Virus record (IMG/VR): IMGVR_UViG_3300015214_000034
Location: 4,313 to 68,312 of that record
Length of the DNA stretch: 64,000 nt
Source of the DNA: a virus
Taxonomy: Duplodnaviria > Caudoviricetes
Reading direction: 5' to 3' (one strand)
In this document: one piece after another, positions 1-64,000 of the stretch
Layout of the letters: every line of letters starts with the position of its first letter
How positions within the stretch are numbered: position 1 is the first letter of the stretch
Notes under the pieces: model-generated
Databases searched by the model: none
Told to the model about the DNA's origin: nothing
What the model saw: only the letters and a program-made list of their open reading frames with translations
Position numbers and translations under genes: made by a program

Positions 1-1
1 G

Positions 2-796
2 CGGCTGGCCGACGCCGGCTTCCCGGTCAACAAGCTATGGCACATCGCCAAGGCCGAGTGGGAGGCCGCGCGCAATGGCCGGACACCATTGCCGGCCAAG
101 CACTACGACCAGATGATCACCGACCGCGACCGGATCACGGCCAACAGTCAGATCGCCCCGCTCCTGCAAGGCGGCGAGGCCGAGGTTTCGATCTTCTGGA
201 CCGATGAGCATGGCGTCCAGATGAAGGCCCGCGTGGACTATCTGACGCGCGATCATTGGGCCGACTTCAAGACGTTCGACAACAGCCGGGGCAAGCATCT
301 GCGGCAGGCGCTGGTCGATGCTGTGCGATACAACCGCTACTACATTCAGGCCCCGGTCTATCGCGAGGCAATCGAGCAGATCAGGATGAACGGCCTCCAG
401 ATTATCGAGGCGCAGACCGATGATCAGCAAGCCCTCGTCGCCGCGCTCCAGATGAAGCCGGGCGAATTGGCTTGCTGGTATATCTTTCAGGAGAAGGGCG
501 GCATCCCGAACCTGCTGGCCTATGAGTTCCCGTTCTACTCGGTCCCCTACACCCGCCTGTTCGAAGCCGATGCGTTCGCCAAGGACGAGGCCCGCAAAAA
601 GGCGGTGCTGGAGGCGCAGAAATCGCGGACATCGCTGTTCATCAAAGGTGCCGGCGAGGTCTTGCAGGCGAAAAAGCTGTTTGTCCTCTACAGCCAAGTC
701 TATCAGCCCGGCGAGCCGTGGGCACCGATTGAAGCGGTGGGCACGTTCAGCGACGAGGACTTTCATCCATATTGGCTTGAAGGCTCGCTGGTATGA
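2..796 (+). CDS. PD-(D/E)XK exonuclease, RecE/exonuclease VIII-like (5'-truncated by window edge)
   Basis: Frame open from position 2; KARVDYL...ADFKT nuclease motif and RYNRYYIQAPVY; lies upstream of ERF and SSB. Confidence 0.7.
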   Translation, partial: RLADAGFPVNKLWHIAKAEWEAARNGRTPLPAKHYDQMITDRDRITANSQIAPLLQGGEAEVSIFWTDEHGVQMKARVDYLTRDHWADFKTFDNSRGKHLRQALVDAVRYNRYYIQAPVYREAIEQIRMNGLQIIEAQTDDQQALVAALQMKPGELACWYIFQEKGGIPNLLAYEFPFYSVPYTRLFEADAFAKDEARKKAVLEAQKSRTSLFIKGAGEVLQAKKLFVLYSQVYQPGEPWAPIEAVGTFSDEDFHPYWLEGSLV

Positions 797-1197
797 TGGA
801 GCGGTGGAAACCCGTCGTCGGCTACGAGGGCCTATACGAAGTCAGCGATCAGGGGCGCGTGCGCAGCTTGGATCGCTGGTATGATCGCCCCGCGTCCCGG
901 CGCAAACCGAAGCCGTGGCGTCGCTGCTACCCCGGCCAGATGATCAGCGTCGCGCCGAACGGGGCGGGCTATCCCCGGGTCAACCTCCATCGCAACCGAA
1001 AGCGCGAGGAAAAGCTGGTCCACTGGCTCGTGCTGGAGGCGTTCGTCGGGCCTTGCCCGGCCGGGGAGGAGGGCTTGCACGGCAACGACATCAAGACCGA
1101 CAACCGGCTGTCGAACCTGCGGTGGGGCACCCGCTCCGACAATGTGAAGGACGCGATCAGGAACGGACGCGCTTTCCCGTTCAGGAGGGCGGCATGA
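793..1197 (+). CDS. NUMOD4 + HNH homing endonuclease
   Basis: ERWKPVVGYEGLYEVSDQGRVRS (NUMOD4); VHWLVLEAF...H.NDIKTDNRLSNLRWGT (HNH). Confidence 0.9.
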   Translation: MMERWKPVVGYEGLYEVSDQGRVRSLDRWYDRPASRRKPKPWRRCYPGQMISVAPNGAGYPRVNLHRNRKREEKLVHWLVLEAFVGPCPAGEEGLHGNDIKTDNRLSNLRWGTRSDNVKDAIRNGRAFPFRRAA

Positions 1198-1919
1198 CCG
1201 ATCTTCTCGGCCAGCCGGACCCGATAATCCGGGTCGTCGATTTCGAGGCCACCGGCCTTGAGATCGGCGCGGCGGTGGTCGAGGTCGGGTTCACTGATCT
1301 GAACGCGGCCACCCGGGAAATCGGGGCGACCAGCGCCACGCTTTGCCGGGTCGCCCAGATGCCGCCAGCGACCCGGGCCATCCACCATATCCGCGCCGAA
1401 GATACGGCGGGCTTTCCGCCCTACGATCGCCGCTGCCTCTATGAGGACGCGGTGCGCGCCGGGGTCTATGCTTGGGCGGCGCACAGCGCGCAGTTCGAGG
1501 AGCGCTATCTGATCGGATCGCTCCCGACCTTTTGCACCAACAAGGCGGCGTTGCGCCTCTGGCCGGACGCGCCAGGCCACAGCGTTTTCGCGCTCCTCTA
1601 TTGGCTGGAGGATCAGGGCCGGGTCACGTTCGATCAGGCCCGCGCCCACCCCCCGCATCGCGCCGGCCCCGACAGCTACGCCACCGCCGTGCTGTTGAAG
1701 GCGATGCTGGACGAGGGGCTGACAGGCCGGACGCTGCGGGAATGGAGCGCCGAGCCGAGGATATTCCCGACATGCCCAATCGGGGATTGGCGCGGCCGGC
1801 CATGGGCCGACTGCGATTGGGGCTTCCTGCAATGGATTTTACGCAAGATCGAAGACCCGGAGATCCGCTTCAACGCGGCGCTCGAACTTGAACGAAGGGA
1901 ACACAGCGATGAACGATAA
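1194..1919 (+). CDS. DEDDh 3'-5' exonuclease (ExoX/DnaQ-like)
   Basis: DFEATG, AHSAQFE, HRAGPDS exonuclease motifs; ATG at 1194 overlaps upstream stop. Confidence 0.85.
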   Translation: MTDLLGQPDPIIRVVDFEATGLEIGAAVVEVGFTDLNAATREIGATSATLCRVAQMPPATRAIHHIRAEDTAGFPPYDRRCLYEDAVRAGVYAWAAHSAQFEERYLIGSLPTFCTNKAALRLWPDAPGHSVFALLYWLEDQGRVTFDQARAHPPHRAGPDSYATAVLLKAMLDEGLTGRTLREWSAEPRIFPTCPIGDWRGRPWADCDWGFLQWILRKIEDPEIRFNAALELERREHSDER

Positions 1920-3084
1920 GACCAAGACCAGCGAGCCGGTGACGGCCGATTTCACCGAGGAGGTCGCCCCCGCTGGCGGTCGCGATCTGGCCACCCGGGA
2001 AGATCAGGGCCGCTCGATTTCCACCACTGGCGAGCAGTCGGCGTGGAACCCGATGGCCATGATGTCGATGGTCCGCGAACTGGCGCTCGACGAGCGGATC
2101 GACGGCACGAAGCTGGAGACGATCATGCGCGTCGCCAACGAACAGCAGGACCGGGCGCGCGAGATCGAGTTCTATCAGGACAAGAACAAGGCGGTGCGCG
2201 ACATGCCGCTGATCCGCAAGGACGGCCGGATCGTCATCCTCGACAAGCAAAACCCCGAGGACATGAGTAAGGCCCGGGTGCAGGGGCATTTCGAGAAATG
2301 GCCCGATGTGCAGGCGGCGATCACCCCGGTTCTGGACCGATACAATCTGACCCTGACCCACAAGATCGACCATGCCGACGGCCAGACGGTCGTCATCGCC
2401 GTGCTGACCCATGACAACGGCTATCGCGAGGAAAGCGGGCCGATGCGGCTCCCGATTGATTCCAGCGGCGGCAAGAACAACGTCCAAGGGGCCGGCTCCT
2501 CGCAGACCTATGGGATGCGCTACACCGCCCGGGCCATCTGCGGCCTCAAGTTGGTCGGCGGCCAGCAGGACGACGACGGCAATCTGACCGCGATGTCGGA
2601 CGAGCCGCTGAACGATCAGCAGGCGCGGCGGCTTGAGGAGGCACAGCGCGCGGCCGAGCGTGGCCCCGAAGCCTATGAGACGTGGTTCTCGTCGATCCCG
2701 GCCATCGACCGGGCGTGGATGATCCAGTCCGGCCGTCACGCCGCCCTCGGCGGCAAGGCGGCGCTCCCGGGCACCAAGCCGGAGCCGAAGGCCGACAGCG
2801 CGCCGAACGATCAGGGCGGTGCCCCCAAGGGCAACGGGGGACGCAAGGGGCCGACGACGACGCCGGAGGACTGGACCAAGCAGTATGAGGCCGATTGTGC
2901 TGCGGCGGCCGATCTGGGCACGCTGGCCGAATTGCAGGACCGCCAGCGCAAGACGCTGAACGCCCTCAAGGAGCGCGACAAGGCCCTCCATGATCGCTGC
3001 GTCAAGGCCGGCTCCGACGCCTACTCCCGGCTGTCCGGCCAGGATGGCGGCGACGGCGATATGTTCGGCGGGGAGCAGGGCTGA
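1909..3084 (+). CDS. ERF-family single-strand annealing protein
   Basis: GKNNVQGAGSSQTYGMRY ERF signature. Confidence 0.85.
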   Translation: MNDKTKTSEPVTADFTEEVAPAGGRDLATREDQGRSISTTGEQSAWNPMAMMSMVRELALDERIDGTKLETIMRVANEQQDRAREIEFYQDKNKAVRDMPLIRKDGRIVILDKQNPEDMSKARVQGHFEKWPDVQAAITPVLDRYNLTLTHKIDHADGQTVVIAVLTHDNGYREESGPMRLPIDSSGGKNNVQGAGSSQTYGMRYTARAICGLKLVGGQQDDDGNLTAMSDEPLNDQQARRLEEAQRAAERGPEAYETWFSSIPAIDRAWMIQSGRHAALGGKAALPGTKPEPKADSAPNDQGGAPKGNGGRKGPTTTPEDWTKQYEADCAAAADLGTLAELQDRQRKTLNALKERDKALHDRCVKAGSDAYSRLSGQDGGDGDMFGGEQG

Positions 3085-3563
3085 TGGCGTTCTACATCAA
3101 CCGCGTGACCATCGTCGGCCGCTTGGGCGCTGATGCCGAAATGCGATCATTCCAGAACGGCGGCGCGGTGGTCAATTTCCGCGTCGCCACGTCCGAGACG
3201 TGGAAGGACCGCAACGGCGAGAAGCAAGAGCGCACCGAATGGCACACCATCGCCGTTTTCGCGAAATGGCTGATCGACGACGCCTCCAAGCTGCGGAAGG
3301 GCGACATGGTGATGATCGAGGGGATGCAGCAAACCCGGAAGTGGCAAGATCAGGGCGGCAACGACCGCTACAGCACCGAGTGCGTCCTCAAGGGCTTTGA
3401 GCACACCTTGTTCAAGATGGCCCCGCGTGATCGCCAGCAGGGCGGCGGCGGCGGTGGTCGCCGCGATGACTATGGCGGCGGCGGCGGATCGTCGGGCGGC
3501 TTCGGCGGCTCGTCTGGCGGCGGCGGATTCCAAGACGATCTCGACGACGACGTTCCTTTTTGA
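3084..3563 (+). CDS. ssb: Single-stranded DNA-binding protein
   Basis: INRVTIVGRLGAD...TEWH, Gly-rich linker, acidic DDDVPF tail. Confidence 0.97.
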   Translation: MAFYINRVTIVGRLGADAEMRSFQNGGAVVNFRVATSETWKDRNGEKQERTEWHTIAVFAKWLIDDASKLRKGDMVMIEGMQQTRKWQDQGGNDRYSTECVLKGFEHTLFKMAPRDRQQGGGGGGRRDDYGGGGGSSGGFGGSSGGGGFQDDLDDDVPF

Positions 3564-3565
3564 GC

Positions 3566-4015
3566 ATGGCCGGCCCCGCTCCCCTTCCCCCACGCGACGG
3601 CGACAAGATTCAGGCTCGCCAGCGCATCAATGTCGAGGTCCGCACAGGGCATCGTCCGCACCCGAACACCCTACCTTGCGTCGATTGCGGGCACGTCTGG
3701 CGCGAAGGGGAGCGGCGGCACGAATACGACCATTATCGCGGCTATGGGGCTGATCATCATTACGATGTCGAGCCGGTATGCACCCTTTGCCATGCGCGCC
3801 GCGATAGCGAGAAAGCGAACCAGACTCATTGCAAGTCAGGACACCCCTTTAATGAGGAAAACACGGGACGAAAGGCAAACGGCACAAGGTTTTGCCGAGA
3901 ATGCCAGCGCATCCATGACCGGAAAAGGAAACGACCAGATGGCTACTGGACCAGAGAAAACCGCCGCAAAAGAGAAGCTAAAGCGGCTGCTCGAAAGAGA
4001 GGGGACGGGGATTAG
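3566..4015 (+). CDS. HNH-like/zinc-binding protein
   Basis: CVDC...HEYDHY...VCTLCH plus THCKSGHPF...FCREC motif typical of phage HNH-associated domains. Confidence 0.55.
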   Translation: MAGPAPLPPRDGDKIQARQRINVEVRTGHRPHPNTLPCVDCGHVWREGERRHEYDHYRGYGADHHYDVEPVCTLCHARRDSEKANQTHCKSGHPFNEENTGRKANGTRFCRECQRIHDRKRKRPDGYWTRENRRKREAKAAARKRGDGD

Positions 4016-4823
4016 TTGGGCCGATCTGACGATGAATCCGTGGATAGGCTGCACCAAAGTCAGCCCCGCGTGTGATCATTGCTATGCCGAAGATCTGGCA
4101 ACCAACCGCCTCGGCGTCGAATGGGGGCCGGGCGCACCCCGCCGCCGCACCGCGCCCGGAACATGGGCCAAGGTCGCCCGCTGGAATCGGATAGCCGAGG
4201 AGGCTGGTGAGCGGCTGACCGTGTTCTGCGCCAGCTTGGCCGATGTCCTCGACAATGCCGTCGATGATCAGTGGCGGCGCGATCTGGCGGCACAGATCAT
4301 CGCGACTCCATGGCTCGACTGGATGCTGTTGACAAAGCGCATCGGCAACGCCCGCAAGATGCTGTCGGCGATGTTCCCCGATGGGGTGCCGCCCAACGTC
4401 GCGCTCGGCGTCACCATCGCCAACCAAGAGGAGGCCGACCGCGATTTGCCCCGGGCGCTTTCGGTCAAGGCTGGCCTCGGCATCAAGCGCCTGTTCGTCT
4501 CGATGGAGCCGCTGCTTGGCCCGGTCGATATCAGCCGGTTCCTTTCGGCCATCGACCTTGTGATTGTCGGCGGCGAGAGCGGCAAGGACGCGCGGATCAT
4601 GCAACTCGATTGGGTTCGCTCGCTACGCGACCAGACGAAAGCGGCCGGCGTGCCGTTCCATTTCAAACAATGGGGAGAGTGGATCGCGACAGCGCAGATC
4701 GGCTTCCACGGATTCGAACGGTGCCGGCGCGTCGATATCGCGCCGCACGCCTATTTGCGGGTGGGGGTCCGTCGTTCTGGGCACACCATCGACGGGTTTG
4801 AGCACAGGGAGCACTTTCAATGA
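3939..4823 (+). CDS. DUF5131 (Gp37/Gp68-like) radical-SAM-like protein
   Basis: ISWADLTMNPWIGCTKVSPACDHCYAE; LLTKR; SMEPLLG; IVGGESG; FHFKQWG; start chosen from AAGGAA RBS. Confidence 0.88.
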   Translation: MATGPEKTAAKEKLKRLLEREGTGISWADLTMNPWIGCTKVSPACDHCYAEDLATNRLGVEWGPGAPRRRTAPGTWAKVARWNRIAEEAGERLTVFCASLADVLDNAVDDQWRRDLAAQIIATPWLDWMLLTKRIGNARKMLSAMFPDGVPPNVALGVTIANQEEADRDLPRALSVKAGLGIKRLFVSMEPLLGPVDISRFLSAIDLVIVGGESGKDARIMQLDWVRSLRDQTKAAGVPFHFKQWGEWIATAQIGFHGFERCRRVDIAPHAYLRVGVRRSGHTIDGFEHREHFQ

Positions 4824-5341
4824 CCGAGACGCATATCAGCACGAAGGACAAGCCCGGCGATTACGACGCCATCGAGACGGCCAAGCCGGGTGAGCCGCTG
4901 TTCGCAATTCAGGGCGGCGACCCCCTTGGCCCCAAGACCGTGCTTTTCTGGGCGGGCGAGGCGCGCAAGCTGGCCGGCGAAACCGAGAACGAAAAGGACC
5001 GCGAACGCCTGCTCCGCAAGGCGACCATGGCCGAGGAGGTCGCTTGGGCGATGCAGGAGTATCAGCGCGGGGTCGCGCCGCCAGAGGAAGTCCGGGCCAA
5101 CTATGCCGACGAGGGCCTGTCATTGCCGGGCGACCCGAGCGACCGGGTGAAGATCCGTTCCGCCCTGATCGCCGCCGTCGGCCGGCTGAACAACGCGGTC
5201 GGCATCGCCAAGGAGGTCGAGGAGGCCCTTGCCGTCATGGAGCAGCACCCCGAGGCGCAAGCCGTCATCCTGAACGGCGTCGATGAACTCAAGGACGCCG
5301 CCGCCCTAATCGAGCCGCGACGCGGCAACGAACGATCCTGA
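4820..5341 (+). CDS. Hypothetical protein
   Basis: ORF coupled to neighbours by ATGA overlap. Confidence 0.6.
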   Translation: MTETHISTKDKPGDYDAIETAKPGEPLFAIQGGDPLGPKTVLFWAGEARKLAGETENEKDRERLLRKATMAEEVAWAMQEYQRGVAPPEEVRANYADEGLSLPGDPSDRVKIRSALIAAVGRLNNAVGIAKEVEEALAVMEQHPEAQAVILNGVDELKDAAALIEPRRGNERS

Positions 5342-5364
5342 TCAGACCACCACGGAGAACCAGA

Positions 5365-5997
5365 ATGGACGATATCAGCCCGGAAATGGCCGACGCAGCG
5401 GCCCGCCACATCAAAGGCGCGACAATCGCTTGGGGGGCGGGTCAGTGCTACGACTTCGACCAGCCGAACCCCGAGATCATCACCATTGAGGACGTGGCCT
5501 ATGCGCTGGCCTATACCGTGCGCTGGCGCGGCCAGGCGCGCGCGAACGGCCGGCGCGTGTTCTACGGCGTCGGCCAGCACGTCGTCTTCGGGACCGAGGA
5601 AATGCTGGCGGCCGGCCACAGCCGCGCCGACGCGCTGGCGTTCCTGTTCCACGAGCCGGACGAGATCGTCCTGCCCGATTTCCCCGGGCCGGCGAAGAAC
5701 TGCGTCCCCGGCTTTCGCGCCTTCGCCAAGCGGCAGGGCGTCGCGCTCCTCGATCGCTTCGGCGTCCGCATTCCGAACCCTGATCTGGTCAAGGCTTGGG
5801 ACATGCGGATGATGGTCACGGAAAAGCGCGATCTGATGCCCGGGCACGAGGGCGACCGCTTCCACAGCAGCGACCGCAAGACGATCATGGAGGCCGAGTT
5901 CCCGCCTTTCGAGCGGCGCATCTATCCATACCCCCACCCTGATCAGGCCGCGATGCGGTTTCTCGGTCTGTGGGCCGAATTGCGGGAGGCGGCATGA
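5365..5997 (+). CDS. HD-superfamily (YfbR-like nucleotidase) phage protein with degenerate motifs
   Basis: ITIEDVAYALA..RWRGQ..FYGVGQH..LFHEPDE..D..MMVTEKRDLM pattern; CCACCACGGAGA RBS. Confidence 0.7.
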   Translation: MDDISPEMADAAARHIKGATIAWGAGQCYDFDQPNPEIITIEDVAYALAYTVRWRGQARANGRRVFYGVGQHVVFGTEEMLAAGHSRADALAFLFHEPDEIVLPDFPGPAKNCVPGFRAFAKRQGVALLDRFGVRIPNPDLVKAWDMRMMVTEKRDLMPGHEGDRFHSSDRKTIMEAEFPPFERRIYPYPHPDQAAMRFLGLWAELREAA

Positions 5998-6314
5998 TGG
6001 GCGATCTGTTCGACTATGGCGCGCCGCCTGATCCGTGGCCCATCGAATCCGGCATCCCTATCAGCCGGGACGAAAGCCCGCGCCAGCGCACCAAATGGGC
6101 GAGGCCCGATTTCCAGACGCAACTTGCCCGGCTGGAGGTCGGCCAGTCCTTTACCGTCACGCCTGAAATGTGCGGCGGCGCACCACTGATCGTCGTCCAG
6201 AATCTCGCGTCGGGTGCGGCGGCGACCTATTGCAAGGGCTTCACACCCGGCGCTCGGCGCTTCACGACACGCCAGATCGGCGGGCGCTTCGTGCGGGTCT
6301 GGAGGACCGTTTGA
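5994..6314 (+). CDS. Small hypothetical protein, possibly DNA-binding
   Basis: LEVGQSFTV...VRVWR pattern seen in small phage proteins. Confidence 0.5.
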   Translation: MMGDLFDYGAPPDPWPIESGIPISRDESPRQRTKWARPDFQTQLARLEVGQSFTVTPEMCGGAPLIVVQNLASGAAATYCKGFTPGARRFTTRQIGGRFVRVWRTV

Positions 6315-7387
6315 GCGCCTATTACAACGAGAACGACCCGGTTTCTGCCGAGTGGCTGCGCCGCCTGATCGCGGCCGGCCTGTTACCGGACGGCGAGGTC
6401 GATGAAAGGGATATCCGCGATGTCGCGCCAGCCGAGCTTATTCGATTCACCCAATGCCACTTCTTCGCCGGCATCGGCATCTGGCCTCTCGCCCTCCGAC
6501 GCGCCGGCTGGCCCGACGACCGACCTATCTGGACCGGATCATGCCCATGCCAGCCTTTCTCCTCGGCAGGCACAGGAGAAGGGTTTGCTGATGAGCGGCA
6601 CCTTTGGCCGCACTGGCATTGGCTTATCCAGCACTGCCGGCCTCGGGTCATTGCTGGCGAGCAGGTTGCGACGAAAGACGGCCTCGGGTGGCACGATCTT
6701 GTATCGGACGATCTGGACGGAACAGGCTACGCCTGCGGGGCGGTCATTATCAGCGCTGCGGGCTTCGGGCTGGACTGGCGGGGCAGCGCCGAAGCGCGGC
6801 GCTTGGAACGGGCCATACGCCTTTGCGGAGATCCCATGGTCGCCCGGCACATGGCTTCCTTTGCCCGTTGGGCTGATCAGGCTCTTGCAATCGGCGGGTT
6901 CCATATCCGGGAACGCCAATACTTTGTCGGGCTGGAGCACAGCGAGTGCGCGCGACTGGAAGGACAGCGAGGGCATGGCGACGATGCGGCCGGATGGGAG
7001 CCGCGACAGGCTGGACCAGCTACCCCGGCAGGCCCTCTTGGCGGGCTGGCCGACGGCGATGGCGGGGACGCCGCGCCAGAACGGCCACAGCTACGCCGGG
7101 AACAACGACCAGAGCAGGAACACGATGGCGCTGGTCGGGGCGGACGTGGCTGGAGCGACGATCACGCCTCTGCCGGATTGGGGGCCGGCCAGGATGACAA
7201 TCGACGGGGAGATTTTGACTGGCTGTTCTGCCGGGATGGAGAGTGGCGGCCTGTTGGACCCGGAACATTCCCGCTGGTTGATGCGAATCCCGGCCGAATG
7301 GGCGCGCTACGCGCCTACGGAAACGCCCTCGACGCTGAAACGGCAACAGCGTTCGTGAGGACGCTCATGGAGATCTTGCCGGCATGA
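6311..7387 (+). CDS. C5-cytosine DNA methyltransferase, large (alpha-like) polypeptide
   Basis: TTG start after GGAGG; FFAGIG (motif I), GSCPCQPFS (IV), GEQV (VI), HIRERQYFVG (VIII), LRAYGNA (X). Confidence 0.9.
   Translation: MSAYYNENDPVSAEWLRRLIAAGLLPDGEVDERDIRDVAPAELIRFTQCHFFAGIGIWPLALRRAGWPDDRPIWTGSCPCQPFSSAGTGEGFADERHLWPHWHWLIQHCRPRVIAGEQVATKDGLGWHDLVSDDLDGTGYACGAVIISAAGFGLDWRGSAEARRLERAIRLCGDPMVARHMASFARWADQALAIGGFHIRERQYFVGLEHSECARLEGQRGHGDDAAGWEPRQAGPATPAGPLGGLADGDGGDAAPERPQLRREQRPEQEHDGAGRGGRGWSDDHASAGLGAGQDDNRRGDFDWLFCRDGEWRPVGPGTFPLVDANPGRMGALRAYGNALDAETATAFVRTLMEILPA
6420..7358 (+). CDS. Nested alternative-frame MTase polypeptide (beta-like; TRD and motif IX)
   Basis: 312-codon ORF inside the MTase gene in another frame, GAAAGGGA RBS; WSTASARDWKD, RLDQLPRQA, LLDPEHSRWLMRIPAEW. 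Confidence 0.75.
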   Translation: MSRQPSLFDSPNATSSPASASGLSPSDAPAGPTTDLSGPDHAHASLSPRQAQEKGLLMSGTFGRTGIGLSSTAGLGSLLASRLRRKTASGGTILYRTIWTEQATPAGRSLSALRASGWTGGAAPKRGAWNGPYAFAEIPWSPGTWLPLPVGLIRLLQSAGSISGNANTLSGWSTASARDWKDSEGMATMRPDGSRDRLDQLPRQALLAGWPTAMAGTPRQNGHSYAGNNDQSRNTMALVGADVAGATITPLPDWGPARMTIDGEILTGCSAGMESGGLLDPEHSRWLMRIPAEWARYAPTETPSTLKRQQRS

Positions 7388-7572
7388 TCGAGGTTTTTCC
7401 TGTCGGCAATCGCTGGACGTGGACGCTGATCTGTGCGGCCGGCCGCGTGCTGGTCTATACCCCGGAAAGCTGGCCGTCCGATGGAGAGGCCGCCGCCGCT
7501 GCGAAAGCCTATCGGGCCGCCTTCTGGGCGCTGGCCGACCAGATCGACCATAGACAGGCCCGGGCGATCTGA
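7384..7572 (+). CDS. Small hypothetical protein
   Basis: ORF coupled to MTase stop. Confidence 0.55.
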   Translation: MIEVFPVGNRWTWTLICAAGRVLVYTPESWPSDGEAAAAAKAYRAAFWALADQIDHRQARAI

Positions 7573-7676
7573 CGGCCCGGAGACGGCCAACGTCGAAGTG
7601 CCGGGCAACCGAGGCCAGATAGCAAAGCCGACGCGCTGGCCGCGCGCGCTCCGAATCCGACTAATGCGTTTTTCAG

Positions 7677-7724
7677 TTGCTGCGACCATCGCAGCAAGGC
7701 AACACGGCGTCACCACCACGGAGA
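7677..7724 (+). promoter_or_regulatory. Promoter/operator: TTGCTG -35 overlapping palindrome GCTGCGA-CCA-TCGCAGC, followed by CCACCACGGAGA RBS
   Basis: Perfect 7-3-7 inverted repeat at 7679-7695; near-identical copy at 45883-45933. Confidence 0.65.
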
Positions 7725-7729
7725 CGACC

Positions 7730-8122
7730 ATGAGCCAGAGCAAACCGACCATCGCCGAACGCGCCCGGGACGCCATCTGTCCCGAATGCGGCGGCCAGGT
7801 TGTGCGCCGGAGCGCACGCGGCCCCAAGCCCACCTTCTGCTCGCCGAAGTGCAAGCGCGATCACGGCAACCGCCACATCGTCGAAGGCCGGGCGGTGATC
7901 GCTCTCCTCAAGGCATGGCGCATAGATCGGGGCACCGGGGAGATCGCTAAGACCGCCCTGACCCAAATGTGCCAGATCGTCGATCAGTTCAACGCGCAGG
8001 ATCGCGACGCCGGGCGTCCCCGGGCCGATCTCTACGCCGCGAAACTGATGCAGGACGGGCGGCTTTTCATGGATCGCCAGAACCAGAAGAACGCCGCACG
8101 CGCGGGGGGCGACAGCGAATAG
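7730..8122 (+). CDS. Zinc-ribbon hypothetical protein
   Basis: CPEC...FCSPKC; strong RBS. Confidence 0.65.
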   Translation: MSQSKPTIAERARDAICPECGGQVVRRSARGPKPTFCSPKCKRDHGNRHIVEGRAVIALLKAWRIDRGTGEIAKTALTQMCQIVDQFNAQDRDAGRPRADLYAAKLMQDGRLFMDRQNQKNAARAGGDSE

Positions 8123-8196
8123 GCTGCGACCGTCGCATTTAATCGTTGCTGCGACGATGGCAGCGCGGCAACACAACCCCACCACCACCACGGAGA
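8123..8196 (+). promoter_or_regulatory. Two further operator copies (8123-8139, 8148-8164) and CCACCACGGAGA RBS
   Basis: GCTGCGACCGTCGCATT and GCTGCGACGATGGCAGC; TTGCTG at 8146. Confidence 0.6.
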
Positions 8197-8205
8197 ATCA
8201 ATACC

Positions 8206-8697
8206 ATGACCAAGATCACGACTCTGGACCGCACGGCCCTCAAGAACCTGCGCGAGCCTATCGAAGCGGAACTCAAGGCGCTCGGCGAGCGGCTCGGCCT
8301 TTCGCTGACCCTCGGCAGCGGCACCTTCGGCGATGGTGCCGAGGCATCGTTTAAGCTGATTCTCAAGGTCGATGACCCCGAGGTCAAGAACGCCGCCGCG
8401 CAGGCCGCGTGGGACCGCAATTGCCGCTACATCGGCATCGACTTCAACAAGCCGGAGGAGACGGGCCTGCGCCCCGAGGATTTCGGCACCGAGTTCCCTT
8501 ATGGCGGCGGCACCTATCGCACCACCGGGATCGCCCTCAAGGGCCGGGGATCGCAGAAATATCCGATCCTCGCCGAGATCGTCACGGCCGGCCCGCGCGG
8601 CAAGGGCCAGCCCGGCCAGACCATGATGCTGCCCGAGACGGCAGTGCCCATGATCAGGGCCGCGACGGACGCCGCCAAGGCGAAAGCTGCGGCCTGA
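8206..8697 (+). CDS. Hypothetical protein
   Basis: ORF with strong RBS and typical codon usage. Confidence 0.7.
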   Translation: MTKITTLDRTALKNLREPIEAELKALGERLGLSLTLGSGTFGDGAEASFKLILKVDDPEVKNAAAQAAWDRNCRYIGIDFNKPEETGLRPEDFGTEFPYGGGTYRTTGIALKGRGSQKYPILAEIVTAGPRGKGQPGQTMMLPETAVPMIRAATDAAKAKAAA

Positions 8698-8789
8698 CCC
8701 CCCGGGAGGGCGGGGGCCGCGCGCTCCCGCCCCGACGATGGGGCCAGACCCCCACCGGCCATCTGGCCACCCACCACAGGAGAATGACG

Positions 8790-9929
8790 ATGACGACTCT
8801 GATGAAAGCCTCCCACCAATGGGCCGCGCGGCCCGACGACCAGCGGTTCACCAGCCTCGACGAAATGCTGGCGTTCAGCCGGGCGCAGCGCGAGCGGAGC
8901 CGCTCGCTGGCGGTGTCCAGCCGCCGCCTTGAAGCCCGCCCCGTTGCCGATGATCCCCGGGCGCTGGCGGTGCTTGGCCCCGATGGCCAGCCCACCCTCC
9001 CGTCGCATTGGGCGTTCGGCCAGTTGGCCAGCCGCATCAAAGCGCCGGCCGGCTATCTCCGCACCCTCCCCTCCGACATCGCGGCAGACGCGATCAACCA
9101 CGGCCTCAAGGCACGCGGGATCGAGGACGTGGGCGCACTCCTCCGCATGGGCGAGGTCGATGGCGACAGTCAGATCATGCAGGGCGACACGCCCCAACTG
9201 GCCGCGCTGACCGGCCCCAACTATGGCCGCGTCTGGAACAGCGATGTGATCGCCGCCATCGTCCACCGCTTCGGCAATGGCGTGGACGGCGATTTCACGG
9301 TCCCCGGCGAGTTCGGCAAGACGTTGACCAGCGTTACCAAGGACAACACCACCCTGTTCGCCAGCGACCGGGATATGTTCATCTTCCTCGCCGATGAGCA
9401 GAACCGGATCGAAGTCCCGAACCGCCGCAACGGCCAGCCCGGCTCGCTCGCCCGGGGCTTTTTCGTCTGGAACAGCGAGGTCGGCAGCACCACGCTCGGC
9501 ATCAGCACTTTCCTGTTCGATTATGTGTGCTGCAACCGGATCGTTTGGGGCGCGCAGGACGTGCAGGAAATCCGCATCAGGCACACGGTCAGCGCCCCCG
9601 ACAAGTTCATCGAAGAAGTCGGCCCGGCGATGATCGCCTACAGCAAGTCCAGCGCGCAGGGGATCAACGACGCCATCGCGGCGGCGCAGGCCCGCAAGAT
9701 CAGCGGCGAGGAGGACGAGGTTCTCGATTTCCTGACCAAGCGGACCCGGTTCAGCCGGACGCAGGCGCAGGCGATCAATCTGGCGCACATGGCCGAGGAA
9801 GGCCGGCCCATCGAGACGCTGTGGGACGCCACCGTCGGGATCACCGCCTACGCCAAGGGCCAGACCCATCAGGACGCTCGAATCGATATCGAGCGCGAGG
9901 GCGGCAAGGTCATGTCGATGGCGCGCTGA
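8790..9929 (+). CDS. DUF932-like protein
   Basis: FASDRDMFIFL...RGFFVWNSEVG...FDYVCCNRIVWG pattern; CCACCACAGGAGA RBS. Confidence 0.7.
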   Translation: MTTLMKASHQWAARPDDQRFTSLDEMLAFSRAQRERSRSLAVSSRRLEARPVADDPRALAVLGPDGQPTLPSHWAFGQLASRIKAPAGYLRTLPSDIAADAINHGLKARGIEDVGALLRMGEVDGDSQIMQGDTPQLAALTGPNYGRVWNSDVIAAIVHRFGNGVDGDFTVPGEFGKTLTSVTKDNTTLFASDRDMFIFLADEQNRIEVPNRRNGQPGSLARGFFVWNSEVGSTTLGISTFLFDYVCCNRIVWGAQDVQEIRIRHTVSAPDKFIEEVGPAMIAYSKSSAQGINDAIAAAQARKISGEEDEVLDFLTKRTRFSRTQAQAINLAHMAEEGRPIETLWDATVGITAYAKGQTHQDARIDIEREGGKVMSMAR

Positions 9930-9999
9930 CACCGACCCCCGGACCCCGGGCGGGCAACCGTCCCGGGGCGAGGATGGCCGATGTCAAAAGGAGACGCCC

Positions 10000-10392
10000 A
10001 TGAACACCACCGCGAGGCCGACGCCATCGGTCACATATACTGGCACGGAGGTCGCCTTGCTGGCCGGGATCATCGCCGGGGCGCTCCCGGCGCTGGACGA
10101 CGCCGATTTCGAGGTTGCCGATCTGTTGCTTGACAAGGCGATGGCGGCGCTCCCCCGCCCCATCGCGCCGGAATTGAACGCCCAGATCGCTCGGCTCCGG
10201 GCATCGCCGCCCGAGCGGTTCTGGACACGCCTGATCGAGAACGTCCCGGCCGGCCAGGCTTTCGATGTCATCGGCGCGGGCGTGGCAACCGGCGTCACCG
10301 CCTCGCGGGCTTGGCTCTTTCTGGAGGAACTGCGGGGCAAGAAGGACCGCCTCCTCCGCGTCGATGACCACCACTGGACGATCAAGCCATGA
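10000..10392 (+). CDS. Hypothetical protein
   Basis: AGGAGA RBS; ORF in operon. Confidence 0.6.
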   Translation: MNTTARPTPSVTYTGTEVALLAGIIAGALPALDDADFEVADLLLDKAMAALPRPIAPELNAQIARLRASPPERFWTRLIENVPAGQAFDVIGAGVATGVTASRAWLFLEELRGKKDRLLRVDDHHWTIKP

Positions 10393-10601
10393 CCGAAGCA
10401 TCCGCCCGGGCCGCGTTGCACGCCCTTCATAACTGCACGGTCGTTCGCGCCCGGCTCGATCATCCCGGATTTTCCGTGCTGGTCGCGCTTGGCTACGCGC
10501 GCGGCCGGCCATTTCCCCAACACGAGGACGATCCGCACCCGCGCCGGGATTTCCGGCTGACAGATAAGGGCAAGCAGATCGCACGGAGCCTTTTCCCATG
10601 A
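10389..10601 (+). CDS. Small hypothetical protein
   Basis: ATGA-coupled ORF. Confidence 0.55.
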   Translation: MTEASARAALHALHNCTVVRARLDHPGFSVLVALGYARGRPFPQHEDDPHPRRDFRLTDKGKQIARSLFP

Positions 10602-10738
10602 CCCTCTCTCACGCCCTGATCTTCGCCTTCTTCGTGTTCGCCGGCACCTTCGCGCTGGCCAGCCTGAACCACGATCTGCGCCTGCTGTGGGCGCGTTTCA
10701 AAGCCATCCGAGAGGAACTGAACGATGACGACGCCTAA
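10598..10738 (+). CDS. Small membrane protein (46 aa, not in ORF track)
   Basis: MTLSHALIFAFFVFAGTFALASL... hydrophobic N-terminus; ATGA-coupled. Confidence 0.5.
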   Translation: MTLSHALIFAFFVFAGTFALASLNHDLRLLWARFKAIREELNDDDA

Positions 10739-10940
10739 GCACCCCGAGACGGCCGATCTGGCCCGTCGCGCCTATGAGGCTTCGGGCTGTCGGACGCACC
10801 CCGAGTTCGTCAAGCTGTTCGGCTCCGCGATCAGCCTCCGCTCTTTCCGGGCGTGGCTGGCCGGCGAGGTTCCGGCCGCGCCGCTGGCACAACTGATGCT
10901 GCGCGAGTTCGTCGCGGGCTGGAGGCCCACATGCAAGTGA
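10725..10940 (+). CDS. Small HTH-like protein
   Basis: AISLRSFRAWLAGEVP resembles an XRE recognition helix; GAGGA RBS. Confidence 0.5.
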   Translation: MTTPKHPETADLARRAYEASGCRTHPEFVKLFGSAISLRSFRAWLAGEVPAAPLAQLMLREFVAGWRPTCK

Positions 10941-11173
10941 TGCGGAACAACGTCGGGGTCGGTGACGCCGAGCGCCTGATGCGCGAGGATATCGAGGCGC
11001 GGTGCGCGCTGGCCTTCGCCTGCGGTTGCCGCCTCGCCGTTGCCGCCGTCGTCTGCCCGACAAACTGCTGTTGGGCCTATGAGTTCGTCGTCCTGTCGCC
11101 GGGCGAGCGTGCCCCGGACGGATGGACGATCTACGAACAGCGCAACGGCCTTGCCGTCGGGCGCTCGGCATGA
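10931..11173 (+). CDS. Cys-rich hypothetical protein
   Basis: ORF in operon, GGAGG RBS. Confidence 0.5.
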   Translation: MQVMRNNVGVGDAERLMREDIEARCALAFACGCRLAVAAVVCPTNCCWAYEFVVLSPGERAPDGWTIYEQRNGLAVGRSA

Positions 11174-11376
11174 CGGACGGGCCGCTGTTCGATCACGAGG
11201 CGGCGGTCAAGCCGCTCCTCGACGCCTACCCCCACACACAGGCAATCGCGACGTGCGGGCTTTGCGGCCAGCGTATCCACGGCCCGGCTGGCCTCTATGG
11301 CAACGGCTTTCTCAAGCACCCCGGCGAATGCCCGCCAGTGCCGCCGCCGATGCCGCCAGAGGGCATGTTGCTGTGA
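11170..11376 (+). CDS. Small hypothetical protein
   Basis: ATGA-coupled ORF, CGLC motif. Confidence 0.5.
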   Translation: MTDGPLFDHEAAVKPLLDAYPHTQAIATCGLCGQRIHGPAGLYGNGFLKHPGECPPVPPPMPPEGMLL

Positions 11377-11786
11377 CGCGCGCGGCCAAGCCCCCGGAGC
11401 CGCCGATCTGTTGCGAGTGCGGGATGCCGGCGACGCTGGTCCAGTCGCAGAAAATCTATCCGCACCGGCCTGATCTGTGGAACCGGCCGATGTGGCTATG
11501 CGACTGCGGAGCCTATTGCGGTTGTCACCCCGGCACCGAGCGCCCGTTGGGGCGTCCGGCCGGCCAGGCGACGCGCAAGGCGCGCTCGGCCGCGCACGCG
11601 GCGTTCGATCCGTTGTGGCAAGCGAAGATGCGGCGCGATGGCCTGTCGAAGAAGAAGGCGCGGGGAGCCGGCTATTTCTGGCTCGCCGAGCAATTGGAAC
11701 TGGACCCCGAGGACTGCCACATTGGCGCGATGACAGAGGCCTATGCCCTGCGCGTCGTCTCGATCTGCAAGAGGTATCGCCGATGA
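11373..11786 (+). CDS. DUF3268-like zinc-finger protein
   Basis: CCECG...IYPHRPDL...WLCDCGAYCGCHPGT..PLG..A...R..AHAAFDPLW. Confidence 0.75.
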   Translation: MTRAAKPPEPPICCECGMPATLVQSQKIYPHRPDLWNRPMWLCDCGAYCGCHPGTERPLGRPAGQATRKARSAAHAAFDPLWQAKMRRDGLSKKKARGAGYFWLAEQLELDPEDCHIGAMTEAYALRVVSICKRYRR

Positions 11787-12163
11787 CCGATCTCCCCCGC
11801 CCCTCCAAGGCCCCCTGCGGGACGTGCCCCTACAGGCGCGATGTCCCGGCCGGGATATGGGACGCCAGCGAATACGAAAAGCTGCCGGCCTACGACGGCG
11901 AGACGTGGGCACAGCCCCCGGCGCTGTTCTTCTGCCATCAGAACGACGGTCATCTGTGCGCCGGGTGGGCGGGGTGCCACGAAACCGATCATCTGCTCGC
12001 CCTGCGCTTTCATCGCGTCGCCCCGGAGACGTTCGGCTATGTCAGCCCGGTCCCGCTGTTCGACAGCGGCGCGGAGGCGGCGGCGCACGGCCTTTCCGGC
12101 ATCGATCGCCCCGACGCGCGGGCACTGGCCGCAATCGCCAAACTGGAGGCGCGCCGGCCATGA
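11783..12163 (+). CDS. DUF6283-like Cys-rich protein
   Basis: PCGTCPYRRD..GIW...EY.KL..YD...FFCH...CAGW. Confidence 0.65.
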   Translation: MTDLPRPSKAPCGTCPYRRDVPAGIWDASEYEKLPAYDGETWAQPPALFFCHQNDGHLCAGWAGCHETDHLLALRFHRVAPETFGYVSPVPLFDSGAEAAAHGLSGIDRPDARALAAIAKLEARRP

Positions 12164-12675
12164 TCAGCGACCGAGATCTTGTCGCGCTCCAGCGCAAGGG
12201 ATCGCCTTTCACCAACACCCCGGTCCCCCGCGAAAGCGCCGAGGCGTCCCTTGCCCGGATCGCACAGAACGGGGCCGACATGGAGCGGTGGGAACTGGTC
12301 CCGGTCGATTCCTGTCGATGCTGCGGCGAGCCAGCTTGGGCGAACCTGCGTTGCACTAAGCATCAGGGCCGGACGCCATGCGTCGTCGAAGGCTGCAAGC
12401 GGACGACCAAGCGGTTCATGACCTATTACGTCTGCGGCGAGCACTGGAAAGCCTATGTGCCCCCGGGGTCGCCGGAACGCCGCGTCCTGAACCGGCTGGC
12501 GCGGACGGCGAAGAAACTCGGCTACAGCAAGACCGAGCGCTGGCCCGACGATCTGGAGGCGCGATGGTGGCGGGCATGGGATGCTATCGCCCGCCGCGTC
12601 CATCGGCGCAGCACCGAGGGCATGATGGACGAGGCCGAGATCAGGCGAATGTTCGGATGGGCGGACGAGGGATGA
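12160..12675 (+). CDS. Zinc-binding hypothetical protein, last gene of the (+) arm
   Basis: CRCC, CVVEGC, CGEHW motifs. Confidence 0.6.
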   Translation: MISDRDLVALQRKGSPFTNTPVPRESAEASLARIAQNGADMERWELVPVDSCRCCGEPAWANLRCTKHQGRTPCVVEGCKRTTKRFMTYYVCGEHWKAYVPPGSPERRVLNRLARTAKKLGYSKTERWPDDLEARWWRAWDAIARRVHRRSTEGMMDEAEIRRMFGWADEG

Positions 12676-12707
12676 TGACACGGCCTCGCACCCCGCCTAT
12701 ATAGGCT

Positions 12708-12778
12708 CTGTTTTCCGTGGTGGGAAAACAGCCGGGCTTGCCTGGCACGGCCCCGGGACGCTTCGGCGCTCCGGGGCC
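12708..12778. terminator. Pair of hairpins between convergent early and lysis transcripts
   Basis: CTGTTTTCC-GTGGTG-GGAAAACAG (12708-12731) and GGCCCCGG...CCGGGGCC with inner TTCG loop (12749-12778). Confidence 0.5.
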
Positions 12779-12866
12779 GCATCATTTCCGCCTTATGCGA
12801 TATCTGATCAAGCGCCCCTGTGGGGCCTTTCATGCCGGGGTGGCCCGATGTGCCTTTGTCGGCCGA

Positions 12867-13238
12867 TTAGCGCGCCAGCGGCCCGTCCAGCGATTTCGGG
12901 AGGCGGCTGGTATAATCGCGGAGCCATGCCGCGTCATCGGCGCAGGCAAACACGCGGCCTTCAAGCCGGACGACATACAGGGCAACGGGGCGCTCGCGCT
13001 CGCGCAGGCGCGTGACGAAGGCGTCATGCTCGGCGTGGGCCTGCTGGACCGTCGTGACCTTGGACCAGTCGATCACATACTCGGGCGGGATCGTGGGGCG
13101 CGCGTCGGCCCCGGTCAGTTCGGTGCAGTCCATCCGGTCGGGCGGGATGGGGATGGGCACCTGAATGCGCTTCTCCCCACAGGCGCTAACCGCCAAACAG
13201 CACGTCGAGAGGGCTAGAGCCAGCAGCCTCCGCTTCAT
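12867..13238 (-). CDS. o-spanin (Rz1-like lipoprotein)
   Basis: MKRRLLALALSTCCLAVSAC lipobox; Pro-rich; overlaps i-spanin end. Confidence 0.8.
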   Translation of the reverse strand: MKRRLLALALSTCCLAVSACGEKRIQVPIPIPPDRMDCTELTGADARPTIPPEYVIDWSKVTTVQQAHAEHDAFVTRLRERERPVALYVVRLEGRVFACADDAAWLRDYTSRLPKSLDGPLAR

Positions 13239-13515
13239 CGAGCTTCTCCTTTTCCTGCGCGACCTTCGCGTTGTTCTGTTCGATGCGCTTGACGCTGGCA
13301 TCGTTGGCCTTGCCCGCCGCCTCGGCCGCCTGGCGCTCCAGCTTTTCGCCGGCCGCGACCCACTTGGCGTCCGTGGCGCGCTCGCCGTCGTGATATGCGT
13401 CAGCGCGCAACCAGATCACCGCGCCGACCAGCGCCGCGATCACGAGGCCATAGGCCAGCAGGGGCGCGAAGCGTTCGCCGACGGCCTTAGCCGCGAGGCT
13501 GATCAGAAATCCCAT
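13186..13515 (-). CDS. i-spanin (Rz-like)
   Basis: N-terminal TM segment followed by Ala-rich coiled coil. Confidence 0.75.
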   Translation of the reverse strand: MGFLISLAAKAVGERFAPLLAYGLVIAALVGAVIWLRADAYHDGERATDAKWVAAGEKLERQAAEAAGKANDASVKRIEQNNAKVAQEKEKLDEAEAAGSSPLDVLFGG

Positions 13516-13804
13516 GTTCGTCCTCCGTGGGTTCGGTGGGCACCGGCTCATCGCGGCTGTTGATGATTCGCGTCTGGGTCGGACCTTCGTCCTTTTTCGT
13601 GAACCACGCCGCCATGGCGAGGCCGACGAGGCCTTGCACGACGATGGCCTGCGCCAGCGTCTTGAACAGATCGTTGTCGGCCAGCGTGCGGTCGTTCGAC
13701 AGCATCAGCAGCACGATCCCGGTCAGAACGAAAATGCCAGCCCCGGCGACCCCGCTCGGCTTCAAGCGGCCGATCTGGCGGTCGAGGAACTGCCAGACGT
13801 TCAT
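13487..13804 (-). CDS. Holin-like membrane protein
   Basis: Two TM segments; between endolysin and spanins. Confidence 0.6.
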   Translation of the reverse strand: MNVWQFLDRQIGRLKPSGVAGAGIFVLTGIVLLMLSNDRTLADNDLFKTLAQAIVVQGLVGLAMAAWFTKKDEGPTQTRIINSRDEPVPTEPTEDEHGISDQPRG

Positions 13805-14676
13805 GCCCCGGCCTTCTCGCGGCGCAGCAACTCCTCGATCAGATCGTCGAAGATGCGCTCGACATCGGCCAGCCCGAATGTGCCGCCGTTGATGGCGCGA
13901 CGATCATCCTCGACACCCGGCGTCGCGGCCTTGGCGTCCAGATTGTGCGATTTCCAGAACCAGCCGGCCGACATCATGCCGCCCTCGGGCGTGCGGACAT
14001 AAGCCGGCACGTCATCGACGCTCATCCCCATGGCGGCGGCGAACGCGCTCTGGTTGGCGCGGCCGGTCAGTTGCTTCGGGCCATAGCCCCGGAACCGCCA
14101 GCCATCGCCGGGTTGCGTGTTGCCGAGGTTCTTCGCCCCCCACTCGCCGCCGTAGAGGATATTGGCGAGGGCCTGCTGATCGGCAGCGTGGCCATTGCCC
14201 CGGCCGTAGCGATTGGCGTCGGCGATGCTGATGCGGTGCCGGCCGAACTTGGCGATCAGCGCCTCGACGGAATAGTTCAGGCTTTCCGACAGCCGGGTCA
14301 GCCCGGCGCTCTCGACATTGATGTTCGCGAGGAAGCTGGCGACCTCGCGGAACGTGTCGATGCCCCACCGGACGCAGGCCTGCCGCGTCGGTTCGACCCA
14401 CGGCTCCAGCGCGGCGCGCGTGTTGCCGGGGAAAGCGATGCACAGCAGATCGAGGTCGATCTGGCGCTGCGCGAACGACAGTTCGGAGTCGGCGGGCTTG
14501 AGGACGACCGGCTGCGGCGTGCTGTCCGGGATCTCGGCCAGGACAGCGGCGAAGGTCAGATTGCCCGCCATGCCATCGACGCCATCCCCTGCCGGGCCGC
14601 TCGTGCCCAGATTGTGGCCCCGGGCCTTGAGCCGGCGCTGGACCTGTTCGGCGAGGGGGTTGAACGGGATGGCCAT
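13801..14676 (-). CDS. Endolysin, glycoside hydrolase family 19-like
   Basis: ASFLANINVESAGL..L.E.LNYS; GDGWRFRGYGPKQLTGRAN. Confidence 0.9.
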   Translation of the reverse strand: MAIPFNPLAEQVQRRLKARGHNLGTSGPAGDGVDGMAGNLTFAAVLAEIPDSTPQPVVLKPADSELSFAQRQIDLDLLCIAFPGNTRAALEPWVEPTRQACVRWGIDTFREVASFLANINVESAGLTRLSESLNYSVEALIAKFGRHRISIADANRYGRGNGHAADQQALANILYGGEWGAKNLGNTQPGDGWRFRGYGPKQLTGRANQSAFAAAMGMSVDDVPAYVRTPEGGMMSAGWFWKSHNLDAKAATPGVEDDRRAINGGTFGLADVERIFDDLIEELLRREKAGA

Positions 14677-14721
14677 GTCCGCGCCATACCACGGCGCGGC
14701 TTTTGAGTCTCGCCTATCGAA

Positions 14722-15105
14722 TCAGGCGGTCGGCGGCTTGCGGTCGTGGCCGAACAAGGCGTTCAGCATCGCCATCACGCGCTGCCCGAAGAACTCGATG
14801 GCGAGCAGGCCGGAAAAGCCGAGGCCGATGCCCCATACCGTCGCCATACCTGCCTCCAGCGGCTTGCCGCCGCCGAACAGTTGCCCGGTCACGATCAGGA
14901 AAAGGATCACCAGCAGGAGGAGCGTCAGCGAGAACTCTTGGATTCGCGTCAACTTGCGGAGCGGTGGCGGTGCAATCACCCGGGCGAGAACCAGCCCGGC
15001 GACCGAAAGGCCGAGGGCAAGAACCGGGACATCGGTGCCGAAAAGTGTGACTATCGCCGGTCCCACGCTAGGTGCTGCCAGCGCGGTCGCGGCTGTTCCC
15101 TTCAT
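14722..15105 (-). CDS. Holin-like membrane protein
   Basis: Three hydrophobic segments; upstream of endolysin. Confidence 0.55.
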   Translation of the reverse strand: MKGTAATALAAPSVGPAIVTLFGTDVPVLALGLSVAGLVLARVIAPPPLRKLTRIQEFSLTLLLLVILFLIVTGQLFGGGKPLEAGMATVWGIGLGFSGLLAIEFFGQRVMAMLNALFGHDRKPPTA

Positions 15106-15659
15106 AGCCCTACATTTGCCTTCGCTATCGTTACCCCGGTCGCGATGATCGAAACCATCGCAACGATTTTTGCTTGGTCTTTGACCGTTCGCCACGACGG
15201 TGCCCTGACAGCAACATGCGTATCACGGATTAGCTGTTGGGGCACCACCTGTCGTCCCCAAGCCGAGAATGCGACGGCCCCGGTGAAGGGAACGAAGGTC
15301 AGTCCGTCGCCGACGCGATCAAGCAGGAAAAGGAAATCCATGGTCCGAGTCGAGGCTTCGCCCCACGCAAAAAGGACCAGCACGTCGGGGAAGGCACCGA
15401 GCAAGATCGTCGATAGGAAACAGATCACGATGCAGCGGTGGATGGTGAGCGGGTTCGACCATGATAGCGGCGGTTGCTGCGGCTGGCCGAACGTCTTGAG
15501 AGCGGCGCGCCGCGCCCGCGTCTCGAACATATATTGCAGCAACATCGCGACGGAGAAGGCGCAGATCAGAGTCAGACTGAACAAGGCGAACCCATAGGAC
15601 ACCGGGTTGCCGTCGAAGCTGGGCGGATAGGCGCTGGTCGCGACGGACGGGATGGCCAT
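15102..15659 (-). CDS. Membrane protein
   Basis: Three predicted TM segments. Confidence 0.55.
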   Translation of the reverse strand: MAIPSVATSAYPPSFDGNPVSYGFALFSLTLICAFSVAMLLQYMFETRARRAALKTFGQPQQPPLSWSNPLTIHRCIVICFLSTILLGAFPDVLVLFAWGEASTRTMDFLFLLDRVGDGLTFVPFTGAVAFSAWGRQVVPQQLIRDTHVAVRAPSWRTVKDQAKIVAMVSIIATGVTIAKANVGL

Positions 15660-15737
15660 AATTTTCTCCGGCTGGTTTCAATGGCCTTTACGGGACTGGT
15701 GTCTCCGGGCCAAGCCTGATGAGAACGCGCGGCATCG

Positions 15738-16475
15738 CTATGCGGCTTCGCCGACCACCGCGAACACCCCGAAAACCGGCTTAACCGGCGTGCTGGAGAG
15801 CGAGCCGGCCAGAATGCCGTCGAACAGCAGCGGGTCGTAACGACCAAATGCGCCTTGGTGATTCTGGCCATCAGCGCCGGGCGCGAAATCGGTCGTCCAT
15901 CCCGTTTCCCCGGTGAAACTCCAAGTCGGCGTGGTGTCATGCTCGAAAGCCGCCAGCATGATATCCTTGGTGCCGTAGGGTGAATTGGGGAGGCCAATGG
16001 TGAAATTGTTGCCGCTGAAAAACGTCGACATCGCGCCACCTGTCACGCCGAACGCACCGCCAGCGTTCTCGAACTCGTAGATCACGGCCTGCTGGTTGTC
16101 GCTTGCCGTGATCGAATAGGAGCCGGTGTCCCCGGACACCACGCGCCGGGTCCAGACCATGACGCTGTTATTGGCATTGCTGTCGTATTTTGCGCCTTGG
16201 GTGAAGCCGGCCGGGACATAGCCTTGCAGGCTGATTCCAAAGCCTGCCGACACAATAACCATCAGATTTCCGACAGTCGGCGCGACCGGGAGCGCGAGGG
16301 TGCCGTCCAGTCGAAGCGTGCCCTTCTGGACGAATGTCGGCTGAACCCGGCCTTCAATCGCGATATTGCTTTTCTTGATCTTGCGGGTGTTGCCCGCCGC
16401 CGTCTCGACGACCAGATAATCGTCGGGGTCGATGGCAAAGATCTCGGTTAGATCACTGATCGCCTTGTCAGCCAT
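15738..16475 (-). CDS. Tail-associated protein, putative receptor-binding accessory
   Basis: ADKAISDL..docking-like N-terminus; beta-rich; end of tail operon. Confidence 0.55.
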   Translation of the reverse strand: MADKAISDLTEIFAIDPDDYLVVETAAGNTRKIKKSNIAIEGRVQPTFVQKGTLRLDGTLALPVAPTVGNLMVIVSAGFGISLQGYVPAGFTQGAKYDSNANNSVMVWTRRVVSGDTGSYSITASDNQQAVIYEFENAGGAFGVTGGAMSTFFSGNNFTIGLPNSPYGTKDIMLAAFEHDTTPTWSFTGETGWTTDFAPGADGQNHQGAFGRYDPLLFDGILAGSLSSTPVKPVFGVFAVVGEAA

Positions 16476-18313
16476 TACACTCGTTCCTTCCAGAGCAGGG
16501 CGTCGCCGCCGCTTTGCATGTCGCCCGATGGGATCAGCACATCGGTGCCGCTTTGCATGTCACCGGCCGGGGCCAGATTGCCGGTATCATATTCCACGAT
16601 CCCGACCGGGCCAACAGCGGCGCTCGTGGCGCTGGCAGTGCCCTCGTAATTGCTGATCGTGACCGTGCACGTCATGGTGGTGCCGACATCATCCTCGGTC
16701 AGCGTATAGGTCTGGGCGTTCGCGCCACCGATCAGGACGCCGGCACGCCGCCACTGATAACTGAACCCGAAGCGAACCCGGCCGGTGTTCGTGCCAGGAT
16801 CGCACGTCAGAACGTCGCCGACATCGAGAAAGCCCGACGCGGACGTGATCGACGGGTCAACGCTCCAAGTCGGCACCCCGCCCTCGTTGCGGCTGAACAC
16901 CTTGCGCGGCGGCGAGAAGCCGGCGTCGCTGGCGTAGCGCGCGGTGCCTTTGGTGACGCGCAACTCGTCGATATAGCCGGTGAAATCGAGCGACGAGTTC
17001 GAGGCGTTGCCGATGGTCAACGGGCGGCTGTCATCGCGCAGGTTCTGAATAGTCGAAGTCGAGGACGCGGCCATCGAGCCGTTGACGTAGAGCCGATATT
17101 TGCCGCCGCCGTCCCTATCGACAGCAACATGGTTCCACGTCCTTTCCGGGTAGATGCCAGCCGCCGTATTGAAGGTGAGGACACTGGTTCCGTCGGACGC
17201 CATCCATTCAATCGAATTGTCCGAAAGCGGGTTGATGCCCCACGAAACAATGCCGGCTCCGCTGGCGCTGGCCCGTTGCGTGATCAGCGAGCATGTCCCG
17301 GAACCATCATCCCAGAACCAGCACTCGACAGTGAAAGGCCCGGTGCCGAATACCCAATCCGCGCTATCGGCAAAGGCGGCATATCCATCACCAGAAGTTC
17401 GGAGGCATCGCCGGCCACCAATCGAGGCGAACGTAGAAATCGTCTCCGAGCCATAGCTGTCGGAGAGGCGGTCTTGCAGCGGCTTATGGGACGGGCTGTC
17501 GTCCGTCACCGCGAACTGGTTGTTCAGATCGTCGAAGCCAAGGAGCAGGACGACGTTGGCGAAATAGGCGTCGGCATCAGGGATCAGATCGGCGGCCGGC
17601 CGGACATAGGGCGAGGAGGGCGGGGTGAAGCCGCCGTCGCTCGCATAGGCCGCCAGACCCTTGACCACCCGAACCTCGTCGATCTGGCCGAGCCACGGCC
17701 CATTTAGCGTGGTGCCGATGGCCCCGATGGTGAGGGGCCGGCGCAGATCTTGCGGCGCGATGGAACCGGCCTGCGAGGCGACCATGACGCCGTTCAGATA
17801 GAGCCTGGCCTTTCCGGTCGCATCGACATCGGCGGCGACATGGTTCCACGCATTGTTGGTCAGCGTGCCGCCGTTGATGTTCTGCGCCGTCGTCCCGTCG
17901 CTGATGATCAACTCGGCCGCGCCGCCCGCCGCCATGGCGAGGCTCCACGAGTTGGTTGCCGCTGTATCGCCGTAACGGACACATGCGATCAGGCGCGCGC
18001 TGGACAAGCTGGTCGGCCGCACCCAAGCATCGACCGTCCATTCCCCGGAGCCGAACTTGAAGCCGTCGTGCCAAGGCACCGTGAAGGCGTCACCGTTGCC
18101 GTCGAAGGTGCCGCTGGTTCCGCCGAACTTGGCCTGCGCGTCCGTCACCTTGGCGTTGCCGATGGGCGTCACCGGCAAGCGGTAGGGGCTTTCGTCGGAG
18201 AAATTGGTGGCGTTGTTCGCCGCATTGAAGCCGACGAGCAGTTGCGTATAGGGATCGTCCGGCGCGACCGCGCCTTCGCCCTGTGCCGCGCCCGCGATGA
18301 TGCCGGGGATCAT
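16475..18313 (-). CDS. Tail fibre/RBP with two LamG (concanavalin-like) domains and an Ig-like C-terminus
   Basis: Tandem WTVDAW..WNHVA..LYLNG..IDEVRV repeats; GDVLTC..YQWRR..TYTLT Ig-like motif. Confidence 0.8.
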   Translation of the reverse strand: MIPGIIAGAAQGEGAVAPDDPYTQLLVGFNAANNATNFSDESPYRLPVTPIGNAKVTDAQAKFGGTSGTFDGNGDAFTVPWHDGFKFGSGEWTVDAWVRPTSLSSARLIACVRYGDTAATNSWSLAMAAGGAAELIISDGTTAQNINGGTLTNNAWNHVAADVDATGKARLYLNGVMVASQAGSIAPQDLRRPLTIGAIGTTLNGPWLGQIDEVRVVKGLAAYASDGGFTPPSSPYVRPAADLIPDADAYFANVVLLLGFDDLNNQFAVTDDSPSHKPLQDRLSDSYGSETISTFASIGGRRCLRTSGDGYAAFADSADWVFGTGPFTVECWFWDDGSGTCSLITQRASASGAGIVSWGINPLSDNSIEWMASDGTSVLTFNTAAGIYPERTWNHVAVDRDGGGKYRLYVNGSMAASSTSTIQNLRDDSRPLTIGNASNSSLDFTGYIDELRVTKGTARYASDAGFSPPRKVFSRNEGGVPTWSVDPSITSASGFLDVGDVLTCDPGTNTGRVRFGFSYQWRRAGVLIGGANAQTYTLTEDDVGTTMTCTVTISNYEGTASATSAAVGPVGIVEYDTGNLAPAGDMQSGTDVLIPSGDMQSGGDALLWKERV

Positions 18314-19020
18314 GGGGCCGCCACCGTCTGGCCCATGAGGTCGAATTGATCCTCGGCGGCGCGCTTGATCGTGACCGTTCCCCCGATGGGAACAACGAGC
18401 GTCCCGCTGTTCGGCGCATTGATGACCACCCCGGAGCCGGCCGCGATGGTCAGGTCGGCCGCGCCCTGATTTCGGACATGCCATTCGCCGTTCTCGGGCT
18501 GCGCGGTCGTCGACTCCGGCTGGATGGTCAGCGTCTTGGCCCCGGCGTTCGTCCAACGCTGATATTTGCCGGCATTGGCCGGGTCCAGATCAGCGTCCGT
18601 CGTCGTTTCGGTGACGACCTCCGATGGCCCCCCGGCCCCGCCGCCGCCCAGATCAGCGGTGACGGCGCGCCGGCTGACCCACTTGGCAATGGTCACGCTG
18701 TCGCCAGCAGCCTCGTCCACGATAACATCGCCATCGGTGCCGCCAATGGTCATCTTGCCGGCTGTCAGCGCCGTGACGACGCCGACGACCAGATTGTTCG
18801 CGAGATCGCCGGTAAAGCCGGTGACGCCCACCCGGTCGCCCTCGGCGAACCCGGCCGCGACGAAGCCGTTGGCGCTGTCGTTGAAGCTGTTGTCAGCGGC
18901 AGCGGCGCTGATCGTCGCCGCCGTGATCGTGACGCTTCCCGAAAGCTGCGATACCTCGACAAGTTCGACGCCGGTTAGCGCGTCGGCCGATGCCAGATCA
19001 GTGATGCGCGTGCCCGCCAT
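18310..19020 (-). CDS. Tail fibre-associated protein
   Basis: GTRITDL N-terminus; C-terminal domain similar to 39312-39725. Confidence 0.6.
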   Translation of the reverse strand: MAGTRITDLASADALTGVELVEVSQLSGSVTITAATISAAAADNSFNDSANGFVAAGFAEGDRVGVTGFTGDLANNLVVGVVTALTAGKMTIGGTDGDVIVDEAAGDSVTIAKWVSRRAVTADLGGGGAGGPSEVVTETTTDADLDPANAGKYQRWTNAGAKTLTIQPESTTAQPENGEWHVRNQGAADLTIAAGSGVVINAPNSGTLVVPIGGTVTIKRAAEDQFDLMGQTVAAP

Positions 19021-19021
19021 C

Positions 19022-21586
19022 TTAGTCCTCCGTGATCCTGATGTTGCCGTCCTCGTCCACGCGATAGTCCTCGCTTTCCTCGATAAGTCGAAGCGAGCCG
19101 GACCCGGTGTAGGGGAACTCGTGGTTGGCCGCCTGCATCGAATACAGATCGTCGCGCTTCGAATGGACCTCGATCCTCACAAGGCCGTCGCCTGGCGGGG
19201 TGATCGCCGTCGTGGTGCCGGCAATATCATCTTCTTCGTCCGCCAGCACGTCGTCGATATAGACGCGGACCCGATAAGTCGTCCCGGCCTCGGGGCCGAT
19301 GTCGCCGTCGAAATGGTCGGACAGTTCGCCGCTGGTTTGCTGCTTGCGGTCGCGGTGCGCCCAAGCGACGGTCAGTTCGCCCTCGTAGAAGGTATCGACG
19401 TAGCTGTCGCCGTTGATGGTCAGATTTCCGGGCGGATAGGGGCGGTAGGCCCGCTGATCGAGCGTGACCGAATGCTCCAGCGCGTCGGCGAGCGCGACCT
19501 GTCCGGCTCCCGAAATTGGCGTCACCCGGACATCGACCGTCTCGCCGCTGGCATATTCGGTCGGGTCCACGCCCGAGAACAAATCCCAGAAATAGGCGCG
19601 GTCGCCGGCCGTGTGGGCCTGCGGCACGGTGTCCAGAACGCCCCGGCCGAACGTGATGTCGCCGGTTGCCACATCGACCGAATCGATGCGGAGCAGTTCG
19701 TCGCCGATCTGGAAGAATGACCCCAACTCGACCAGATCAAGGTCGCTGGCGTTCTCCAGCGTCGCCGACCCGGTGGTCTTGTCCAGATCAGCCGCCAGCG
19801 TGCCGCTCGGCGCGAAGTCCATCGTATCGGATTCAGCATAGCCGCCGCCCGCGTCCGTCCACAGCTTGGCGTTGATGGCGTTCTCCGGCCGAGCCGAGGC
19901 CGCCATGACATAGCCTTGCAGCGGGTTGGTGGTGAGATCGCTGTCCGTGTTCGACTGGCCGTTGATCTGGGTCAGTTCATAATACGGGGCCTCGAAAGCG
20001 ATGTCGTTCTCGGTCGGCGACGGCGGCTGTGACGGGTTGCTCCAGCCATCGCCCGGGGGCGCGATGATGGCGATCGAGGGCGTTGCGAACACGTCCTCGA
20101 CGCATGTCAGCCGAACCTCGGTGCTCTTGCCGTCCGATTGGGCATAGCCGGTAACGCGCATGATCACGCCGCTGATCCGCCATTTCGCCCAATTCAGGAT
20201 GAAGGTGTCGCCGATGTCCAAGTCGCGGCCGATTTCGCCGGTATAGACCGTGCACGACAGGAAGGGGTTGGACAGCGCCCGGAGATCTCGCGCGGCGGCG
20301 CGCGTCGCGGTGCCGCTGTGCGTGAAGCCCGGATAGGACAGGGTGGTGTTGATGACACCGCCCTGCATCTGGACGCCGGCCGGGTCTTGCACCGTCACCG
20401 AGTCATCGCGGCCGGTGTCGCCGTTCCAGAAGGTGACGCTGACCGAGTTGATCAGTTCGCCGAACGCCGGCCGGCTTGGCGACGAGATCTTGCTGATGTT
20501 GCTCTCATCGAGCACGAGCAGATCGCCGGGGTCATAGTCGTCGCGGATCAACTTGAGGACGAACTTGCCGGTCTTGCGGGACACGAACAGCGCGGCGTCG
20601 ATGTGCCGCACGATTTCGTTGATGAACTCCTCGATCTTCGCCTGCTTGTCCCACAGCATCGACATGCCCAGACCCTCGGAGAACAGGGTGTCGGCGGCGG
20701 CCTCGAACGATGGGGCGTCGATATCGGCGTCGGTGTAGCCCATCCCCCAATCCGGGTCGGTCAGGCACTCGCGCAGCATGTGGACCGGGTTCATGTCCAG
20801 TCGGCCGGCGAACTTGACGGTCAGCGCGCCAGTGACGCCCGACAGTTCGTTGATCGTGTTCTTGACCTGAATAAGCAGCGTCTGGCCGGCCGGCAGCGTG
20901 TAGAGCACGGTCCCGCCAGCATAGGTCGGTGCAGCCGTCGAGCCTTGCTGGACGCCATTGAACACGAAGAAATCGTCCGGGCGGCACGAGCCGGAACCGT
21001 CGGCATTGCCGGCGATGACTTGGCAATCGCTGGTATAGGGGCCGATGGTGATGCTGTTCGGATAGAGGCTCGGCGGGACCGGGTAATTAGGGTCAACGCC
21101 CTGCGTCAGCACCGGGAAATAGGAGGCCAGATCGAACGACGCGAAGGGGCTGGCCGGGATCGCGGCTTTCGTGTCGCGCCATTGCGCGATGCCCTCCTGT
21201 CGGACGTGGATGCGCTGGCCGCGCGCCTTGATCGGTTTCAGGTAGGGGTTGTTGCCCCAATAGAAGTCCTTGAAGATCATGGCGGCGACGCCGCGATACG
21301 CCGGGATATTCGGGCCGATCTTCGACAGCAGATAGGAGTTCTTCGTCTGGGCGATCCCGCCCATCGCTACGTCCACAGCGCCAGAGACGCCGCCCTCGCG
21401 GCTTTCCCCGCCGAACAGGCTCTCGGCCGAGACATTGATCGTCCCGCCCGTCGCCGTGCCCTGCCAGGCCAGCCGGTCGTCCACCCTGATCTGCGAGAAG
21501 TTGTCGATGGGTCCGTGACAATAGACCCAATGCATGCCGACATAATACTTGTAGCCGACCGTGACCTTTTTGCTCTTACCGCCCAC
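19022..21586 (-). CDS. Central tail tip/host-specificity protein
   Basis: MGGKSKKVTVGYKY..CHGPID; MNPVHMLRECLTDPDWGMG; ELLRIDSV...RGVLDTVPQAH. Confidence 0.85.
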   Translation of the reverse strand: MGGKSKKVTVGYKYYVGMHWVYCHGPIDNFSQIRVDDRLAWQGTATGGTINVSAESLFGGESREGGVSGAVDVAMGGIAQTKNSYLLSKIGPNIPAYRGVAAMIFKDFYWGNNPYLKPIKARGQRIHVRQEGIAQWRDTKAAIPASPFASFDLASYFPVLTQGVDPNYPVPPSLYPNSITIGPYTSDCQVIAGNADGSGSCRPDDFFVFNGVQQGSTAAPTYAGGTVLYTLPAGQTLLIQVKNTINELSGVTGALTVKFAGRLDMNPVHMLRECLTDPDWGMGYTDADIDAPSFEAAADTLFSEGLGMSMLWDKQAKIEEFINEIVRHIDAALFVSRKTGKFVLKLIRDDYDPGDLLVLDESNISKISSPSRPAFGELINSVSVTFWNGDTGRDDSVTVQDPAGVQMQGGVINTTLSYPGFTHSGTATRAAARDLRALSNPFLSCTVYTGEIGRDLDIGDTFILNWAKWRISGVIMRVTGYAQSDGKSTEVRLTCVEDVFATPSIAIIAPPGDGWSNPSQPPSPTENDIAFEAPYYELTQINGQSNTDSDLTTNPLQGYVMAASARPENAINAKLWTDAGGGYAESDTMDFAPSGTLAADLDKTTGSATLENASDLDLVELGSFFQIGDELLRIDSVDVATGDITFGRGVLDTVPQAHTAGDRAYFWDLFSGVDPTEYASGETVDVRVTPISGAGQVALADALEHSVTLDQRAYRPYPPGNLTINGDSYVDTFYEGELTVAWAHRDRKQQTSGELSDHFDGDIGPEAGTTYRVRVYIDDVLADEEDDIAGTTTAITPPGDGLVRIEVHSKRDDLYSMQAANHEFPYTGSGSLRLIEESEDYRVDEDGNIRITED

Positions 21587-21764
21587 GCGCGACCTCGCAG
21601 ACCCGGCGTGCCATGGCGTCGCCGGTCGCCTCCAGCTTTTCGGCCGGAATGCCGTTGGTCAGGAAGTCGTCGAAATCGAGGCCGTGCCGGCGAAAGAAAT
21701 CCCGGGTGCCGCGCGAGCACATTTTGGCCCGCCTGATGTCGCGCATGGTGACGATCACGCTCAC
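21576..21764 (-). CDS. Small tail assembly protein
   Basis: CSRG.R.FF.RHGLD..F...GI.A..L.ATGD.MA conserved pattern; GTG start. Confidence 0.75.
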   Translation of the reverse strand: MSVIVTMRDIRRAKMCSRGTRDFFRRHGLDFDDFLTNGIPAEKLEATGDAMARRVCEVARGR

Positions 21765-21988
21765 TTTTTGCCGCCCTTCTTCTTGATCGGCACGGTGCGG
21801 ACAGCGCCCCACCACGTCGAATTGGGGCCGCTTAGATCGCGGGTGCCGAACAGGACCGGGATCTCGCGCCCGACCTCGGCTGTCGGGGCTGTGACATCGC
21901 TCATCGTCGTCGGGGCCTGCACCTGCGGCCGGGGCATGACGAAGGCGATCACCAGCGAGACGACAAAGACAGCGATCAGCCAGAACAC
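21761..21988 (-). CDS. Small tail assembly protein
   Basis: PTAEVGREIPVLFGT...PN..WWG...PIKKKGGK. Confidence 0.8.
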   Translation of the reverse strand: MFWLIAVFVVSLVIAFVMPRPQVQAPTTMSDVTAPTAEVGREIPVLFGTRDLSGPNSTWWGAVRTVPIKKKGGKK

Positions 21989-22000
21989 GGCGGCTTCCCC

Positions 22001-22783
22001 CTAGACGATTGACGAACCCCCCATCGGGTTCTTCGTCGGTATGTAATCGAATCCGCCGTAATTGTCGTCATTGCTGAACTTGTCGCGGCACGTCGCGTAG
22101 CTGTGGTCGCAGCCGGGGTAGAGCGTGATCTCCAGCCCGGGGCCTTCATCGGCGAATGCCGTCGCCAACGCCGACGAGATCCTGTTCATCGTCAAGGCGC
22201 TAGAGACGTGGTTGGTGATGTAGGACAGCGTGCCGTCCGGGGCCTCCAGCATCCCCCCGGTGAAATAGCCGTCGGCCAGCGCGTCGGCGGCCGGGCAAAC
22301 GACGGTCAGCCCGGAAATGCCGGTCACGGTTCCCGGCACCGCGAAATCGGCGTGATTGAGATAGCAGCCCCGGCCATAGAGCGGGTGCCGGCAGCTTTTC
22401 AGAAATCGGGCGCGCAGCCCGGGGCGGCGCATCGACGTGAAGATGCTCTCGAACACCATGCGGATACTGGCGTCCTCGGGCACGACATTGGCGAGCCGGC
22501 CTTTCCAGATCACGTCGGTGCCGCTGGTCCGCTTCGCGAAGATGGTCAGCGACGTGATCGATTCGGCCCATCGGCCGAGCAAGGCGATGGCGAGCGCGTG
22601 ATCGAGTGACAGGCGAACGTCCAGATTGGCCTTCGAAAGTTCGTTCTTCGTCTGGATTCCGGCGCGGCCGATGGTGGCCGGCTCGTAGGTTTCGCTGTTG
22701 TAGGTCTGCGCCTTGGCCGCGCTGGTCAGATTATAGACCACGCCATCGGAGACGATTTTGAACAGTTCGATGGTGCGGCTCAT
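22001..22783 (-). CDS. DUF2163/BR0599-like tail hub protein
   Basis: C.H.LY..GC; YPGCDH...C..KF.N..NYGGF.YIP..NP. Confidence 0.88.
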   Translation of the reverse strand: MSRTIELFKIVSDGVVYNLTSAAKAQTYNSETYEPATIGRAGIQTKNELSKANLDVRLSLDHALAIALLGRWAESITSLTIFAKRTSGTDVIWKGRLANVVPEDASIRMVFESIFTSMRRPGLRARFLKSCRHPLYGRGCYLNHADFAVPGTVTGISGLTVVCPAADALADGYFTGGMLEAPDGTLSYITNHVSSALTMNRISSALATAFADEGPGLEITLYPGCDHSYATCRDKFSNDDNYGGFDYIPTKNPMGGSSIV

Positions 22784-24294
22784 GGCTGGATCTCCACGGT
22801 GGGAACCGAGCAGGCGAAGACGTTGGCGCTGGAGCAGCGCTTGACGAAGAAAGACCCGGTGACGCCGCTCTCCGGGTCGTCGGTGTTCTCGATGGTCACG
22901 TCAACCGTCTCGCCTTGCGGGATGGTATAGAGGATCGTGCCGGCCGGCCAACTTGTCGCCTTCACGGTGCCGAACTTGACCCCGTTGAAATAGAAGAAGT
23001 CGTCGGCCCGGCAGAACCCGGTGCCATCTGGGTCGCCCGCGATCAGTTGCGCCTCGCCGTCATAGGGGCCGAGCGTCAGCGTGTAGGGATAAAACTCACC
23101 CGGGGCCGGGTAATCAAGATCGACGCCCTCTGTCAGGACCGGGAAATATGCCTCCAGATCGAACGCCGACGAATCGACCTCGGCCGTGCCGGTCCCGACG
23201 TGCTGGATTTCGGCGCGGTCGGCGTCCAGCCGGCGCAAGCCGAGAAAGCAGATGCGCTTGATCGTCGAGGCGTTGATGCCGCCGAGCGTCGGCGTCAACA
23301 CGATCTGGAGCTCATCGGCCCCGAGCAGGATCGTGCTGCTGATCGCGCGGGCGAGCCACGTCCCGTCTTTCTGCTGAATCGCGATATGGGTGCGGTCGCC
23401 GGCATAGGTCTGGTAGCCGTCGGGATAGACGCTGATCGCGGTCGTCAGAGCGCCGCTGTCGTTCAGGCGAAGGTCCGCCTCGAACGTCGGTTGCCAGAAC
23501 GGCACAGATCGGCCGGCGCGACGGTGCAGGAACTCGCGCATCGCCCATGCCTCGACCGGGCCTTGCGCCATCATTTTGTGGATGCGGCTCGGCCGGTTGA
23601 ACGTCCACGGTGCCAGATAGGACACCAGCCCGAGGCTTTCGTCGTGCACATAGACCTCGGCCTCGATTTCCTCGGCCGACGATCCGCCGTCCAGCAGCCC
23701 GGGGTCGGTGTAGAGATCGAAACCGAGATATTGCGCCGGGGCCTCCGGCTCCAAGGCGCTGTAATCGTCGCAGAGATACGACATTTCGAGGACGGACTTG
23801 CGGCCATCGAAGCTGCGCTTGGGGTTGCCGATCAGCCGGCCGACGCGCAGCGGCATCAGCCAGGCGTCGGTGAAAGCCTCGGTGGCGTCCACGATGTCGA
23901 TGGTCGTCTCCGAAGCCACGGTGTCGATCTCGATGACCTGATATTTCGTCGGCGACTCCCACAGCAGGAGGCTCCCGCCGTCGTAGAACTCCGAATAGTT
24001 GGTGTTGCAGATCAGCGTGGTTAGCGCGGCCTCGATCGCCCCGACATTCTGCGCCTGCGGCCAGACCGGCACCCACCATTTCAGGGTGCGTGAGCCATAG
24101 ACGATGTTGTTGATCAGCGGTTGCAGCGCCGGGGGCACATAATAGGAGCAGGCGAACGTCTGGCGCGGGGCCGCGCGCAGTTCGACGCGATCCTCTGTCC
24201 CGTCCTCATAGGTCTGGACATCGGTCAACCACTCCAGCGTCTCGGTGACGCCCCGGCGCGGCCACAGCGGCATCAGGACAGGCTCGGTCGGCAT
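22780..24294 (-). CDS. Distal tail/tail assembly protein with inserted C-terminal domain
   Basis: TETLEWLTDVQ..DGTE.R..LR.APRQ; follows tape measure gene. Confidence 0.75.
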   Translation of the reverse strand: MPTEPVLMPLWPRRGVTETLEWLTDVQTYEDGTEDRVELRAAPRQTFACSYYVPPALQPLINNIVYGSRTLKWWVPVWPQAQNVGAIEAALTTLICNTNYSEFYDGGSLLLWESPTKYQVIEIDTVASETTIDIVDATEAFTDAWLMPLRVGRLIGNPKRSFDGRKSVLEMSYLCDDYSALEPEAPAQYLGFDLYTDPGLLDGGSSAEEIEAEVYVHDESLGLVSYLAPWTFNRPSRIHKMMAQGPVEAWAMREFLHRRAGRSVPFWQPTFEADLRLNDSGALTTAISVYPDGYQTYAGDRTHIAIQQKDGTWLARAISSTILLGADELQIVLTPTLGGINASTIKRICFLGLRRLDADRAEIQHVGTGTAEVDSSAFDLEAYFPVLTEGVDLDYPAPGEFYPYTLTLGPYDGEAQLIAGDPDGTGFCRADDFFYFNGVKFGTVKATSWPAGTILYTIPQGETVDVTIENTDDPESGVTGSFFVKRCSSANVFACSVPTVEIQP

Positions 24295-27200
24295 CAGCTA
24301 TTCGCGGCCTGCCGGATGATTTCCGGGTTGTTGTTGACCATGTTCACGAACACCTGCTCGCCCTCCGGCGTCGCGAAGAAATCGCGCACCATCGCCGGGT
24401 CGGTGACGTTGATCTGGCGGATATTGACCTGCGGAGCCGGGTTCGGCTGGACAACGACTTGCTGGCCCATAGCCGCCGCACCGGCCGCCGCCGATGCCGC
24501 GCCCGCCTGCCTGATCTGCTGGCCGCTGTTGATGGCCTCCAGCAGCGGGCGATTGTTCGCCGTCGCCTGCGCGTTGACGACGAACTCGCCGTCGGACAGG
24601 CGCGCGGGGATGCTGTCCGTGCGCGAGCCGCCCGGGCCGCTGACAAAGCCGCCGTCCTTGAACGCCAGCGTCACCGCCCTGATGTTCGCGACGATGCTGG
24701 CGGTCTGCGCCGCGACCGTGGCCATGGCGACCAGATTGGCCGGGAACGGCAGGGACGAAGCCTGCGCGATGCCGGTCTGGATCGCGACGATGGACCGGGC
24801 GATGGCGACCGCCTTTTCGGTCGCGAACGCGGCCTTGTAGATCGCGGACTGCTTGCCGAGGCTGTTCTCGGCGATGCTGACCAGCGACCCCATGATCTCC
24901 TGTTGTGCCGCCAGTTGGGTGTCCTTGCGGGCTTGGTCGATCTGGGCGAGCCGGTTCACATGCTCTTGCCGGGCCGCCTCCTCCAGCGCGTTGTAATCGA
25001 CGCCCATCTGGAGGAGTTGCTCGCGATAGTTCGAGAAATCCTCCAGTTGCTTCGCATAGCGCGCGTTCTCGTCGGCGACCTTGCCCACGTCCTCATAGGA
25101 CTGGCCGGTGCCAGGATCGACGCCGGGCAAGCCGCTGACCGTGCCAGCAGCCGACTGCGCCATTTCGGCGAGGCGGGCATTGTAGGCGGCTTGGCTGATT
25201 TCCCCCTTCGCGCGGAGGCTGTTCAGAACCTCCATCTGGCGCGCATAGGCTTCCATCGGCCCCCGGATCTGCTCAAGGAGTTGCTGTTCGCGCGAAAGCT
25301 GGTCGCCCTGTCTGATGCCGTTCTCGATCATCTGCGCCTCGACGGGCGTCAGTTCGCGACCGAGGCGCAGCGTCTCGTCCAGCTTGGCGTTCAGGATCTC
25401 GCGCTCGATCCCCGTCGTGCCCTGCAACTCCTTGAGGCGCTTGAGCGGCTGGACATAGGCGTCGTCGAACCGGCGCGCCGTCTCGCGGGCGTCGGCGTCG
25501 GTGAAAGCCCTGCGGATGGTCGCCTGCTCATCAGGCGTGGCCTCGCGATTGAAGCGCCGGGTAAACTCGGCCAGCGCCTCGTCGATCTGGGCGTTCAACT
25601 GCGTCTGACGATCAGCCGGCAGGCCTTGGCTGGCAGCGCGGGCCTGAATGGCCGACACGAAGTCCTCGGCGCGCTCCTGCACCTTGGCCTGCTGGCCTTC
25701 CTCTTGCTGATACTGCGCCTCGGTGCTGGCGTTCGTCGGCTTGCCGACGATGGTGCCCGGGGCCTCAAGGTGCATATGGTCGCGGTGCTGGTTCTGGCCG
25801 GCCGGGATGCGGCGCGTCGGGCCGGAGCCGTTCGCCTCATAGACCCACCCGTTCCAGAGGACGCGAAAGCCCCGGGACTGATAGCGGCGCGCGGCGGCGT
25901 CGAACTTGGCCCGGATATCGGGCACGTCGGCTTCGACGATCCCGGTGCCCTCGTTCACGTCGATGGCATATTTTCCGTGCGCGGTGTTCCCCATGCCGGG
26001 GTGGTTGCCGGAAACGCCGCCGAACTGTTCGTTCTGGCCGACGCGCAGGCCGGACTTCTGGAGTTCGCGGCCGGCGATGCCGATGGCCTGCTCGCGGGAC
26101 CGGAACGTCGCGACGCCGGCACCTTCGCGGGTGGCCTTCGCCAAGCGCTCCTGCGCTGCCGCCGCCTCAAGCGCAGCTTTGCGCTGCGCCTCGATCCGGG
26201 TCAGCGTCGTGTCCAGCGCCTTCGAAAGCTGCTCGTTGCCGAGCGCGGCCTGCACGGCATTGTCGTGCATGATGTCGTATTGCCGATTGATCTTCGCAAT
26301 CGGGTCCACGGCGGCCTTGGCCTGATCCTCTTGGATGGGCACGCGGGCGGCGCGCACGCCGCGCTCGGTCGCGGTGATGTCGCGATCCCGCTGCGCCAAC
26401 TGCTCCTTGAGGCCCTTCACCTTGTCCTCGGCCCGGCCGATGGCCAGCGTCAGCCCGAGGAAATAAGACTGGTCAGCACCAAACGGCGGCGGGTTGCGGA
26501 GCATGTCCTCCAGCTTGGCGACCTCGTTCTGTGCCGACGTGATCTGGTTGACGATGTTGCCGCGATCCCGGCGCATGTTGTTCAGCCGGCTCTCCGACTG
26601 GCGCAGGGCTTCCTGTTGCTGCTGGCGCTGGCTCTTGAGGCCCTTCTCCAGTTCAGCGTTCAATTCGCGCTGGAGCGCGATCTGGCCCTCCAACGTGCGG
26701 TTGAACGCCTCCTTGGCGCGCCGATTGAGTTCGGTTTCCTGCGCGTCCTTTTTCAGTTTGTCGATAGCATCGGCGAGGGCGTCATTGCCTTCGAACAGCT
26801 TGGCGACAAATGGACCGAGGATGATGGTCGCGACCGTGAAGGCGATACCCCAAGGACCAGCGAGGAACCCGGCAACCTTTCCGAGCCAACTGTTCGAGCC
26901 ACCGCCCATCAGCATCAGGGCCTGCGAAATCTGCCCGATCTGACTGCCGAAGATCTGCGCCGGCTTCGCGCCGAGGCTATACATCGTGGCCACGTCGCCA
27001 AGCTGGAAGCCGAGTTGCTGCATACCGATGCGCTGCGCGCCGGTCTTGGTGTTCAAGTCCTGCGTCGTCGCGGCGGTGAGTTTCTGGACCTGTGCGTAGC
27101 GTTCCTGACTGATCACGCCGGCATCGAGCAGGCGCTTTGCATCGGCCAGCAGGGCGTTCAGGCGGGCTTGCTCGGCGGCGTCCTGATCGACGGCGCGCAG

Positions 27201-27575
27201 CACGCGCATCAGCGCCGCCTCATATTGGGCGTTCTTGCCGGCCGCGTCGCCGGCCGCTTTGCCCCCCGCTGCCGTTTGGGTGCTGGCTTTCCCGGCCGAG
27301 GCCGCCATGCGATCAAGCGCCTGGCCGAGCGTCTCGTTCGAGCGGGTCAGCGTCGATTGACTGCCGGCGAGGCCCTTGATCGACGAATCGAGTTGCTCGA
27401 TGCGACTGACCAGCCCGCCAATGGTCTTGTCGAACTTGGCCTGATCGAAGGAGCGGTTGAGGGCGGTTTCGGTCGCGCGCGCTTCTTGCTGGACGCCCCG
27501 GAGGTCGGCCTTGACCTTGTTGGTGCCCGCCGCCGTCTGCGGGTCAACCTTCGCTACGATCCGATATTCCGCCAT
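24294..27575 (-). CDS. Tape measure protein
   Basis: 1093 aa, Ala/Gln-rich; MQQLGFQLGDV motif; C-terminal FKDGGFVSGPGG..DSIPA.LS.GEFVVN. Confidence 0.92.
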   Translation of the reverse strand: MAEYRIVAKVDPQTAAGTNKVKADLRGVQQEARATETALNRSFDQAKFDKTIGGLVSRIEQLDSSIKGLAGSQSTLTRSNETLGQALDRMAASAGKASTQTAAGGKAAGDAAGKNAQYEAALMRVLRAVDQDAAEQARLNALLADAKRLLDAGVISQERYAQVQKLTAATTQDLNTKTGAQRIGMQQLGFQLGDVATMYSLGAKPAQIFGSQIGQISQALMLMGGGSNSWLGKVAGFLAGPWGIAFTVATIILGPFVAKLFEGNDALADAIDKLKKDAQETELNRRAKEAFNRTLEGQIALQRELNAELEKGLKSQRQQQQEALRQSESRLNNMRRDRGNIVNQITSAQNEVAKLEDMLRNPPPFGADQSYFLGLTLAIGRAEDKVKGLKEQLAQRDRDITATERGVRAARVPIQEDQAKAAVDPIAKINRQYDIMHDNAVQAALGNEQLSKALDTTLTRIEAQRKAALEAAAAQERLAKATREGAGVATFRSREQAIGIAGRELQKSGLRVGQNEQFGGVSGNHPGMGNTAHGKYAIDVNEGTGIVEADVPDIRAKFDAAARRYQSRGFRVLWNGWVYEANGSGPTRRIPAGQNQHRDHMHLEAPGTIVGKPTNASTEAQYQQEEGQQAKVQERAEDFVSAIQARAASQGLPADRQTQLNAQIDEALAEFTRRFNREATPDEQATIRRAFTDADARETARRFDDAYVQPLKRLKELQGTTGIEREILNAKLDETLRLGRELTPVEAQMIENGIRQGDQLSREQQLLEQIRGPMEAYARQMEVLNSLRAKGEISQAAYNARLAEMAQSAAGTVSGLPGVDPGTGQSYEDVGKVADENARYAKQLEDFSNYREQLLQMGVDYNALEEAARQEHVNRLAQIDQARKDTQLAAQQEIMGSLVSIAENSLGKQSAIYKAAFATEKAVAIARSIVAIQTGIAQASSLPFPANLVAMATVAAQTASIVANIRAVTLAFKDGGFVSGPGGSRTDSIPARLSDGEFVVNAQATANNRPLLEAINSGQQIRQAGAASAAAGAAAMGQQVVVQPNPAPQVNIRQINVTDPAMVRDFFATPEGEQVFVNMVNNNPEIIRQAANS

Positions 27576-27909
27576 CCCCGAGGTTCCGCTTCACGTTCTC
27601 GATCTGCCAGCGGCGCTCGGCTTGGTCCATCTTCCTGATTACCGCCCACAGCGCATCGGCCACGTCGGGCGCGAGGCCCTTGCGATCAGCATATGCCATA
27701 GCCTTGTCCCAAGGGATAGGACCATCAGGCGGACGGCACGTCGCGAGATCGCGGAACGCGGTGTAGAACAGATCAGCGAGCGGTGGCTCGGGTGGCTCGT
27801 TTAGATACCAGTCGGGGAGGCGTCGGCCTTTCTTTTTGGCCGACGCAACCGAAAACCCGTCTCGTTCTAGTCGGAGGACCCATCGGAACCGCTCGACGTG
27901 GAGTTTCCC
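27544..27909 (-). CDS. Tail assembly chaperone, -1 frameshift extension (gpT-like)
   Basis: ORF entered through GGGAAAC; PIPW..A.AYA..G pattern; directly upstream of tape measure. Confidence 0.75.
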   Translation of the reverse strand, partial: GKLHVERFRWVLRLERDGFSVASAKKKGRRLPDWYLNEPPEPPLADLFYTAFRDLATCRPPDGPIPWDKAMAYADRKGLAPDVADALWAVIRKMDQAERRWQIENVKRNLGDGGISDRSEG

Positions 27910-28367
27910 AACGTGTCCGCCCACCCGGGCTTCGCAGCGTTGCGATCCACGAAATTATAGGGGTTTGCGACCCATCCCCGCACCGGGTCCAGCATGTAGT
28001 TCGGGATCGCGCGCAGGAAATCGAGGACGTTCTGTTCGCTGAACTCGACCTCCTTGCCATCGACATCGCGCGGCGCGGTGCCCCACCGGACGGCGCACGT
28101 CTTGGCCATCAGCAGGCGGTCCAGTTCGCGGTCCTCCTCCAGCCGGTCAGACGACAGCACCTTGGCGCGGCGCTGTTTCTTCGTCTCCTTTTCGGCGGCC
28201 TCGGCGCGTTCAACGGCCAGGCGGACGCGCTCATTGAGATATTTCGGGTTCGAGTCGGTCATCGGGTGGAACCAGATCGACGGCTCGCCCCAGATATCGT
28301 CGAAGACGTATTCCGCCTCGGACTGCTCGGTTACTTCCAGTTTTCGCAGGTGGGAAAAGTCAGGCAT
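27867..28367 (-). CDS. Tail assembly chaperone (gpG-like)
   Basis: Between major tail gene and tape measure; slippery site near the 3' end. Confidence 0.8.
   Translation of the reverse strand: MPDFSHLRKLEVTEQSEAEYVFDDIWGEPSIWFHPMTDSNPKYLNERVRLAVERAEAAEKETKKQRRAKVLSSDRLEEDRELDRLLMAKTCAVRWGTAPRDVDGKEVEFSEQNVLDFLRAIPNYMLDPVRGWVANPYNFVDRNAAKPGWADTLGNSTSSGSDGSSD
27903..27909 (-). other. -1 programmed frameshift slippery site G GGA AAC
   Basis: XXXYYYZ heptamer joining ...DTLGN to GKLHVER... Confidence 0.8.
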
Positions 28368-28380
28368 TGGGGCCTCCAAT

Positions 28381-28420
28381 AGAAAAGGGACCGGGGAGAC
28401 ATAACCCCCCGGCCCCTTCC
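28381..28420 (-). terminator. Rho-independent terminator/attenuator after major tail gene
   Basis: GGGGCCGGGGGG-TTATGT-CTCCCCGGTCCC-TTTTCT on minus strand. Confidence 0.7.
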
Positions 28421-28443
28421 TGTGTAGCCCCTACGCGATTAGA

Positions 28444-29985
28444 TCAGGCGCAGCCCTCGTCCGGCAGGACCGGGAAGAAGCTGATGCCGCACGTAAAGCC
28501 GTAGGCTTCCTCCTCGTGCGCCATGAACGGCGTGTTGATGAGGACCGACTGGTTCTCCGGGAACTCGCGGTTGCCACCCGAGAGCGTGCCGGTAGGCAGA
28601 TCGAAGGCCGCCCCGCCGTCGCCGTTGCGAACAACCCAATCGAAGCCGACCGTCTTGTTGCAGCGGATGCGCTCGATGACATCGGCGTTGGTGAAAAGCA
28701 TCTGCGCCTCGACATCGCACTCGATGTCGCCGGCATTGAGATACTTCGGCCCCAACTTGCCGATGACCTTCTCGCCGGCCACGTTGTTGGTCAGCGTGAA
28801 AGTAGCCTGCTTGAAGTCGGTCGAAAGGCCCGCCTCGTCCACGTCCTGCACGCGCAGGCGAGCGATGTCGCTGGCGCTGCCGAACGATTCGACCTGTCCG
28901 CCGACCTTGGCGTTTTCAGCCTCGGCCGCGCGCGTGATGGACGGGTTGGTCGTGTCCGTGCCGACGAAGCCGAGCGTCATCGTCGCCTTGCCGGTCAGCG
29001 GGATCGCGATGGACAGCGCGTCGGCGTAATTGCCGAGGCTGTATTCATAGCCCGTCGCGCCGGCCGCCATCAGGTTCGGAGACGCCATTTCGAACTGCGT
29101 CGAAATCTCGACATAATCGGCGTCGTTGACCCCCTGATTTCGGACGAACTGGCCGAACAGGATATCAATGCGGAGGCCGGTGCCGCCAGAGCCGTCGTCG
29201 GTGCCGTCATCGGTCACGAACGCCTGATCGCGCTTGTCCAGCGTCAACTTGTGCGCGGCGACGGTGCGGACGCGGGCAAAGCCGATGTTCTCCTCATTGA
29301 AGAACTGGTTGGCGACATCGACCCCGCCGATGTGGATCACCTGGCCGGCCGCGATGCCGGTCGTGGTGAAATCGAGCGCCGTGCTGATCAGATCGCCGTT
29401 CGCGTCGATTTCCAGATCCCCGGCCGCGCCACGGAGGCCAGCGACGGCTACCTCGACGAACGCCGAATCGGCCGGCGTCTCGGCGACGTTGCCCGCCGCC
29501 TTGAGTTCGGTCGCGCTGGTCGCGTGGGTCGCCGTCACCGCTTTGAGGCCATTGTTCTCGTCGTTGACGAAGCCGCTGACATAGATCAGCGAGACGGCAT
29601 CAGCGCCGGCCGAGCCATAGAGCAGGCGGCCAGCCTGCGCGGCGGTCAGGGCCGGGATGGTATAGCCGGTGGCCGTCGCCGCGCTGGTCAGGAAGGCGTC
29701 CGCACCGATGGCGCGGCTGAACAAGAACGCCTCGGCGAAATGACGCAGATGCGCCAGCGTAAGGTCCGCCTCGAACTCGACGCTGCTGTCCAGATCGGTG
29801 ACGACGCCCTTGCGGCGGGCGCGCGCCTGACTGATCGGATTGCGCGCTTCCTTGGTGATCGTGGTGCCCCACGACGTGATGTTGTTCGGTTCCAATTCGA
29901 ACCACTGCGGCGTGCCGGGCAGGACGCCAAGCGACGCCTCCCGGGCGAAGGAAAGAGTCGTCGCATTCGTAATTACCCGGCCCAT
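28444..29985 (-). CDS. Major tail tube protein
   Basis: TNATTLSFAREASLG..ELEPN; position upstream of chaperones. Confidence 0.85.
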   Translation of the reverse strand: MGRVITNATTLSFAREASLGVLPGTPQWFELEPNNITSWGTTITKEARNPISQARARRKGVVTDLDSSVEFEADLTLAHLRHFAEAFLFSRAIGADAFLTSAATATGYTIPALTAAQAGRLLYGSAGADAVSLIYVSGFVNDENNGLKAVTATHATSATELKAAGNVAETPADSAFVEVAVAGLRGAAGDLEIDANGDLISTALDFTTTGIAAGQVIHIGGVDVANQFFNEENIGFARVRTVAAHKLTLDKRDQAFVTDDGTDDGSGGTGLRIDILFGQFVRNQGVNDADYVEISTQFEMASPNLMAAGATGYEYSLGNYADALSIAIPLTGKATMTLGFVGTDTTNPSITRAAEAENAKVGGQVESFGSASDIARLRVQDVDEAGLSTDFKQATFTLTNNVAGEKVIGKLGPKYLNAGDIECDVEAQMLFTNADVIERIRCNKTVGFDWVVRNGDGGAAFDLPTGTLSGGNREFPENQSVLINTPFMAHEEEAYGFTCGISFFPVLPDEGCA

Positions 29986-29997
29986 TGGTGCCTCCTT

Positions 29998-30438
29998 TTA
30001 CCTGATGTCCTCGTAGTCAAACCGGCCTTCCACCGATACTCCCCACCACCGGCCCTTGTCGATATGGCTGGCTTCCCCCGGCTCCACTTCGGCGAACCTG
30101 ATGTCGTTGGGGGCGAGGATGCGGCAGTTCTCGAATATCGCGGCGGCGCGTTCGGCGAGATCTGACAGATTGCCGACCCCATCGCCCGGTGGCTCGCGAA
30201 GATCAATGATAAGCAGGCCAACGCGGTCCATTTTGCGGTTGCCCTTGCGACCCAGAGTGCCCGGCCCGCCCGGCATCCTGATCACCTGCACCTTGGCCCA
30301 CGGCCCATTGGGCGGATCGAACTTGTCCTCGTTCGCCAGCGTATAAGGCGTCAACGGCCCGGTTGCCGGCGCGTCGGCGACCCAATTGTCGGTCCACCGC
30401 TGGTAGATCGTTTCCTGCACGGTGCGCCACACGCTCAT
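29998..30438 (-). CDS. Tail terminator-like protein
   Basis: Position and size. Confidence 0.6.
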   Translation of the reverse strand: MSVWRTVQETIYQRWTDNWVADAPATGPLTPYTLANEDKFDPPNGPWAKVQVIRMPGGPGTLGRKGNRKMDRVGLLIIDLREPPGDGVGNLSDLAERAAAIFENCRILAPNDIRFAEVEPGEASHIDKGRWWGVSVEGRFDYEDIR

Positions 30439-30935
30439 TGTCCGGGCCTCCGGGGCGGCTTGCCGCTGCGAGCGCGGAAGGCGTCGGCACGGCGATTGCG
30501 CGCGCCCTGCGCCGCCGCACGGCTGTAGGTCTGGCGGATCGCCTTCTCGATGGCCGTCTGCACAAAGCCACGCGGCGACTGCGGGCTATGGCCGGCGTTC
30601 AGGGCACCGATGTAGGGGACATTGTTCGTCGAGAAGATCGGGCCGTCCTCAAGCCGCCAGGACAGCACATCGTTCTCCCCGTCGGAGGCGACGCGGGCGC
30701 GAGCCGCGACCTCGGCCGGCGTCGGACCCTCCTTCGGGTTGGCGGGATCGCCTTCCACGATCTTCGGCTCGCCGACAGACGGGAGCCAGTTGGCGGACGC
30801 CCACCCCGTGTCGATGGGCGTGCCGAGCGGCGGATTGGACCGCAAGTTGGCGTTGACGTTCAGCGCGAGGGCGATGACTTCGCCCCGCGTGTATTGCTCC
30901 AGATCGGCAACGATGAGGTCGATCTGGTCGGCCAT
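30435..30935 (-). CDS. HK97 gp10-like tail completion protein
   Basis: TPIDTGWASANW..; NNVPYI..LN.GHS.Q.P.GFV. Confidence 0.8.
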   Translation of the reverse strand: MADQIDLIVADLEQYTRGEVIALALNVNANLRSNPPLGTPIDTGWASANWLPSVGEPKIVEGDPANPKEGPTPAEVAARARVASDGENDVLSWRLEDGPIFSTNNVPYIGALNAGHSPQSPRGFVQTAIEKAIRQTYSRAAAQGARNRRADAFRARSGKPPRRPGQ

Positions 30936-30938
30936 GGC

Positions 30939-31406
30939 TTACTCGCTGATCGGTTCGATGTCGGGCGCGGCGTCGGCATCGCCGGCACGAGCGGCCCGGG
31001 CGCGCATGATCTTGATCTGCATGTCGGCCTTGTTGTCGTCCGACTCCAGTTCGACGCCTTCGTCCTCGGCGATCTGGCGCAGCTTGTCATTGGTGACGCG
31101 CAGATCGTCCTGAATCTCGAAATGATCGACCTCGATCGCGCTGGCGTCGGCGACAGGGGCCGGGGCCTCGACAGCGGTCAGCCGGGCGGCTTCCTGCTCT
31201 TTCGTCTCGACAGGCGTCGGGCGGAAGTCCTCGGCATAGACAGCCGCGCCCGATTTCCAGAGGCGGCGGGCCATGGCCTCGTCCACTTCGGCGCGCAGCG
31301 TCGGGCTGGCGACGACGGCAAGCGGGGTGCCCACGCCAAGGCCGTGACCGTGGACGGTCTTGAACTTGGCCATGATCAACTTACGGGCGGGATCGAAATC
31401 GGACAT
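30939..31406 (-). CDS. Virion-region protein with HeH/SAP-like C-terminal motif
   Basis: DKLRQIAEDEGVELESDDNKADM. Confidence 0.55.
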   Translation of the reverse strand: MSDFDPARKLIMAKFKTVHGHGLGVGTPLAVVASPTLRAEVDEAMARRLWKSGAAVYAEDFRPTPVETKEQEAARLTAVEAPAPVADASAIEVDHFEIQDDLRVTNDKLRQIAEDEGVELESDDNKADMQIKIMRARAARAGDADAAPDIEPISE

Positions 31407-31496
31407 CGGATGCTCCTCTGGTTTGACGGGTAGCTGATACACCAGCGGCCGACCCTCGAATAGAGAGCCGGCCGCATCGGTTCACTGAACGGGGTC

Positions 31497-32240
31497 TTAC
31501 GCGGTGGCCGGGTCGTCGTCAGACTTTCCGGCCTCCGCTGCGGCGGCTTCGCCCGCTCCAGCCTGTGCGGCCTTGTCGGCGTCGTCGCCCTGTTCGGCAT
31601 CGTCGGGGCCGGACTGATCATCAGCGGCCCCGCTGGCGGCTTGTTCGCTTTCCGCATTAGCCGGATTGGTTTCGGAGGCCTGCTGGCCACCTTCCCCGCC
31701 ATCAGCACCCTCGGGGGGCGTCTCGTCGCCCTCTGCCTCCGGTGGGCCGGCCTCGTGGATTTCGCGCTGGCGGGCCTCGGCGGCCTCGCGCCCCTGCACC
31801 TTTTCGGGTTCATCGAGCCACGGCGCGCTGATCTCATACCAGCCGCCGCCATGCTCCTCGATTTCGACCTCGGAGCCGCCTTCGATCCAGCCGAGGGGTG
31901 CGCCTTCCTCGCGCATTTCCTCCAGCGCCTTCTCGGCGTTGACCTTGCCACGGATGGTCAGGGGCGTCTCAAGCCATGGCGCGGTGATCGTGTAGCGGCC
32001 ACCCTTGGGGCCGGTCATCTGGATAGGATCGCTCGCCTCGTCGGCGACTTCTGGCGCGTGGTTGACGGCCATGGTGTTGTATTGCCGCTCGATCAGGCGG
32101 CGGGGGAACGAGGCGGCCGGAGCCGCCTCGGGGGAAGGGAAGGGGTCGCCTTTGTCGTAGCTGATGCCAGCAAAGACAAATGCCCGCGCCGCAACCAGTG
32201 AGCGCTTCGGGTTGAAAGGTTCACGGTGCGGCACGGACAT
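31497..32240 (-). CDS. Acidic hypothetical protein downstream of capsid gene
   Basis: CACCACAAGGAGA RBS; duplicated GGxYxI.APWL motif; acidic tail. Confidence 0.7.
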   Translation of the reverse strand: MSVPHREPFNPKRSLVAARAFVFAGISYDKGDPFPSPEAAPAASFPRRLIERQYNTMAVNHAPEVADEASDPIQMTGPKGGRYTITAPWLETPLTIRGKVNAEKALEEMREEGAPLGWIEGGSEVEIEEHGGGWYEISAPWLDEPEKVQGREAAEARQREIHEAGPPEAEGDETPPEGADGGEGGQQASETNPANAESEQAASGAADDQSGPDDAEQGDDADKAAQAGAGEAAAAEAGKSDDDPATA

Positions 32241-32259
32241 TCTCCTTGTGGTGCAGGAC

Positions 32260-33279
32260 TTAGGCGGTGACCAGCGCGTCGCTGATGAAGACGGCCAGAT
32301 CGTCGCTGACCTTCTTCATGCCGAACGCCTGGCGGCTGTGGAAATAATCGCTGTAGGCGCGACCGTCGCGACCGCGCGAGATAACCCCGCCCATGTCGTT
32401 GGTCTGGCCGGGCACGAGGCTATCCCACGCGAACGTGGCGATGGCCGTCGGGCTGTCGAGCGAAGGCGTCGGGTCGATGTAGCCGAGCCACGCGGCGTTG
32501 GGATCGACGATGTAGGCGAAGTTCTCGCCGCCAGTGTCGTCCACGCTGATCGGCTTCTCGTCGGCCGTGTTGTAGATCGCCCGCGCGACGCGCAGGTTGT
32601 CGATCTCGAACATGGCCGCCATGACCGCGTTGGTGATCGCCGCCGAGGACGTATACTTGATGCGGTCCACGAACTCGGGGTGGTTCTTGAGGCGCTTGCG
32701 CACGTTCGAACCGAGGACGAGCGTGTTCGGCTCCATGCCGGTCGCCGCGCGGATCATTTCCTTCCAGTCCTCGATATCCGAGAGCGGGCTGGACGCATCG
32801 TCCGCCCACGAAAGGAAGTTGGTCCCTGCGACGACAGAGCCGGAGTCGGCTTCGCCCGCGACAGTCATGCCCCAGACGCCGGTCTTGAAGAACGACGTTG
32901 CCCAGATGCGGTCGGCGCGGATCATCTGCTTGGTGGTCAGCAGGCGGGTGGCGTTCTCGTCGAGACGGCCTTGAACGCGCGAGTTCTGGCGGGTGCGGTC
33001 GTCGATGACGTGCTCCAGCGCCCACTCCTCGGCGACATAGGTGTCCTCCTTGATGCCGTAGCTGACCTGCACCGGACGACCGCCAAGCGGGCGGACCTTC
33101 GCCTCATCGCGCCAGAAATAGCCGGGCGGATAGACGTTAAACTTGCCCGCTTCCTGCGTCACGGTGATGCGGCTCGTTGCGGCACCGGCGACGAACACAC
33201 CATCGTCCTGCATCAGGCCGAAGCTGTAGTTCGTCAGGTAGGCGTCCGGGTTCGTGTCCCCGGAGATTGACTTCTTCAT
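32260..33279 (-). CDS. Major capsid protein (HK97 fold)
   Basis: 339 aa after decoration gene; PNTLVLG..V...LK.HP. Confidence 0.85.
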   Translation of the reverse strand: MKKSISGDTNPDAYLTNYSFGLMQDDGVFVAGAATSRITVTQEAGKFNVYPPGYFWRDEAKVRPLGGRPVQVSYGIKEDTYVAEEWALEHVIDDRTRQNSRVQGRLDENATRLLTTKQMIRADRIWATSFFKTGVWGMTVAGEADSGSVVAGTNFLSWADDASSPLSDIEDWKEMIRAATGMEPNTLVLGSNVRKRLKNHPEFVDRIKYTSSAAITNAVMAAMFEIDNLRVARAIYNTADEKPISVDDTGGENFAYIVDPNAAWLGYIDPTPSLDSPTAIATFAWDSLVPGQTNDMGGVISRGRDGRAYSDYFHSRQAFGMKKVSDDLAVFISDALVTA

Positions 33280-33365
33280 GGCTAGGTTTCCCTTCTCCAG
33301 TCACGAGGCCCCGTTGGCCCCAAACCTTTGCTCTCGGTCTGACCCGGAGAGGGTGGCGCGGCGGA

Positions 33366-33743
33366 TTAGGCCGCGTCGATCTTGCTGCGGTCCACTTCGA
33401 TGGTGAACAGCACGTTGGCACCGCCGGCCGCGCTGATCGCCGTGCCGAAAACCTCGTCGTCGGCGGTATCGGCCACGACAAACTTGGCGTTGCCATCCGG
33501 CGTCACCTTCTGGCCAATGGCGATCTGCTCGCCGGCAATCGCCTTGAGTTGGTTGCCGGTCTTGATCGACGAGGACAGGCCAGCGGCCTTGCCTTCGCTG
33601 ATCACGCCGTCGCAGAAATCGCCGGCTCCGCAGAGGTTCAGGCCGGTCGGCGTGCGCTTCGCGGCGTAATACTCCTTGCCGGTCAGATCGACGGCACCGG
33701 GGACTGCATCGGTCTGCGCCCCCGTGAAACGTTCGGTTGCCAT
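33366..33743 (-). CDS. Head decoration/cement protein (DUF2190-like)
   Basis: Small Gly/Ala-rich protein directly upstream of capsid gene. Confidence 0.75.
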   Translation of the reverse strand: MATERFTGAQTDAVPGAVDLTGKEYYAAKRTPTGLNLCGAGDFCDGVISEGKAAGLSSSIKTGNQLKAIAGEQIAIGQKVTPDGNAKFVVADTADDEVFGTAISAAGGANVLFTIEVDRSKIDAA

Positions 33744-33794
33744 GTCGGCTTACTCCTTTCTTCGCTTCGCTGTGCTGCGTTCGGGCGGGCGCGC

Positions 33795-35078
33795 TTAGGC
33801 GTCCGCGTCGGCGGCAGCGGTTTCGGGGTAAGCGGCCTCGAACAGGTCGGGACGCTCGGCGCGAACCTTGGACATCGCGTCCGCCCGGCCGATCTTCTCC
33901 TCGCGGGCCACCTTGGCGACCTCCGAATCGAAGTCCTGACGGGCCTTCTTGATGTCCCCGGTCACTTCGGGGGCCTCGGTCGTGCCCAGCGACTTGAACA
34001 GGGTGTCGCGACCCTTGTTCATCGTTGCGAGCGTCTTGAGGATGGACTTGCCGGCCGCGCTGTCCTCGCCGACTTCCTTCGCCGCCTTGAGCATGTCGGT
34101 GGCTTCCGACAGGGCGACGTTCGGGAACTCGGTGCGGGCGCGCTTCTCGATGGCATCGCCGGCCGCGCCTTCGCGCAGTTCGCCGATTTCCTTCGACAGG
34201 GCGTCGTTGCGCTTGGCCATCGCCAGCACAGCGGCACCGTCCGACTTGCGGATCTCGGTGCCGTCGAGGCACTTGTGGACGACCGGATCGGCGCTGTTGG
34301 CCTGATCGACCTCGGCCTGCTGGTCGGTCGCCGACTTGGCGAGGAAGGCGTCCTGCGCGTCGGCGGCCAGGCCGTCGAAGTGCTTGCGGATGGCCGGGGC
34401 CATCTTGAGGATGGCGTTCTCGCGCTGGAGGGCCTTCATGGCCTTGTCGTCGGTGCCGTCGCCCTTCTTTTTCTTCTTGCCGTTCGCCTCGGCCATCTTG
34501 GCCAGATCGTCGTTGGCGTCGAGCGCGTCGAGCGCGTCCAGCGTCACGGCGGCGTCGATGATGTCATTCGCTTCGGCCACGGTGGACTTGGCGATGGCGA
34601 AACCCGCGACAGCCGAAGCGAGCGCGGCCTTTGTGGTGATCTTCATGGGTTGCTCCTGCTGTTGCAGATATTTCGAGACGGCCTCCTCGACAGCCGATTC
34701 GAGATCAGATTCCGCCGTCGAGGCGGCGTTGCGTGCGGCGTCCGCTGCGGCGGTGGCCAACTGGCCCATCGCCTCGGTGAACGCCTCCGTTGCTACCGAA
34801 CCATCGCCGCCCTCGGCGATTTCGTCGGAAAGGGCCGTGCGGAACGCATCGCGCACCGCCCACTGGTTCTCGAAAGCGCGCCAGAACGTCTCGCTGATCT
34901 GGTCGCTGACCAGTTGGGCGCGGAGCGCTTCCTGAAATGTCTTTTTCACGATGGCCGGGGGAGTGCCAGCGCCGGGCGCGCGCTTCACGATCGCCACCGT
35001 GGCGTGCTCTTGGCAGGGCAGATCGACAGCCGCGATCTTGTCCAGACGGATCGACTTGAGGCGGCGCTTAGTTGCCAT
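33795..35078 (-). CDS. Scaffold-like head protein
   Basis: IAAVDLPCQEHA N-terminus; Ala/Lys coiled coil; ERPDLFEAAY C-terminus. Confidence 0.7.
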   Translation of the reverse strand: MATKRRLKSIRLDKIAAVDLPCQEHATVAIVKRAPGAGTPPAIVKKTFQEALRAQLVSDQISETFWRAFENQWAVRDAFRTALSDEIAEGGDGSVATEAFTEAMGQLATAAADAARNAASTAESDLESAVEEAVSKYLQQQEQPMKITTKAALASAVAGFAIAKSTVAEANDIIDAAVTLDALDALDANDDLAKMAEANGKKKKKGDGTDDKAMKALQRENAILKMAPAIRKHFDGLAADAQDAFLAKSATDQQAEVDQANSADPVVHKCLDGTEIRKSDGAAVLAMAKRNDALSKEIGELREGAAGDAIEKRARTEFPNVALSEATDMLKAAKEVGEDSAAGKSILKTLATMNKGRDTLFKSLGTTEAPEVTGDIKKARQDFDSEVAKVAREEKIGRADAMSKVRAERPDLFEAAYPETAAADADA

Positions 35079-35544
35079 CTTCGACTTCCTCGTATTCGAC
35101 CCGGGCACCTTCGATGGAAAAGCCGGTGTAAGTCCCGTCCTTGAACTTCGCCAGAATATCGTCATCGGCGGGATGATAACCGACGACGAGGCCCGTCTTT
35201 TCGACAGTCCAGTTCAGCGCCTTGGCCATTTCTTCGGTGACGGGGAGCATGAAATAGTAGGAGCCGACATCGGGGCCGGCGTGCATGTCATTGCCCGCCA
35301 TTTGCATCCCGGTTTCGGCCGCATCGACGGCGGCCTTGAACATCGCGTCCTCGGTGATGTGCTCGGGCACGCGCTGGCCCTTGTGGACGCCCTCGGTATC
35401 GACGTTCAGATCGTAATAATCCTCGAACGAACCGTCGGCGGCGCGGACTTTCGACACGATGGCATAGCCGAACACGAGGCCGTGTTCCTCATCGACGTTA
35501 AGCACGTCGTTCACCTTGACGATCTTGTCCGCGACTTTGGTCAC
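35068..35544 (-). CDS. XkdF-like putative prohead protease
   Basis: GLVFGYA...D..G..I.ED.M.KAA...DMH...G.YTGFSIEG. Confidence 0.75.
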   Translation of the reverse strand: MTKVADKIVKVNDVLNVDEEHGLVFGYAIVSKVRAADGSFEDYYDLNVDTEGVHKGQRVPEHITEDAMFKAAVDAAETGMQMAGNDMHAGPDVGSYYFMLPVTEEMAKALNWTVEKTGLVVGYHPADDDILAKFKDGTYTGFSIEGARVEYEEVEDGN

Positions 35545-35666
35545 CAGCCGTTCCCCTGCCCTTTGGGCGCTCCGCTTTCGTGGTGGGAGGGGTTGCCCAG
35601 ATCGGAGATCTGTGTCTCGCCCTATCGCTTCTTACCGCGACTCGTCTCGCAGGGATAGTCCCTTGA

Positions 35667-36662
35667 TCAGCGTTGCCGGATTCGGGTCAAAAGCGCGCAG
35701 CGGCACTGGATGGTTTCGGCGGCTGGAGCGTCTGGGTCGCCGGGATATTTGATTTCCCCGTTCTCCGTGACCCACGATTCGCCCCATCCTTTGACCTGGC
35801 CGTTCAGGAGCATGTGCGTCTTGCGCTCCCGGCCGTCGAGGCGGGTCCGCCATTCCCGGCGCAACTGGTCGGCGTTGATTTCGCCGGCTGCGATGGCCTG
35901 CCGATACGCCTCCTCATTGCCCTGATTTACCGCGCGCAGCGCCTCGGTGCGGCCGATGACCTCGGCCCGATGCTTCACATAGCGCTCGGTGTAGCGCCGG
36001 ACCATCATGTCGATCTTGTCGGCTGGCAGCGGGCGACCGGCGCGCGCGGCGGCCATGACGCTGCGATCTGTGCGGCCATCGCGCAGCGCCCGGCCGAGCG
36101 CGTTCTCGGCGGCTTGCGGATCGAAGCCCACCCGCTCCAGCGCAGCCCGGTAACTGGCGACGTGCGTCCATTGCGTCGATGTCAGCCCCACGCTGTCGCG
36201 GAAATTGCGGGCGGCGGCGATGGGATTGGTCCCGGCCTCGACGCCGCTGACCAGCGCCATGCTGGCGGCCTTGCGCTGTTCGGCCGTGAACTCGCGGATC
36301 AGTTCGAGGCGCGTCGCCTGCATCGCGGCGACCGCGTTCAGATTGACGGCGTTGAACACGACCCGGGCGACGTTGGCCCCGCGCAGGAAATCGGACGTGG
36401 ACTGGCCGGCCGTGATGAAGGCGACATTGCTCGCGGACCCCAATTGCTCGGCCGCATATTGCAGGCGGTCCATGGCCTCGTTGACCCGGCCCTGTTCGAT
36501 CAGGTCGGCCAGTTCGTTCAGATCGAGTTCGTCCTTGAGATCGCTGATCGCGGTGCGAAAGATCACGGCGATGCGCGCTTCCTGCTGATCGAGCAGGAGG
36601 TTCAGCCGGTCGGCCGGATCGTCGATATAGTCGTCGGCTTTGAGGAGCGGCGCGCTGGCCAT
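35667..36662 (-). CDS. Head morphogenesis protein (Mu gpF/SPP1 gp7-like)
   Basis: RAEVIGRTE..RA; W.T..DGRER.TH...GQ; YPGDP..PAAETIQCRC. Confidence 0.92.
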   Translation of the reverse strand: MASAPLLKADDYIDDPADRLNLLLDQQEARIAVIFRTAISDLKDELDLNELADLIEQGRVNEAMDRLQYAAEQLGSASNVAFITAGQSTSDFLRGANVARVVFNAVNLNAVAAMQATRLELIREFTAEQRKAASMALVSGVEAGTNPIAAARNFRDSVGLTSTQWTHVASYRAALERVGFDPQAAENALGRALRDGRTDRSVMAAARAGRPLPADKIDMMVRRYTERYVKHRAEVIGRTEALRAVNQGNEEAYRQAIAAGEINADQLRREWRTRLDGRERKTHMLLNGQVKGWGESWVTENGEIKYPGDPDAPAAETIQCRCALLTRIRQR

Positions 36663-36665
36663 GGC

Positions 36666-37064
36666 TCAATCCCCATCAGGGCCGCGCCGGTCCCGGCACA
36701 GATAGCGATAAGTCGCGGCGGCGGGGTCACGGCCGAGAAGCTGGACCATGTAGAGGGTCAGCCCCTCGATCTCGATGGCGTCGTTGCGGAGCGGCAGGCC
36801 CCCGGCCGGGATCGTATCGCCGATCAGCATGGCGATGCGGTCGTTCAGTTCGAACTCGACGCCGGCAGGAGGGGTGCGGGGCAGATCCTCCCAGATACCT
36901 TTGATGCCGGTGACGGTCGTCGGGGTCTTTGCCTGGCCGCCCGTCAGATTTCCGGCCGAGCGGGCACCGCGCTCATAGCGCGTGATCACCACGTCCAGCA
37001 GGCCCGGCGCGACATGCTTCTTGATCAAGCCCGCGATATCGACGCCGAACAGCTTGTTGCCCAT
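36666..37064 (-). CDS. Head closure/joining protein
   Basis: Position; DPAAATY. Confidence 0.65.
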   Translation of the reverse strand: MGNKLFGVDIAGLIKKHVAPGLLDVVITRYERGARSAGNLTGGQAKTPTTVTGIKGIWEDLPRTPPAGVEFELNDRIAMLIGDTIPAGGLPLRNDAIEIEGLTLYMVQLLGRDPAAATYRYLCRDRRGPDGD

Positions 37065-37603
37065 CAGTCATAGTCCTCCTGCGCGATGGGCCAGTCCCAA
37101 GGATAGCGACCGCCATAGGGCCGGACGCAATCGCTGGTCCCATGGGGCACCGCCCCGTCCAGCGTCACGTCGGTATCGCCGAGGCCGTAGCAGACCAGAT
37201 TGGCGGACAGCAGCCGGTTCCACAGCGCCATCGGCAGCGGCGGGCCACCATCGACCGGGGTGAAGAACTCGACCTCGGCCGGGCCGGCCTTGGCCCGCTT
37301 GATGTTGCTGTTGCCGCTGGCGTCGGCGAACAGATCAGGGGACGCGGCCAGATCGGCGGCCAGCATCGCGGCGACTTCCTGAACGATGGTCGGGGCCGGA
37401 TCGACAGCCGGGTCGGGCGCGGTGTCGCACCACGGCAGGGTCAGCAACATGCGGGTGGCGCTGATCAGGGCGCGGCCCTTGGCGTCATCGTTCAGCAGCG
37501 CCCAAGCGACCGCCCGGCTGATGTCCCCGGCGAGGTAGATATCGGCGTCCGCGACGCTGATGAAGGCGTCGTAATCGTTCGCCCCGATGGTGATCGTCGC
37601 CAT
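37064..37603 (-). CDS. Head-tail adaptor (DnaT-like family)
   Basis: YDAFISVADADIY..RA..W......K.RAL..AT; KRAKAGPAEVEF. Confidence 0.75.
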   Translation of the reverse strand: MATITIGANDYDAFISVADADIYLAGDISRAVAWALLNDDAKGRALISATRMLLTLPWCDTAPDPAVDPAPTIVQEVAAMLAADLAASPDLFADASGNSNIKRAKAGPAEVEFFTPVDGGPPLPMALWNRLLSANLVCYGLGDTDVTLDGAVPHGTSDCVRPYGGRYPWDWPIAQEDYD

Positions 37604-39165
37604 TACGCAGCCCTCCGCTTGGCCATTTCCTGCCGGCGCTTGACCATGGCCTTCGCCATGTTCTTGCGGGAGCGCAGGACGCGGCGCTTCGCCAGTTCGT
37701 CCTCCGGCGTCTGATCGAGCGGGTCGGCCGGGTCGGGCTTGGCGTTCGGGTCGGTGCGGCCGGGGTTCAGCGACAGGTCCATGTCGTCCATGCGCTCGGG
37801 CGGGCGCGTGAGGCCGAGCAGATCGTAGATCTCGCCGACGGCCGGGTCGTCCGGCATGACAGGGGCACCGGCCTGCGCCAGCTTGGCCAGCGCGTCGAGC
37901 ACCTGTTCGATGTCGCGGTCGCTGATTTCGTTCACGCCCATCTGCGGGCAAAGTTCGGGGGGCCAGCCGTTCAGTTCGGCCAGCGGTGCCAGGACATCGC
38001 GGTCGTAGATCTCGCACAGATCGAGCAGCGTCGATGTCACGGTCAGGTAGAACGTGCCGACCTTGGACCGGGACAGCGCCAGCGAGCCGGAGCCGTCGGC
38101 CCCGAGGAGCAGATGCTCGACGCCGAGGATGCGGGCGAGTTCCTGATTCATCCGATTGACGGCGTTGGCCATCGAATCGAACGACGTGCTGTCGCCGGAC
38201 AGCAGTTCCAGCGCCCACTTCGGCACGCTGCTGACCGTCTGGCTCTTGTCCACGCTGGCCGCGATATAGGTGTCCGACGGCAGGAGCATCCCCGATTTCT
38301 CGTTGCGGATATGCTTGTCGAGCCAGTTGCGGAGCGGGGCCAGCAGGGACGTGCGGCGGGCCTCGGCCTGCGCCCGGGCGTCCGATCCCGGAGGGCCAGC
38401 GTCCAAGACCTCCTGCCGGAGTTCGCCCAGCGGCGCGCGCGCGACCGGGATGCCGCGCAGATCAGTGGTGAAGCCGATTTCCTCCAGCCAGAGGAACGTC
38501 TCCAGCCGGGCGGCGGTCACGGCCAGATGGCGGAACAGGCCGACGCCCTCGGGGCTGTCGGTCAGCGTGTCGTCCACGGCATAGACGATCTTGCTGCGGG
38601 GCAGTTCGACATCGGCGAATCCTGGCACGCGCTGGATCACCGATTCGACGGTGCCGCCCCGGTCGCGCTTCCACCGGCTGATGGTGCGCTGCGGGCGATG
38701 TTCGATGTCGAGGAGGCCGATGGTCCCGTCGGGGTTCTGCTTGGCCGTCCATTCCTGAATCGTGAAGCCGTGCAGGCGGAACGCGGCGGTCTTGCGGACG
38801 ACTTGCGACCAGCTTGTCGTCATGTCGTAGAGCATCGCATAGGCTTGGTCGGCATAGCCTTGCGCGGTGGCGGTGTCGGCTTCGGACAGGTTCTCGGGCG
38901 GATTGACCGTCCACACGGCGTTGCTGATCAGGTTCAGAAACAGGCGAACGCCGGCCCCGATGATCGACACGTCGCGGACGAGGCGGTCATATTCGTCGAA
39001 TCGACGCGGCCCGACCAGATTGATGAGCCGATCTGGCTCGTCGAACGTGCCAGCCCCTTCCCCATTGATGACACCGCCTGATGCACGGCTCGTGCCCAAG
39101 GTTTCCGTAGGCGCAGCCCGCTTGAACAGCGCGTCGCCCGCTCGCTTGAAAATGCTGTCCGCCAA
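37603..39165 (-). CDS. Portal protein (DUF935-like)
   Basis: 520 aa first head gene; GFTIQEW; GVGLFR; GIPV; LLG..GSLALS. Confidence 0.85.
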   Translation of the reverse strand: MADSIFKRAGDALFKRAAPTETLGTSRASGGVINGEGAGTFDEPDRLINLVGPRRFDEYDRLVRDVSIIGAGVRLFLNLISNAVWTVNPPENLSEADTATAQGYADQAYAMLYDMTTSWSQVVRKTAAFRLHGFTIQEWTAKQNPDGTIGLLDIEHRPQRTISRWKRDRGGTVESVIQRVPGFADVELPRSKIVYAVDDTLTDSPEGVGLFRHLAVTAARLETFLWLEEIGFTTDLRGIPVARAPLGELRQEVLDAGPPGSDARAQAEARRTSLLAPLRNWLDKHIRNEKSGMLLPSDTYIAASVDKSQTVSSVPKWALELLSGDSTSFDSMANAVNRMNQELARILGVEHLLLGADGSGSLALSRSKVGTFYLTVTSTLLDLCEIYDRDVLAPLAELNGWPPELCPQMGVNEISDRDIEQVLDALAKLAQAGAPVMPDDPAVGEIYDLLGLTRPPERMDDMDLSLNPGRTDPNAKPDPADPLDQTPEDELAKRRVLRSRKNMAKAMVKRRQEMAKRRAA

Positions 39166-39311
39166 AGCCCGGCCTCCTGATCTGGTAGCCTTGTATCGCA
39201 GGAGGGGCTTTCGGTCACGTCTCCAGAATCGAAACCGGCCGCACCCCGAAGGACGCGGCCGGCCGGATCATTCCGAGAGCGAGGCCCTTGTATCAGGCCC
39301 CGGGTTGATTG

Positions 39312-39725
39312 TCACGCCGCCGTGAGGTCGCCGGAGACATTCCAAGTGTTCGCCGCGACCTTGGTGCAGACGACGCGGCCCTTGGCGATCACGACAGCGG
39401 TGGTGCTGCCCTTTTTCTCCATGGTCGCGCCAGCGCCGGCCTGCGCGGTCAGCGCGCCGGCACCCTGCGCGATCACCGAGAACGACGATCCGATGGGAAA
39501 CGCGACGGCGCTGTCCTGCGGGAGGGTCAGCGTCTGGGCACCGGCATTGGTGCGCAGGATCGTCTTGCCGACATCGGTCAGCGCCGGGATATAATCGGCG
39601 GCGGCCGACGTGGTGACGGCGGGTTCCAGCTTGGCAAAGTTGCGCGCGATCAACTTGAACGCGGCGATCAGCCCGCGACCGGAATACTGGCCGGCCTTGG
39701 ACGACAGAGTTTCGAGATGGGCCAT
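39312..39725 (-). CDS. Virion-type beta domain protein, paralogous to C-terminus of 18310-19020
   Basis: TNAGAQTLTLP...FPIG..F.V...GAG.LT..AG.G. Confidence 0.6.
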   Translation of the reverse strand: MAHLETLSSKAGQYSGRGLIAAFKLIARNFAKLEPAVTTSAAADYIPALTDVGKTILRTNAGAQTLTLPQDSAVAFPIGSSFSVIAQGAGALTAQAGAGATMEKKGSTTAVVIAKGRVVCTKVAANTWNVSGDLTAA

Positions 39726-39900
39726 AGCCTCCTCCTCTGGTTTCCTTGCCGAGCGGGATTGCCCGGCCCGGCTGGCATATCACGACGGCTCTCGGCCGGA
39801 TATAGCGAAGGGCCGGGAGATCGCTCCCCCGGCCCCTCTATCCTTTCGCCCTTCACATCGTCCGGGCAAGGGCGGGTCGCCCTGCGGGAATTAGGTCAGA

Positions 39901-40161
39901 TCAGCCGCCGCGCGAGGCGGCGCGCTTGCGGTGGCCGGCTTCGTGTCGGAGCGAGTTCTGGAGCGCGGCGTCGAACGGCGCGCGGGTCATGTTCATGGCC
40001 GGGCCGGGGACGGCCAGGCGCGGCGCGCGCAGGGCGGTCGCCGGGACGAACAGGCCGTAGATGAAGGCGACCCCGCGCTCCAGCGCCGAGACGGCGGCGA
40101 GCGGCGCGGCTGCGATCAGGGACAGGGCGGCGGCGAAGAATGGGCGGTAACGCAGAACCAT
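39901..40161 (-). CDS. Small hypothetical protein
   Basis: AAGGAGG RBS; hydrophobic N-half. Confidence 0.45.
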   Translation of the reverse strand: MVLRYRPFFAAALSLIAAAPLAAVSALERGVAFIYGLFVPATALRAPRLAVPGPAMNMTRAPFDAALQNSLRHEAGHRKRAASRGG

Positions 40162-40289
40162 GGGTTTCCTCCTTGGCTGTCCGATAGTGGACCCGGGCAA
40201 GGTGCGCCGATGGCAGCGGGCGGTCAACGGAAAAGGGCGAGGCCATTGCTGACCCCGCCCTGCGACCCGGCGCGTTGATCGCGCTGCGG

Positions 40290-40481
40290 CTAACTGATTC
40301 CAAGCCTCTCTTGCCGCTCTCTGATCGCGGTTGCAACAGGCCCCGGAACAGGCACCTGTCCCGAGGCCCATCGCCGAACCGACGACGCATCGACGCCAAG
40401 CCAATCGGCCAGCCGGGTCTGCCACCCATGCTTGGGCGGGAACAGTGCCCGGCCGGCCTCCTTGAATTGATCAGCGGTCAC
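40290..40481 (-). CDS. Small XRE/Cro-like HTH protein coupled to TROVE gene
   Basis: WQTRLADWLGVDASSVRRWASG. Confidence 0.75.
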   Translation of the reverse strand: MTADQFKEAGRALFPPKHGWQTRLADWLGVDASSVRRWASGQVPVPGPVATAIRERQERLGIS

Positions 40482-41787
40482 GCGCCTCGCTTTCGTGGAC
40501 GAATCGGAGGACGTTCTCGCTGAAACCGTCGATGCGCGTCCAGTCCCCGTAGCCGACGCCGTTGCGATAGCTGGCCACGTTGATCATGTAGCCGCGCGCG
40601 CCCTCGCGGGGACCGCCGACGCGATCATGGGACTGCTCGTCCGTGATCACGATCATCCGGTCATAGCGGGTGCGGAGATTGACCTCCGCAATCGCGTGCC
40701 CGAGGCGGGTGCCGCCATGCGGCTGCGAGCGGCGGATCGCATCGACGCCAGCCATGCCACGACGCGGGGGAACCTCCTTCACGTCATTGGAGAAGCTGAA
40801 CACCCGGACATCGCCGTGGATGATCGAACCGAGGGCGCAGGCCGCGTCCATGCGGGTCAGATCAGACTTGGCCGACAACTTGTCGTCCATCGAACCGCTG
40901 ACATCGACCAGCACCACGGTCTTGCCCGGCAGGACCGGCATGTCCTCGACCGCCGCGCACAGCGCCTCGTCCAGCGCCGGCTCGAACTGCGGTGCAGCCC
41001 GGGCAGCGGCGATGTAGCGGAACGGCAGGACATAGCGCGCACCCTTGCGGGCGATGATCGCCTGCTTGACCAGATCGGAGTCGACGCCGACCTCGGCCAT
41101 CTTTCGCAGGTTGCGGATCAGGGCCATGTAGCCGAGCCGGCCTTCGCTGATCAGCCGCGTGAACGCCTCGGCCTTGTCGGCCCCGCCCGAAAGCGCGACC
41201 TCCCAAGTGTCCGGCGACGGCAACTCGCCAGCAATGAGCGCCTTCCACATCGCGGCCTGCTCGTCGTCCTTCGGCTTCGGGTGAACGAGGCGCAGGACAT
41301 CGCGCAGCCGCACGGTGGTCGCGCGGTCATACTTGGCAAGCTGGTAGGCGTCGAACTGGCCGAACGCGAGGGCAAGGCCCTTCTTCATCGCGGCCGGGAT
41401 GGGGCGCTTTCCGTCCTTCCACAGCATGGCCAGCAACTCGCCCATTTCATCGGCGCGGCGCACGACGGCCGGATAGTCGTCGGGGCGCAGCGCGGAGATC
41501 TGGCCGGCACGAGCCAGTCCGGCGATCAGCCACAGCGGGGCGTGGCGCAGGTTCATCTGGCTGCGGGCCTCGATCGCCAGCGCGGCGACATCGGCCGGCG
41601 CGGCCTTGCTGACCAGATCGGCGATGCGGTCGGCGATGGCGACCCCGCCCTCATAGAACTGGTCCTCCCACAGGAGGCACGACGCGACAGCGCGGCGCAG
41701 TTCAGCGGCGGCGTTCTTCGGGGGGATGCCAGGCGCGCCCTCGTGGGTGCGGGCGGTGTTGACGGGCTTGGTGTTCAATCGAGCCAT
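40471..41787 (-). CDS. rsr: Ro60/Rsr-like TROVE + vWA RNA-binding protein
   Basis: LRRAVASCLLWEDQFYE; MNLRHAP; RADE; YQLAKY; TWEVALS; LGYMALIRNLR; vWA MIDAS VLVDVSGSM and IVITDEQ; CCCACCAAGGAGA RBS. Confidence 0.93.
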   Translation of the reverse strand: MARLNTKPVNTARTHEGAPGIPPKNAAAELRRAVASCLLWEDQFYEGGVAIADRIADLVSKAAPADVAALAIEARSQMNLRHAPLWLIAGLARAGQISALRPDDYPAVVRRADEMGELLAMLWKDGKRPIPAAMKKGLALAFGQFDAYQLAKYDRATTVRLRDVLRLVHPKPKDDEQAAMWKALIAGELPSPDTWEVALSGGADKAEAFTRLISEGRLGYMALIRNLRKMAEVGVDSDLVKQAIIARKGARYVLPFRYIAAARAAPQFEPALDEALCAAVEDMPVLPGKTVVLVDVSGSMDDKLSAKSDLTRMDAACALGSIIHGDVRVFSFSNDVKEVPPRRGMAGVDAIRRSQPHGGTRLGHAIAEVNLRTRYDRMIVITDEQSHDRVGGPREGARGYMINVASYRNGVGYGDWTRIDGFSENVLRFVHESEARDR

Positions 41788-41828
41788 GATGGCGTTCTCC
41801 TTGGTGGGCAGCGGCGGCCACAAGGGAA

Positions 41829-41908
41829 GCGGGGAATGGTCGGGAACGGAGTGCCGGGCGTTACCCGGACGTTTGCGAAACGAAGTATCCGTTGTCCTAC
41901 ACCACCGC
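41829..41908 (-). ncRNA. Short Y-RNA-like unit 1 (no tRNA domain), immediately 5' of rsr
   Basis: GCGG-TGGTGTAG-GACAACGGA-TACTTCG-...-TCCGTT-CCCGACC-ATTCC-CCGC; shares conserved blocks with units 2-4. Confidence 0.7.
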
Positions 41909-41950
41909 CGCCCATGAGGCCGTCGCCGGGTTTGCGGACATCGCCGATCA

Positions 41951-42090
41951 GGGTCGCGAGGGAAACAAGTCGAAGGCGGTCCTATGTCGGTTGCTCTACC
42001 CGCTGAGCTACCCCGGCGAACCGGGGGCTGGATTCGAACCAGCGACCTACTGATTATCGAAGTATCCGCATTCTACACCACTCGCGACCC
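41951..42090 (-). ncRNA. yrlA: YrlA-like Y RNA unit 2 with permuted tRNA-Thr-like domain
   Basis: 10-bp terminal stem GGGTCGCGAG/CTCGCGACCC; T arm GCTGG-TTCGAAT-CCAGC; acceptor CCCCGG-TTCG-CCGGGG; D arm TAGCTCAGCGGGTAGAGC. Confidence 0.88.
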
Positions 42091-42133
42091 GGAACGACGA
42101 TGCCCAGATCGTCCACCCAAGGTGCGCAGGCAA

Positions 42134-42273
42134 GGACCGCGAGGAATAGGCGGCTCCTGAACGTGAAGCGTCCTAACCACTAGACGACCAAGTGCCGAGG
42201 CCCTTGGGCGGGATTCGAACCCGCGTTTCTCGCTCCAGATGCGAAGTAGCAGAAGCCTGCACCATCGCGGTCC
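42134..42273 (-). ncRNA. yrlA: YrlA-like Y RNA unit 3 with permuted tRNA-Glu/Asp-like domain
   Basis: 9-bp terminal stem GGACCGCGA/TCGCGGTCC; T arm GCGGG-TTCGAAT-CCCGC; acceptor CCAAG...CTTGG closed by a loop; D arm TCGTCTAGTGGTTAGGACG. Confidence 0.88.
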
Positions 42274-42275
42274 AT

Positions 42276-42355
42276 GCCTGCCCGGGAAACTGGCGGATGC
42301 GGCGTCTTTCCGAGTTACAAAGTCGATGAAACCGCGTCCTGCACCACGGGCAGGC
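42276..42355 (-). ncRNA. Short Y-RNA-like unit 4 (no tRNA domain), first in array
   Basis: 9-bp terminal stem GCCTGCCCG/CGGGCAGGC; TGGTGCAG, TTCATCGA and TTTCC blocks. Confidence 0.72.
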
Positions 42356-42360
42356 GTCGG

Positions 42361-42388
42361 CAAATAGCGCATTGTGCGCGGTTTGCAA
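42361..42388 (-). promoter_or_regulatory. Sigma70-like promoter for Y RNA-rsr operon
   Basis: TTGCAA-N16-TATTTG ending 5 nt upstream of the 5' G of unit 4. Confidence 0.55.
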
Positions 42389-42454
42389 GCGGAAAGGTGC
42401 CCCCGCCGCGCTCACCGGCTTCCGTGGTCTGGCTCCACAAGGGGCATGGGTCGA

Positions 42455-42529
42455 TGGTTGCAGAGGAGGGATTCGAACCCCCGGCCTGTGGATTATGAGA
42501 CCACCGAGCTACCGCTGCTCTACCCTGCA
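42455..42529 (-). tRNA. tRNA with CAT anticodon (fMet-like scaffold, atypical)
   Basis: TGCAGGGTAGAGCAGCGGTAGCTCGGTGGT-CTCATAA-TCCACAGGCCGGGGGTTCGAATCCCTCCTCTGCA-A-CCA; full cloverleaf with encoded CCA. Confidence 0.92.
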
Positions 42530-42899
42530 CCATCGCGAGGGCGATGGGGGTATCCGGTCCATTCGCCCGAAGGCTGCGCCCGGCTCGATCCATCGCCCTG
42601 TCGCCTTCGTGGACATTTTCGGGGACCGTCTTGAAGGCGCAAGTCATCCAGTCCCGCGCTGATGGTTGCCGCGATCTGGCCAGCTTGGCAAGGGGGAAGG
42701 GTGCCGAGGACAGAATTGATCGGTTGCCCGACCAGCCGGTGCCGACTGTGCGGCGTGGCCAACTCCTTCGCGATTAAGCGGCTTGGCGGATAACCCCACC
42801 GCTCCTCGGCGTGCCAGCGGCCCGGGTCCGTCATGCGCTAGGCGCGTCGTGGGCGGTTGCCGCTGGCGGGTGCCGGCATAGGCGCGTCCTGGCCGGCGA

Positions 42900-44483
42900 T
42901 CAACTCGCTCCCCACGGATCATCATCGGTCGCCGGCTCCGGCGCGTCGTCGATGTCGTCCATTTCCTCGGGCGCGGCGTTCTGGGCGACCGGCACGGTGC
43001 CGACAAGCGCCTGAAATGCCCGGCTGCTGGCGTCCACCTGATCCTTGTATGTGCCGGACGGGAAGTTGCGGAGTTCCTCGATATAGGCGGCGTTCCAGTC
43101 GCCCCGGACCAGATGGACGCGCTCGGCCCCGACCTGTGCGGCAAACGGATCGGCGCGCGTCACCTTGTCGCCCGTCTCCGGGGTGCAGATGAAATTGAAG
43201 CCCATCAGGATCTCCGACACGCGCCACTTGAACGCCTTGCCGCCGAATCCCGGGTCTTGAGGGATGCTGATCTTGACCGTCGGGATTTCGTTCCGGTCAT
43301 TGATCGAAACCTCCTCGATCATCGTCTCGACTTCGGTCGGATTGGCGCGCCGCCGCTCGACGTGGCGGATATAGACATCGCCGCCGACGCGGGTCATCAG
43401 GACGCGCACGGTGTAGGGCGATTTCTTCCGCTTGCTGCCGGCCAAGTCCCACCCGGCCCATGTCACGCCGCCAGCCGGCACATGGTCCACGATGTCGATG
43501 TGCTCGACCTTGAACATGCCGCCTTCGCGCGGGGCCGGCCGCTGCTGATACTGGCCGGCATACATGTAATCGCCGGATTTCTTAACGTCCTCGGTGACGG
43601 CCGGGCCGGCGCGCACCGGGTCCATCAGTTCGCCCTCATAGGAGCGCGGGTCGGCCCAGTCCTTCGTCTTGCCCGGGCGATCTGGGTCGGGGACTTGCAG
43701 CGGTGTCGTGCAGCGCCGGGCCGTCTCGAACTCGTTGGGGATCATCAGATGGACGAACCCATAGTCGCGGGCGAGGATGACGCCGGTCAGATCTTCCTCG
43801 TGCAAGCGCTGCATGACGATCACGATGGCCGACGTTTCCCAGTCATTGATGCGGTTCAGGCCGCCCTCAATGAACTTGCGGGTAGCGTTGTCGCGCTGCG
43901 TCTCGGATTCGGCCCCATCGACGCTGTGCGGATCGTCCACGATCAGGCGGTCGCCGCGCTTGCCGGTCACGGACTTGAAGGCGACGCCGAGACGCGAGCC
44001 GGTGTCGTAATTGCTGAACGACTGCACGCCTTCAGTCTTGAGTTCGACCTCCGGCCACAGCGATTGGAACCATTCGGAGCGGACCAGATCGAGCGTCTTG
44101 CTGGTATCGCGCTTGACGTTGGACAGATCGAACGACGTGCTGACAAAGCGCAGGTGGCGCTTGCCGAGCGGACCCCATTCCCACGCCTGCCACATCACCG
44201 AGACGATGGTCGATTTCGACGAGCCGGGCGGCACGTTGATGATCAGACGCGGTTTCAGCTTGCCCCGGCTGATCGCCTCCAGATGGTCGCACATGGCTTG
44301 CATGTGCCAGTTCCAGCGCAGCCGCGTGCCCGGCTCGATGACCTTCCACGCTTCCTGCACGAACTCGGCGAACGACTGACAGCGGCGGCGGACGCCATCG
44401 GCATCGGCCCGGGCCTCGTCCAGCATCGCGGCCTCTTGCCGGCGCGCGATCTCCTCCCGGTAGAACTTGGTTGAGAGCGCCAT
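42900..44483 (-). CDS. terL: Terminase large subunit
   Basis: LIINVPPGSSKST Walker A; LIVDDP Walker B; YQQRP; WDLA; FPSGTYKDQVDA. Confidence 0.95.
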   Translation of the reverse strand: MALSTKFYREEIARRQEAAMLDEARADADGVRRRCQSFAEFVQEAWKVIEPGTRLRWNWHMQAMCDHLEAISRGKLKPRLIINVPPGSSKSTIVSVMWQAWEWGPLGKRHLRFVSTSFDLSNVKRDTSKTLDLVRSEWFQSLWPEVELKTEGVQSFSNYDTGSRLGVAFKSVTGKRGDRLIVDDPHSVDGAESETQRDNATRKFIEGGLNRINDWETSAIVIVMQRLHEEDLTGVILARDYGFVHLMIPNEFETARRCTTPLQVPDPDRPGKTKDWADPRSYEGELMDPVRAGPAVTEDVKKSGDYMYAGQYQQRPAPREGGMFKVEHIDIVDHVPAGGVTWAGWDLAGSKRKKSPYTVRVLMTRVGGDVYIRHVERRRANPTEVETMIEEVSINDRNEIPTVKISIPQDPGFGGKAFKWRVSEILMGFNFICTPETGDKVTRADPFAAQVGAERVHLVRGDWNAAYIEELRNFPSGTYKDQVDASSRAFQALVGTVPVAQNAAPEEMDDIDDAPEPATDDDPWGAS

Positions 44484-44514
44484 CGGCTCCCGGATCAGGG
44501 TCGCGCCCTGATCG

Positions 44515-45045
44515 TCAGTCGTCAGCGCTGCCATCGACAATCTCGTCGGGGTCCAGCCCCTCGGCGAGCGCAGCGAGGCGGCCATACTCGGCAAGCTGTT
44601 CGTCGGTCAGGCGCGACAGATCGGGGGCAGGGCCGCCGAACGGCTGGCGAGCCTTGTCGCCGACTTCCACCTTGGTCGTCCAGCCGCCAAGCCGGGCCAG
44701 GATGAACTTCTGCGCGTCCAGATCGCCCTTCGCCGTCTCGCTTTCCGCGTTCAGGGCGCGGTTGATCACCTGCGAGCCGACGCTGGCCAGCATTTCGGCT
44801 CGGCCGAGTTCCAGATCATCGGAGAAGTGCCGGCGCAGAGTGTCGCGGCTGACGCCGATCAGGCGGGCGATGTAGTGCTCGCCATGGACCGGGAAGGTCT
44901 TGGCATAGGTGCGGACCTTGAGCCGCTGCTCCTCGGTCGGCACGAACGGCGGGTTGCCGAACTGCCCCTTGGGCGCGCCTCGGGCATCATCGTCCCGCGT
45001 CTTCTGGTTGTGCGCGGTGAGGGGCTTTTCTGGCGTGGTGGACAT
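44515..45045 (-). CDS. terS: Terminase small subunit
   Basis: HTH IARLIGVSRDTLRRHF..EL..G; directly upstream of terL. Confidence 0.85.
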   Translation of the reverse strand: MSTTPEKPLTAHNQKTRDDDARGAPKGQFGNPPFVPTEEQRLKVRTYAKTFPVHGEHYIARLIGVSRDTLRRHFSDDLELGRAEMLASVGSQVINRALNAESETAKGDLDAQKFILARLGGWTTKVEVGDKARQPFGGPAPDLSRLTDEQLAEYGRLAALAEGLDPDEIVDGSADD

Positions 45046-45124
45046 GACGGCAATCTATGCGCGCGGCGCTCTCCAGTCGAGTCTTACGCGGCGTCCCTGC
45101 GATTTCGCCTTATGCGGAATGACG

Positions 45125-45173
45125 TTGCTGCGGTCGTCGCAGCGCCTATGCTGCCCGGACCACCACGAGGAGA
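45125..45173 (+). promoter_or_regulatory. Promoter/operator copy: TTGCTG-N16-TATGCT with palindrome and CCACCACGAGGAGA RBS
   Basis: GCTGCGGTCGTCGCAGC at 45127-45143; TATGCT at 45147-45152. Confidence 0.65.
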
Positions 45174-45180
45174 CTCAACG

Positions 45181-45348
45181 ATGAAACATGATGACCCCCG
45201 CCTGGCCGGCCGTGTGCTGGAGGGCAAGCTGGTGTTCGCCGTCGTCTGCCTGATCGCCATCGGCGTCGGGGTCGGCGTGATCACCGAGTTCATCTTGCCG
45301 GCTTTCGCCCAGATCGACGCCGCGTTCGACGCCTTAGCGAAGAATTAA
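45181..45348 (+). CDS. Small membrane protein
   Basis: 55 aa, one TM segment, strong RBS. Confidence 0.6.
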   Translation: MKHDDPRLAGRVLEGKLVFAVVCLIAIGVGVGVITEFILPAFAQIDAAFDALAKN

Positions 45349-45395
45349 CCTCTCTCCCCCAACACGGTCCCATCAGCCCACCACGGAGACGACCG

Positions 45396-45575
45396 ATGCA
45401 GATCACGATTCGCGATACCGACCGCACCGAAGGCCAGAGCTTGCAGGACTATCGCCGCAAGCAGGCCGAGGCGTGGTTCGCCCGCAACCAGAAGCAACTC
45501 CGCGACCAGTTTTGGGAGCGCAAGCGCCGCGATCACGAGGCGGGCGAGCGGTGGCTTGCCGAGCACGGCCAATGA
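45396..45575 (+). CDS. Small charged protein (59 aa, not in ORF track)
   Basis: MQITIRDTDRTEGQSLQDYRRKQAEAWF...; CCACCACGGAGA RBS. Confidence 0.6.
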   Translation: MQITIRDTDRTEGQSLQDYRRKQAEAWFARNQKQLRDQFWERKRRDHEAGERWLAEHGQ

Positions 45576-45763
45576 TCGAGGCCATCGCCATCGGCGTGTT
45601 CGTGTTCGTCGCGCTGGCAGTCGCCGGCTGGCGGGCGCTGGACACGCTGGACCGCAAGGCTCGCGAGGAGATCGCTGATCTGGAGCGCGAAGTCCGGCTC
45701 GCCAAATTGAAGGGGCGCTATCAAGGCCCCTACGTCAATCGGTGGGGCCGCGAGGTCGAATGA
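45572..45763 (+). CDS. Small membrane-anchored protein
   Basis: MIEAIAIGVFVFVALAVAGW; ATGA-coupled. Confidence 0.55.
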   Translation: MIEAIAIGVFVFVALAVAGWRALDTLDRKAREEIADLEREVRLAKLKGRYQGPYVNRWGREVE

Positions 45764-45882
45764 CCCCTCAAGCCATCGCTGATCTGGCCCTGCGCGAAGA
45801 TCAGCAACGACGCGCCGCCGAGCGGGCCGGGGACGAACCCCGCGCCCGCCGTCATTTATTCGAGCGGGACCGCTTGCTGGAG

Positions 45883-45933
45883 TTGCTGCGACCATCGCAG
45901 CGATCTATGCCGGCGTCACCACCACCACGGAGA
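45883..45933 (+). promoter_or_regulatory. Promoter/operator copy with RBS motif
   Basis: TTGCTGCGACCATCGCAGC-gatc-TATGCC-GGCGTCACCACCACCACGGAGA; matches 7677-7724. Confidence 0.65.
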
Positions 45934-45938
45934 CTCAC

Positions 45939-46229
45939 ATGACCAAGAAATCAGCCGCCACCCTCCGCGAGGAGCAGGAACTGGCCGCACAGATCGCCAA
46001 GGCCCACGCCTTCTCGGCTTTCCTCCTTTTCGGGCCGCGCGACCGCCGCAAGGTGATGATTGAGCAGGGCGGGCCGGAGGGCTACGCCGCCGCTGTCGCC
46101 GCGAAGGCCGAACTGGACCAGCAGGCCCGGGCCGATGGCAGCACGCGCAGCGCCATCATCTACGCGATCAATCGCCTCGGCTCGTTCGATGTCACGCCGG
46201 ACGCGGCCAAGCGCGCGGGGCTGATCTGA
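45939..46229 (+). CDS. Hypothetical protein
   Basis: Strong RBS. Confidence 0.65.
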   Translation: MTKKSAATLREEQELAAQIAKAHAFSAFLLFGPRDRRKVMIEQGGPEGYAAAVAAKAELDQQARADGSTRSAIIYAINRLGSFDVTPDAAKRAGLI

Positions 46230-46444
46230 TGGCCCGCGTCCGCCCCACCAACAGCCGCCTCGCCCACGCCAGCGCGCAGGGCATGGCCGACGCCAAGGCG
46301 CTTGAGGGCATCATGTCCCGGGCCGTCGATGGCGTCCCGGCCGAGGCTGATCGCCCCATGCTGGTCGCCATCGCCAAGCGCCTCCCCGCGCCCGTCCGCG
46401 ATCAGGTCCGCGCCGTGCTGACCAAGGCCGGAGAGGCGTTCTGA
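46229..46444 (+). CDS. Hypothetical protein
   Basis: TGATG-coupled. Confidence 0.55.
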   Translation: MARVRPTNSRLAHASAQGMADAKALEGIMSRAVDGVPAEADRPMLVAIAKRLPAPVRDQVRAVLTKAGEAF

Positions 46445-47049
46445 TGCGCCCGGCCGAGGGTATCGAGATCCCCATGGCGCTCCGCAAGCGGCCGAAGGAT
46501 CGCCGGGGCTACCCCATCCCATTCATCGTCCTGCTGGACGCCAACAAGCGCCCGCATTTCACGATCAACAACGGCCAGCGCGTCCTCGACGCCGGCCGCA
46601 AGAAGCTGTGCGGGCTGTGCGGGGGAAAGCTGCGGGGCGACATCGCTCTGGTTGGCGGGCCGATCTGTTTCCTGTCGCCGATGGGGGCGTTCAGCGATCC
46701 GCCCATGCACGCCGAGTGCGCGCGCTACGCGATCAGGGTGTGCCCCTATCTGGCCGCGCCGTCCTATGGGAAGCGGATCGACGACCGGACGCTGACCCCC
46801 GGGGCGACGCCGGGCGGCGTGATGATCAAGACCGAGATCGCCGTGGCCGAGGACCGGCCGGTCGCCTTCATGCTTGGCACCACAGATCGCGTCGAAATGT
46901 TCCTGCGGCCGGACGGCGCGCCCCTGTTCCGCTGCGCCGGGCGCTGGACTAATCTGGAGGTATGGCAGGCCGGCCAGCGGCTTGAGGGCGAGGCCATGGA
47001 GGCCGCGCTTGCCGCCGACCGCGCCCGGTCGGTCTATTCCTCGGGCTGA
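46444..47049 (+). CDS. Conserved phage Cys/His protein
   Basis: RGYPIPF; LCGLCG; PPMHAECARYA..CPYL. Confidence 0.7.
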   Translation: MRPAEGIEIPMALRKRPKDRRGYPIPFIVLLDANKRPHFTINNGQRVLDAGRKKLCGLCGGKLRGDIALVGGPICFLSPMGAFSDPPMHAECARYAIRVCPYLAAPSYGKRIDDRTLTPGATPGGVMIKTEIAVAEDRPVAFMLGTTDRVEMFLRPDGAPLFRCAGRWTNLEVWQAGQRLEGEAMEAALAADRARSVYSSG

Positions 47050-48938
47050 TCGCCCTCCCCCACCGTCTCCTCGAATCGGGCCAGTGCGTCGGAAACGTCC
47101 ACTGGCCCGAGCGCTTCCACAGCCTTGCGCGGATCGCCCTTCACGAAGACAAGCACGTTCTGATGAGTCTTGCCCAACTTGCGGGTGGACCTGAACTGCT
47201 TGGCCGTCCTGATGGGGAGCGAGCCGACCGACGTGATCAGGATCGCCTCGTTGTAGAGCGGGGCACCCGCCGCCTCGAACGCGGCAATCGTCTTGCTGAC
47301 GAAATTGGCGTAGATGCCGCGCTTGTCCCGGTAATCGCCGACCACGAAACAGGCGAACCGATTGTCGGCCAGCCGGGCGACCGCCTTGGCGATGATCTCG
47401 GCGTAGATCGCGTCGAACCCGGCCATGTCGAGCGTGCTGATGTCGTCGGGGTCGTCGCTATAGACCTCCAGATCGCCGTAGGGCGGGCACGAGAACACGA
47501 AATCGAAGTCGTCGCCGATGGCCTCGTCCGCCAGCACCTTGTTGCTGTCGCCGACGTGCCAGATCGGCTCGACAGGCGCGAAGGCCGGCTGCGGCTCGAT
47601 GTCGGCCCCGAGGTTCCAGAACAGCGCGCCCGGGGCGGCGTGTTCCCTGATGAAGCGCCACGCCTTGGCGTCGTAATTGCTGCACGACGGGAAGGGCGGC
47701 GGGTCAGTCGCGTCGTCCTCGAACGCCTCCGGGGCCTTCCACAGCTTGGCCTCGCCGACATCGGGGTCGCGGCCGACCTGAACGGCGTGATGGGCGGCGT
47801 CGGGGAAGGCGCGCTGTAGCGCCCGGGTCAGCGTGCCCGAGCCGGCGACGCACCAAACCTCGGTCGGGGCCTCGCCTGGCAGGGCCGCGATTTCCTGCGC
47901 CATCGCATCGACGAAGATCTCGTCGTCCATGCCGAAGGGGACCAGATAGGCCCCGGTGGCCTCGCAGTGCTTGCGCGCCCGGGACTGGATCACGTTCAGC
48001 CGGCCGGCTTTGACCTCGACGATGTTCGCGCCCAGATCGGCGGCGAGTTGCGTCCGGGGGTGCCGGTCGGAGCGCGCGGCCACGAAGATCGTCGCCTTCT
48101 TGCCAGCGGCCCGGCAGGCCCCGGCGAGCGCGATCTGTGCGAAGCCATAGGCCGGCGTCGCATAGACCAGTTCGTCGGCGTCGATGCCGGCGACAAGGCG
48201 GTCCAGCGCCCGGCGCTTGGTCCCGCCGAGGACGCGATCATCGCGGACGACCCTGATGCCCTCGATCTCATCGACCGCCAGCGCCGGAACTTCCTCGGCC
48301 GCGCGGGGAGCCGGCGTGCCAAGCTGTGCGGCGACAGCGGGCCATTGCGCCCGGTTCGCCTCGATCTGTTCGGCGCGCAGATCGACGCCGGTATAGTGCC
48401 GGCCGAGCGCGGCGCAGACGATCCCGCGCACCGAGCCGCCAGCGAAGGGGTCCAGCACCCGGCCGCCGACCGGGCTGAACCAGCGGTAGGCCAGTTCGCA
48501 CAGCACCGGGTCGAAGATCGACGTGCCGCTGGACAGTTCGGAGTCTGGCAGCACCCAATGATCGCGCTCGAACTCCTCGGGGGTCAGCTTGCGGCCCACC
48601 TTGGCCTCGGCCGCCGTTTTCTGTTCATAGTAGCGGGGGTGGCTGGACAGGGCGTCCATGGTGACGCCGCCCAAGCCCTTCTTGCGGCCGGTCACGGCGT
48701 TCGTGCCCTCGCCGCGCATGAGATCTTGCCCGAACGTCCGGGCCTTGCCCTTCGCCTCCTCCCGGGCGGCCTGCATCGCGGCGCGCTTCTCCGGGTCCGG
48801 CTCCAGCATCGTGTCGGACATGCCGAGCAGGTTCTCGCCGCGCCCGACCTCGGACTTGATGCCGAGCGCCAGCCATGCTCGCTTGCGGTCCATCCACCAT
48901 CCCTCGCGGGCGTTCAGCACGGTGAAGGGCGGGATCAT
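47034..48938 (-). CDS. Amino (N4/N6) DNA methyltransferase with inserted PLP-dependent (fold II) domain
   Basis: TSIFDPVLCE, VLDPFAGGSVRG (motif I), FSCPPY (motif IV); insert VVRDD..GGTKRR...VAGSGT...NYDAKAW. Confidence 0.85.
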   Translation of the reverse strand: MIPPFTVLNAREGWWMDRKRAWLALGIKSEVGRGENLLGMSDTMLEPDPEKRAAMQAAREEAKGKARTFGQDLMRGEGTNAVTGRKKGLGGVTMDALSSHPRYYEQKTAAEAKVGRKLTPEEFERDHWVLPDSELSSGTSIFDPVLCELAYRWFSPVGGRVLDPFAGGSVRGIVCAALGRHYTGVDLRAEQIEANRAQWPAVAAQLGTPAPRAAEEVPALAVDEIEGIRVVRDDRVLGGTKRRALDRLVAGIDADELVYATPAYGFAQIALAGACRAAGKKATIFVAARSDRHPRTQLAADLGANIVEVKAGRLNVIQSRARKHCEATGAYLVPFGMDDEIFVDAMAQEIAALPGEAPTEVWCVAGSGTLTRALQRAFPDAAHHAVQVGRDPDVGEAKLWKAPEAFEDDATDPPPFPSCSNYDAKAWRFIREHAAPGALFWNLGADIEPQPAFAPVEPIWHVGDSNKVLADEAIGDDFDFVFSCPPYGDLEVYSDDPDDISTLDMAGFDAIYAEIIAKAVARLADNRFACFVVGDYRDKRGIYANFVSKTIAAFEAAGAPLYNEAILITSVGSLPIRTAKQFRSTRKLGKTHQNVLVFVKGDPRKAVEALGPVDVSDALARFEETVGEGDQPEE

Positions 48939-48939
48939 G

Positions 48940-49266
48940 AACTCGTTGGCCAGCGAGCCGCCGCCTTGCTTCTTGCCGGCCGGTGCCGTCGATCACCGGG
49001 ACGGTGCCCTTGGGGATGGCCGTGCCGCCGCGCTCCTTGCCCGGGGCGAGGTAGATCGTGCCGCCCTCGGCGTAGATCGCCCGCGCCGCCATCTGCCGGC
49101 CGTGGCCCGCCCTGATCAGATCGTCGGCCAGGACGGGGTTAGTCCAGCCGAACCGCTCGATGCTGGCCACGATCTGGGCGACTTGCGCCTCGCTATGGGT
49201 GCGGGCGTTCCGGGGGTCCGGGGTCAGTTCGTCGATCTTGCGGAGCAGCACCTTGGGCGCGGTCAT
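48940..49266 (-). pseudogene. ParB N-terminal domain, truncated/frameshifted relative to the downstream MTase
   Basis: LTPDPRNARTHSEAQVAQIVASIERFGWTNPVL..IRAGHGR; homology stops near VPVIDGTG and the MTase frame is closed by TGA just upstream. Confidence 0.65.
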
Positions 49267-49718
49267 GGGGTCCATCCTTGTTTGCGGGCGAAAGTCTCGA
49301 TCTGCGTCACCCCTGTGCTGATCGCGTCGGCCAGCGTCCCGTCCACATGGACATTGGCGAAGGCGCGCTGCCCTCCCTCATGGGGGAACAGCATTTCGAC
49401 GCGGACGCAGGGGCGGCCGTCGGTATGGGTGAAGCGGCGGGCGTGGACGACCGGCTCGAAATCGTCGGGCAGATCGGTGACGCCAAGCTGGACGACCGGG
49501 TGCTGCTGGCCGGCGACGCCGAGCGTCAGGCGCGCCCCGGCGTAGAGCAGCGCGGCCTCGCCGTGATCAACCTCCCAAGCGGAGCGCATGTAGTGCACGC
49601 CGTCGATCTGCTCGCGCCGGATGAACAGCGCTCCGCAATGGCCAGACTCGGCCTCGTTCCAGTCTGGCGGTGCGCCCAATGGGCGGGGGTCTGCCCCTGC
49701 GATGCGTGTCGGCCTCAT
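49263..49718 (-). CDS. Hypothetical protein
   Basis: LGAPPDW...CGAL.I..E....MRSAWE....E...L..GA...L...G..HPVV phage motif. Confidence 0.65.
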   Translation of the reverse strand: MRPTRIAGADPRPLGAPPDWNEAESGHCGALFIRREQIDGVHYMRSAWEVDHGEAALLYAGARLTLGVAGQQHPVVQLGVTDLPDDFEPVVHARRFTHTDGRPCVRVEMLFPHEGGQRAFANVHVDGTLADAISTGVTQIETFARKQGWTP

Positions 49719-49725
49719 GCCCTGA

Positions 49726-50082
49726 TCATATCCGCCGCCGCCTGCGCGGTCCACGGCGCTTATCCATAGCCCGCTTTTGCGCGGCCAGATGGGGCGGGAT
49801 GGCGTAGCGAACGACCCGGCCGGTATCGACGACCCTCATTTCGAGGACAGCGGGAGCGGGGTGGGTGCGGGACCATGCCTCGCGTTCGGCCGCGCCGGTC
49901 AGGGCGTCTAGGGCGGCGCGCTCCTTGCGCTCGCGGTCCAGATCGCAGGCCAGGCAGGCGTCGCCGGGTCGCCATTTCTGCGTCTGGCGATGGCCAGCCG
50001 GGCACCGCTTCACGGCCGGCTTCTTCGGTCGGGGGAATAGCGCGTCGAGGCTGCGCGGGTGAGTCTTGCGTGGTGGGCGCAT
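49726..50082 (-). CDS. Basic hypothetical protein
   Basis: CPAGH...CLAC motif. Confidence 0.5.
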   Translation of the reverse strand: MRPPRKTHPRSLDALFPRPKKPAVKRCPAGHRQTQKWRPGDACLACDLDRERKERAALDALTGAAEREAWSRTHPAPAVLEMRVVDTGRVVRYAIPPHLAAQKRAMDKRRGPRRRRRI

Positions 50083-50137
50083 TGCCAGCTTGCAGCACGC
50101 CGGCAGTCACCCTGTCAATGATCGTGGCCAGATCGGC

Positions 50138-50350
50138 TCAAAGGGCCTTGGCCCACTCCGCTCGCCGCGCCCTGAAATTGTTGCCGTTGCCCGGGCGGGG
50201 GGTGCCGCGTCGGCCGTCCTCGTCGGGCGGCGGCGGTCCCATGGACCAGAACGGGTCGGCCGGTCGATGGGCACAGTCCACATCGGGACGGACGCCGCAT
50301 CGCTTGCACGGAAAGCCCGGGTCGGGCGTCACCGGCCTGATGATCTTCAT
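50138..50350 (-). CDS. Small hypothetical protein
   Basis: CKRC..C.H; coupled ORF. Confidence 0.45.
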   Translation of the reverse strand: MKIIRPVTPDPGFPCKRCGVRPDVDCAHRPADPFWSMGPPPPDEDGRRGTPRPGNGNNFRARRAEWAKAL

Positions 50351-50508
50351 GCCCGCTCGTCCGTCATCAGGAGGACGCCGCACCCGCTGTCGGGGTCGCC
50401 CCATTCGATGAAAAAGCCGCGCCACCGGGAATGCGCGGACAGGCCGAACTCGACCGCCTCCCACCCCGGTATCTCGCGCCAGCCGATGAACAGTTTACTG
50501 ATTCTCAC
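50347..50508 (-). CDS. Small hypothetical protein (53 aa, not in ORF track)
   Basis: GTG start; fills the gap with overlaps on both sides. Confidence 0.4.
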   Translation of the reverse strand: MRISKLFIGWREIPGWEAVEFGLSAHSRWRGFFIEWGDPDSGCGVLLMTDERA

Positions 50509-50710
50509 CCTTTGGCCTTTCGATTGGCAGGGCCTCGCGTTGGCCCGGTGTCTTGATAGCGCCCCCGAACTTGCGTCGTCGATAGTCCATGACCTCGGCC
50601 GCGATCTTCGCCTCGGCCGCCTCGCGCGCGCGCCGGACGCGCCAGCGCCAGACCAGCCACCCGGGGACCGGGGCGAACGTGGTCAGCAGCGTCCATTCCC
50701 ACCACGTCAT
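50495..50710 (-). CDS. Small membrane-anchored protein
   Basis: MTWWEWTLLTTFAPVPGWLVW. Confidence 0.5.
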   Translation of the reverse strand: MTWWEWTLLTTFAPVPGWLVWRWRVRRAREAAEAKIAAEVMDYRRRKFGGAIKTPGQREALPIERPKGENQ

Positions 50711-51723
50711 CGGCCGCACCTGATCGCTGTGTCGGTGCCGCCGACGCCGCACTCGCCCTCGGCCTCAAGGTGCATCGGGTCGATGGGGATGAGGAGCGGC
50801 TGGCGGGCGACATCGCGCTTGATCGTCTCGTAGCGATACTCGGTGACGAAGCGGGCACCGTTCGGGTTGGTCGCCAGTTCGGAGCCGAGATCCTCCATCG
50901 CAATCCAGTCGTCGATGCTGTCCGGTCGTTCCCGCTCCTGATACGCCAGCACGTCCAGCCCCTTGAGAAAGCAATAATCGCAGTTGCCCTCGTAGGGCCA
51001 GAGGCCCAGATCAAAGCCCTGCGGCAGGGGGTGCGTCAAGGCTTTCGGGTTGATGTTCTCGCCGAGCCAGAAACGCCAGATATCCCGCTTTGTGATCCGC
51101 GCCCGCAACATCGGCCATGCCGAGCGCCACCGCTCCTTGCCTTCCTCGTTGCGCTTTTGCTGCTTGGCGATCCGCCGCATTTCATCAGATCGCAGCCCGA
51201 CGACATTGGTCCATGCGTCGTAGCCGTGGGACAGCATGAATTGCTTCATGGTGTCGATCTTGAGTTCGGCCGTGCAGAACCGGGAGACGGCGTTCGGCAG
51301 ATATCGCTTGCGCCTGATCAGGGCGCGGAACGGTTCGCCGCGCCGGGCCGCGCTGTTGTAGCCGACGACATCGAAGCGGTCGGCGGCGGGCGTGTCCTTG
51401 CCCTCCCGGTCCTTCCACTCCAGCCACCACACCCGGACGCCCCAACGGCTCTCGCACTCATGGACGAAGCGCAGCGTCTCCTCGCGCTCCTTGCCGGTGT
51501 TGGCGAACGTGACCCATACCCCGGCCGGCAGGACGCCGCCGTGCGCCCACAAGTGCTGGAACAGCATGAATCCCGATGTCCGGCCGCCGCTGAACGAGAT
51601 CAGGGCCGGGGTCTCCAGCCAATAGGGCGACGACGGGTCCGGGGCCGGCCAGATGATCGAGCCGTCGGGCCTGCGGGGAACCGGGAAATCGAGGCCGGGG
51701 ACGGATAGCGGGGCACGCTTCAT
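50707..51723 (-). CDS. PAPS-reductase/PP-loop family protein
   Basis: ISFSGGRTS PP-loop; FANTGKE; RFCTAELKI; GLRSDE; GNCDYCFLK. Confidence 0.85.
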   Translation of the reverse strand: MKRAPLSVPGLDFPVPRRPDGSIIWPAPDPSSPYWLETPALISFSGGRTSGFMLFQHLWAHGGVLPAGVWVTFANTGKEREETLRFVHECESRWGVRVWWLEWKDREGKDTPAADRFDVVGYNSAARRGEPFRALIRRKRYLPNAVSRFCTAELKIDTMKQFMLSHGYDAWTNVVGLRSDEMRRIAKQQKRNEEGKERWRSAWPMLRARITKRDIWRFWLGENINPKALTHPLPQGFDLGLWPYEGNCDYCFLKGLDVLAYQERERPDSIDDWIAMEDLGSELATNPNGARFVTEYRYETIKRDVARQPLLIPIDPMHLEAEGECGVGGTDTAIRCGR

Positions 51724-52715
51724 CGGTTGCACCACACATCGAGCCAGTCCTCGCCAGACTTGGCCGGGATATGGACGATGATCTCCGGGGCGTTCGGCCG
51801 AACCGCCTGCCGGTGCGCCAGTTCCCATGCCGCTGCCTGCCCGCCGAACTTGGGGTCGTTATCCCCGAAGATCACCAGCCGGCGCAGTCCTTTGGGCGGC
51901 ACGAACTTGGCCAACATCGACGAGTTGATCAGCGCCCATGTAGGCAGGCGCGACCAGCGGGCGACGGCAAGCGCCGTCTCGATCCCCTCGGCGACCGCAA
52001 GCACGTCAGTGGCGGGCGACAGCCTGATCGCGGAGCCTGGCCGGAGATCGCCGGGCATCAGCTTGCGCGATGACACCCGCTTGCGCTCCGCGTCCCACAG
52101 ATCGGCCTTGCGCGGCCCGTCCAGATAGGTGCGATGGAGCGTCGCCAGATCTCCGTCCGGCCCGCTGACCGCCGCGAGCATCGCCGGGCAGGCCGAGCGC
52201 ATCGGCACATCGGACAGCATCGCGGCCGGATGGAAGCGCAGGGCCTCCGATCTGACCCCGGGCAAACCTCGGGCGGTCAGATAATCGTCGGCCATGGTGC
52301 CGCCCAGATCGCGGGCCTCGTCCCATGTCCGGCGCACGAGCCAGTCTATCGCGCCCTGCCCCGACGAGCCGGGGGCCGTCTTGATCGCTTGCGGCAGGAT
52401 ATTGCGGACCTCGGCGGCGGCGGTGCGGAAATCCCAACCATGGAGGGCCATCAGCAGCGCGACCCCCGAGCCGGAACCACATTGGTTGCAGATGAACGTC
52501 CCGTTCTGTTTCCAGTCGGTGAAGCGAAAGCGGTCCTTGCCGCCACACATCGGGCAAGGCCCATGCTTGCCGGTCAGCGCCTTGGCCGGGACGCCGAGCC
52601 GCGACAGGATCGACGGCCAGCGCCCCCGGGCCTCCTCCATGATATCAGGCCGGGGTGGTTTCAGTCCCGCTCTCACCACGGCCAGCGGCACTCCATCAGT
52701 TCGAACCAGCGCCAT
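51720..52715 (-). CDS. DNA primase (zinc ribbon + Toprim)
   Basis: HGPCPMCGGKDRFRF..CNQCG; VAEGIETAL; IFGDND. Confidence 0.92.
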   Translation of the reverse strand: MALVRTDGVPLAVVRAGLKPPRPDIMEEARGRWPSILSRLGVPAKALTGKHGPCPMCGGKDRFRFTDWKQNGTFICNQCGSGSGVALLMALHGWDFRTAAAEVRNILPQAIKTAPGSSGQGAIDWLVRRTWDEARDLGGTMADDYLTARGLPGVRSEALRFHPAAMLSDVPMRSACPAMLAAVSGPDGDLATLHRTYLDGPRKADLWDAERKRVSSRKLMPGDLRPGSAIRLSPATDVLAVAEGIETALAVARWSRLPTWALINSSMLAKFVPPKGLRRLVIFGDNDPKFGGQAAAWELAHRQAVRPNAPEIIVHIPAKSGEDWLDVWCNR

Positions 52716-52864
52716 GTCGTCGGTTCATTGTCGCGGCGCGCGGCCTGATAGGGATTGTGGCTCCAGCGGACCCACCGCCGCCAGTTCGACAGCCGCCAGT
52801 CGCGCAGCATCAGGACTTGCAGATGATGGGTGCCGAAGCGGACGTTCAGCCATGTGTTCGACAT
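52673..52864 (-). CDS. Small Trp/Arg-rich hypothetical protein
   Basis: CACCACCACGGAGG RBS. Confidence 0.5.
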   Translation of the reverse strand: MSNTWLNVRFGTHHLQVLMLRDWRLSNWRRWVRWSHNPYQAARRDNEPTTWRWFELMECRWPW

Positions 52865-53508
52865 AGGGGCCTCCGTGGTGGTGCGAACAGATCGTCTTGC
52901 GACGCCGCCCGACTCAATAGCGGGAGCGTCTTGGCGAACCTAGTCGCGCTGGTCCCGTCTATCGAGTCAATGCCGCCAGCGGCACAAAGCGCGATCCGCC
53001 TGGCCGTGTTGACCCGGCCGCAATGGACATACAGGCCCCGGGACTTGGCCCATCGGCCCCACGGCTCGATGGCCGCGATCTTCCATTCGGTGCTACCCCC
53101 GATGAACAGGCCGATGCGCGGGCTGGTCAGCAGCGGCTCGATGTCGGCGAACTCCATGCCGTCCTGCACCGCGATCAGCAGGCGGGCGTCGCCCAGATCG
53201 GCGCGGGCCAGCAGGCGGGGGAGCCATGCCCGGGTGCGCTCCAAGCTGGCCGGGCCGTCCCCGACGATATCTGGCACAACGATGAAATCTGCCCCCGGGC
53301 CGTAGCGATCAAGGGCGCGCAGGAACGCCGCCTCGTCCCACTCGATCCCCTGCGCGAAGGCGGGCCAAGCCCCATTGTCCAGCGCCCACGGCATGTCGCC
53401 GAGGATCGGCCCGCCCATGTCGAGGGGACCGACCATCCAGCCCCACCCGGCAGCGGCGAGCGCAGCGATGTTGCGGCGGGTGCCGGTGCGGGAGGCGTAG
53501 CAGCGCAT
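52846..53508 (-). CDS. TGT/DpdA-like base-exchange transglycosylase (putative)
   Basis: WALDNGAW, VPDIVGD, AVQDG, FIGGSTEWK, HCGRVN, GIDSIDGT pattern. Confidence 0.6.
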   Translation of the reverse strand: MRCYASRTGTRRNIAALAAAGWGWMVGPLDMGGPILGDMPWALDNGAWPAFAQGIEWDEAAFLRALDRYGPGADFIVVPDIVGDGPASLERTRAWLPRLLARADLGDARLLIAVQDGMEFADIEPLLTSPRIGLFIGGSTEWKIAAIEPWGRWAKSRGLYVHCGRVNTARRIALCAAGGIDSIDGTSATRFAKTLPLLSRAASQDDLFAPPRRPLCRTHG

Positions 53509-53517
53509 CGGCGCGGC

Positions 53518-53736
53518 CTACAGCAGATCGCGGACAGATCGCAGCGCGTCGATCAGGCGGGTGGGGCGCTCCTCGATATCGAGCCAGCCGATGTCCTTGG
53601 CGGCATATCGGCCGTCCTTGCATCCCATGACGACGAAGCCCTCGTCGGTCAGCGCGACCGACAGGACAACCCCGGCGCGGGATAGGCGCTTGGCCTCGGT
53701 CATGGCCTGCATCAGATGCGTGGTGGTCAGCGACAT
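53518..53736 (-). CDS. Small hypothetical protein
   Basis: GGGAAGGGAGG RBS. Confidence 0.55.
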   Translation of the reverse strand: MSLTTTHLMQAMTEAKRLSRAGVVLSVALTDEGFVVMGCKDGRYAAKDIGWLDIEERPTRLIDALRSVRDLL

Positions 53737-54107
53737 GGCCTCCCTTCCCATAGCTGGTCGGCCACCGCCAACAGGTCGATCCCATAGCGGTCGAAGAACC
53801 CGCCGTGGTTCAGCGCCTCGACGCTCTCCTCCGGGCCGTGCTGAATCTGATGGTGGACCGGGCACAGGGGGACGACGCGCTTGTGCGTGCGCGTGATCCG
53901 GCCGCCGAAGCGAGATGCCGTCACATGATGGACGGTCGCCGGCCGGCCACAGACCAGACAGGGCATGGCCGCGACCCGGGCGATGTGCGCCCGCTCCTCT
54001 GCGTTCGGCGCTGCCCCGGCCTTCGGCTTGGTTCGATTGTAGGCGACGCGCTCCGGGGCTTTGCGACGAGGCTTGTCGCGGCGCGGCTTGATCGGGGACC
54101 GCTTCAT
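53727..54107 (-). CDS. HNH-like nuclease (DUF968/Ref-like)
   Basis: PCLVCG...VHH...VVPLCPVHH. Confidence 0.7.
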   Translation of the reverse strand: MKRSPIKPRRDKPRRKAPERVAYNRTKPKAGAAPNAEERAHIARVAAMPCLVCGRPATVHHVTASRFGGRITRTHKRVVPLCPVHHQIQHGPEESVEALNHGGFFDRYGIDLLAVADQLWEGRPCR

Positions 54108-54643
54108 GCGGCCAGCCGATAAGGCAACGGCTCCTGATCGTCGGGGATGCGGGCCTTGCCCCGGGCCATGGGATGCTTCGGCGAGCCGCTGGCGTTCAGG
54201 CCGAGACAGATGAACTCCAGCCCGGCCGCTGCCTCGGCGAAGGGGCGCACGTCGTCGGCGTCCGCCAGATCTCCCCACGCGACCAGAACCGGGCTGTCCT
54301 GTTGCTGCGCGATGTCGAGGGCGTGCCCGAGCGCGGCGGCTTGCGCGTCGCCCCATCGCCTGGCCGGTGCCATCGAGCGGACGATGGCCGGGTCGCTGGA
54401 CCTGATCGAATGGAGATTGATCACCAGCACCCCGCCGTAGCCCCATCGACGCGCCCACCCGCACAGCCGCGAGATCGTCGGGTCGTCCTTGCGCTCGTCG
54501 GCCGTCGATGGGTTGAACATGACGACGACCAGCAGCGGGAGCGACCGGCTCCAGATGCGCCAGAGCCAGTAGCGGTGCGCGCGATCATCGGACAGCACAG
54601 CCCCGATGACGCTGGTCAGGTGGAAGGGGTGCGGGCCGTCCAT
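54104..54643 (-). CDS. DUF1643 family protein
   Basis: HRYWLWRIW; MFNPSTAD..KDDPT; VINL; VAWG; PKHP. Confidence 0.9.
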   Translation of the reverse strand: MDGPHPFHLTSVIGAVLSDDRAHRYWLWRIWSRSLPLLVVVMFNPSTADERKDDPTISRLCGWARRWGYGGVLVINLHSIRSSDPAIVRSMAPARRWGDAQAAALGHALDIAQQQDSPVLVAWGDLADADDVRPFAEAAAGLEFICLGLNASGSPKHPMARGKARIPDDQEPLPYRLAA

Positions 54644-55470
54644 CACAGCCCCGCCTCCGGCCGATATGGCGGGTGCTGGTTGCATCGCCGCCAGAACATC
54701 GCCTCGTCGCCGCGCATCAGGGCAAGGTGGGCGATCACGTCGTCGGTCGGGCACATCGCCCCGGCCCAACTGTCCGCGTAGTAGGCGATGGGGTGCATGC
54801 ACAGGCAGCACAGGATTCGCATCGACTCCTCGGGCCGACCGCCAGCCGCGCAGGCGACCGTCGGTTTCAGGCGGCGGAACAGATAGGTCACGCCGCTGCG
54901 CTTGCTCTTTTCGAGGAACATGCCGGTCAGGATATAGTGCTTCATCTGCCGGTGGCTGACCATTTCGCCGAGCAACTGGAGGGCGCGGTGTTCCTGCTCC
55001 AGCCCCCACGCATCACTGGCCCCGAGCGAGTTCAGATCGTGCTTGATATGGTGAAACGCCGGCAGCTTGCCGTGGACGATCTTGCCCTCGGGGTCGCGCA
55101 TGATCAGCACGTCGGCCCGGTGCCGGCTGCTATACCACCGATTGATCAGGGACCAGCCGGCGTCCTCGTCGCCCGGCTCCTTGCGGCCGATCTTCATCAG
55201 CCCCTCGGCGTTCGGATAGGTCGGCTCGATGATCAGGGGCAGGCCGTCGATGGGCATGGGGATGCCAGCCCACTCGGCGGTCTGATCGCCGATCTGTTTC
55301 AGGGCGTCGCGCAGGTGCGCGAAGCCGTCCAGTTCCCTAGCCGCCTGCCGTCCGCGCGACAGCGACCGCTCGCGTGCTGCTTGCCGGGACGCGCTCTGTC
55401 GTGCGGCGCTTTCCTCGGCGCGGCGTTGCTTTGCGGCTGCGCGGCGGCGCGCCTGTCGGTTCTTCGTCAT
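54643..55470 (-). CDS. Hypothetical protein with C-terminal Cys/His motif
   Basis: CCCACCACGGAGA RBS; LCMHP...CPTDDVIAH..DE..FW...NQH. Confidence 0.7.
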   Translation of the reverse strand: MTKNRQARRRAAAKQRRAEESAARQSASRQAARERSLSRGRQAARELDGFAHLRDALKQIGDQTAEWAGIPMPIDGLPLIIEPTYPNAEGLMKIGRKEPGDEDAGWSLINRWYSSRHRADVLIMRDPEGKIVHGKLPAFHHIKHDLNSLGASDAWGLEQEHRALQLLGEMVSHRQMKHYILTGMFLEKSKRSGVTYLFRRLKPTVACAAGGRPEESMRILCCLCMHPIAYYADSWAGAMCPTDDVIAHLALMRGDEAMFWRRCNQHPPYRPEAGL

Positions 55471-55726
55471 GGGCACTCTCCGTGGTGGGCAATTCAGTGA
55501 CGCCGGCCACGATATACTCGGCGGTCGATTCGTCGAAGTCATGAGCGCGCTTGTAAATCGCCTCGCCCTTTTCATCCTGGCCGACCTCGATCAGCAAGAC
55601 GAACCCGCGCCGGATCATGTCCTTGACGATCTGGGCGCTCCGGGCGACCTCATCGGGCTTGGTGGGGTCGAAGGTCAGCTTGGTATCGCCAGCCCCGACG
55701 TTCAGGATTCCGACTTCGCCTTTCAT
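55337..55726 (-). CDS. Hypothetical protein
   Basis: AGGAG RBS; basic C-terminal tail. Confidence 0.6.
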   Translation of the reverse strand: MKGEVGILNVGAGDTKLTFDPTKPDEVARSAQIVKDMIRRGFVLLIEVGQDEKGEAIYKRAHDFDESTAEYIVAGVTELPTTESAHDEEPTGAPPRSRKATPRRGKRRTTERVPASSTRAVAVARTAGG

Positions 55727-56166
55727 GGGTGCGCTCCTACTCGCTTGGCATTGACCCCGCGCTGGTCGGCCGGGTCGGTGATGATCTCGACGCCGTTGCG
55801 GTGGGGCGGCGCTCCCCATGTCTCGTGCACGGTGGACCGGCAATTGAAATGCTCGGGCGGCATGTTCATCGCCCGCCAGACCCGCTCCCGCTCCTTTCGG
55901 GCGAACTCGGCGAACATATCGGCTGTGCCGGTCGGCATTTCCGTGAACTCGATGTCGTCGATGGTGTAGCGGAACTCATCCCCCACCCGCTCGATACGAT
56001 AGGTGGCGGTCTTGTCCGGCCCGCTGGCCAGATCGAACCCCATGTGCACGGTGCCGGCCGCTCGGGGGATGAACGCCGTCGGCGGCTCCAGATCGGCGTG
56101 CTGGCAATCGCAGCCGACGCAGCGGGTGCCATAGAGCAAGGGGCCGTGCTTCGGGCAGCGGATCAT
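55723..56166 (-). CDS. Hypothetical protein
   Basis: CPKH..CVGC; GFDLASGPDKT. Confidence 0.55.
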   Translation of the reverse strand: MIRCPKHGPLLYGTRCVGCDCQHADLEPPTAFIPRAAGTVHMGFDLASGPDKTATYRIERVGDEFRYTIDDIEFTEMPTGTADMFAEFARKERERVWRAMNMPPEHFNCRSTVHETWGAPPHRNGVEIITDPADQRGVNAKRVGAHP

Positions 56167-56312
56167 CGCAGCACCCAATGGGCCAGCGCCCATCCGGCGA
56201 GCGCCCCGATGACCCCGGCGATGGACAGGTGGCACAGCGAGGCCGTGCCGTTCGCCCATGACGCCGCGACCAGCGCGCCAGCGGCCAGGATGGCCCATTG
56301 CACCTTCCACAT
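56163..56312 (-). CDS. Small membrane protein
   Basis: Two hydrophobic segments; GAGGAGGGGG RBS. Confidence 0.5.
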   Translation of the reverse strand: MWKVQWAILAAGALVAASWANGTASLCHLSIAGVIGALAGWALAHWVLR

Positions 56313-56323
56313 GGTCCCCCTCC

Positions 56324-56509
56324 TCATGCGCGCCTCGGCTCCAGCGGTGCCCGGCCAATCGCATTGCAACTGGCGCACATGAACCGGGCCTCAATATCGG
56401 ACAGCGTGGTGATGTCGATCCAGTCGTGGCCCGGGCCGAACTGGCAAGCGGCGATCTGGACGGGCGGCACCTGATCAACGTCGTCGGGGTCGATCCTGAT
56501 GTCGGTCAT
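56324..56509 (-). CDS. Small zinc-binding protein
   Basis: ACQFGPGHDW..MCASC. Confidence 0.55.
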   Translation of the reverse strand: MTDIRIDPDDVDQVPPVQIAACQFGPGHDWIDITTLSDIEARFMCASCNAIGRAPLEPRRA

Positions 56510-56781
56510 CCCCGCCCCCTTGCTTCGATCTCGTCCCCGAGCGGCGATGCAGTCCCGAGGCCGTGATAGCGGGCCTCGCAGAACAGCACGTCGGCCTCGG
56601 CCACCGGGATTTCAGGCGGGGGCGAACCGGGACGCCAGCCGGCGCGGGCATTGGCGCTGATCGACAGGGCTTGCTCGTGGGTGTAGCGGCCAGCCGCCTC
56701 GGCGTGGGTCGTATAGCCGGCGCTGCCCGGTCGCCACCATGCCATGTGTTCGTTCGACCAGATCAGGTAGGCCCCGCTCAC
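56506..56781 (-). CDS. Hypothetical protein
   Basis: YLIWSNEH.AWWRP...GYT....AGRY...A phage motif. Confidence 0.65.
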   Translation of the reverse strand: MSGAYLIWSNEHMAWWRPGSAGYTTHAEAAGRYTHEQALSISANARAGWRPGSPPPEIPVAEADVLFCEARYHGLGTASPLGDEIEARGRG

Positions 56782-57041
56782 GCCGCACCGTCCATGGGGC
56801 CGTTCAGGTCGGCCAGTGCCGAGGCGTTCCCGATTTCGATGTTGTTGGCCACGATGTCCATGGCCATCGAAGGCGTCATGCGGCGCTGGTCCTGCTGGGC
56901 GATCAGCATCCCGACGAACTGCGCCGTGACGGCCAGCAGTTCGGCAGCGTCGATGTCCCGGCCGCTGTTGCCGAGCGCGGCCTTGAGTTCGTTCAGGTAG
57001 GCGGTGTGGCGCGCGTCGGGCGCAACCGATCTGTGTCCCAT
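56778..57041 (-). CDS. Hypothetical protein
   Basis: CCCACCACCACGGAAAGG RBS. Confidence 0.65.
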   Translation of the reverse strand: MGHRSVAPDARHTAYLNELKAALGNSGRDIDAAELLAVTAQFVGMLIAQQDQRRMTPSMAMDIVANNIEIGNASALADLNGPMDGAA

Positions 57042-57094
57042 AGTCGAGTCCTTTCCGTGGTGGTGGGCCGGGCAGCATTGCCACCCGGGCTGAT

Positions 57095-57325
57095 CTAAAG
57101 CAATTGGCCCTGCGGCGGGTCGGGTGGCGATCGAGGCTCGGCGAACGGCTGGTCGGGCGGCTTCGGGCTGGCCAGCTTGTCGCATGGCCCGCACCGCCAA
57201 GGCCCTCCCATCCCGTCCTTGCTGAACGATGGGTGCGGCGCACCGCAATCGGCGCACTTGTCCGGCTTCCACGGCTTGAACGGCTCCGGCTTTCGGGCCT
57301 GATCTTGCCAGCGGTCGCGCCCCAT
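57095..57325 (-). CDS. Small zinc-finger protein
   Basis: CADCG...WRCGPC. Confidence 0.55.
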   Translation of the reverse strand: MGRDRWQDQARKPEPFKPWKPDKCADCGAPHPSFSKDGMGGPWRCGPCDKLASPKPPDQPFAEPRSPPDPPQGQLL

Positions 57326-57438
57326 CAGGACACCAGCCACCGGATGCCGGCGATGATGCCGGCCCACAGCAGGAGGGTGACGGGGAGGCCATAGGCCAGC
57401 CCGCGCCAGATTTCCGGTGGGACCGGCAACTTGCTCAT
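57325..57438 (-). CDS. Small membrane peptide
   Basis: IWRGLAYGLPVTLLLWAGII. Confidence 0.55.
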   Translation of the reverse strand: MSKLPVPPEIWRGLAYGLPVTLLLWAGIIAGIRWLVS

Positions 57439-57914
57439 TGCATCGTCATCACGGATTCGGGGCGCGCCCGGGCGACGAACTGCGGGCGGGTGTCGGTCGG
57501 CGCATAGCCCCATTGCCGGAGTTGCTGCGCCAGCCCGGGCAGGCCACCGGGCCAGAACATCGGCTTGCCGACCGGGCCGTGGTTCTTGCCGTCGATGTAA
57601 TCGTTCAGCCACCGCTCCATGCCCTTCGTCTCGGGCGTGACGATCCGGGTATTCAGCATCCGCAACAGCCGGACGCACAGCATGGCGAGCATGAACTGGC
57701 CGGCGAACTGTTGGGCGTCCTGCAAGATCTGCGCGGCGGGCGGACAGCCTGGCAGGTAATGGCCGCGCTCGTTCAGCAGGTGCAAGATCGCCCCCGACAG
57801 ATGGTCCTCGGTCCCGGCCATCGGATTCGAGACGCGCAATAGCTCGCGCAGTTCATCGCGCAGCGGCGGCACCGCCTGTTCCTCGGGCGCGCTGGCCCCG
57901 TTCTGATCATCCAT
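57435..57914 (-). CDS. Hypothetical protein
   Basis: AAGGAGA RBS. Confidence 0.6.
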   Translation of the reverse strand: MDDQNGASAPEEQAVPPLRDELRELLRVSNPMAGTEDHLSGAILHLLNERGHYLPGCPPAAQILQDAQQFAGQFMLAMLCVRLLRMLNTRIVTPETKGMERWLNDYIDGKNHGPVGKPMFWPGGLPGLAQQLRQWGYAPTDTRPQFVARARPESVMTMQ

Positions 57915-58362
57915 GTTCTTTCTCCTTGGCGGGCACATACAGGAACCCATTGACGGTGACAGGCTCCCCCGGGTCGAATCGAGGGTCGCCGGTCGTGATG
58001 CGGAAAGCGCCCAGATCGGCAACGCCCTCGGTGCGCCATGGCACAGGCCGGGCCAGTTCCTCGGCCGCGCGGTCAAAGCTGGCGTGATCGACGCCCTTGA
58101 TCAGATCGCCGTCCACCATGCCCTCGCTGATCTCGCGCAGCGCCTCGGCCGGGTTGATATCGGTCAGCAGCCCGCACTGGCGCGCGTTCATCACCAGCAG
58201 CAAGCCGCGATCATCCTCGACGGCGTAGCGCACCGCCCCCGACCGCTTGACGATCACCGCCCTGATTTCGCCGTCGAACTCATAGTCGCCTCCCCGCTTG
58301 GCCACGGCCCGGCCGATCAGCCCGGCCTCGTGCGCGCGCGCGTGCGCGTGGATGTTGCTCAT
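57907..58362 (-). CDS. Hypothetical protein
   Basis: KRGGDYEFDGEIRAV...R..VE. Confidence 0.6.
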   Translation of the reverse strand: MSNIHAHARAHEAGLIGRAVAKRGGDYEFDGEIRAVIVKRSGAVRYAVEDDRGLLLVMNARQCGLLTDINPAEALREISEGMVDGDLIKGVDHASFDRAAEELARPVPWRTEGVADLGAFRITTGDPRFDPGEPVTVNGFLYVPAKEKEHG

Positions 58363-58519
58363 TGCCCTGTCCTTTCATGCTGGCGGCCCGCCCTTTTCCG
58401 TCCCGCCTTGGTTGGTTGCCTGTCGCCCTTCGGGGCTTTGCCCCCTTGCTCGGTCCCCTTGGGGTCTGTTCCCTCCCCCCGGGCTTCCCTTACCTTTGCC
58501 CTGTTCCAGCGCGGTCCCC

Positions 58520-59059
58520 TCATGGCGTGAGGGCGTCAATGTTGGCGAGGGTCGCGGCGAATGTCAGGGCGACGATGGGAGGCGCTTCGGCGAACCGCTC
58601 TCCCTCCTGATCGTGCAGGCTGTCCCACAGCTTACCGAAGGCGAACACCGGATCGTTCCACCAATCGGGCGCATCGACATCATGGGTCCAGCCGGAGCCG
58701 TTCGGCTGGTAGATGCCCTCGGCAATAGCGTCGGCCGCACTGATCTGGTTCACCGGCTCAAAGCGCACATCGGTTACGGCGAGCGTGATGCGGGACCAAG
58801 CGCGCGGCATGTGGATCGACGGACGCCAGCGAGTGACCAAACTATCAGGGCCATCGGCACGGAAAGCGAGCCATTTAGGCTCCCGGTCCTTGACCGTGTA
58901 TTTTGCGGCTGTTTCCCGCACCCATAGCCTGTCCCCGGGCAGGGCCTTGGCCAGCGGAGACGAGGCCAACCGGCGCGTCTGGGTCTTGCGGCCGGCCAGG
59001 ATGGCGCGGACCATGGGGGCAGAGAAGATTATTCCTCGGTCGATGGGTTCTCGGGGCAC
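58520..59059 (-). CDS. ASCH/PUA-like domain protein
   Basis: IIFSAPMVRAILAGRKTQTRR; GDRLWVRET; WRPSIHMPR.WSRITL. Confidence 0.85.
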   Translation of the reverse strand: MPREPIDRGIIFSAPMVRAILAGRKTQTRRLASSPLAKALPGDRLWVRETAAKYTVKDREPKWLAFRADGPDSLVTRWRPSIHMPRAWSRITLAVTDVRFEPVNQISAADAIAEGIYQPNGSGWTHDVDAPDWWNDPVFAFGKLWDSLHDQEGERFAEAPPIVALTFAATLANIDALTP

Positions 59060-59718
59060 TCGGGTTCCTCCTGTGGTGGGGCAATCGGGATGCGGCGGAT
59101 CAGCCACAGCTTGTCGGGTTCGCGGTGAAGCATCCCTTGGGTGGCGGCGATGCGCTTCCACCCCTCGGGCCAGCCATCGACCTCCTCTTGCTCGATCTGA
59201 TCAAACCGGAGCCGGCGAAGGGCGTCGTCCATCCGGGCCTGCCGCTCCCGCTGGACCAGATTGCGGGCGCGGGCGCGCTCCCGGGCGTCGCGCCGCTCCC
59301 ATTCGCCAGCGATTTCGAGGCACTCGGCGATGGTCGGGAACCAGCGGCACCGTTCGAGGATGGCGTTGCACAGGAAGTCGATCTGTTCCTGCGGCATGTG
59401 CCCTAGCTTCTTGCGATAGGCCGCGAGCATCAGCTTGCCGCTGGCGTCATCGCTGTTGCGCCGGGGCAGGGCCGCGTCCAGCACGGCAACCGACTGGTTC
59501 AGGTGCTTCTCGCTGACAGGCGGGAGCGCGGGCAACGGGGCGTCGGCGATGGCGACCAGCGCGTTCAAGGCCGCGTCGTCCAGCCGTGGAAAAAGCGGAT
59601 CAGTCGTCGCCGGGAGGCTGGCCTCCGGGGAAAACTTCACCGTGGATAGCGCGCGTGAAGCCATCTCGCCGATCTGGCGCGGCCCGCCTTCCCTGTCCTT
59701 GTCCTTGTCCTCGTCCAT
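59029..59718 (-). CDS. Replication protein, helicase-loader-like
   Basis: Follows initiator; CRWFPTIAEC. Confidence 0.6.
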   Translation of the reverse strand: MDEDKDKDREGGPRQIGEMASRALSTVKFSPEASLPATTDPLFPRLDDAALNALVAIADAPLPALPPVSEKHLNQSVAVLDAALPRRNSDDASGKLMLAAYRKKLGHMPQEQIDFLCNAILERCRWFPTIAECLEIAGEWERRDARERARARNLVQRERQARMDDALRRLRFDQIEQEEVDGWPEGWKRIAATQGMLHREPDKLWLIRRIPIAPPQEEPECPENPSTEE

Positions 59719-60454
59719 TGCTCTCATCCTTGAGCGGGAAAACGCCCCGCCATCCTTCGACTATCGACTGGTCGATCACAGCGGCCGGGTCGTGACCGCG
59801 CTCGTTCCAGATTTTCTCCAACTTGCCGACGATCAGTTCCTCGGCGCGCTTGGTCATCGGGTGTTTCAGCTTGGTCCGATGTTCGCGAAAGGCCTTCATG
59901 GCCGCGCCCGGGACCGAAAAGATCAGATCGCCGGCATCGCCATCGCCACCCCCCCCAAGGGGGGCAGGGGGGTCTCCACCGTTAGGTGGAGTCTGGTTCT
60001 GATTCTGGTTCTGATTCTGGTTCTGATTCTGGTTGTCATTGGGAGTGGCATTGGGTGAGCCATTAGGTGTCCCATTGGGTGAGCCATTGGCTGACCCATC
60101 TGACCCATTGTCAGACCAGCGTTTTTTCGCGCCTTTCTGTCCGCCTTTTCGACGCTTTTCGAGCGAGTCTTGCGCCAGTTGCGCCTCTGTCAGTGCCCGC
60201 GCGGAAAATACGGAGCCGCCATGGGTGCGGTCTATCTTGCCCAAATGGCCGACCAACAGATCAAGGTCACGTCGCCATTCCGGGTTGCGGCCGAGGGCGA
60301 TTTCAAACAGGGCCTCGGGCAGCGGTTCGCCCTTGTCCCAATTGTGGATGCAAATCTGCAAATAGGTCCATTCGACGCTAATCGGCAGGCCAGCGACGCC
60401 GGCTTTCCAATCGGTCGGGAAAAACCGGACATAGGGGGCGCGTTCGGCGCTCAT
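59600..60454 (-). CDS. Replication initiator (YdaU/DUF1376-like)
   Basis: PYVRFFPTDW..G...L...Y; internal NQ and GSPN repeats; AMKAFREHR.K.K.PMT..A; SI..GWRGVF. Confidence 0.85.
   Translation of the reverse strand: MSAERAPYVRFFPTDWKAGVAGLPISVEWTYLQICIHNWDKGEPLPEALFEIALGRNPEWRRDLDLLVGHLGKIDRTHGGSVFSARALTEAQLAQDSLEKRRKGGQKGAKKRWSDNGSDGSANGSPNGTPNGSPNATPNDNQNQNQNQNQNQNQTPPNGGDPPAPLGGGGDGDAGDLIFSVPGAAMKAFREHRTKLKHPMTKRAEELIVGKLEKIWNERGHDPAAVIDQSIVEGWRGVFPLKDESNGRGQGQGQGRRAAPDRRDGFTRAIHGEVFPGGQPPGDD
59992..60117. repeat. 12-bp tandem repeats within the initiator gene (candidate origin iterons)
   Basis: 3x TCTGGTTCTGAT (59992-60027) then about 7 CATT(G/A)G-type units at mostly 12-bp spacing (60037-60117). 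Confidence 0.75.
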
Positions 60455-60596
60455 AGCGTGTTGCGCGGCATATCGCCGCAGACTAGGTAATCTTGCACTG
60501 GCGCTCCTCCTGCGAGCGTTCGGGGGCCGGGGGGGCCTGATCCGCCTCCCCGGCTCGATGGTTGGCCCGCCACCTTGAGTCGGAGCAACAGGCCAG

Positions 60597-61283
60597 TCAC
60601 TTTTTCTTCTCCAGCTTTGCGCGCTCATCGCGAGCCATCGCCGCCTCGATCAACTGGCGCTGGCGGGGCGACCAGCCGGATAGGTCGGGCATGACGCGCG
60701 GCGAGGCCGAGAGAACGGCGGCGTCCGATTTCGACTTAGACGGATTTGATTTCCGGGGCTTTCCGGGGCGCAGGGGCAGCGTCTCTTGCTGCGCCTTTTC
60801 TGCCCGCCTCTGGCCCGGAGTGGGCGGGACATCGGGACTATCGAGCGGCTCGAACGAGATCTCCAGCCTGGCCGGGGTTCCATAGCGCTTCATGCCGCCG
60901 CCCATGACTTGCTGATCGTCCGCGAAGGCGACCCCGTTCAGGGCGTCCACGATCAACTTCTCGATATTGTCCTTGTCGGGCTTCTTGACCGCGTAGAGCT
61001 TGCCGCGAGCAGCGGCCTCGCGCAGCGCCTTGTTGAACGAACGCGGCGTCTCGAACACGGCGGTGAAGCGGAGCAGGACTGGCCCGGTGAAGGGCTTGTG
61101 GCGGGGGAACGCCCGGCGAAAGGCCTCGCGCACGACGGCCTCGGCCTCCTTGGTATCAGGCGGCGTGATCAGGCTGACCACGGCCTCCGGCTCACCGTCT
61201 TTCCAGACGATTCGCGGGACGGCGCGCGGCCTACCCTTGCCCTTCGGTTCCCCCGGGACGCTGAATGCAACGCGGCGTGACAA
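60597..61283 (-). CDS. rusA: RusA-like Holliday junction resolvase
   Basis: FSVPGEPKGKGRPR; KKPDKDNIEKLIVDALNGVAFADDQQV. Confidence 0.88.
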   Translation of the reverse strand: MSRRVAFSVPGEPKGKGRPRAVPRIVWKDGEPEAVVSLITPPDTKEAEAVVREAFRRAFPRHKPFTGPVLLRFTAVFETPRSFNKALREAAARGKLYAVKKPDKDNIEKLIVDALNGVAFADDQQVMGGGMKRYGTPARLEISFEPLDSPDVPPTPGQRRAEKAQQETLPLRPGKPRKSNPSKSKSDAAVLSASPRVMPDLSGWSPRQRQLIEAAMARDERAKLEKKK

Positions 61284-61284
61284 T

Positions 61285-61542
61285 TCAGGCCGCGATGCGC
61301 TGCTTGTCAAGCCACGCCAGCAGATCGCCGAACGTGCCCTTGTCGAAGATCTTCTCGGAGTCGGTGTCGTCCATTTCGACCCCGAACTCCTCCTCGGTCG
61401 CCATGCACAGTTCCACGCTGTCGAGGCTGTCGCAGCCCAGATCATCGACGAAGCTGGCGTCGGTGGTGATGCGGTCGGGATCGACGCCTAGATGCTCCAG
61501 CACCATCTTGTGCGCCCGCTGTTCGATTAACTTGTCGGCCAT
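61285..61542 (-). CDS. acpP: Acyl carrier protein homolog
   Basis: [35 protein letters not shown]; intact DSL serine; CCCACCAAGGAGG RBS. Confidence 0.88.
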
Positions 61543-61607
61543 GCTTTCCTCCTTGGTGGGTCCATCGTCGGGGAGGAGGTTGCCCCCCTCCCTCCCGGGG
61601 AACCACG

Positions 61608-62225
61608 TCAGTCGTCGTCGTCCCCGCCATCGCCCTCAAAGCCGAAGTCCGGCTCGTCGGGATCGGTCGAGGCCTCGCGGCCCTCGCCGGTATAGTCGTC
61701 GGCGCTGGCGCGGGTCAGCATGACGTGCTTGCCGATGGCACGGTGAAGCTGAAGGACCGCGCGATCCTCCTCGTCCTCGCCGAACGTCTTGACCTTGCCG
61801 CTGATCACGATGTCGGTGCCCATGTTGACCTTGGTCAGCAGGACGCGGATCGACTGGACGCCATTGCTGGCGATGGCCTCGGCCACCTTGCGGACCAGTT
61901 CCTTCGCGGCGTGTTCGCAGGCGGCGGCGACATCGCGCTGTTCAGCCTGGCTCGTTCCCGACCACGGTTTCGGGCGGGCTTTGATCGTTTCCAGCAGGAA
62001 GTCGCGGACATCGAACACCAGTTCGTCGGTGCCGAGATCGAGTTCATCGACCATGTTCTCCATGCGGTCGATGGCCGTGGTGTGTTCGGCCTCGGTGTCC
62101 CACCCGGTCCCTTCCTGCTCGCCAGCATCAGCGGCGTAATCGGGCAGGGCTTCGCCGCTGCCGTCTCCTTCGATCTGGGCGACATCGCCCTCGGCGGCCG
62201 GGGTGGCCCCCTTCTTAGCTGCCAT
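61608..62225 (-). CDS. Acidic hypothetical protein
   Basis: Strong RBS. Confidence 0.65.
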
Positions 62226-62898
62226 CTTCGTTCTCCTTTCGTGGTTTGACCCGCAGAGGCGGGTCCGGGAAATGGCCCGGCGAGAGCCATATCGTCTCGC
62301 TACGCCAGCGATGCGGCCGGGTGAACACCAGCGCGCAATAATCGGCCATCCCGCCCTCGAACGGGCTGGCCATTGTGTCCATCAGATGCCCGGGCGGCAT
62401 CGTGTGCCGCTCCCGATAGATGCAGGTATGCGACGGCTTCCAGCGGCCGGCGAACTTGTTGTCGCGCCAGCGGTCCTGCGAGGCGAGGAAAGCAATCGGC
62501 AAGATGAAGGCGGCGCGCCGGACATTGAAGCGATCGAGGACCGTCGCGATGATCAACTCGGCGATGTCCGGCTCATAGCTGTAGGGCGGATTACAGATCA
62601 CCGATGTCTCGCGCCCGGCCCACATCGGCATTCGCGTGATCTGGTTCAGGATATTGCCGCGCATGAACTTATGGCGCGGCTTCCTGTCGATGACATCGGA
62701 GCCGATGGTCGGGTGGCCGTATCGCTTGGCGACATCGAGAATATTGCCGCGCCCACAGCAGGGGTCCCAAATCAGGTCGTCGCCGAAATCGACGCCGTGC
62801 ATCAACTGTTCGACGACGCGCGGGCTTTCGCAATACCAGTCGTAGGGGGCGCGGTCCCATTTCTTAGATCGGGCACCCCCGGCAGGACGATTTACCAT
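62215..62898 (-). CDS. N6-adenine-type DNA methyltransferase
   Basis: YDWY; IWDPCCGRG (motif I); VICNPPY (motif IV). Confidence 0.8.
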   Translation of the reverse strand: MVNRPAGGARSKKWDRAPYDWYCESPRVVEQLMHGVDFGDDLIWDPCCGRGNILDVAKRYGHPTIGSDVIDRKPRHKFMRGNILNQITRMPMWAGRETSVICNPPYSYEPDIAELIIATVLDRFNVRRAAFILPIAFLASQDRWRDNKFAGRWKPSHTCIYRERHTMPPGHLMDTMASPFEGGMADYCALVFTRPHRWRSETIWLSPGHFPDPPLRVKPRKENEDGS

Positions 62899-63116
62899 TA
62901 TTTCTCCCCGGCCGCCGCCTGGCGGTTCTGTTTCTCATACCAGTCGAGGGCCTCCTCGACGCGGCCTAGCGTCTTTGCCCTGATGGTGCCCCGGGACTTA
63001 GCCCGCGACCATGTTGATTCGGCGACCCCCGCGATGCGGAGAACGTCTTTCATGGTCAGGCGGGCCGCGAAAGCGCGGTCCTGAACCGCTTGCATCTGTT
63101 CGGCTGGTGTCGGCAT
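62898..63116 (-). CDS. Cro-like HTH regulator
   Basis: TMKDVLRIAGVAESTWSRAK; first gene of leftward operon. Confidence 0.75.
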   Translation of the reverse strand: MPTPAEQMQAVQDRAFAARLTMKDVLRIAGVAESTWSRAKSRGTIRAKTLGRVEEALDWYEKQNRQAAAGEK

Positions 63117-63244
63117 AGGTCGCTATTGATAGTCGCCAACTTTATGCGCGGCAATTGCTAATTGCGACTTGCGTGTTCATGGCACTGTTGGCAAGGTGCG
63201 GGCCGGGGCTTCATCGCCCCGCCCACCACATAGGAGACGCCTCT

Positions 63245-63514
63245 ATGGCGACCGAGGAAACCATCAGCGTCCATCCGGGCGACATCATTCAAGACAGCGC
63301 CGGGCAGCTTATGCTCGTGACCCAGACGAAGCCCCGCTTTGTGGGCGCGGTGCAGCGTTGGCACGACGGCATTGAAATGCAGGAACGCTATCACCGGCTC
63401 CGGCCGGGATCGTTCGTCGTCTGCGGTGCCGCCCATCTTCTCCCCGAGGAGATCGCACAGGCCCGGCGCGACAGCCTCAAGCTGGCAGCGGAAATCGCCA
63501 AGGAGCAGGGCTGA
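63245..63514 (+). CDS. Hypothetical protein, first gene of rightward operon
   Basis: CCCACCACATAGGAGA RBS. Confidence 0.65.
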   Translation: MATEETISVHPGDIIQDSAGQLMLVTQTKPRFVGAVQRWHDGIEMQERYHRLRPGSFVVCGAAHLLPEEIAQARRDSLKLAAEIAKEQG

Positions 63515-63780
63515 TGGCTGTCGTCATGATCTTGCGTGGCGATGCGTTCGGCCGCGCCACCGGCTTTGAGGGCCAATATCTCCGCGACTTCGATTTCGAG
63601 GCCCATGATGGCGTCGGGCTGATCGACATGACCCCCGACCTCCAGCAGGCCAAGCAGTTCGACGATCTGGCCGAGGCGATCACCTATCGCGGGCGCTCGC
63701 CGATCTGTCGTCCGCTGCGCGAGGACGGCCAGCCGAACCGGCCGCTGACCGCGACCACATGGGAGTTCAAGACGATATGA
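63514..63780 (+). CDS. Hypothetical protein
   Basis: TGATG-coupled; GQYL..FD.E. Confidence 0.65.
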   Translation: MAVVMILRGDAFGRATGFEGQYLRDFDFEAHDGVGLIDMTPDLQQAKQFDDLAEAITYRGRSPICRPLREDGQPNRPLTATTWEFKTI

Positions 63781-64000
63781 GCGCGCTGATCGAAGCGATG
63801 CGCGGCAGGCTGGCGCGGCGGTCCTATCGCCGGGCCATGCTGCGGGCCATCGACGCCGCCGCCGAGCCGAGCGAGATATGGGGGGCCTGCAATCGCAGCG
63901 ACGGCCTCCGTGCGATCCGCGCTTTCGAGCGGCTGAACGGCAAGCCCTTCAACCCACACGACCAGACGTGCTGCGCCATCGTGCGCGGCACCGGCCCCAA
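63777..64000 (+). CDS. Hypothetical protein (3'-truncated by window edge)
   Basis: ATGA-coupled; open to end of window. Confidence 0.5.
   Translation, partial: MSALIEAMRGRLARRSYRRAMLRAIDAAAEPSEIWGACNRSDGLRAIRAFERLNGKPFNPHDQTCCAIVRGTGP

What the first reader, a model, noticed from the sequence alone, without database searches (positions are those of the whole stretch)
40290..42388. Phage-encoded Ro60 operon: promoter, four tandem Y-like RNAs, Ro60, HTH
Seen (minus strand): TTGCAA-N16-TATTTG, then four units (42355-42276, 42273-42134, 42090-41951, 41908-41829). Each has a different terminal stem but the same TGGTG(C/T)AG, (TA/TT)C(T/A)TCG and TTCC blocks and a covarying inner stem. A full TROVE+vWA gene and an overlapping HTH gene follow. 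Known: bacterial Ro60 (Rsr) binds Y RNAs; Deinococcus Rsr/Y RNA tethers PNPase; Salmonella rsr-yrl-rtcBA responds to tRNA damage; some phages carry Ro60 and YrlA. Inference: this phage has an expanded, diversified four-RNA array without RtcB, inserted between terminase and portal. It could redirect host RNA decay or counter RNA-targeting defence. I cannot confirm whether such an array has been described.
Basis: partly seen in the sequence, partly recalled or inferred. Interest (0 to 1): 0.92.

Follow-up and report, generated by a model that had tools for sequence, protein, structure and literature searches.

The report
Phage Ro60 with four Y RNAs
A complete 68-kb phage genome carries a self-contained cassette for the ring-shaped RNA-binding protein Ro60 and four partner "Y RNAs"; the cassette is real and well supported, but it is a typical member of a partnership already known in bacteria and phages.

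Summary
On the minus strand lie a conserved promoter-like segment, four structured RNA units, a 438-aa Ro60 gene, an overlapping 63-aa HTH gene and an intrinsic terminator.

- **The RNAs.** All four units share one "handle": a terminal stem, a bulged U, a GG:CC pair step, an 8-bp inner stem, a UACUUCG-type block and a 3' UUCC. Units 2 and 3 carry a permuted tRNA-like body of YrlA type. Units 1 and 4 are short hairpins.
- **Specificity.** A covariance model built from related loci hits exactly these four places in the whole phage genome.
- **Support from relatives.** The same model finds one to seven units (mostly two to seven) beside the Ro60 gene in about 35 phage and bacterial loci. Covariation is very strong: 91% of cells paired, against 60% when shuffled.
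- **The protein.** It folds like Ro60. Its closest solved relative is Thermus phage phiLo Ro60, which binds two phage Y-like RNAs and host PNPase.
- **Evolution.** The genome has no RtcB. Units evolve as a mosaic, and the body of unit 4 was swapped or the unit lost in near-identical phages.
- **Verdict.** This is a new member of a known kind. The scan has repeatedly found the same type of cassette on other DNA. What the cassette does during infection is still inferred.

The parts
42361..42388 (-). Promoter-like segment: TTGCAA, 16 nt, TATTTG (also readable as CTTGCA ... CTATTT), ending about 6 nt before unit 1
   Evidence: The sequence is present. It is conserved in L004 and L029 (identical), L028 (CTATAT variant) and L003 (TTGCCA ... 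TAATTG), while the upstream DNA differs. The generic sigma-70 scan does not call it. From memory only, it fits the alphaproteobacterial CTTGAC-N17-CTATAT type.
42276..42355 (-). Y RNA unit 1: a short, YrlB-like unit made of the handle plus a small hairpin body
   Evidence: R1 model hit of 28.5-31.6 bits, E about 1e-5. Fold z-score -3.2. The inner stem shows two compensatory changes against L004.
42134..42273 (-). Y RNA unit 2: YrlA-type, made of the handle, an extra 5-bp/7-nt-loop hairpin in the variable-arm position, a T arm, a closed acceptor-like stem and a D arm
   Evidence: R1 hit of 114 bits. Partial Rfam YrlA hit of 19.2 bits over the T arm, closed acceptor-like stem and D arm. The terminal stem is wholly different in L003 but still pairs.
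41951..42090 (-). Y RNA unit 3: YrlA-type with the canonical architecture, made of the handle, a T arm, a 6-bp acceptor-like stem closed by UUCG, and a D arm
   Evidence: R1 hit of 109 bits. Rfam YrlA RF02553 hit of 46.9 bits, E 4e-9, over the full model, but below the gathering score of 69. The terminal stem shows compensatory changes in L003 and L004.
41824..41913 (-). Y RNA unit 4: a short unit with a full handle and a small hairpin body. It is absent from the closest relatives, and in others its position carries a tRNA-like body.
   Evidence: R1 hit of 38 bits, E 4e-7. It is missing in L003 and L004. In L028 and L029 the same flanks, terminal stem and handle carry a 131-nt tRNA-like body. 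Its own fold z-score is weak, -0.74.
40471..41787 (-). Ro60 (TROVE plus vWA with a MIDAS metal site), 438 aa, with ATG preceded by AAGGAG
   Evidence: Pfam TROVE 66 bits and VWA_2 28.6 bits. PHROG 850 RNA-binding protein, E 4e-48. Thermus phage phiLo Ro60 (9KOP/9L5Y), E 9e-30, end to end. AlphaFold model pLDDT 87.6, and its top 13 PDB fold matches are all Ro60. The MIDAS residues D295, S297, S299, T360 and D383 are invariant in 42 homologues.
40290..40481 (-). Small HTH protein, 63 aa, with a GTG start overlapping the Ro60 stop by 11 nt
   Evidence: Weak Pfam hits to P22_Cro, YdaS and HTH_31, all below cut-off. PHROG 3626, function unknown. It is conserved in the same overlapping position in L003, L004, L028-L031, L017 and L026. 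It is absent after the more distant Ro60 genes.
40234..40261 (-). Intrinsic terminator-like hairpin followed by a T run, closing the cassette
   Evidence: Terminator scan: 12 pairs, 8 of them G-C.
42455..42529 (-). tRNA-Met(CAT), a neighbour upstream of the promoter-like segment. It is probably a separate gene, not a Y unit.
   Evidence: Rfam tRNA 62.8 bits and ARAGORN. The R1 model gives only a T-arm hit here, E 0.56. The number and kind of tRNAs at this position vary among relatives.

Best explanation
This is an accessory cassette of a complete tailed-phage genome. It makes a Ro60 ribonucleoprotein set: one Ro60 ring protein and four cognate Y RNAs.

**Shown here**
- The four RNAs share a conserved handle: a terminal stem, an invariant bulged U, two G:C pairs, a UG(Y)AG block, an 8-bp inner stem that often carries a mismatch at its fourth pair, a (A/U)UACUUCG block, and on the 3' side GYY-UR-UUCC.
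- Their bodies differ. Two are circularly permuted tRNA mimics of the YrlA type. Two are short hairpins like YrlB.

**Inferred**
- The handle is the Ro60 binding site.
- The units are transcribed from the conserved promoter-like segment as one precursor together with the Ro60-HTH message. They are then cut out and stabilised by Ro60.
- The different bodies act as adaptors that tether Ro60 to different host factors. By analogy with phiLo, Deinococcus and Salmonella, the first candidates are PNPase and tRNA-recognising enzymes. The effect would be to shape degradation or quality control of structured RNA during infection.
- The small HTH protein, translationally coupled to Ro60, probably regulates the cassette.
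For: - **Protein.** TROVE plus vWA above cut-off. Full-length similarity to the solved phiLo Ro60. The predicted fold matches only Ro60 structures at the top. The MIDAS residues are invariant.
- **RNAs in this genome.** There are exactly four model hits in the whole genome, all directly upstream of Ro60 on its strand. Unit 3 matches Rfam YrlA at E 4e-9 and unit 2 matches it partially.
- **Covariation.** Across 50 units from 15 loci, 91.1% of cells are paired, against 60.0% when shuffled and 37-52% when slid. In 29 of 31 pairs both sides change. The inner stem was not part of the model's structure, yet it is 83% paired with 8 of 8 pairs covarying. Even the two near-invariant G:C handle pairs switch to A:U or C:G in some loci.
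- **Co-occurrence.** Units lie beside the Ro60 gene in 13 viral contigs, in cultured Xanthomonas, Brevundimonas, Rhizobium, Microcystis and crAss001 phages, and in 11 bacterial MAG loci.
- **Cassette limits.** A conserved promoter-like segment precedes unit 1 and a terminator follows the HTH gene. In L031 the array, Ro60 and HTH travel together in a different genomic context.
- **Published precedent.** phiLo Ro60 binds two phage-encoded Yrl RNAs and forms ternary complexes with host PNPase in vitro (PMC12135203). YrlA and YrlB of M. smegmatis are processed from one precursor upstream of rsr (PMC4201824).
Against: - There are no expression data.
- No unit reaches the Rfam YrlA gathering score, and the published GNCGAAN0-1G motif is not present exactly.
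- The model does not detect the experimentally validated phiLo Yrl RNAs, so the link to a proven Ro60-binding RNA is indirect.
- Unit 4 folds no better than shuffled sequence and is dispensable in the closest relatives.
- The promoter fails a generic sigma-70 scan.
- PNPase tethering is shown only in vitro for a 28%-identical protein. I put that step at about 0.4.
Confidence: 0.8

Rival explanations
1. The units are not free trans-acting RNAs. They are cis-acting leader structures of the Ro60 mRNA, for example Ro60 binding sites that feed back on its own translation or stability.
For: All four lie between the promoter-like segment and the Ro60 start. Unit 4 ends only 36 nt before the ATG. No terminator separates the array from the gene.
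Against: - In crAss001 and Microcystis phage Mvi-JY20 the units lie downstream of the gene.
- The bodies are tRNA-like modules with conserved T and D arms. That is hard to explain for a leader.
- In M. smegmatis, Y RNAs upstream of rsr are cut from a precursor and bind Rsr as separate RNAs (PMC4201824).
- Unit number varies from one to seven without loss of the gene.
Confidence: 0.07
2. The tRNA-like units act mainly as decoys or sponges for host tRNA-targeting defence nucleases or tRNA-modifying enzymes. Ro60 serves to stabilise them. On this reading the cassette is a counter-defence module, not an RNA-decay adaptor.
For: - Units 2 and 3 mimic the tRNA elbow: T arm, D arm and a closed acceptor stem.
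- Bodies are exchanged quickly between near-identical phages. Against L003, Ro60 is 97.6% identical at the DNA level while units 2 and 3 are 80% and 76%. Unit 4's body was swapped. That pattern is compatible with an arms race.
- Phage tRNA genes sit next to the array.
Against: - Canonical anticodon nucleases need an anticodon loop. Unit 3 has none, and unit 2 has only a variable-arm-like hairpin whose loop is not conserved in its L003 counterpart.
- Two of the four units have no tRNA-like part.
- No defence or anti-defence gene was linked to the cassette here.
- Mosaicism is common in phages in any case.
Confidence: 0.1
3. The units are decaying remnants of a phage tRNA gene cluster with no function of their own.
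For: ARAGORN calls several homologous units in other loci as odd tRNAs. A real tRNA-Met is adjacent.
Against: The non-tRNA handle is conserved, with compensatory changes, across very distant phages and bacteria, and it always lies beside Ro60. The arm order is permuted, not degraded.
Confidence: 0.02

Closest known systems
Thermus phage phiLo Ro60 with Yrl1 and Yrl2 (PMC12135203; PDB 9KOP, 9L5Y)
   Same: It is a phage-encoded Ro60 with its own Y-like RNA genes directly upstream. It is the best sequence match (E 9e-30, end to end) and the best fold match. Its MIDAS motif is conserved.
   Different: - Protein identity is only about 26-28%.
- phiLo has two RNAs, found through a CGAA motif. Here there are four, with a UGG(U/C)G ... 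UACUUCG ... UUCC handle.
- My model of that handle finds nothing in the phiLo locus.
- No HTH partner has been reported for phiLo.
Bacterial Rsr with YrlA and YrlB (Salmonella Typhimurium rsr-yrlBA-rtcBA; Mycobacterium smegmatis; Rfam RF02553; PMC4201824)
   Same: - The RNAs lie within a few hundred nt of Ro60 on the same strand.
- One class has a T arm, a closed acceptor stem and a D arm. The other is a short hairpin.
- The region after the inner stem (CGGAUACUU) aligns with the canonical CGAAUGCUU.
- The RNAs are probably processed from one precursor.
   Different: - Scores are below the Rfam gathering score: 46.9 and 19.2 against 69 bits.
- The exact GNCGAAN0-1G motif is absent.
- There are four units, not two.
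- The genome has no RtcB, and no sigma-54/RtcR context was seen.
- The cassette is phage-borne and carries an HTH gene.
Deinococcus radiodurans Rsr-Yrn1/Yrn2-PNPase (RYPER)
   Same: It is a Ro60 ring with several small RNAs encoded upstream. The Y RNA acts as a tether to an exoribonuclease, which is the mechanism proposed here by analogy. The fold match to 2NVO supports the relationship.
   Different: The Yrn1 arm order differs from YrlA and is thought to have evolved independently (PMC4201824). PNPase involvement is not tested here.
Metazoan Ro60 with two to four Y RNAs
   Same: One Ro60 serves several Y RNAs. They share a bulged binding helix formed by the 5' and 3' ends and differ in their loops. 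The fold matches 1YVP, 2I91 and 9NEN.
   Different: Metazoan Y RNAs are separate Pol III genes without tRNA-like bodies. Their helix has a bulged C in a UGGUCCGA context, not a bulged U before GG:CC.

Membership tests
Ro60 / Rsr (TROVE plus vWA ring protein) | TROVE domain above the curated cut-off | tested here: met
   PF05731 scores 66 bits against a cut-off of 23.
Ro60 / Rsr (TROVE plus vWA ring protein) | C-terminal vWA domain with a MIDAS metal site (DxSxS, T, D) | tested here: met
   VWA_2 scores 28.6 bits against a cut-off of 27. D295, S297, S299, T360 and D383 are invariant in 42 homologues.
Ro60 / Rsr (TROVE plus vWA ring protein) | Overall Ro60 fold: a helical-repeat ring closed by the vWA domain | tested here: met
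   The model has pLDDT 87.6 and pTM 0.80. Its 13 best PDB matches are all Ro60, from phiLo, human, Xenopus and Deinococcus, with TM 0.59-0.69. At 438 aa the protein is about 60-90 residues shorter than those.
Ro60 / Rsr (TROVE plus vWA ring protein) | Binds Y RNA | not testable with these tools
   This is inferred from strict genomic linkage with the handle-bearing units.
YrlA (Rfam RF02553) | Reaches the Rfam gathering score | tested here: not met
   Unit 3 scores 46.9 bits (E 4e-9) and unit 2 scores 19.2 bits, against a gathering score of 69. Units 1 and 4 give no hit.
YrlA (Rfam RF02553) | tRNA-like module in the order T arm, closed acceptor-like stem, D arm, enclosed by a stem formed by the 5' and 3' ends | tested here: met
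   Met for units 2 and 3, with covariation in all three arms. Units 1 and 4 lack the module.
YrlA (Rfam RF02553) | GNCGAAN0-1G motif near the 5' end (PMC4201824) | tested here: not met
   The exact motif is in none of the four units. Units 3 and 4 have CGGAUAC at the aligned place. The family-wide block here is C-R-G-N-U-A-C-U-U-C.
YrlA (Rfam RF02553) | Encoded within 4 kb of a Ro60 gene | tested here: met
   All four units lie 36-570 nt upstream of Ro60 on the same strand.
YrlB-type short Y RNAs | Short hairpin RNA next to YrlA and rsr that keeps the Ro60-binding stem but has no full tRNA-like module | tested here: met
   Units 1 and 4 are 80 and 90 nt. Both have a full handle and no T or D arm. 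There is no sequence homology to Salmonella YrlB, which is itself not conserved outside Salmonella enterica (PMC4201824).

The most novel reading that the evidence does not exclude
The array is a modular adaptor set, with a constant Ro60 handle and exchangeable bodies that are shuffled between phages as independent units. The evidence is that units 2 and 3 are far more diverged than the flanking Ro60 and HTH genes, and that unit 4's body was replaced or the unit lost. On this reading each body would recruit or titrate a different host factor. The turnover would reflect an arms race with host RNA-based defence or RNA decay, not ordinary mosaic drift.
Probability: 0.15. Interest if true: 0.7.

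Novelty: new member of a known kind. Interest (0 to 1): 0.38.

Why it matters
What phage-encoded Ro60 does during infection is unknown, and the only studied case (phiLo) is biochemical.

This locus and its relatives add three things:
- They define a well-supported RNA handle that current Rfam annotation does not call at its gathering threshold.
- They show that several Y RNAs per Ro60 is the rule in this large clade.
- They show that units are exchanged independently of the protein gene.

Cultured relatives carry the same arrays, so the question can be tested at the bench. They include Xanthomonas phage MET23-P3, the Brevundimonas jumbo phages and Rhizobium phage RHph_TM30. Caulobacter phages CcrPW and CcrColossus carry the Ro60 gene, but I did not scan them for arrays.

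For this particular window the value is mainly correct annotation.

Tried and rejected
- **Antisense targeting by the handle.** I listed all perfect antisense matches of the four units in the window. The longest are 12 nt, with two or three per unit, scattered over both strands. My own rough estimate of chance, about one per unit and more in G+C-rich DNA, is of that order. No shuffled control was run. The UGGUG block is also conserved in phages of unrelated hosts. Rejected as evidence.
- **An operator for the HTH protein.** A palindrome lies between the two promoter hexamers. It is not conserved in L028 or L003. Dropped.
- **tRNA-Met as a fifth unit.** Its leader shares 14 nt with the 5' end of unit 2. 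The model gives only a T-arm hit there (E 0.56). Full-length model hits over tRNA pairs in L004, L029 and L030 are the known tandem-tRNA false positive (PMC4201824). Not counted as a unit.
- **Temperate lifestyle.** No tyrosine integrase was found. Other recombinases were not searched, so the lifestyle is left open.
- **Generic sigma-70 promoter scan.** No call in 39800-43000.
- **Reviews not held.** Two reviews on bacterial Y RNAs (PMC10870794, PMC6047535) are not in the library. My statement that no paper describes arrays of three or more units in phages therefore rests on a limited search.
Full report
**Context**

The window is bases 4313-68312 of a 68,312-bp virus record with direct terminal repeats, rated complete. 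Around the finding, all on the minus strand, lie:
- a small terminase subunit (44515-45045) and a large terminase subunit (42900-44594);
- a tRNA-Met (42455-42529);
- the region in question;
- a Mu-type portal (37603-39165) and a Mu F-like protein.

G+C content is about 65% throughout. The complete genome holds no RtcB and no tyrosine integrase.

**The observation**

Read on the minus strand, the order is as follows.
- TTGCAA, 16 nt, TATTTG (42388-42361).
- Four units.
- A 438-aa ORF starting at an ATG preceded by AAGGAG (41787-40471).
- A 63-aa ORF whose GTG overlaps the previous stop by 11 nt (40481-40290).
- A 12-pair hairpin followed by a T run (40261-40234).

Two features were not mentioned: the tRNA-Met just upstream and the terminator.

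**The protein**

- Pfam gives TROVE (66 bits) and vWA above cut-off. PHROGs gives family 850, "RNA-binding protein", at E 4e-48.
- The only solved structures found by sequence are those of Thermus phage phiLo Ro60 (9KOP, 9L5Y), at E 9e-30. The alignment covers residues 12-432 of 438.
- An AlphaFold model built on 42 homologues has pLDDT 87.6 and pTM 0.80. Its 13 best PDB matches are all Ro60 proteins, from phiLo, human, Xenopus and Deinococcus, with TM 0.59-0.69.
- The MIDAS residues are invariant among the homologues.
- The subfamily of about 435 aa is very large. At least 8,000 protein clusters match at E below 1e-10, some named "60 kDa SS-A/Ro ribonucleoprotein" by their sources.
- The subfamily occurs in 96 cultured phage records. 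These include Xanthomonas, Brevundimonas, Caulobacter, Rhizobium, Microcystis and crAss-like phages.

**The RNAs**

Rfam at its gathering thresholds finds only the tRNA. With relaxed thresholds:
- unit 3 matches YrlA (RF02553) over the full model at 46.9 bits, E 4e-9;
- unit 2 matches the T arm, closed acceptor-like stem and D arm part at 19.2 bits;
- both are below the gathering score of 69.

The non-coding gaps before the Ro60 genes of Xanthomonas phage MET23-P3 and Brevundimonas phage Domovoi hold five similar units each. A simple pattern search found such units almost only in the few hundred bases before Ro60 in 13 viral contigs.

I aligned 21 long units and obtained a consensus structure with covariation in the terminal stem, T arm, acceptor-like stem and D arm. 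From that I built covariance model R1.

Scores are 114, 109, 38 and 28.5-31.6 bits.

**Covariation**

Fifty units from 15 sources were aligned to the model. I then added an 8-bp inner stem that was not part of the model's structure.
- Overall, 91.1% of cells form standard pairs. The figure is 60.0% after shuffling and 37-52% when the partners are slid by one to three columns.
- In 29 of 31 pairs both sides change.
- The inner stem is 83% paired, and all eight of its pairs covary. Its fourth pair is often a mismatch, as in units 1 and 3, or a 2-nt bulge, as in unit 4.
- The two near-invariant G:C pairs next to an invariant unpaired U also covary. They become A:U in four units and C:G in three.

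The handle consensus runs: terminal stem, U, GG, (U/C)G, 0-1 nt, (U/A/C)AG, inner stem, N-U-(A/U)-C-(U/A)-U-C-(G), body, inner stem, G-Y-Y-U-R-U-U-C-C, terminal stem.

Within the window's closest relatives the compensatory changes can be read directly. The terminal stems of units 2 and 3 are rewritten in L003 and L004 yet still pair. The inner stem of unit 1 has two double changes in L004.

**Bodies**

- Unit 3 has the canonical YrlA layout: a short variable loop, a T arm, a 6-bp stem closed by UUCG, and a D arm.
- Unit 2 has, in addition, a 5-bp hairpin with a 7-nt loop between the UACUUCG block and the T arm. That is the position of a tRNA variable arm. Long variable arms are known in YrlA RNAs (bioRxiv 10.1101/312249).
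- Units 1 and 4 have only small hairpins, like the YrlB class (PMC4201824).

**How typical is four?**

R1 hits beside Ro60, on the same strand, number as follows.
- One to seven in the viral contigs and cultured phages. Examples are three in L003 and L004, five in Domovoi and seven in L006.
- One to six in 11 bacterial MAG loci from Alphaproteobacteria, Acidobacteriota and Desulfuromonadaceae.
- Six before the TROVE gene of Rhizobium phage RHph_TM30.
- Two or three after the gene in Microcystis phage Mvi-JY20 and crAss001.

Four is therefore ordinary for this clade. R1 finds nothing in the phiLo locus.

**Turnover of units**

- L003 (Ro60 99% identical at protein level) and L004 (89%) lack unit 4 altogether.
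- L028 (91%) and L029 (85%) have a unit at that place with the same flanks, terminal stem and handle, but with a 131-nt tRNA-like body.
- Against L003, DNA identity is 97.6% for Ro60, 99% for the HTH gene and 98.8% for unit 1. It is only 80% for unit 2 and 76% for unit 3.
- Against L004, unit 2 (95.7%) is more similar than Ro60 (86.3%).

The array is therefore a mosaic whose units are exchanged, replaced or lost independently of the protein gene.

**Cassette limits and the HTH gene**

The promoter-like segment is conserved right before unit 1 in L004, L029, L028 and L003, while the DNA upstream differs. Relatives have one, two or three tRNAs there, or an ORF. A generic sigma-70 scan does not call it. 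From memory only, it resembles the alphaproteobacterial CTTGAC-N17-CTATAT type.

The HTH ORF is conserved in the same overlapping position in eight loci (L003, L004, L028-L031, L017, L026), whose Ro60 is 60% or more identical. Among them is L031, where the cassette sits in a different neighbourhood, and two Hyphomicrobiaceae genomes. The more distant loci lack it. Its Pfam hits (P22_Cro, YdaS, HTH_31) are all below cut-off, so "HTH regulator" is an inference.

**What is known**

- Likely YrlA RNAs near Ro60 were reported in 254 bacteria and 22 phages, with several per locus in some. Y RNAs of M. smegmatis are processed from one precursor upstream of rsr (PMC4201824).
- phiLo Ro60 binds two phage-encoded Yrl RNAs found upstream of its gene and forms ternary complexes with host PNPase in vitro (PMC12135203).
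- Jumbo-phage TROVE proteins have been noted together with a tRNA-like partner (PMC7824862).
- I found no paper describing arrays of three or more units with exchangeable bodies in phages. Two relevant reviews are not held.
- Earlier notes of this scan describe the same kind of cassette on many other genomes, including the same handle architecture. My own tests agree with those descriptions.

**Mechanism**

*Shown:* a Ro60-fold protein; four structured RNAs with a shared covarying handle and different bodies; strict linkage of the two across distant phages and bacteria; cassette-like limits.

*Inferred:*
- The handle binds Ro60.
- The units are co-transcribed with the gene and processed.
- The bodies tether Ro60 to host partners such as PNPase or tRNA-recognising enzymes.
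- The HTH protein regulates the cassette.

Because the genome has no RtcB, the Salmonella-type RNA-repair context does not apply here.

**Verdict**

The interpretation "Ro60 with Y RNAs in a phage" is right. The suggestion that the four-unit array is exceptional is not. It is a new member of a known kind with some useful comparative detail: a divergent handle, unit mosaicism and a travelling HTH gene.

Noticed in passing
window 42455-42543 (minus strand): The tRNA-Met gene encodes its own CCA. Its 5' leader (GATGG) can pair with the CCA plus trailer (CCATC). Leader plus first bases (14 nt, 42537-42524) are identical to the 5' end of Y unit 2. The same leader is present in L003, and in L004 with one change. 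This could be a trace of recombination between tRNA and Y units, or a shared processing signal.
   Followed up: partly
window 42091-42133 (minus strand), between units 2 and 3: The spacer holds a small 6-bp hairpin (GACGAU ... AUCGUC) that is kept in L003 and L004. It may be a processing signal.
   Followed up: no
L010:358-498: One unit in this viral contig carries, inside the usual handle, a D arm, an anticodon-like stem-loop and a T arm in normal tRNA order, not the permuted YrlA order. ARAGORN does not call it a tRNA.
   Followed up: no
L001:2805-2875, L008:2668-2737, L012:2845-2918, L015:2292-2359: ARAGORN reports tRNA-Asn, tRNA-Pro, tRNA-Thr and tRNA-Arg genes that coincide with the 5' halves of Y units. 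These are probably false tRNA calls that could enter phage annotations.
   Followed up: partly
L015 (three units) and some units of L006 and L012: The near-invariant GG:CC step of the handle is replaced by GC:GC in all three units of L015, and by AG:CU in units of L006 and L012. This lineage-wide co-change of the RNA handle might be matched by a change in the Ro60 binding surface.
   Followed up: no
window 41795-41808 and relatives: A CCCACC element lies directly before the AAGGAG of Ro60 and is conserved in L003, L028, L029 and L030. Another first-reader note reports the same element before many genes of this phage. I only tested, and did not support, its proposed pairing with the Y RNA handle.
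   Followed up: partly

What the first reader, a model, noticed from the sequence alone, without database searches (positions are those of the whole stretch)
41951..42273. Two circularly permuted tRNA mimics of different tRNA origin
Seen: order is 3' anticodon strand, T arm, loop-closed acceptor stem, D arm, 5' anticodon strand, so there is no anticodon loop and no free CCA end. Unit 2 has TAGCTCAG..GGTAGAGCAACCGAC and TAATCAGTAGGTC, resembling bacterial tRNA-Thr. Unit 3 has TCGTCTAGTGGTTAGGACG, a Glu/Asp-type D arm, with CTTCA/TGGAG pairing. Known: YrlA RNAs have this T-acceptor-D topology. Inference: two different tRNAs were independently grafted on one Ro-binding module, giving elbow mimics that could decoy tRNA-recognising toxins, sensors or modification enzymes without being cleavable at an anticodon.
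Basis: partly seen in the sequence, partly recalled or inferred. Interest (0 to 1): 0.8.

Follow-up and report, generated by a model that had tools for sequence, protein, structure and literature searches.

The report
Phage Y RNAs with two tRNA bodies
Just upstream of a phage's Ro60 gene lie two small RNA genes shaped like back-to-front tRNAs: one is the known YrlA type, and the other carries the body of a glutamate tRNA plus an anticodon-like arm, a variant I found in no paper I could read and which appears to arise by swapping the tRNA core on a constant Ro60-docking scaffold.

Summary
Four tandem Y-RNA units sit between a tRNA-Met gene and a Ro60 (TROVE+VWA) gene. Units 2 (42090-41951) and 3 (42273-42134) each run T arm, loop-closed acceptor stem, D arm.

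- **Unit 2** is a canonical YrlA with an open anticodon stem. Its "tRNA-Thr" label is not supported, because its core matches many isotypes.
- **Unit 3** has a tRNA-Glu core. All 9 near-matches of its 19-nt D segment in 121 alphaproteobacterial genomes lie in tRNA-Glu genes, and it shares their 4-nt AAAC variable loop.
The 5' strand of the stem is split, and the 7-nt loop follows tRNA rules (U33, purine 37, 36-37 coupling).

In relatives, Glu-type cores are scattered on the Ro60 tree. One locus shows a clean swap of the variable-loop-to-D-arm cassette on an unchanged scaffold, which supports "grafting".

Function is inferred only: Ro60-tethered tRNA replicas that dock or titrate tRNA-binding factors. 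I class this as a new variant of a known kind. Earlier notes of this scan describe other tRNA-shaped Y RNAs beside phage Ro60 on other DNA; none of those shown mentions this Glu-type core.

The parts
41951..42090 (-). Y RNA unit 2: canonical YrlA-type RNA (basal stem 42090-42081 / 41960-41951; UGGUGUAG 42080-42073; UACUUCG motif 42064-42058)
   Evidence: Rfam RF02553 full-length match, 46.9 bits. Model R1: 66.8 bits, E about 5e-16. Sequence read.
41987..42053 (-). Unit 2 tRNA-like domain: 39-43 strand UCAGU (42053-42049), V loop AGGUC (42048-42044), T arm (42043-42027), acceptor hairpin with UUCG loop (42026-42011), UA, D arm GCUC-AGCGGGUA-GAGC (42008-41993), A26, 27-31 strand ACCGA (41991-41987). 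The anticodon stem is open, with no loop.
   Evidence: classed 'open'. Isotype non-specific.
42134..42273 (-). Y RNA unit 3: YrlA-like RNA with a tRNA-Glu-type core (basal stem 42273-42265 / 42142-42134; UGGUGCAG 42264-42257; helix P2 42256-42250 / 42159-42153)
   Evidence: Model R1: 155.5 bits (this unit is in the seed). Orthologues in L001, L002, L004, L065, L077 and L083. Rfam YrlA gives only a partial 19.2 bits.
42229..42242 (-). Unit 3 anticodon-arm mimic: GC (42242-42241), 7-nt loop AUCUGGA (42240-42234), GCGAG (42233-42229). GAG pairs with CUU at 42168-42166 (positions 27-29), so the 5' strand of the stem is split.
   Evidence: MFE hairpin. Split-stem pairs 97% paired against 85% in shuffles, 0/500. 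27/43 and 28/42 are 93-95% paired against 54-63%, 0/2000. Helices 4-5.
42166..42228 (-). Unit 3 tRNA-Glu-type core: V loop AAAC (42228-42225), T arm (42224-42208), acceptor hairpin with CUCG loop (42207-42188), UC, D arm GUCU-AGUGGUUA-GGAC (42185-42170), G26 (42169), CUU (42168-42166)
   Evidence: D segment scores 15 for tRNA-Glu against 7 for the next isotype. 9/9 genomic near-matches lie in tRNA-Glu genes. The AAAC V loop is shared with alphaproteobacterial tRNA-Glu.
42276..42355 (-). Y RNA unit 4: same Ro-binding scaffold, no tRNA-like domain (YrlB-like)
   Evidence: Sequence read. Conserved in L001 and L002 with a covarying inner stem.
41824..41913 (-). Y RNA unit 1: short scaffold-only unit in the Ro60 leader, absent from L001 and L002
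   Evidence: Model R1: 28 bits, E 4.5e-5. Sequence comparison.
40471..41787 (-). Ro60 (Rsr) orthologue, TROVE + VWA, 438 aa
   Evidence: Pfam TROVE 5e-18 and VWA_2. PDB 9KOP/9L5Y, Thermus phage phiLo Ro60, E 9e-30 over residues 12-432. PHROG 850.
42361..42388 (-). Promoter-like TTGCAA-N16-TATTTG upstream of unit 4
   Evidence: Read from the sequence. Conserved in L002, variant in L001. Not called by the strict consensus scan.
42455..42529 (-). tRNA-Met (CAU), the only true tRNA of the phage, at the head of the array
   Evidence: Rfam tRNA 62.8 bits and ARAGORN.

Best explanation
The region holds two of four tandem Y RNA genes that precede a phage Ro60 gene. All four share one Ro60-docking scaffold: 5' UGGUG(U/C)AG, an inner helix and a UACUUCG-type motif (UUCAUCG in unit 4), with a 3' ...UUCC strand.

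Unit 2 is an ordinary YrlA. It is a tRNA elbow (T arm, closed acceptor, D arm) whose anticodon stem is formed by the two strands that lead to the Ro60 site, so it has no loop.

Unit 3 is a variant in which the stretch from variable loop to D arm has the sequence of tRNA-Glu: the D arm with a U13-G22 pair, G26, and the 4-nt AAAC variable loop. It also keeps a full anticodon-arm mimic. Positions 27-29 come from the strand after the D arm. Positions 30-31, the 7-nt loop and positions 39-43 come from the incoming 5' strand. The molecule is therefore a complete tRNA cloverleaf, circularly permuted at a nick in the anticodon stem, with the Ro60 scaffold leaving from that nick.

Comparison with relatives indicates that such cores are exchanged as cassettes on a constant scaffold.

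Inferred, not shown: Ro60 binds the scaffold, and each tRNA replica docks or titrates a different tRNA-binding partner. Candidates are modification enzymes, a synthetase, a tRNA nuclease, or PNPase as in known Ro60-Y RNA-PNPase complexes. That would give one phage Ro60 two specificities.
For: - Context: TROVE+VWA gene directly downstream on the same strand, in a complete phage genome.
- Unit 2: Rfam YrlA full-length match, and a hit by a model built without it.
- Structure: 93% of cells paired against 61% in shuffles, covariation 0.78 against 0.19, over 67 units.
- tRNA-Glu core: D segment scores 15 against 7 for the next isotype in a 44-tRNA panel. 9/9 genomic near-matches lie in tRNA-Glu genes, one of them exact. 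The AAAC V loop and a GCGGG/CCCGC T stem also occur in alphaproteobacterial tRNA-Glu.
- Anticodon arm: 27/43 and 28/42 are paired in 93-95% of 96 units against 54-63% in shuffles. Split-stem model 97% against 85%. Loops have U33 in 88% and purine 37 in 89%.
- 36-37 coupling: in 62 distinct loops U36 goes with A37 19:0 and G36 with G37 17:4, Fisher 7e-8. The host-type tRNA panel shows the same rule.
- Re-permutation: 91/96 re-permuted units are called tRNAs by ARAGORN, 0/96 shuffled controls.
- Cassette swap: L077 scaffold 86-89% identical, core 55-61%. The Glu type is scattered on the Ro60 tree, and scaffolds cluster by locus, not by core type.
- Literature: YrlA topology and the Ro60-Y RNA-PNPase complex (PMC4201824; 10.1101/312249; PMC12135203).
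Against: - There are no expression, processing, Ro60-binding or modification data for this phage.
- Both units fall below Rfam's gathering score.
- The covariation alignment A4 is fitted to the model, and the Glu-type set has only 7 sequences.
- The two U's of the conserved UACUUCG motif could also pair with 42-43 (a full local hairpin), so the exact nick position in unit 3 is ambiguous.
- Chen et al. 2014 drew a stem-loop in this place as a 'variable arm', so the hairpin itself is not new.
- The anticodon-like loop of unit 3 (CUG) does not match its Glu body.
- The tree is a FastTree with long branches, and flanks of 1.5 kb may have missed units. Ancient paralogy with many losses is therefore not excluded.
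- The functional part is inference only.
Confidence: 0.8

Rival explanations
1. Unit 3 is an old YrlA paralogue that drifted or converged towards tRNA-Glu features under selection by a partner. No tRNA-Glu sequence was ever grafted.
For: The acceptor stem and anticodon arm of unit 3 are not Glu-like. Its T arm is only moderately Glu-specific. Scatter on the Ro60 tree could reflect losses or units missed in short flanks.
Against: The 19-nt D segment is 17-19/19 identical to real tRNA-Glu genes and co-occurs with the 4-nt AAAC V loop. L077 shows a sharp boundary between a conserved scaffold and a replaced core. A Pro-type unit (L034) matches tRNA-Pro in D arm, T arm and loop together.
Confidence: 0.15
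2. One reading: CUUCA after the D arm pairs with UGGAG, an 8-nt variable region follows, and there is no anticodon loop.
For: In the window sequence the five pairs are all possible.
Against: Across the 7 Glu-type units this pairing is at shuffle level (58.8% against 57.9%), with no covariation. The alternative pairing is supported. An 8-nt variable loop does not fit the tRNA-Glu type.
Confidence: 0.07
3. Unit 3 is a circularly permuted tRNA gene that is processed (acceptor loop opened, scaffold excised and ends ligated) into a working tRNA, as in some algae and archaea.
For: After in-silico re-permutation it is called a tRNA. M. smegmatis YrlA is cut by RNase P and gains CCA (PMC4201824).
Against: The phage encodes no RtcB. 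The Glu body carries a CUG loop. The acceptor helix has a mismatch and a stable tetraloop cap. The scaffold is the conserved Ro60 module shared with tRNA-less units.
Confidence: 0.03
4. The tRNA-like pieces are decayed remnants of a phage tRNA cluster, or chance matches, with no function.
For: True tRNA genes lie next to the array here and in L002.
Against: The reversed arm order is conserved in over 150 units beside Ro60 genes, with compensatory changes in every helix. Shuffled controls give nothing.
Confidence: 0.01

Closest known systems
YrlA (Y RNA-like A; Rfam RF02553; Chen et al. 2014, PMC4201824; structure in Wang et al. 2018, bioRxiv 10.1101/312249)
   Same: Encoded beside and on the same strand as Ro60. 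Order is T arm, loop-closed acceptor stem, D arm. The nucleotides for tRNA tertiary contacts are present (U8, A14, G18G19, UUC, A58, G15:C48). Found in phages too. Often has a stem-loop 5' of the T arm. Unit 2 has the near-invariant GCUC/GAGC D stem.
   Different: Unit 3 has a GUCU/GGAC tRNA-Glu D arm and a 4-nt V loop where YrlA D/T stems are described as nearly invariant. The 5' stem-loop sits in the anticodon-arm position, carries anticodon-loop signatures, and its last nucleotides pair with the strand after the D arm (it was drawn as a 'V arm' in 2014). Two different cores sit in one array. The Ro motif is GGUG(U/C)AG rather than GNCGAA(N)G. Both units are below Rfam's gathering score.
Bacterial tRNA-Glu
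   Same: D arm, including the U13-G22 pair (17-19 of 19 nt); G26; 4-nt variable loop AAAC; T stem as in some alphaproteobacterial tRNA-Glu.
   Different: The arm order is permuted, the acceptor stem is closed by a tetraloop and unrelated in sequence, there is no CCA, and the anticodon-like loop reads CUG, not UUC/CUC.
Thermus phage phiLo Ro60 with Yrl1/Yrl2 (PMC12135203)
   Same: A phage Ro60 (best solved relative) with several Y-like RNAs just upstream. That paper reports a ternary complex with host PNPase.
   Different: The text search of that paper found no mention of a tRNA-like domain in Yrl1/Yrl2. Here two of four units carry one.
D. radiodurans Yrn1 and the tRNA-dimer origin model (Sim and Wolin 2018, as cited in 10.1101/312249)
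   Same: A Y RNA with tRNA-derived arms, including a possible anticodon arm. The model predicts that an anticodon arm of the upstream tRNA lies just 5' of the T arm.
   Different: Yrn1 has the opposite arm order and a 6-nt loop. Here both halves of the unit 3 core are Glu-type, and the evidence points to later cassette exchange rather than one founding event.
Circularly permuted tRNA genes of Cyanidioschyzon and some archaea
   Same: Closed acceptor loop and termini in the anticodon region.
   Different: Those are processed into working tRNAs. Nothing here suggests that (no ligase gene, mismatched loop and body, Ro60 scaffold).

Membership tests
YrlA (RF02553) | Encoded within a few kb of, and on the same strand as, a Ro60/TROVE gene | tested here: met
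   Units lie 160-490 nt upstream of the TROVE+VWA ORF on the minus strand.
YrlA (RF02553) | Order T arm - loop-closed acceptor stem - D arm inside a stem that leads to the Ro60 site | tested here: met
   Both units. Helices covary in 67 relatives.
YrlA (RF02553) | Score at or above Rfam's gathering threshold (69 bits) | tested here: not met
   Unit 2: 46.9 bits over the full length. Unit 3: 19.2 bits, partial.
YrlA (RF02553) | Nearly invariant D and T stem sequences (GCUC/GAGC D stem) | tested here: inconclusive
   Met by unit 2, not met by unit 3 (GUCU/GGAC). 123 of 151 related units are canonical and 28 are not.
YrlA (RF02553) | 5' Ro60-binding motif GNCGAA(N)G | tested here: inconclusive
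   All four units have UGGUG(U/C)AG at that place. It is similar but not the same. Binding was not tested.
YrlA (RF02553) | Absence of an anticodon loop (as in the solved S. Typhimurium YrlA) | tested here: inconclusive
   Unit 2 is open. Unit 3 and 96 of 151 relatives have a 7-nt-loop hairpin there.
YrlA (RF02553) | Bound by Ro60; carries pseudouridine 55 and dihydrouridine | not testable with these tools
   Needs immunoprecipitation and modification mapping.
tRNA-Glu-derived core (unit 3) | D arm, G26 and 4-nt variable loop of tRNA-Glu | tested here: met
   Score 15 against 7 for the next isotype. 9/9 genomic near-matches are tRNA-Glu. AAAC loop shared.
tRNA-Glu-derived core (unit 3) | Glu anticodon and Glu acceptor stem | tested here: not met
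   The loop reads CUG, and the acceptor strands are unrelated to tRNA-Glu.
   D segment ties across six isotypes. The exact V+T match is tRNA-Arg(UCU), and only 1 of 30 loci fetched for near-matches holds a tRNA-Thr at the match.
Bona fide tRNA gene | Arm order acceptor-D-anticodon-T and a free 3' end | tested here: not met
   ARAGORN and Rfam call only tRNA-Met in the window.
Ro60/Rsr protein | TROVE ring plus VWA domain, full length | tested here: met
   Pfam TROVE and VWA_2. Aligns over residues 12-432 with phage phiLo Ro60.

The most novel reading that the evidence does not exclude
Phage and prophage Ro60 particles display complete, isotype-specific tRNA replicas. Examples are a Glu-type body here and a Pro-type in L034, each with an anticodon loop obeying the rules that tRNA-modifying enzymes read. 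The replicas are exchanged as cassettes on a fixed Ro60 handle. The particle would therefore be a programmable bait for isotype-specific tRNA-directed factors (host anticodon nucleases, synthetases or modification enzymes), and the swapping would record an arms race over particular tRNAs.
Probability: 0.2. Interest if true: 0.8.

Novelty: new variant of a known kind. Interest (0 to 1): 0.6.

Why it matters
The field's working idea is that YrlA's nearly invariant D and T stems are read by one unknown, sequence-specific tRNA-binding effector. A co-resident second tRNA-like Y RNA with a tRNA-Glu body, and Pro-type and other bodies in relatives, would mean either that there are several effectors or that the effector distinguishes tRNA types.

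The anticodon-loop signatures make two concrete predictions. One is m1G37 (expected from TrmD, which acts on G36-G37) on unit 3's G36-G37. The other is t6A37 on loops with U36-A37.

The cassette swap also bears on how Y RNAs arise from tRNAs. It suggests repeated exchange with tRNA genes rather than a single founding tRNA dimer. For phage biology, it links Ro60 particles to the current picture of phage tRNAs and tRNA-targeting defences.

Tried and rejected
- Plus-strand reading: nothing is there; all features are on the minus strand.
- Rfam at gathering threshold finds only tRNA-Met. Only the permissive search shows YrlA.
- Nucleotide search of the phage collection finds only tRNA-Met look-alikes, no related array.
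- A two-pair extension of helix P2 (UAC with GUA) is only 61% paired, so I dropped it (helix 3).
- A full 5-bp local hairpin as the conserved form: its outer two pairs show no excess over shuffles.
- Coupling of Pro-type loops to the UUCAAAU T loop: weak (odds ratio 5.5, p 0.03, not corrected for relatedness), so I treat it as a hint only.
- Conserved protein partners: the two ORFs after Ro60 have no Pfam or PHROG hit and recur only in the two nearest relatives. There is no RtcB in the genome.
- The consensus promoter/terminator scan found nothing.
- Two reviews (PMC10870794, PMC6047535) were not held, so I could not check them for prior mention of variant cores.

Full report
**1. What is there**

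The window is most of a complete 68,312-bp phage genome with direct terminal repeats. All features of the finding lie on the minus strand. Reading 5' to 3' on that strand, the order is:
- the large terminase gene (42900-44594);
- a tRNA-Met gene (42529-42455; Rfam 62.8 bits, ARAGORN);
- a promoter-like TTGCAA-N16-TATTTG (42388-42361);
- four tandem RNA units: unit 4 (42355-42276), unit 3 (42273-42134), unit 2 (42090-41951), unit 1 (about 41913-41824);
- a 438-codon gene (41787-40471);
- portal and Mu-F-like head genes.

The 438-codon gene encodes a Ro60 orthologue. It has TROVE and VWA domains. It aligns over residues 12-432 with the solved Ro60 of Thermus phage phiLo (9KOP/9L5Y, E 9e-30). It falls in PHROG 850, "RNA-binding protein".

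All four units share a scaffold: a basal stem, 5' UGGUG(U/C)AG, an inner helix, a UACUUCG-type motif (UUCAUCG in unit 4), and a 3' strand ending in ...UUCC before the basal stem closes.

**2. Checking the observation**

- a strand equivalent to tRNA positions 39-43;
- a variable loop;
- a T arm with the UUCGAAU loop;
- an acceptor-like helix closed by a tetraloop (UUCG in unit 2, CUCG in unit 3);
- two linker nucleotides;
- a D arm.

The coordinates of each piece are listed under "parts". Neither unit has a free CCA end.

This is not chance:
- Unit 2 matches Rfam's YrlA model from end to end (46.9 bits, E 6e-11 for the genome), though below the curated threshold of 69.
- A covariance model that I built only from unit 3 and its six orthologues finds unit 2 at 66.8 bits (E about 5e-16) and unit 1 at 28 bits.
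- In 67 full-length related units, 93% of all base-pair cells are standard pairs against 61% in shuffles. The covariation score is 0.78 against 0.19, and 0.07-0.13 when partners are slid by one to three columns. Thirty-five of 39 pairs change on both sides. That alignment is fitted to the model, which favours the structure, but the size of the effect and the slid controls make an artefact unlikely.

**3. Relatives**

The Ro60 protein brought in 13 viral loci, then 80 more, and 80 loci from bacterial genomes. The nearest bacterial Ro60s are from Allosphingosinicella (66-68%) and Caulobacteraceae, so the host is probably an alphaproteobacterium.

Nearly every locus has two to six units of the same scaffold directly upstream of Ro60. 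A simple parser anchored on the T arm found 151 distinct units with the order T arm, closed acceptor, D arm. Of the 120 loci with at least one parsed unit, 30 have two or more, and in 19 of those the D stems differ.

**4. Which tRNAs do the cores resemble?**

I took 44 distinct tRNAs from a complete Caulobacter genome that carries a related Ro60 locus.

*Unit 3.*
- Its 19-nt D segment (UC-GUCU-AGUGGUUA-GGAC-G) scores 15 against tRNA-Glu and 7 against the next isotype.
- Searching that 19-mer with at most one mismatch in 121 alphaproteobacterial genomes gave nine hits. All nine lie inside tRNA-Glu genes, and one is exact.
- Those tRNA-Glu genes mostly have the 4-nt variable loop AAAC, as unit 3 does. 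One has the same GCGGG/CCCGC T stem.
- From general knowledge of tRNA-Glu (not tested here): the U11-A24 and U13-G22 pairs with A46 and a missing residue 47 form the "augmented D helix" read by glutamyl-tRNA synthetase. All of these are present in unit 3.
- The acceptor helix and the anticodon-like arm of unit 3 are not Glu-like.

*Unit 2.*
- It has the D arm that defines canonical YrlA (GCUC...GAGC). In the panel this ties with Val, Lys, Phe, Arg, Ala and Thr (15-16 points).
- Its 22-nt variable-loop-plus-T-arm segment is matched exactly by a tRNA-Arg(UCU). With up to two mismatches it also matches tRNAs for Pro, Asn, Met, Lys and Val, and once Thr.

So the two cores are of different type, Glu against generic. 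"Thr" is not a supported label.

**5. The anticodon region**

For unit 2 the description holds. ACCGA after the D arm pairs with UCAGU before the variable loop (one mismatch; four Watson-Crick pairs in L001), and the helix opens into the internal loop that leads to the Ro60 site.

For unit 3 the comparative data say otherwise:
- Instead, in 96 of 151 units the two or three nucleotides just 5' of the variable loop pair with the two or three nucleotides that follow position 26 after the D arm. Positions 27/43 are 93% paired against 63% in shuffles, and 28/42 are 95% against 54% (0 of 2000 shuffles each). Pair types vary: C-G, A-U, G-C, U-A.
- The next two or three positions pair locally with the incoming 5' strand (G-C, C-G, U-A, A-U) and enclose a 7-nt loop (helices 4-5, 59).

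The 5' strand of the anticodon stem is therefore split. Its top comes from the strand after the D arm and its bottom from the strand arriving from the Ro60 scaffold.

In unit 3, CUU (42168-42166) pairs with GAG, GC (42242-42241) pairs with GC, and the loop is AUCUGGA. The two U's of the conserved UACUUCG motif could also pair with 42-43. That gives a full local hairpin, as in the minimum-energy fold. Those pairs show no excess over shuffles, so the exact nick is uncertain in this one sequence.

The loops look like anticodon loops:
- U at the second position in 88%, a purine at the sixth in 89%, and A at the seventh in 78%.
- Among 62 distinct loops, U at position 36 goes with A37 (19 to 0) and G36 with G37 (17 to 4), Fisher p 7e-8. 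The Caulobacter tRNAs show the same rule.
- In real tRNAs these are the contexts of t6A37 and m1G37 (general knowledge).
- When the pieces are re-joined in tRNA order in silico, ARAGORN of 96 units a tRNA and none of 96 shuffled controls. Unit 3 comes out as "tRNA-Gln(CUG)" by its loop, on a Glu body.
- ARAGORN also miscalls several native units as tRNAs.

Chen et al. 2014 noted a less-conserved stem-loop 5' of the T arm in many YrlA RNAs and drew it as a variable arm (PMC4201824, section read). The hairpin itself is therefore known. Its placement as an anticodon arm with a split stem and tRNA-like loop rules is my reading of the data above.

**6. Was the core grafted?**

Seven distinct loci carry a Glu-type unit: the window, L001, L002, L004, L065, L077 and L083. 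All have a 4-nt variable loop.
- On a tree of 168 Ro60 proteins they need five changes, at least four of them forced by well-supported branches. This is a FastTree with some long branches.
- Outside the window's own clade, the scaffolds of Glu-type units are most similar to canonical units of the same or closely related loci, not to other Glu-type units.
- The clearest case is L077. Its Glu-type unit is 86-89% identical to its own canonical unit and to those of L079 and L080 in the scaffold. That includes the Ro motif, inner helix, anticodon-like arm and the strand after the D arm. From the variable loop to the D arm it is only 55-61% identical. The canonical units compared with each other are 89% and 88% in the two parts.

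This is what a cassette replacement looks like. It also explains why loop and body disagree in isotype.

Other core types occur. L034 has a unit matching tRNA-Pro in D arm (18 of 19), T arm (20 of 22) and loop (UUUGGGA). L064 has the same D arm, and several others are unassigned.

Ancient paralogy with many losses remains possible.

**7. How it probably works**

Shown:
- the gene order;
- the folds, by covariation;
- the core types.

Known from the literature:
- Bacterial Y RNAs bind Ro60 through the stem module and use the other end to bind an effector.
- In D. radiodurans and S. Typhimurium the complex includes PNPase.
- The YrlA domain is a substrate for TruB, DusA and in one case RNase P (PMC4201824).
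- The solved domain is a close tRNA mimic, and its conserved D/T stems were proposed to be read by a sequence-specific tRNA-binding effector (10.1101/312249).
- A phage Ro60 with two Y-like RNAs forms a complex with host PNPase (PMC12135203).
- The YrlA domain was proposed to act as a competitive inhibitor of an anticodon nuclease (PMC7790460).

Inferred here: the phage makes Ro60 particles of at least two kinds. One shows the standard YrlA elbow and the other a whole tRNA-Glu-like replica with an anticodon-like loop, and these engage different tRNA-binding partners. I cannot say which partners.

The phage has no RtcB and only one true tRNA. The two genes after Ro60 are not conserved beyond the closest relatives.

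**8. Novelty and verdict**

Known:
- YrlA topology;
- its occurrence in phages;
- several Y RNAs per locus;
- a stem-loop 5' of the T arm;
- the decoy idea.

Not found in the papers I could read (two reviews were not available):
- YrlA-type units whose core is that of a specific other tRNA (Glu, Pro), alongside a canonical unit;
- evidence for cassette exchange;
- the anticodon-loop rules of the 5' hairpin.

Earlier notes of this scan describe other tRNA-shaped Y RNAs beside phage Ro60 on other DNA, with the opposite wiring. I saw one such unit in L008/L009. None of the notes shown mentions a Glu-type core.

I class the finding as a new variant of a known kind, with interest 0.6.

Noticed in passing
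window 42455-42543 (minus strand): The leader and 5' end of tRNA-Met read CGCGAUGGUGCAGG, identical over 14 nt to the start of unit 3 and including the UGGUGCAG Ro-type motif. The leader CGAUGG can pair with the encoded CCA-UCG, extending the acceptor stem by 6 bp. The tRNA has a U1-A72 pair and an initiator-like D arm but lacks the three G-C pairs of initiators. In L002 the motif reads GAUGAUGCAGG.
   Followed up: partly
L008:383-500 and L009:2699-2815: A unit with the same Ro scaffold holds a tRNA-like part in normal order (D arm, anticodon arm with loop CUUGAAA, T arm), with the scaffold taking the place of the acceptor stem. This is the opposite wiring to YrlA, and it sits in the same array as a YrlA-type unit.
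   Followed up: no
L034:1156-1299: A Y unit whose D arm (18/19), variable loop plus T arm (20/22) and 7-nt loop (UUUGGGA) all match tRNA-Pro(UGG) of Caulobacter, making it a near-complete permuted tRNA-Pro on the Ro scaffold. L064:1303-1444 has the same D arm.
   Followed up: partly
L006:2668-2737, L010:2845-2918, L013:2292-2359, L238:1492-1566: ARAGORN calls 'tRNA' genes (Pro, Thr, Arg, Ser) that overlap Y RNA units. Such Y RNAs are probably mis-annotated as tRNAs in public phage and bacterial records.
   Followed up: partly
window 41824-41913 (minus strand): Unit 1, a short scaffold-only unit in the Ro60 leader, is present in the window but absent from the two closest relatives (L001, L002). 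In those, the Ro60 ribosome-binding site follows unit 2 directly.
   Followed up: partly
L001:2100-2500: The 99%-identical relative has an extra open reading frame with HNH-endonuclease-like motifs (read by eye, not searched) inserted between tRNA-Met and the Y array. L002 instead has tRNA-Thr and tRNA-Gly genes there.
   Followed up: no
window 42095-42130 (minus strand): A GACGAU/AUCGUC hairpin without a U tract lies between units 3 and 2 and is conserved in L001 and L002. It may be a processing site rather than a terminator. No terminator-like site was found anywhere in the array.
   Followed up: no
window 39268-40429 (minus strand): The two ORFs after Ro60 (177 and 171 aa) have no Pfam or PHROG match and recur only in L001 and L002.
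   Followed up: partly

Follow-up and report, generated by a model that had tools for sequence, protein, structure and literature searches.

A gp52-type PLP domain nested in a SAM-dependent methyltransferase-type enzyme at a viral ParB-terminase locus

Gene organization at the locus

The window analysed here is a 64,000-nucleotide stretch of a Caudoviricetes virus (IMG/VR record IMGVR_UViG_3300015214_000034, positions 4,313 to 68,312). Its minus strand carries a 634-codon open reading frame (P0001) at the position given by a sequence-only reading of this DNA, and translation placed the motifs quoted in that reading (VVRDD..GGTKRR, GSGT and YDAK), together with the lysine codon at 48216-48218, exactly where it had put them. 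The features of the locus are listed below in the direction of transcription.

48976-49275, minus strand: fragment of a ParB N-terminal domain with a GHGR box, corresponding to codons 1 to ~100 of the ancestral gene (811 aa)
48979-48986, minus strand: deletion junction, with 203 nt gone between two copies of the 8-nt repeat GCACCGGC and the frame shifted
47034-48938, minus strand: 634-aa ORF (P0001), which begins with an internal ATG and comprises a PPF motif region, a methyltransferase-type core and a nested PLP domain
48819-48938, minus strand: element IPPFTVLNAREGWW.RKRAW..LGI.SE.GR, N-terminal in P0001
48324-48536, minus strand: SAM-binding half of the core (motifs X, I and II), Pfam N6_N4_Mtase; DPFAGG at 48435-48452
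47568-48317, minus strand: nested mini-PALP (fold-type II PLP) domain, residues 208-457; its core residues 218-444 at 47607-48287
48216-48218 (K241), 47832-47843 (GSGT) and 47664-47675 (YDAK), minus strand: landmarks of the mini-PALP domain
47103-47576, minus strand: catalytic half of the core (motifs III-VIII), WHVGDS followed by FSCPPY; CPPY at 47478-47489
44515-45045, minus strand: terminase small-subunit candidate, downstream of P0001
42900-44594, minus strand: terminase large subunit, downstream of P0001

The gene setting is that of a ParB-terminase locus, and Terminase_6C is annotated on the equivalent gene of two related loci (L002 and L007). This ParB-Tls arrangement has been described previously, and its methyltransferases were predicted to modify DNA at packaging (PMC4738411). 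The columns of the IPPFTVLNAREGWW element are almost invariant across the homologue alignment; it would occupy the place expected for DNA recognition in this methyltransferase family, and in many loci it is found on a separate gene together with ParB. A link to 7-deazaguanine chemistry through a neighbouring ORF, noted as DpdA-like in the sequence-only reading, was dropped: DpdM is a DUF3109 protein and unrelated, and the ORF at 52846-53508 has no Pfam match at E <0.01.

P0001 represents only the downstream 78% of the ancestral gene and aligns without gaps, at 99% identity, with residues 178-811 of an intact relative (P0002). Relatives that are 97-99% identical are intact proteins of 811-814 aa with a ParB domain at the N-terminus. 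Comparison of the window by blastn with locus L002, which encodes the intact protein P0003, combined with three-frame translation, identified the missing 203 nt as about codons 97-164 of the intact relatives, corresponding to the linker between ParB and the methyltransferase. The ParB piece lies in an ORF at 48625-49275, in which reading continues past the junction, out of frame, down to 48625. This fragment shares 94% identity with residues 1-103 of P0002 and matches phrog_498, phrog_620 and phrog_15396 with E-values of 8e-18 to 6e-17, while the methyltransferase part, in another frame, matches phrog_498 with an E-value of 6e-89. The combination of ParB and methyltransferase core in one protein beside the terminase is thus seen in the intact relatives but not in the window.

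The product in this genome is at best a ParB-less 634-aa form, and there is a real possibility, somewhat short of an even chance, that the gene is a dead remnant whose function was abolished by the frameshifting deletion, or that the deletion arose as an error in assembling this metagenome-derived genome. The deletion is peculiar to this record, which is a metagenome-assembled virus genome; the junction is flanked by the 8-nt microhomology, and the internal ATG has no clear ribosome-binding site upstream. Set against these points, the 634-aa frame is itself intact and 99% identical to its relatives, and any deletion event would therefore be recent. In addition, ParB-less nested forms of 619-723 aa occur naturally (P0094-P0109), and many phages encode ParB and the core as separate genes.

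The nested PLP domain

The proposal that a whole PLP domain is nested in a SAM-dependent amino-methyltransferase-type enzyme describes the architecture correctly, and both the Schiff-base lysine and the glycine-rich loop are conserved. The point of insertion had been given as between motifs I and IV; the insert does lie ahead of motif IV, but it is placed more exactly between motif II (GVDLR...EQIEAN) and motif III (WHVGDS). In the alignment with a PLP-less orthologue (P0057), which is 80% identical, residues 208-457 of P0001 form a clean indel of 250 aa. Residues 269-393 match Pfam PALP (PF00291) with a score of 37.1 bits against a cut-off of 35 (E 3e-9).

An AlphaFold2 model of the protein has pLDDT values above 90 across the insert (pTM 0.52). 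It displays the PALP fold anticipated from the sequence, a two-lobed alpha/beta arrangement resembling the beta subunit of tryptophan synthase. Foldseek searches returned at least 500 matches at E <= 0.001, with PALP enzymes throughout among the matches listed; the best were D-cysteine desulfhydrase (4d8t/4d8w, E 2e-9) and the ACC deaminase homologue 1j0a, with TM-scores of 0.5-0.61 normalised to the target (0.61 for 1j0a) and 15-18% identity to the nearest solved folds. The PLP assignment of the insert is well beyond chance. In alignments, K241 coincides with the region of the PLP lysine in TrpB and 1j0a, and GSGT with AAGSGGT of 1j0a. Across 37 homologues with identities down to 43%, residues G239, K241, G366-S367-G368, Y422 and K425 do not vary, and the Schiff-base lysine is also invariant in 71 stand-alone members. 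Judged from these alignments, the domain retains all residues required for PLP binding.

The insert had also been assigned to the ACC deaminase/D-cysteine desulfhydrase group, which holds in part. The nearest solved folds are of this group: both 4d8t and PH0054 (1j0a) share with the insert the RDDL..GG.K.R lysine motif and the GSG phosphate loop, VRDD..GGTKRR in the insert matches the KRDDL..GGNK.RK motif of 1j0a, and a YDAK motif is present that may be the equivalent of YTGK/YEGK. However, an NCBIfam search of the insert gave no match to ACC deaminase or DcyD models; serine/threonine dehydratase (20.6 bits against a cut-off of 331) and threonine synthase (14.6 against 301) were the models that scored. 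At 225-250 aa, with stand-alone members of ~235 aa, the domain is also ~100 aa shorter than the ~320-340 aa of that group. By sequence, the insert belongs instead to a distinct, mostly viral mini-PALP family (phrog_7093), which comprises 1360 clusters at 50% identity.

The methyltransferase-type core

The Pfam N6_N4_Mtase model (PF01555) matches the core with 34.9 bits against a cut-off of 26.7, over residues 154-194 only, where the DPFAGGS sequence is found. Motif I (DPFxG) and the PPY..L..Y.D.P region can be aligned with those of beta-class amino-methyltransferases such as TTHA0409 (2zie) and N4-cytosine methyltransferases (8s9m). The motif order of the core, X-I-II-III-IV...VIII, is circularly permuted relative to these enzymes; its SAM-binding half aligns with the C-terminal part of 2zie and its catalytic half with the N-terminal part. 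The PLP domain occupies the exact place of the chain ends in the beta-class enzymes. Motif IV is CPPY, with the cysteine aligned to the serine of SPPY in 2zie, where the beta-class enzymes have Asp, Asn or Ser; the (S/T)CPPY form is present in all 120 family members examined. PLP-linked and PLP-less members are not told apart by any column of the core (maximum JS 0.29, in variable columns only).

The N6A-type methyltransferases of the ParB-terminase locus (Iyer, Zhang and Aravind, PMC4738411; phrog_498) resemble the intact relatives in having a ParB N-domain and an unpermuted Group-1 core and in lying just upstream of the terminase. They were published as methylases. The nearest named member is gp1 of Erythrobacter phage vB_EliS-R6L ('DNA modification methylase', APZ81766); it and its counterpart in Erythrobacter phage ZS04 show ~91% identity and have the same insert. 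The R6L paper describes ORF1 as CcrM-like, leaving the PLP domain unmentioned. Pseudanabaena phage Pam4 is the third cultured phage with the gene, and its gp70 is the sole member labelled 'PLP-dependent enzyme'. M.EcoGIX and M.BceJIII, considered as characterised relatives, come from conjugative plasmids; they are DPPY enzymes of the beta class and belong to another family. Our literature searches returned no measured product for any member of the (S/T)CPPY family, and no account of a ParB-methyltransferase-PLP enzyme or of a phage DNA base bearing an aminocarboxypropyl or aminopropyl group.

Pairing of PLP domain and core across viral loci

The methyltransferase family is present in at least 577 IMG/VR stretches, about a third of those sampled having a PLP partner (27 of the 79 loci in the methyltransferase-anchored sample). 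A survey for the same fusion had been proposed on the basis of the sequence alone. When viral loci were instead anchored on the PALP domain, using a 9-sequence alignment (n=80), the PLP domain and the (S/T)CPPY core were fused or adjacent in 76 of them. In all 76 the two lie on the same strand; they are nested in seven and directly upstream or downstream of one another in the others, and the paired loci include a three-gene form in which ParB-PPF, PALP and the methyltransferase core are encoded separately. In the family tree the nested forms make up one main clade and smaller ones, while seven C-terminal fusions are scattered, and parsimony gives seven changes. The PLP-methyltransferase arrangements have evolved several times independently. 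Across all 159 loci, no third conserved gene was found beyond the terminase and lineage-specific small ORFs.

A further fusion joins the mini-PALP domain to an unrelated helicase plus PCIF1-type methyltransferase. Certain mini-PALPs occur in cellular contexts with no methyltransferase nearby, and their neighbours are a DAO-type oxidoreductase and a glyoxalase.

Relationship to the DNA-adduct decarboxylase gp52

To our knowledge, the only enzymes known to trim amino acids on phage DNA are relatives of the insert, gp52 of Pseudomonas phage M6 among them, and the known PLP steps all belong to thymidine pathways that start from 5-hmdU. The insert is homologous to gp52 from end to end, at an identity of only ~26%. 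It matches phrog_7093 over profile positions 16-278 of 279 (E 4.5e-40 to 9e-41), a family of which M6 gp52 (YP_001294560) is the full-length founder (E 2e-159). A mini-PALP HMM matches gp52 with an E-value of 2.6e-21, and alignment of a 71-sequence mini-PALP alignment to gp52 with hhalign gave a probability of 98.5 (E 2.6e-15) over 220 columns, in which K241 pairs, column by column, with K36 of gp52. The signature PFP(S/C)..YD.KAW...FWN.G is common to both.

As pure enzymes, gp52 and gp226 of Salmonella phage ViI decarboxylate Calpha-GlyT and O-SerT in DNA (PMC8989533, Lee et al. 2021). Both gp52 and the insert are short PLP domains of fold-type II modelled on 1j0a; the insert's nearest characterised relative is a decarboxylase, unlike the deaminating DcyD and ACC deaminase. 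The insert is nested in a SAM-dependent methyltransferase-type enzyme or paired with one, whereas gp52 and gp226 stand alone and act on thymidine adducts downstream of a 5-hmdU kinase and an amino-acid:DNA transferase, partners that the insert lacks. Homologues of M6 gp51, gp53, gp54, gp55 and gp58 were found neither in the window nor in the 80 loci by phmmer, at single-sequence sensitivity. The stand-alone PALPs adjacent to methyltransferases are basic (median pI 9.5), in contrast to the acidic nested forms (median 5.8), which faintly hints at action on DNA; gp52 itself is not basic.

The sequence-only reading suggested that the fused enzyme may install a non-methyl adduct or supply a substrate for DNA modification. 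The kinship with gp52 strengthens this suggestion, while the unchanged core in the PLP-less two thirds of the family keeps plain methylation viable.

A possible DNA-modification module and its alternatives

Hypermodifications of phage DNA defeat restriction enzymes and CRISPR nucleases and are a source of new enzymology and tools. Here, in hundreds of viral contigs, the PLP family of gp52 is instead coupled to a SAM-dependent base-amine transferase, with no other partner. In the intact relatives, a single polypeptide combines three working parts: a ParB N-domain, a SAM-dependent core and a gp52-type PLP enzyme nested in the loop that precedes strand 3. The PLP enzyme and the core would constitute a single DNA-modification module at the ParB-terminase locus, in which the PLP domain would process an alpha-amino-acid group hanging on the DNA. 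We regard it as possible, though on balance slightly improbable, that the two act jointly on DNA and leave a mark other than, or beyond, a methyl group.

An amino-acid:DNA transferase, a 5-hmdU kinase and any other conserved partner are all absent, which leaves the 3-amino-3-carboxypropyl end of SAM as the only evident source of an amino acid. The specific route that we prefer, by analogy and with considerable doubt, is that the methyltransferase-type core would move this group from SAM onto DNA, where the gp52-type domain would decarboxylate the adduct on the polymer to aminopropyl. The product, equally doubtful, would be a purine or pyrimidine with an N-(3-aminopropyl) group, a DNA base modification so far undescribed, and PLP-less members would leave an aminocarboxypropyl base. 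A likeness in working only is offered by microcin C maturation, in which MccD, of the methyltransferase fold, transfers aminocarboxypropyl from SAM and the PLP-dependent N-terminal domain of MccE decarboxylates it to aminopropyl; Tyw2 is likewise a Rossmann-fold aminocarboxypropyl transferase (PMC10491745, PMC11350588). The microcin C substrate differs in being a peptidyl-nucleotide rather than DNA, the MccE domain belongs to another PLP fold group, and the order of the steps is debated. As a counterpoint to the aminocarboxypropyl route, every motif of ordinary N6A/N4C methyltransferases is present in the core, and enzymes of that kind are its closest relatives of solved structure. Since the core is the same with or without a PLP partner, either aminocarboxypropyl transfer is common to the entire large family, a bold proposition, or the PLP enzyme has a different substrate.

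The chief rival to joint action on DNA is plain adenine N6 or cytosine N4 methylation, as in the PLP-less relatives, with the PLP enzyme as a helper acting on SAH (relieving product inhibition), on SAM or on another free amino acid. We consider this unlikely, though a serious contender. It is viable because two thirds of the methyltransferase family are without a PLP partner and have an unchanged core, with identical motifs; the 80% identical orthologue P0057 is one such protein. Free amino acid substrates are suggested by the DAO-type oxidoreductase and glyoxalase beside the cellular mini-PALPs, and SAH and SAM would be similar to the gp52 substrates in being amino acids whose side chain bears a nucleobase. 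A helper role fits less well with the nearest characterised relative, which works on polymeric DNA, or with the strongly basic character of the stand-alone PALPs adjacent to methyltransferases. Moreover, recurrent fusion, nesting and three-gene sets with DNA-binding parts exceed what co-regulation needs, and destruction of SAM beside a SAM-using enzyme would be self-defeating. If joint action on DNA is correct, this widespread module may put more than methyl groups on DNA; a non-methyl adenine or cytosine adduct would make SAM an amino-acid donor for DNA, and the "DNA methylase" labels of a large phage family would need re-reading. If methylation is the only outcome, the role of a conserved PLP enzyme inside a methylase remains the question.

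Fold-type II PLP enzymes are usually dimers, as are many beta-class methyltransferases. This shared dimeric state, together with insertion at a permissive loop that is the chain-end point of the permuted beta-class enzymes, would suit a structural or regulatory module for dimerisation or ligand sensing that itself catalyses nothing. We consider this very improbable given that the Schiff-base lysine, the phosphate loop and Y-D-x-K are invariant in more than 100 diverged sequences, that the family has stand-alone forms, and that gp52 is catalytic. Hardly probable at all is a deaminase of the ACC deaminase/D-cysteine desulfhydrase type, opening ACC or removing sulfur or ammonia, for example to feed the PAPS-reductase-like neighbour (50707-51828) in a Dnd-like sulfur pathway. 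DcyD and 1j0a are the top structural matches of the insert and its RDD..GG.K.R motif agrees with that of 1j0a, whereas it reaches no ACC deaminase or DcyD model and is ~100 aa too short. A Dnd-like pathway of ParB, PLP enzyme and PAPS reductase was also rejected as a general explanation: a PAPS-reductase homologue is present in only 2 of the 159 loci, and the gene also adjoins the PLP-less orthologue.

A PLP-enzyme domain nested within a methyltransferase-type core

The source virus record is 68,312 nt long, of which the window covers 64 kb; it has direct terminal repeats, and CheckV rates it as complete. It is related to the Erythrobacter siphophages vB_EliS-R6L and ZS04, whose gp1-type protein shares about 91% identity with P0001, the protein studied here. 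The terminase genes lie a little way downstream of its ORF on the same strand:

47034-48938, minus strand, P0001 ORF, 634 aa

Aligned with P0057, a PLP-less orthologue from a sister phage contig (L007; 80% identical), P0001 differs by a clean indel of 250 aa, its residues 208-457. The insert follows motif II and precedes strand 3, at the place where the chain ends of permuted beta-class methyltransferases fall. The sequence-only reading had proposed a whole PLP-enzyme domain here, and this is borne out: the insert passes the threshold for Pfam PALP, its predicted structure has pLDDT >90, and all quoted motifs were found at their positions, including the Lys codon at 48216-48218. G239, K241 (the Schiff-base lysine), G366-S367-G368, Y422 and K425 are invariant across 37 homologues. 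The proposed kinship with the ACC deaminase/D-cysteine desulfhydrase group stands in part; the nearest solved structures are D-cysteine desulfhydrase and the ACC deaminase homologue 1j0a, but the insert reached neither the ACC deaminase nor the DcyD family models and is about 100 residues shorter than these enzymes. A second, divergent PLP subtype, with KR(E/D)DL...G.K.R... and Y-E-A-K motifs, occupies the same insertion site of the same methyltransferase family in P0111 and P0119, and is as distant from the main group as is gp52 of Pseudomonas phage M6.

The motif I region of P0001 matches Pfam N6_N4_Mtase. In a PDB sequence search, residues 103-190 align with the C-terminal part and residues 460-514 with the N-terminal part of 2zie (beta-class TTHA0409); because the halves align in swapped order, the core has the motif order X-I-II-III-IV...VIII, the unpermuted Group-1 order as Iyer and Aravind define it. 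Methyltransferases of this order have been described at the phage ParB-terminase locus and predicted to modify DNA at packaging (Iyer and Aravind, PMC4738411). All 120 relatives examined have (S/T)CPPY as motif IV, whether they carry the insert or not. The core belongs to phrog_498, and in P0001 about 220 residues break up the profile match. In one 719-aa protein (P0101) the whole unit of PPF motif and (S/T)CPPY methyltransferase is duplicated in tandem.

An apparent 203-nt deletion separates the ParB domain

The closest database relatives of P0001 (97-99% identity) are 811-814 aa long, and P0001 matches their residues 178-811 without gaps. Their first ~100 residues are matched by an ORF in a different frame:

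48625-49275, minus strand, ParB-type ORF
48979-48986, deletion junction in the alignment of the window with L002

Alignment to L002, a contig encoding an intact copy, shows a loss of 203 nt bounded by direct repeats of 8 nt, GCACCGGC. The deletion, a mutation or possibly an assembly artefact, is seen among close relatives only in the source virus record. It removes the linker between ParB and methyltransferase and shifts the frame, so that the ParB domain and the remainder of the gene are split apart. Since ParB-less nested forms occur naturally and other phages encode ParB and core as separate genes, the 634-aa product could still function if translated.

The insert is related to phage DNA decarboxylases

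The insert, used as query in an exhaustive HMMER search, gave 1360 clusters with E no higher than 0.001; most of the 150 best listed are free-standing proteins about 235 aa long, and the nearest protein-atlas clusters are mainly viral. Sequence comparison assigns the insert to a distinct, mostly viral PLP family, the mini-PALP family. It matches phrog_7093, labelled "threonine dehydratase", end to end (E 9e-41), and M6 gp52 is the full-length founder of that group (E 2e-159). Comparison of an insert-family profile with gp52 (probability 98.5, E 2.6e-15) sets K241 on gp52 K36, and both share the tail PFP(S/C)..YD.KAW...FWN.G. In purified form, gp52 and the homologous ViI gp226 are yellow enzymes that contain PLP, and they decarboxylate Calpha-glycinyl-thymidine and O-serinyl-thymidine within DNA (Lee et al., PMC8989533). 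The two decarboxylases are the insert's closest characterised relatives. Some family members probably act on free amino acids, because their genes sit in cellular-looking loci with no methyltransferase nearby, between a DAO-type FAD oxidoreductase and a glyoxalase (L008:4955-7109) or near gatCAB (L005:5001-5705).

The PLP enzyme is paired with the methyltransferase across phages

Among 80 viral loci fetched by the mini-PALP signature, 76 encode a same-strand (S/T)CPPY core: in 7 the two are nested, in 48 the core lies upstream and in 21 downstream. Loci L035-L042 and L044 (e.g. L040:5185-7552) have three genes, a ParB-PPF element followed by the PALP gene and the core, and in many more ParB-PPF is on a separate gene from the core. 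These layouts suggest a multi-subunit enzyme. Database proteins also carry the PLP domain fused to either terminus of the same methyltransferase, or to YunG and DUF3102 domains. The 2261-aa P0203 combines an SF2 helicase, a PCIF1-type adenine-N6 methyltransferase region and a C-terminal mini-PALP, a second, unrelated methyltransferase type joined to the same PLP family.

When 324 PLP domains are placed in a tree with gp52 as root, there is one main nested clade (79 of 85 tips; support 0.79), accompanied by a few small clades and the P0111/P0119 type; the seven C-terminal fusions are scattered, and parsimony gives seven changes. Stand-alone PLP proteins adjacent to the methyltransferase are strongly basic (median pI 9.5), whereas nested domains are acidic (5.8). 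The basic charge would fit a need for DNA affinity of their own, though gp52 is near neutral. Sampling from the methyltransferase side (79 loci; the family numbers at least 577 stretches in IMG/VR) gave a PLP gene in 27 and none in 52, and no column of the core alignment sets PLP-linked apart from PLP-less enzymes.

Possible roles of the coupled enzyme

A gp52-type enzyme requires a primary alpha-amino acid, and in this module only SAM evidently offers one, in its methionine-derived end; this leads to two explanations. The core and PLP domain may act jointly on DNA to leave more than a methyl mark, a possibility we favour only tentatively. The specific route, in which the core would transfer aminocarboxypropyl from SAM to DNA and the gp52-type domain would then decarboxylate it there, is rather improbable in itself. 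Precedents are MccD (methyltransferase fold) with the PLP decarboxylase MccE-NTD, acting on microcin C, and Tyw2, a Rossmann-fold aminocarboxypropyl transferase (PMC10491745, PMC11350588). Such a route would explain why the pairing is exclusive, why the domain is nested and why it is akin to gp52, at the cost of requiring that the entire large methyltransferase family, PLP-less members included, be aminocarboxypropyl transferases. Alternatively, the core would simply methylate, as its motifs suggest, while the PLP domain handles S-adenosylhomocysteine, SAM or another free amino acid. This agrees with a core that does not change and with the many members lacking a PLP partner; it explains the tight physical coupling less well, and we regard it as somewhat doubtful.

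The PLP-in-methyltransferase module is real and widespread, and falls among phage DNA hypermodification enzymes and ParB-terminase-locus methyltransferases. The literature searched gave no description of a ParB-methyltransferase-PLP fusion, nor of phage DNA with an aminocarboxypropyl or aminopropyl base; the R6L paper names ORF1 a CcrM-like methylase, and Pam4 gp70 is labelled only "PLP-dependent enzyme". Cultured phages carry the module, so its function is open to direct test.

Neighbouring genes

The partners of the gp52 thymidine pathway (amino-acid:DNA transferase, 5-hmdU kinase, radical SAM isomerase and dUMP hydroxymethylase) gave no match in single-sequence phmmer searches of the window and of 80 loci, and no third gene is kept alongside the pair across 159 loci. 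Other ORFs of note in this part of the window are:

50707-51828, minus strand, PAPS-reductase-like PP-loop gene (phrog_424, E 3e-50)
52846-53508, minus strand, ORF earlier noted as DpdA/TGT-like
46444-47049, opposite strand, Cys-rich ORF, 201 aa

The PAPS-reductase-like gene lies about 1.5-2 kb upstream of the ParB-methyltransferase in the R6L lineage (L002, L007 and L015), PLP insert or not; it also adjoins the PLP-less orthologue, and other phages show no link between it and the PLP enzyme. The ORF at 52846-53508 has no Pfam match at E < 0.01. In the PLP-less sister phage an extra beta-class-like methyltransferase gene (L007:11746-12366, plus strand; 206 aa; motifs ...SPPD... and DPFCGRGT) directly follows the ParB-methyltransferase, at the position held in the window by the Cys-rich ORF.
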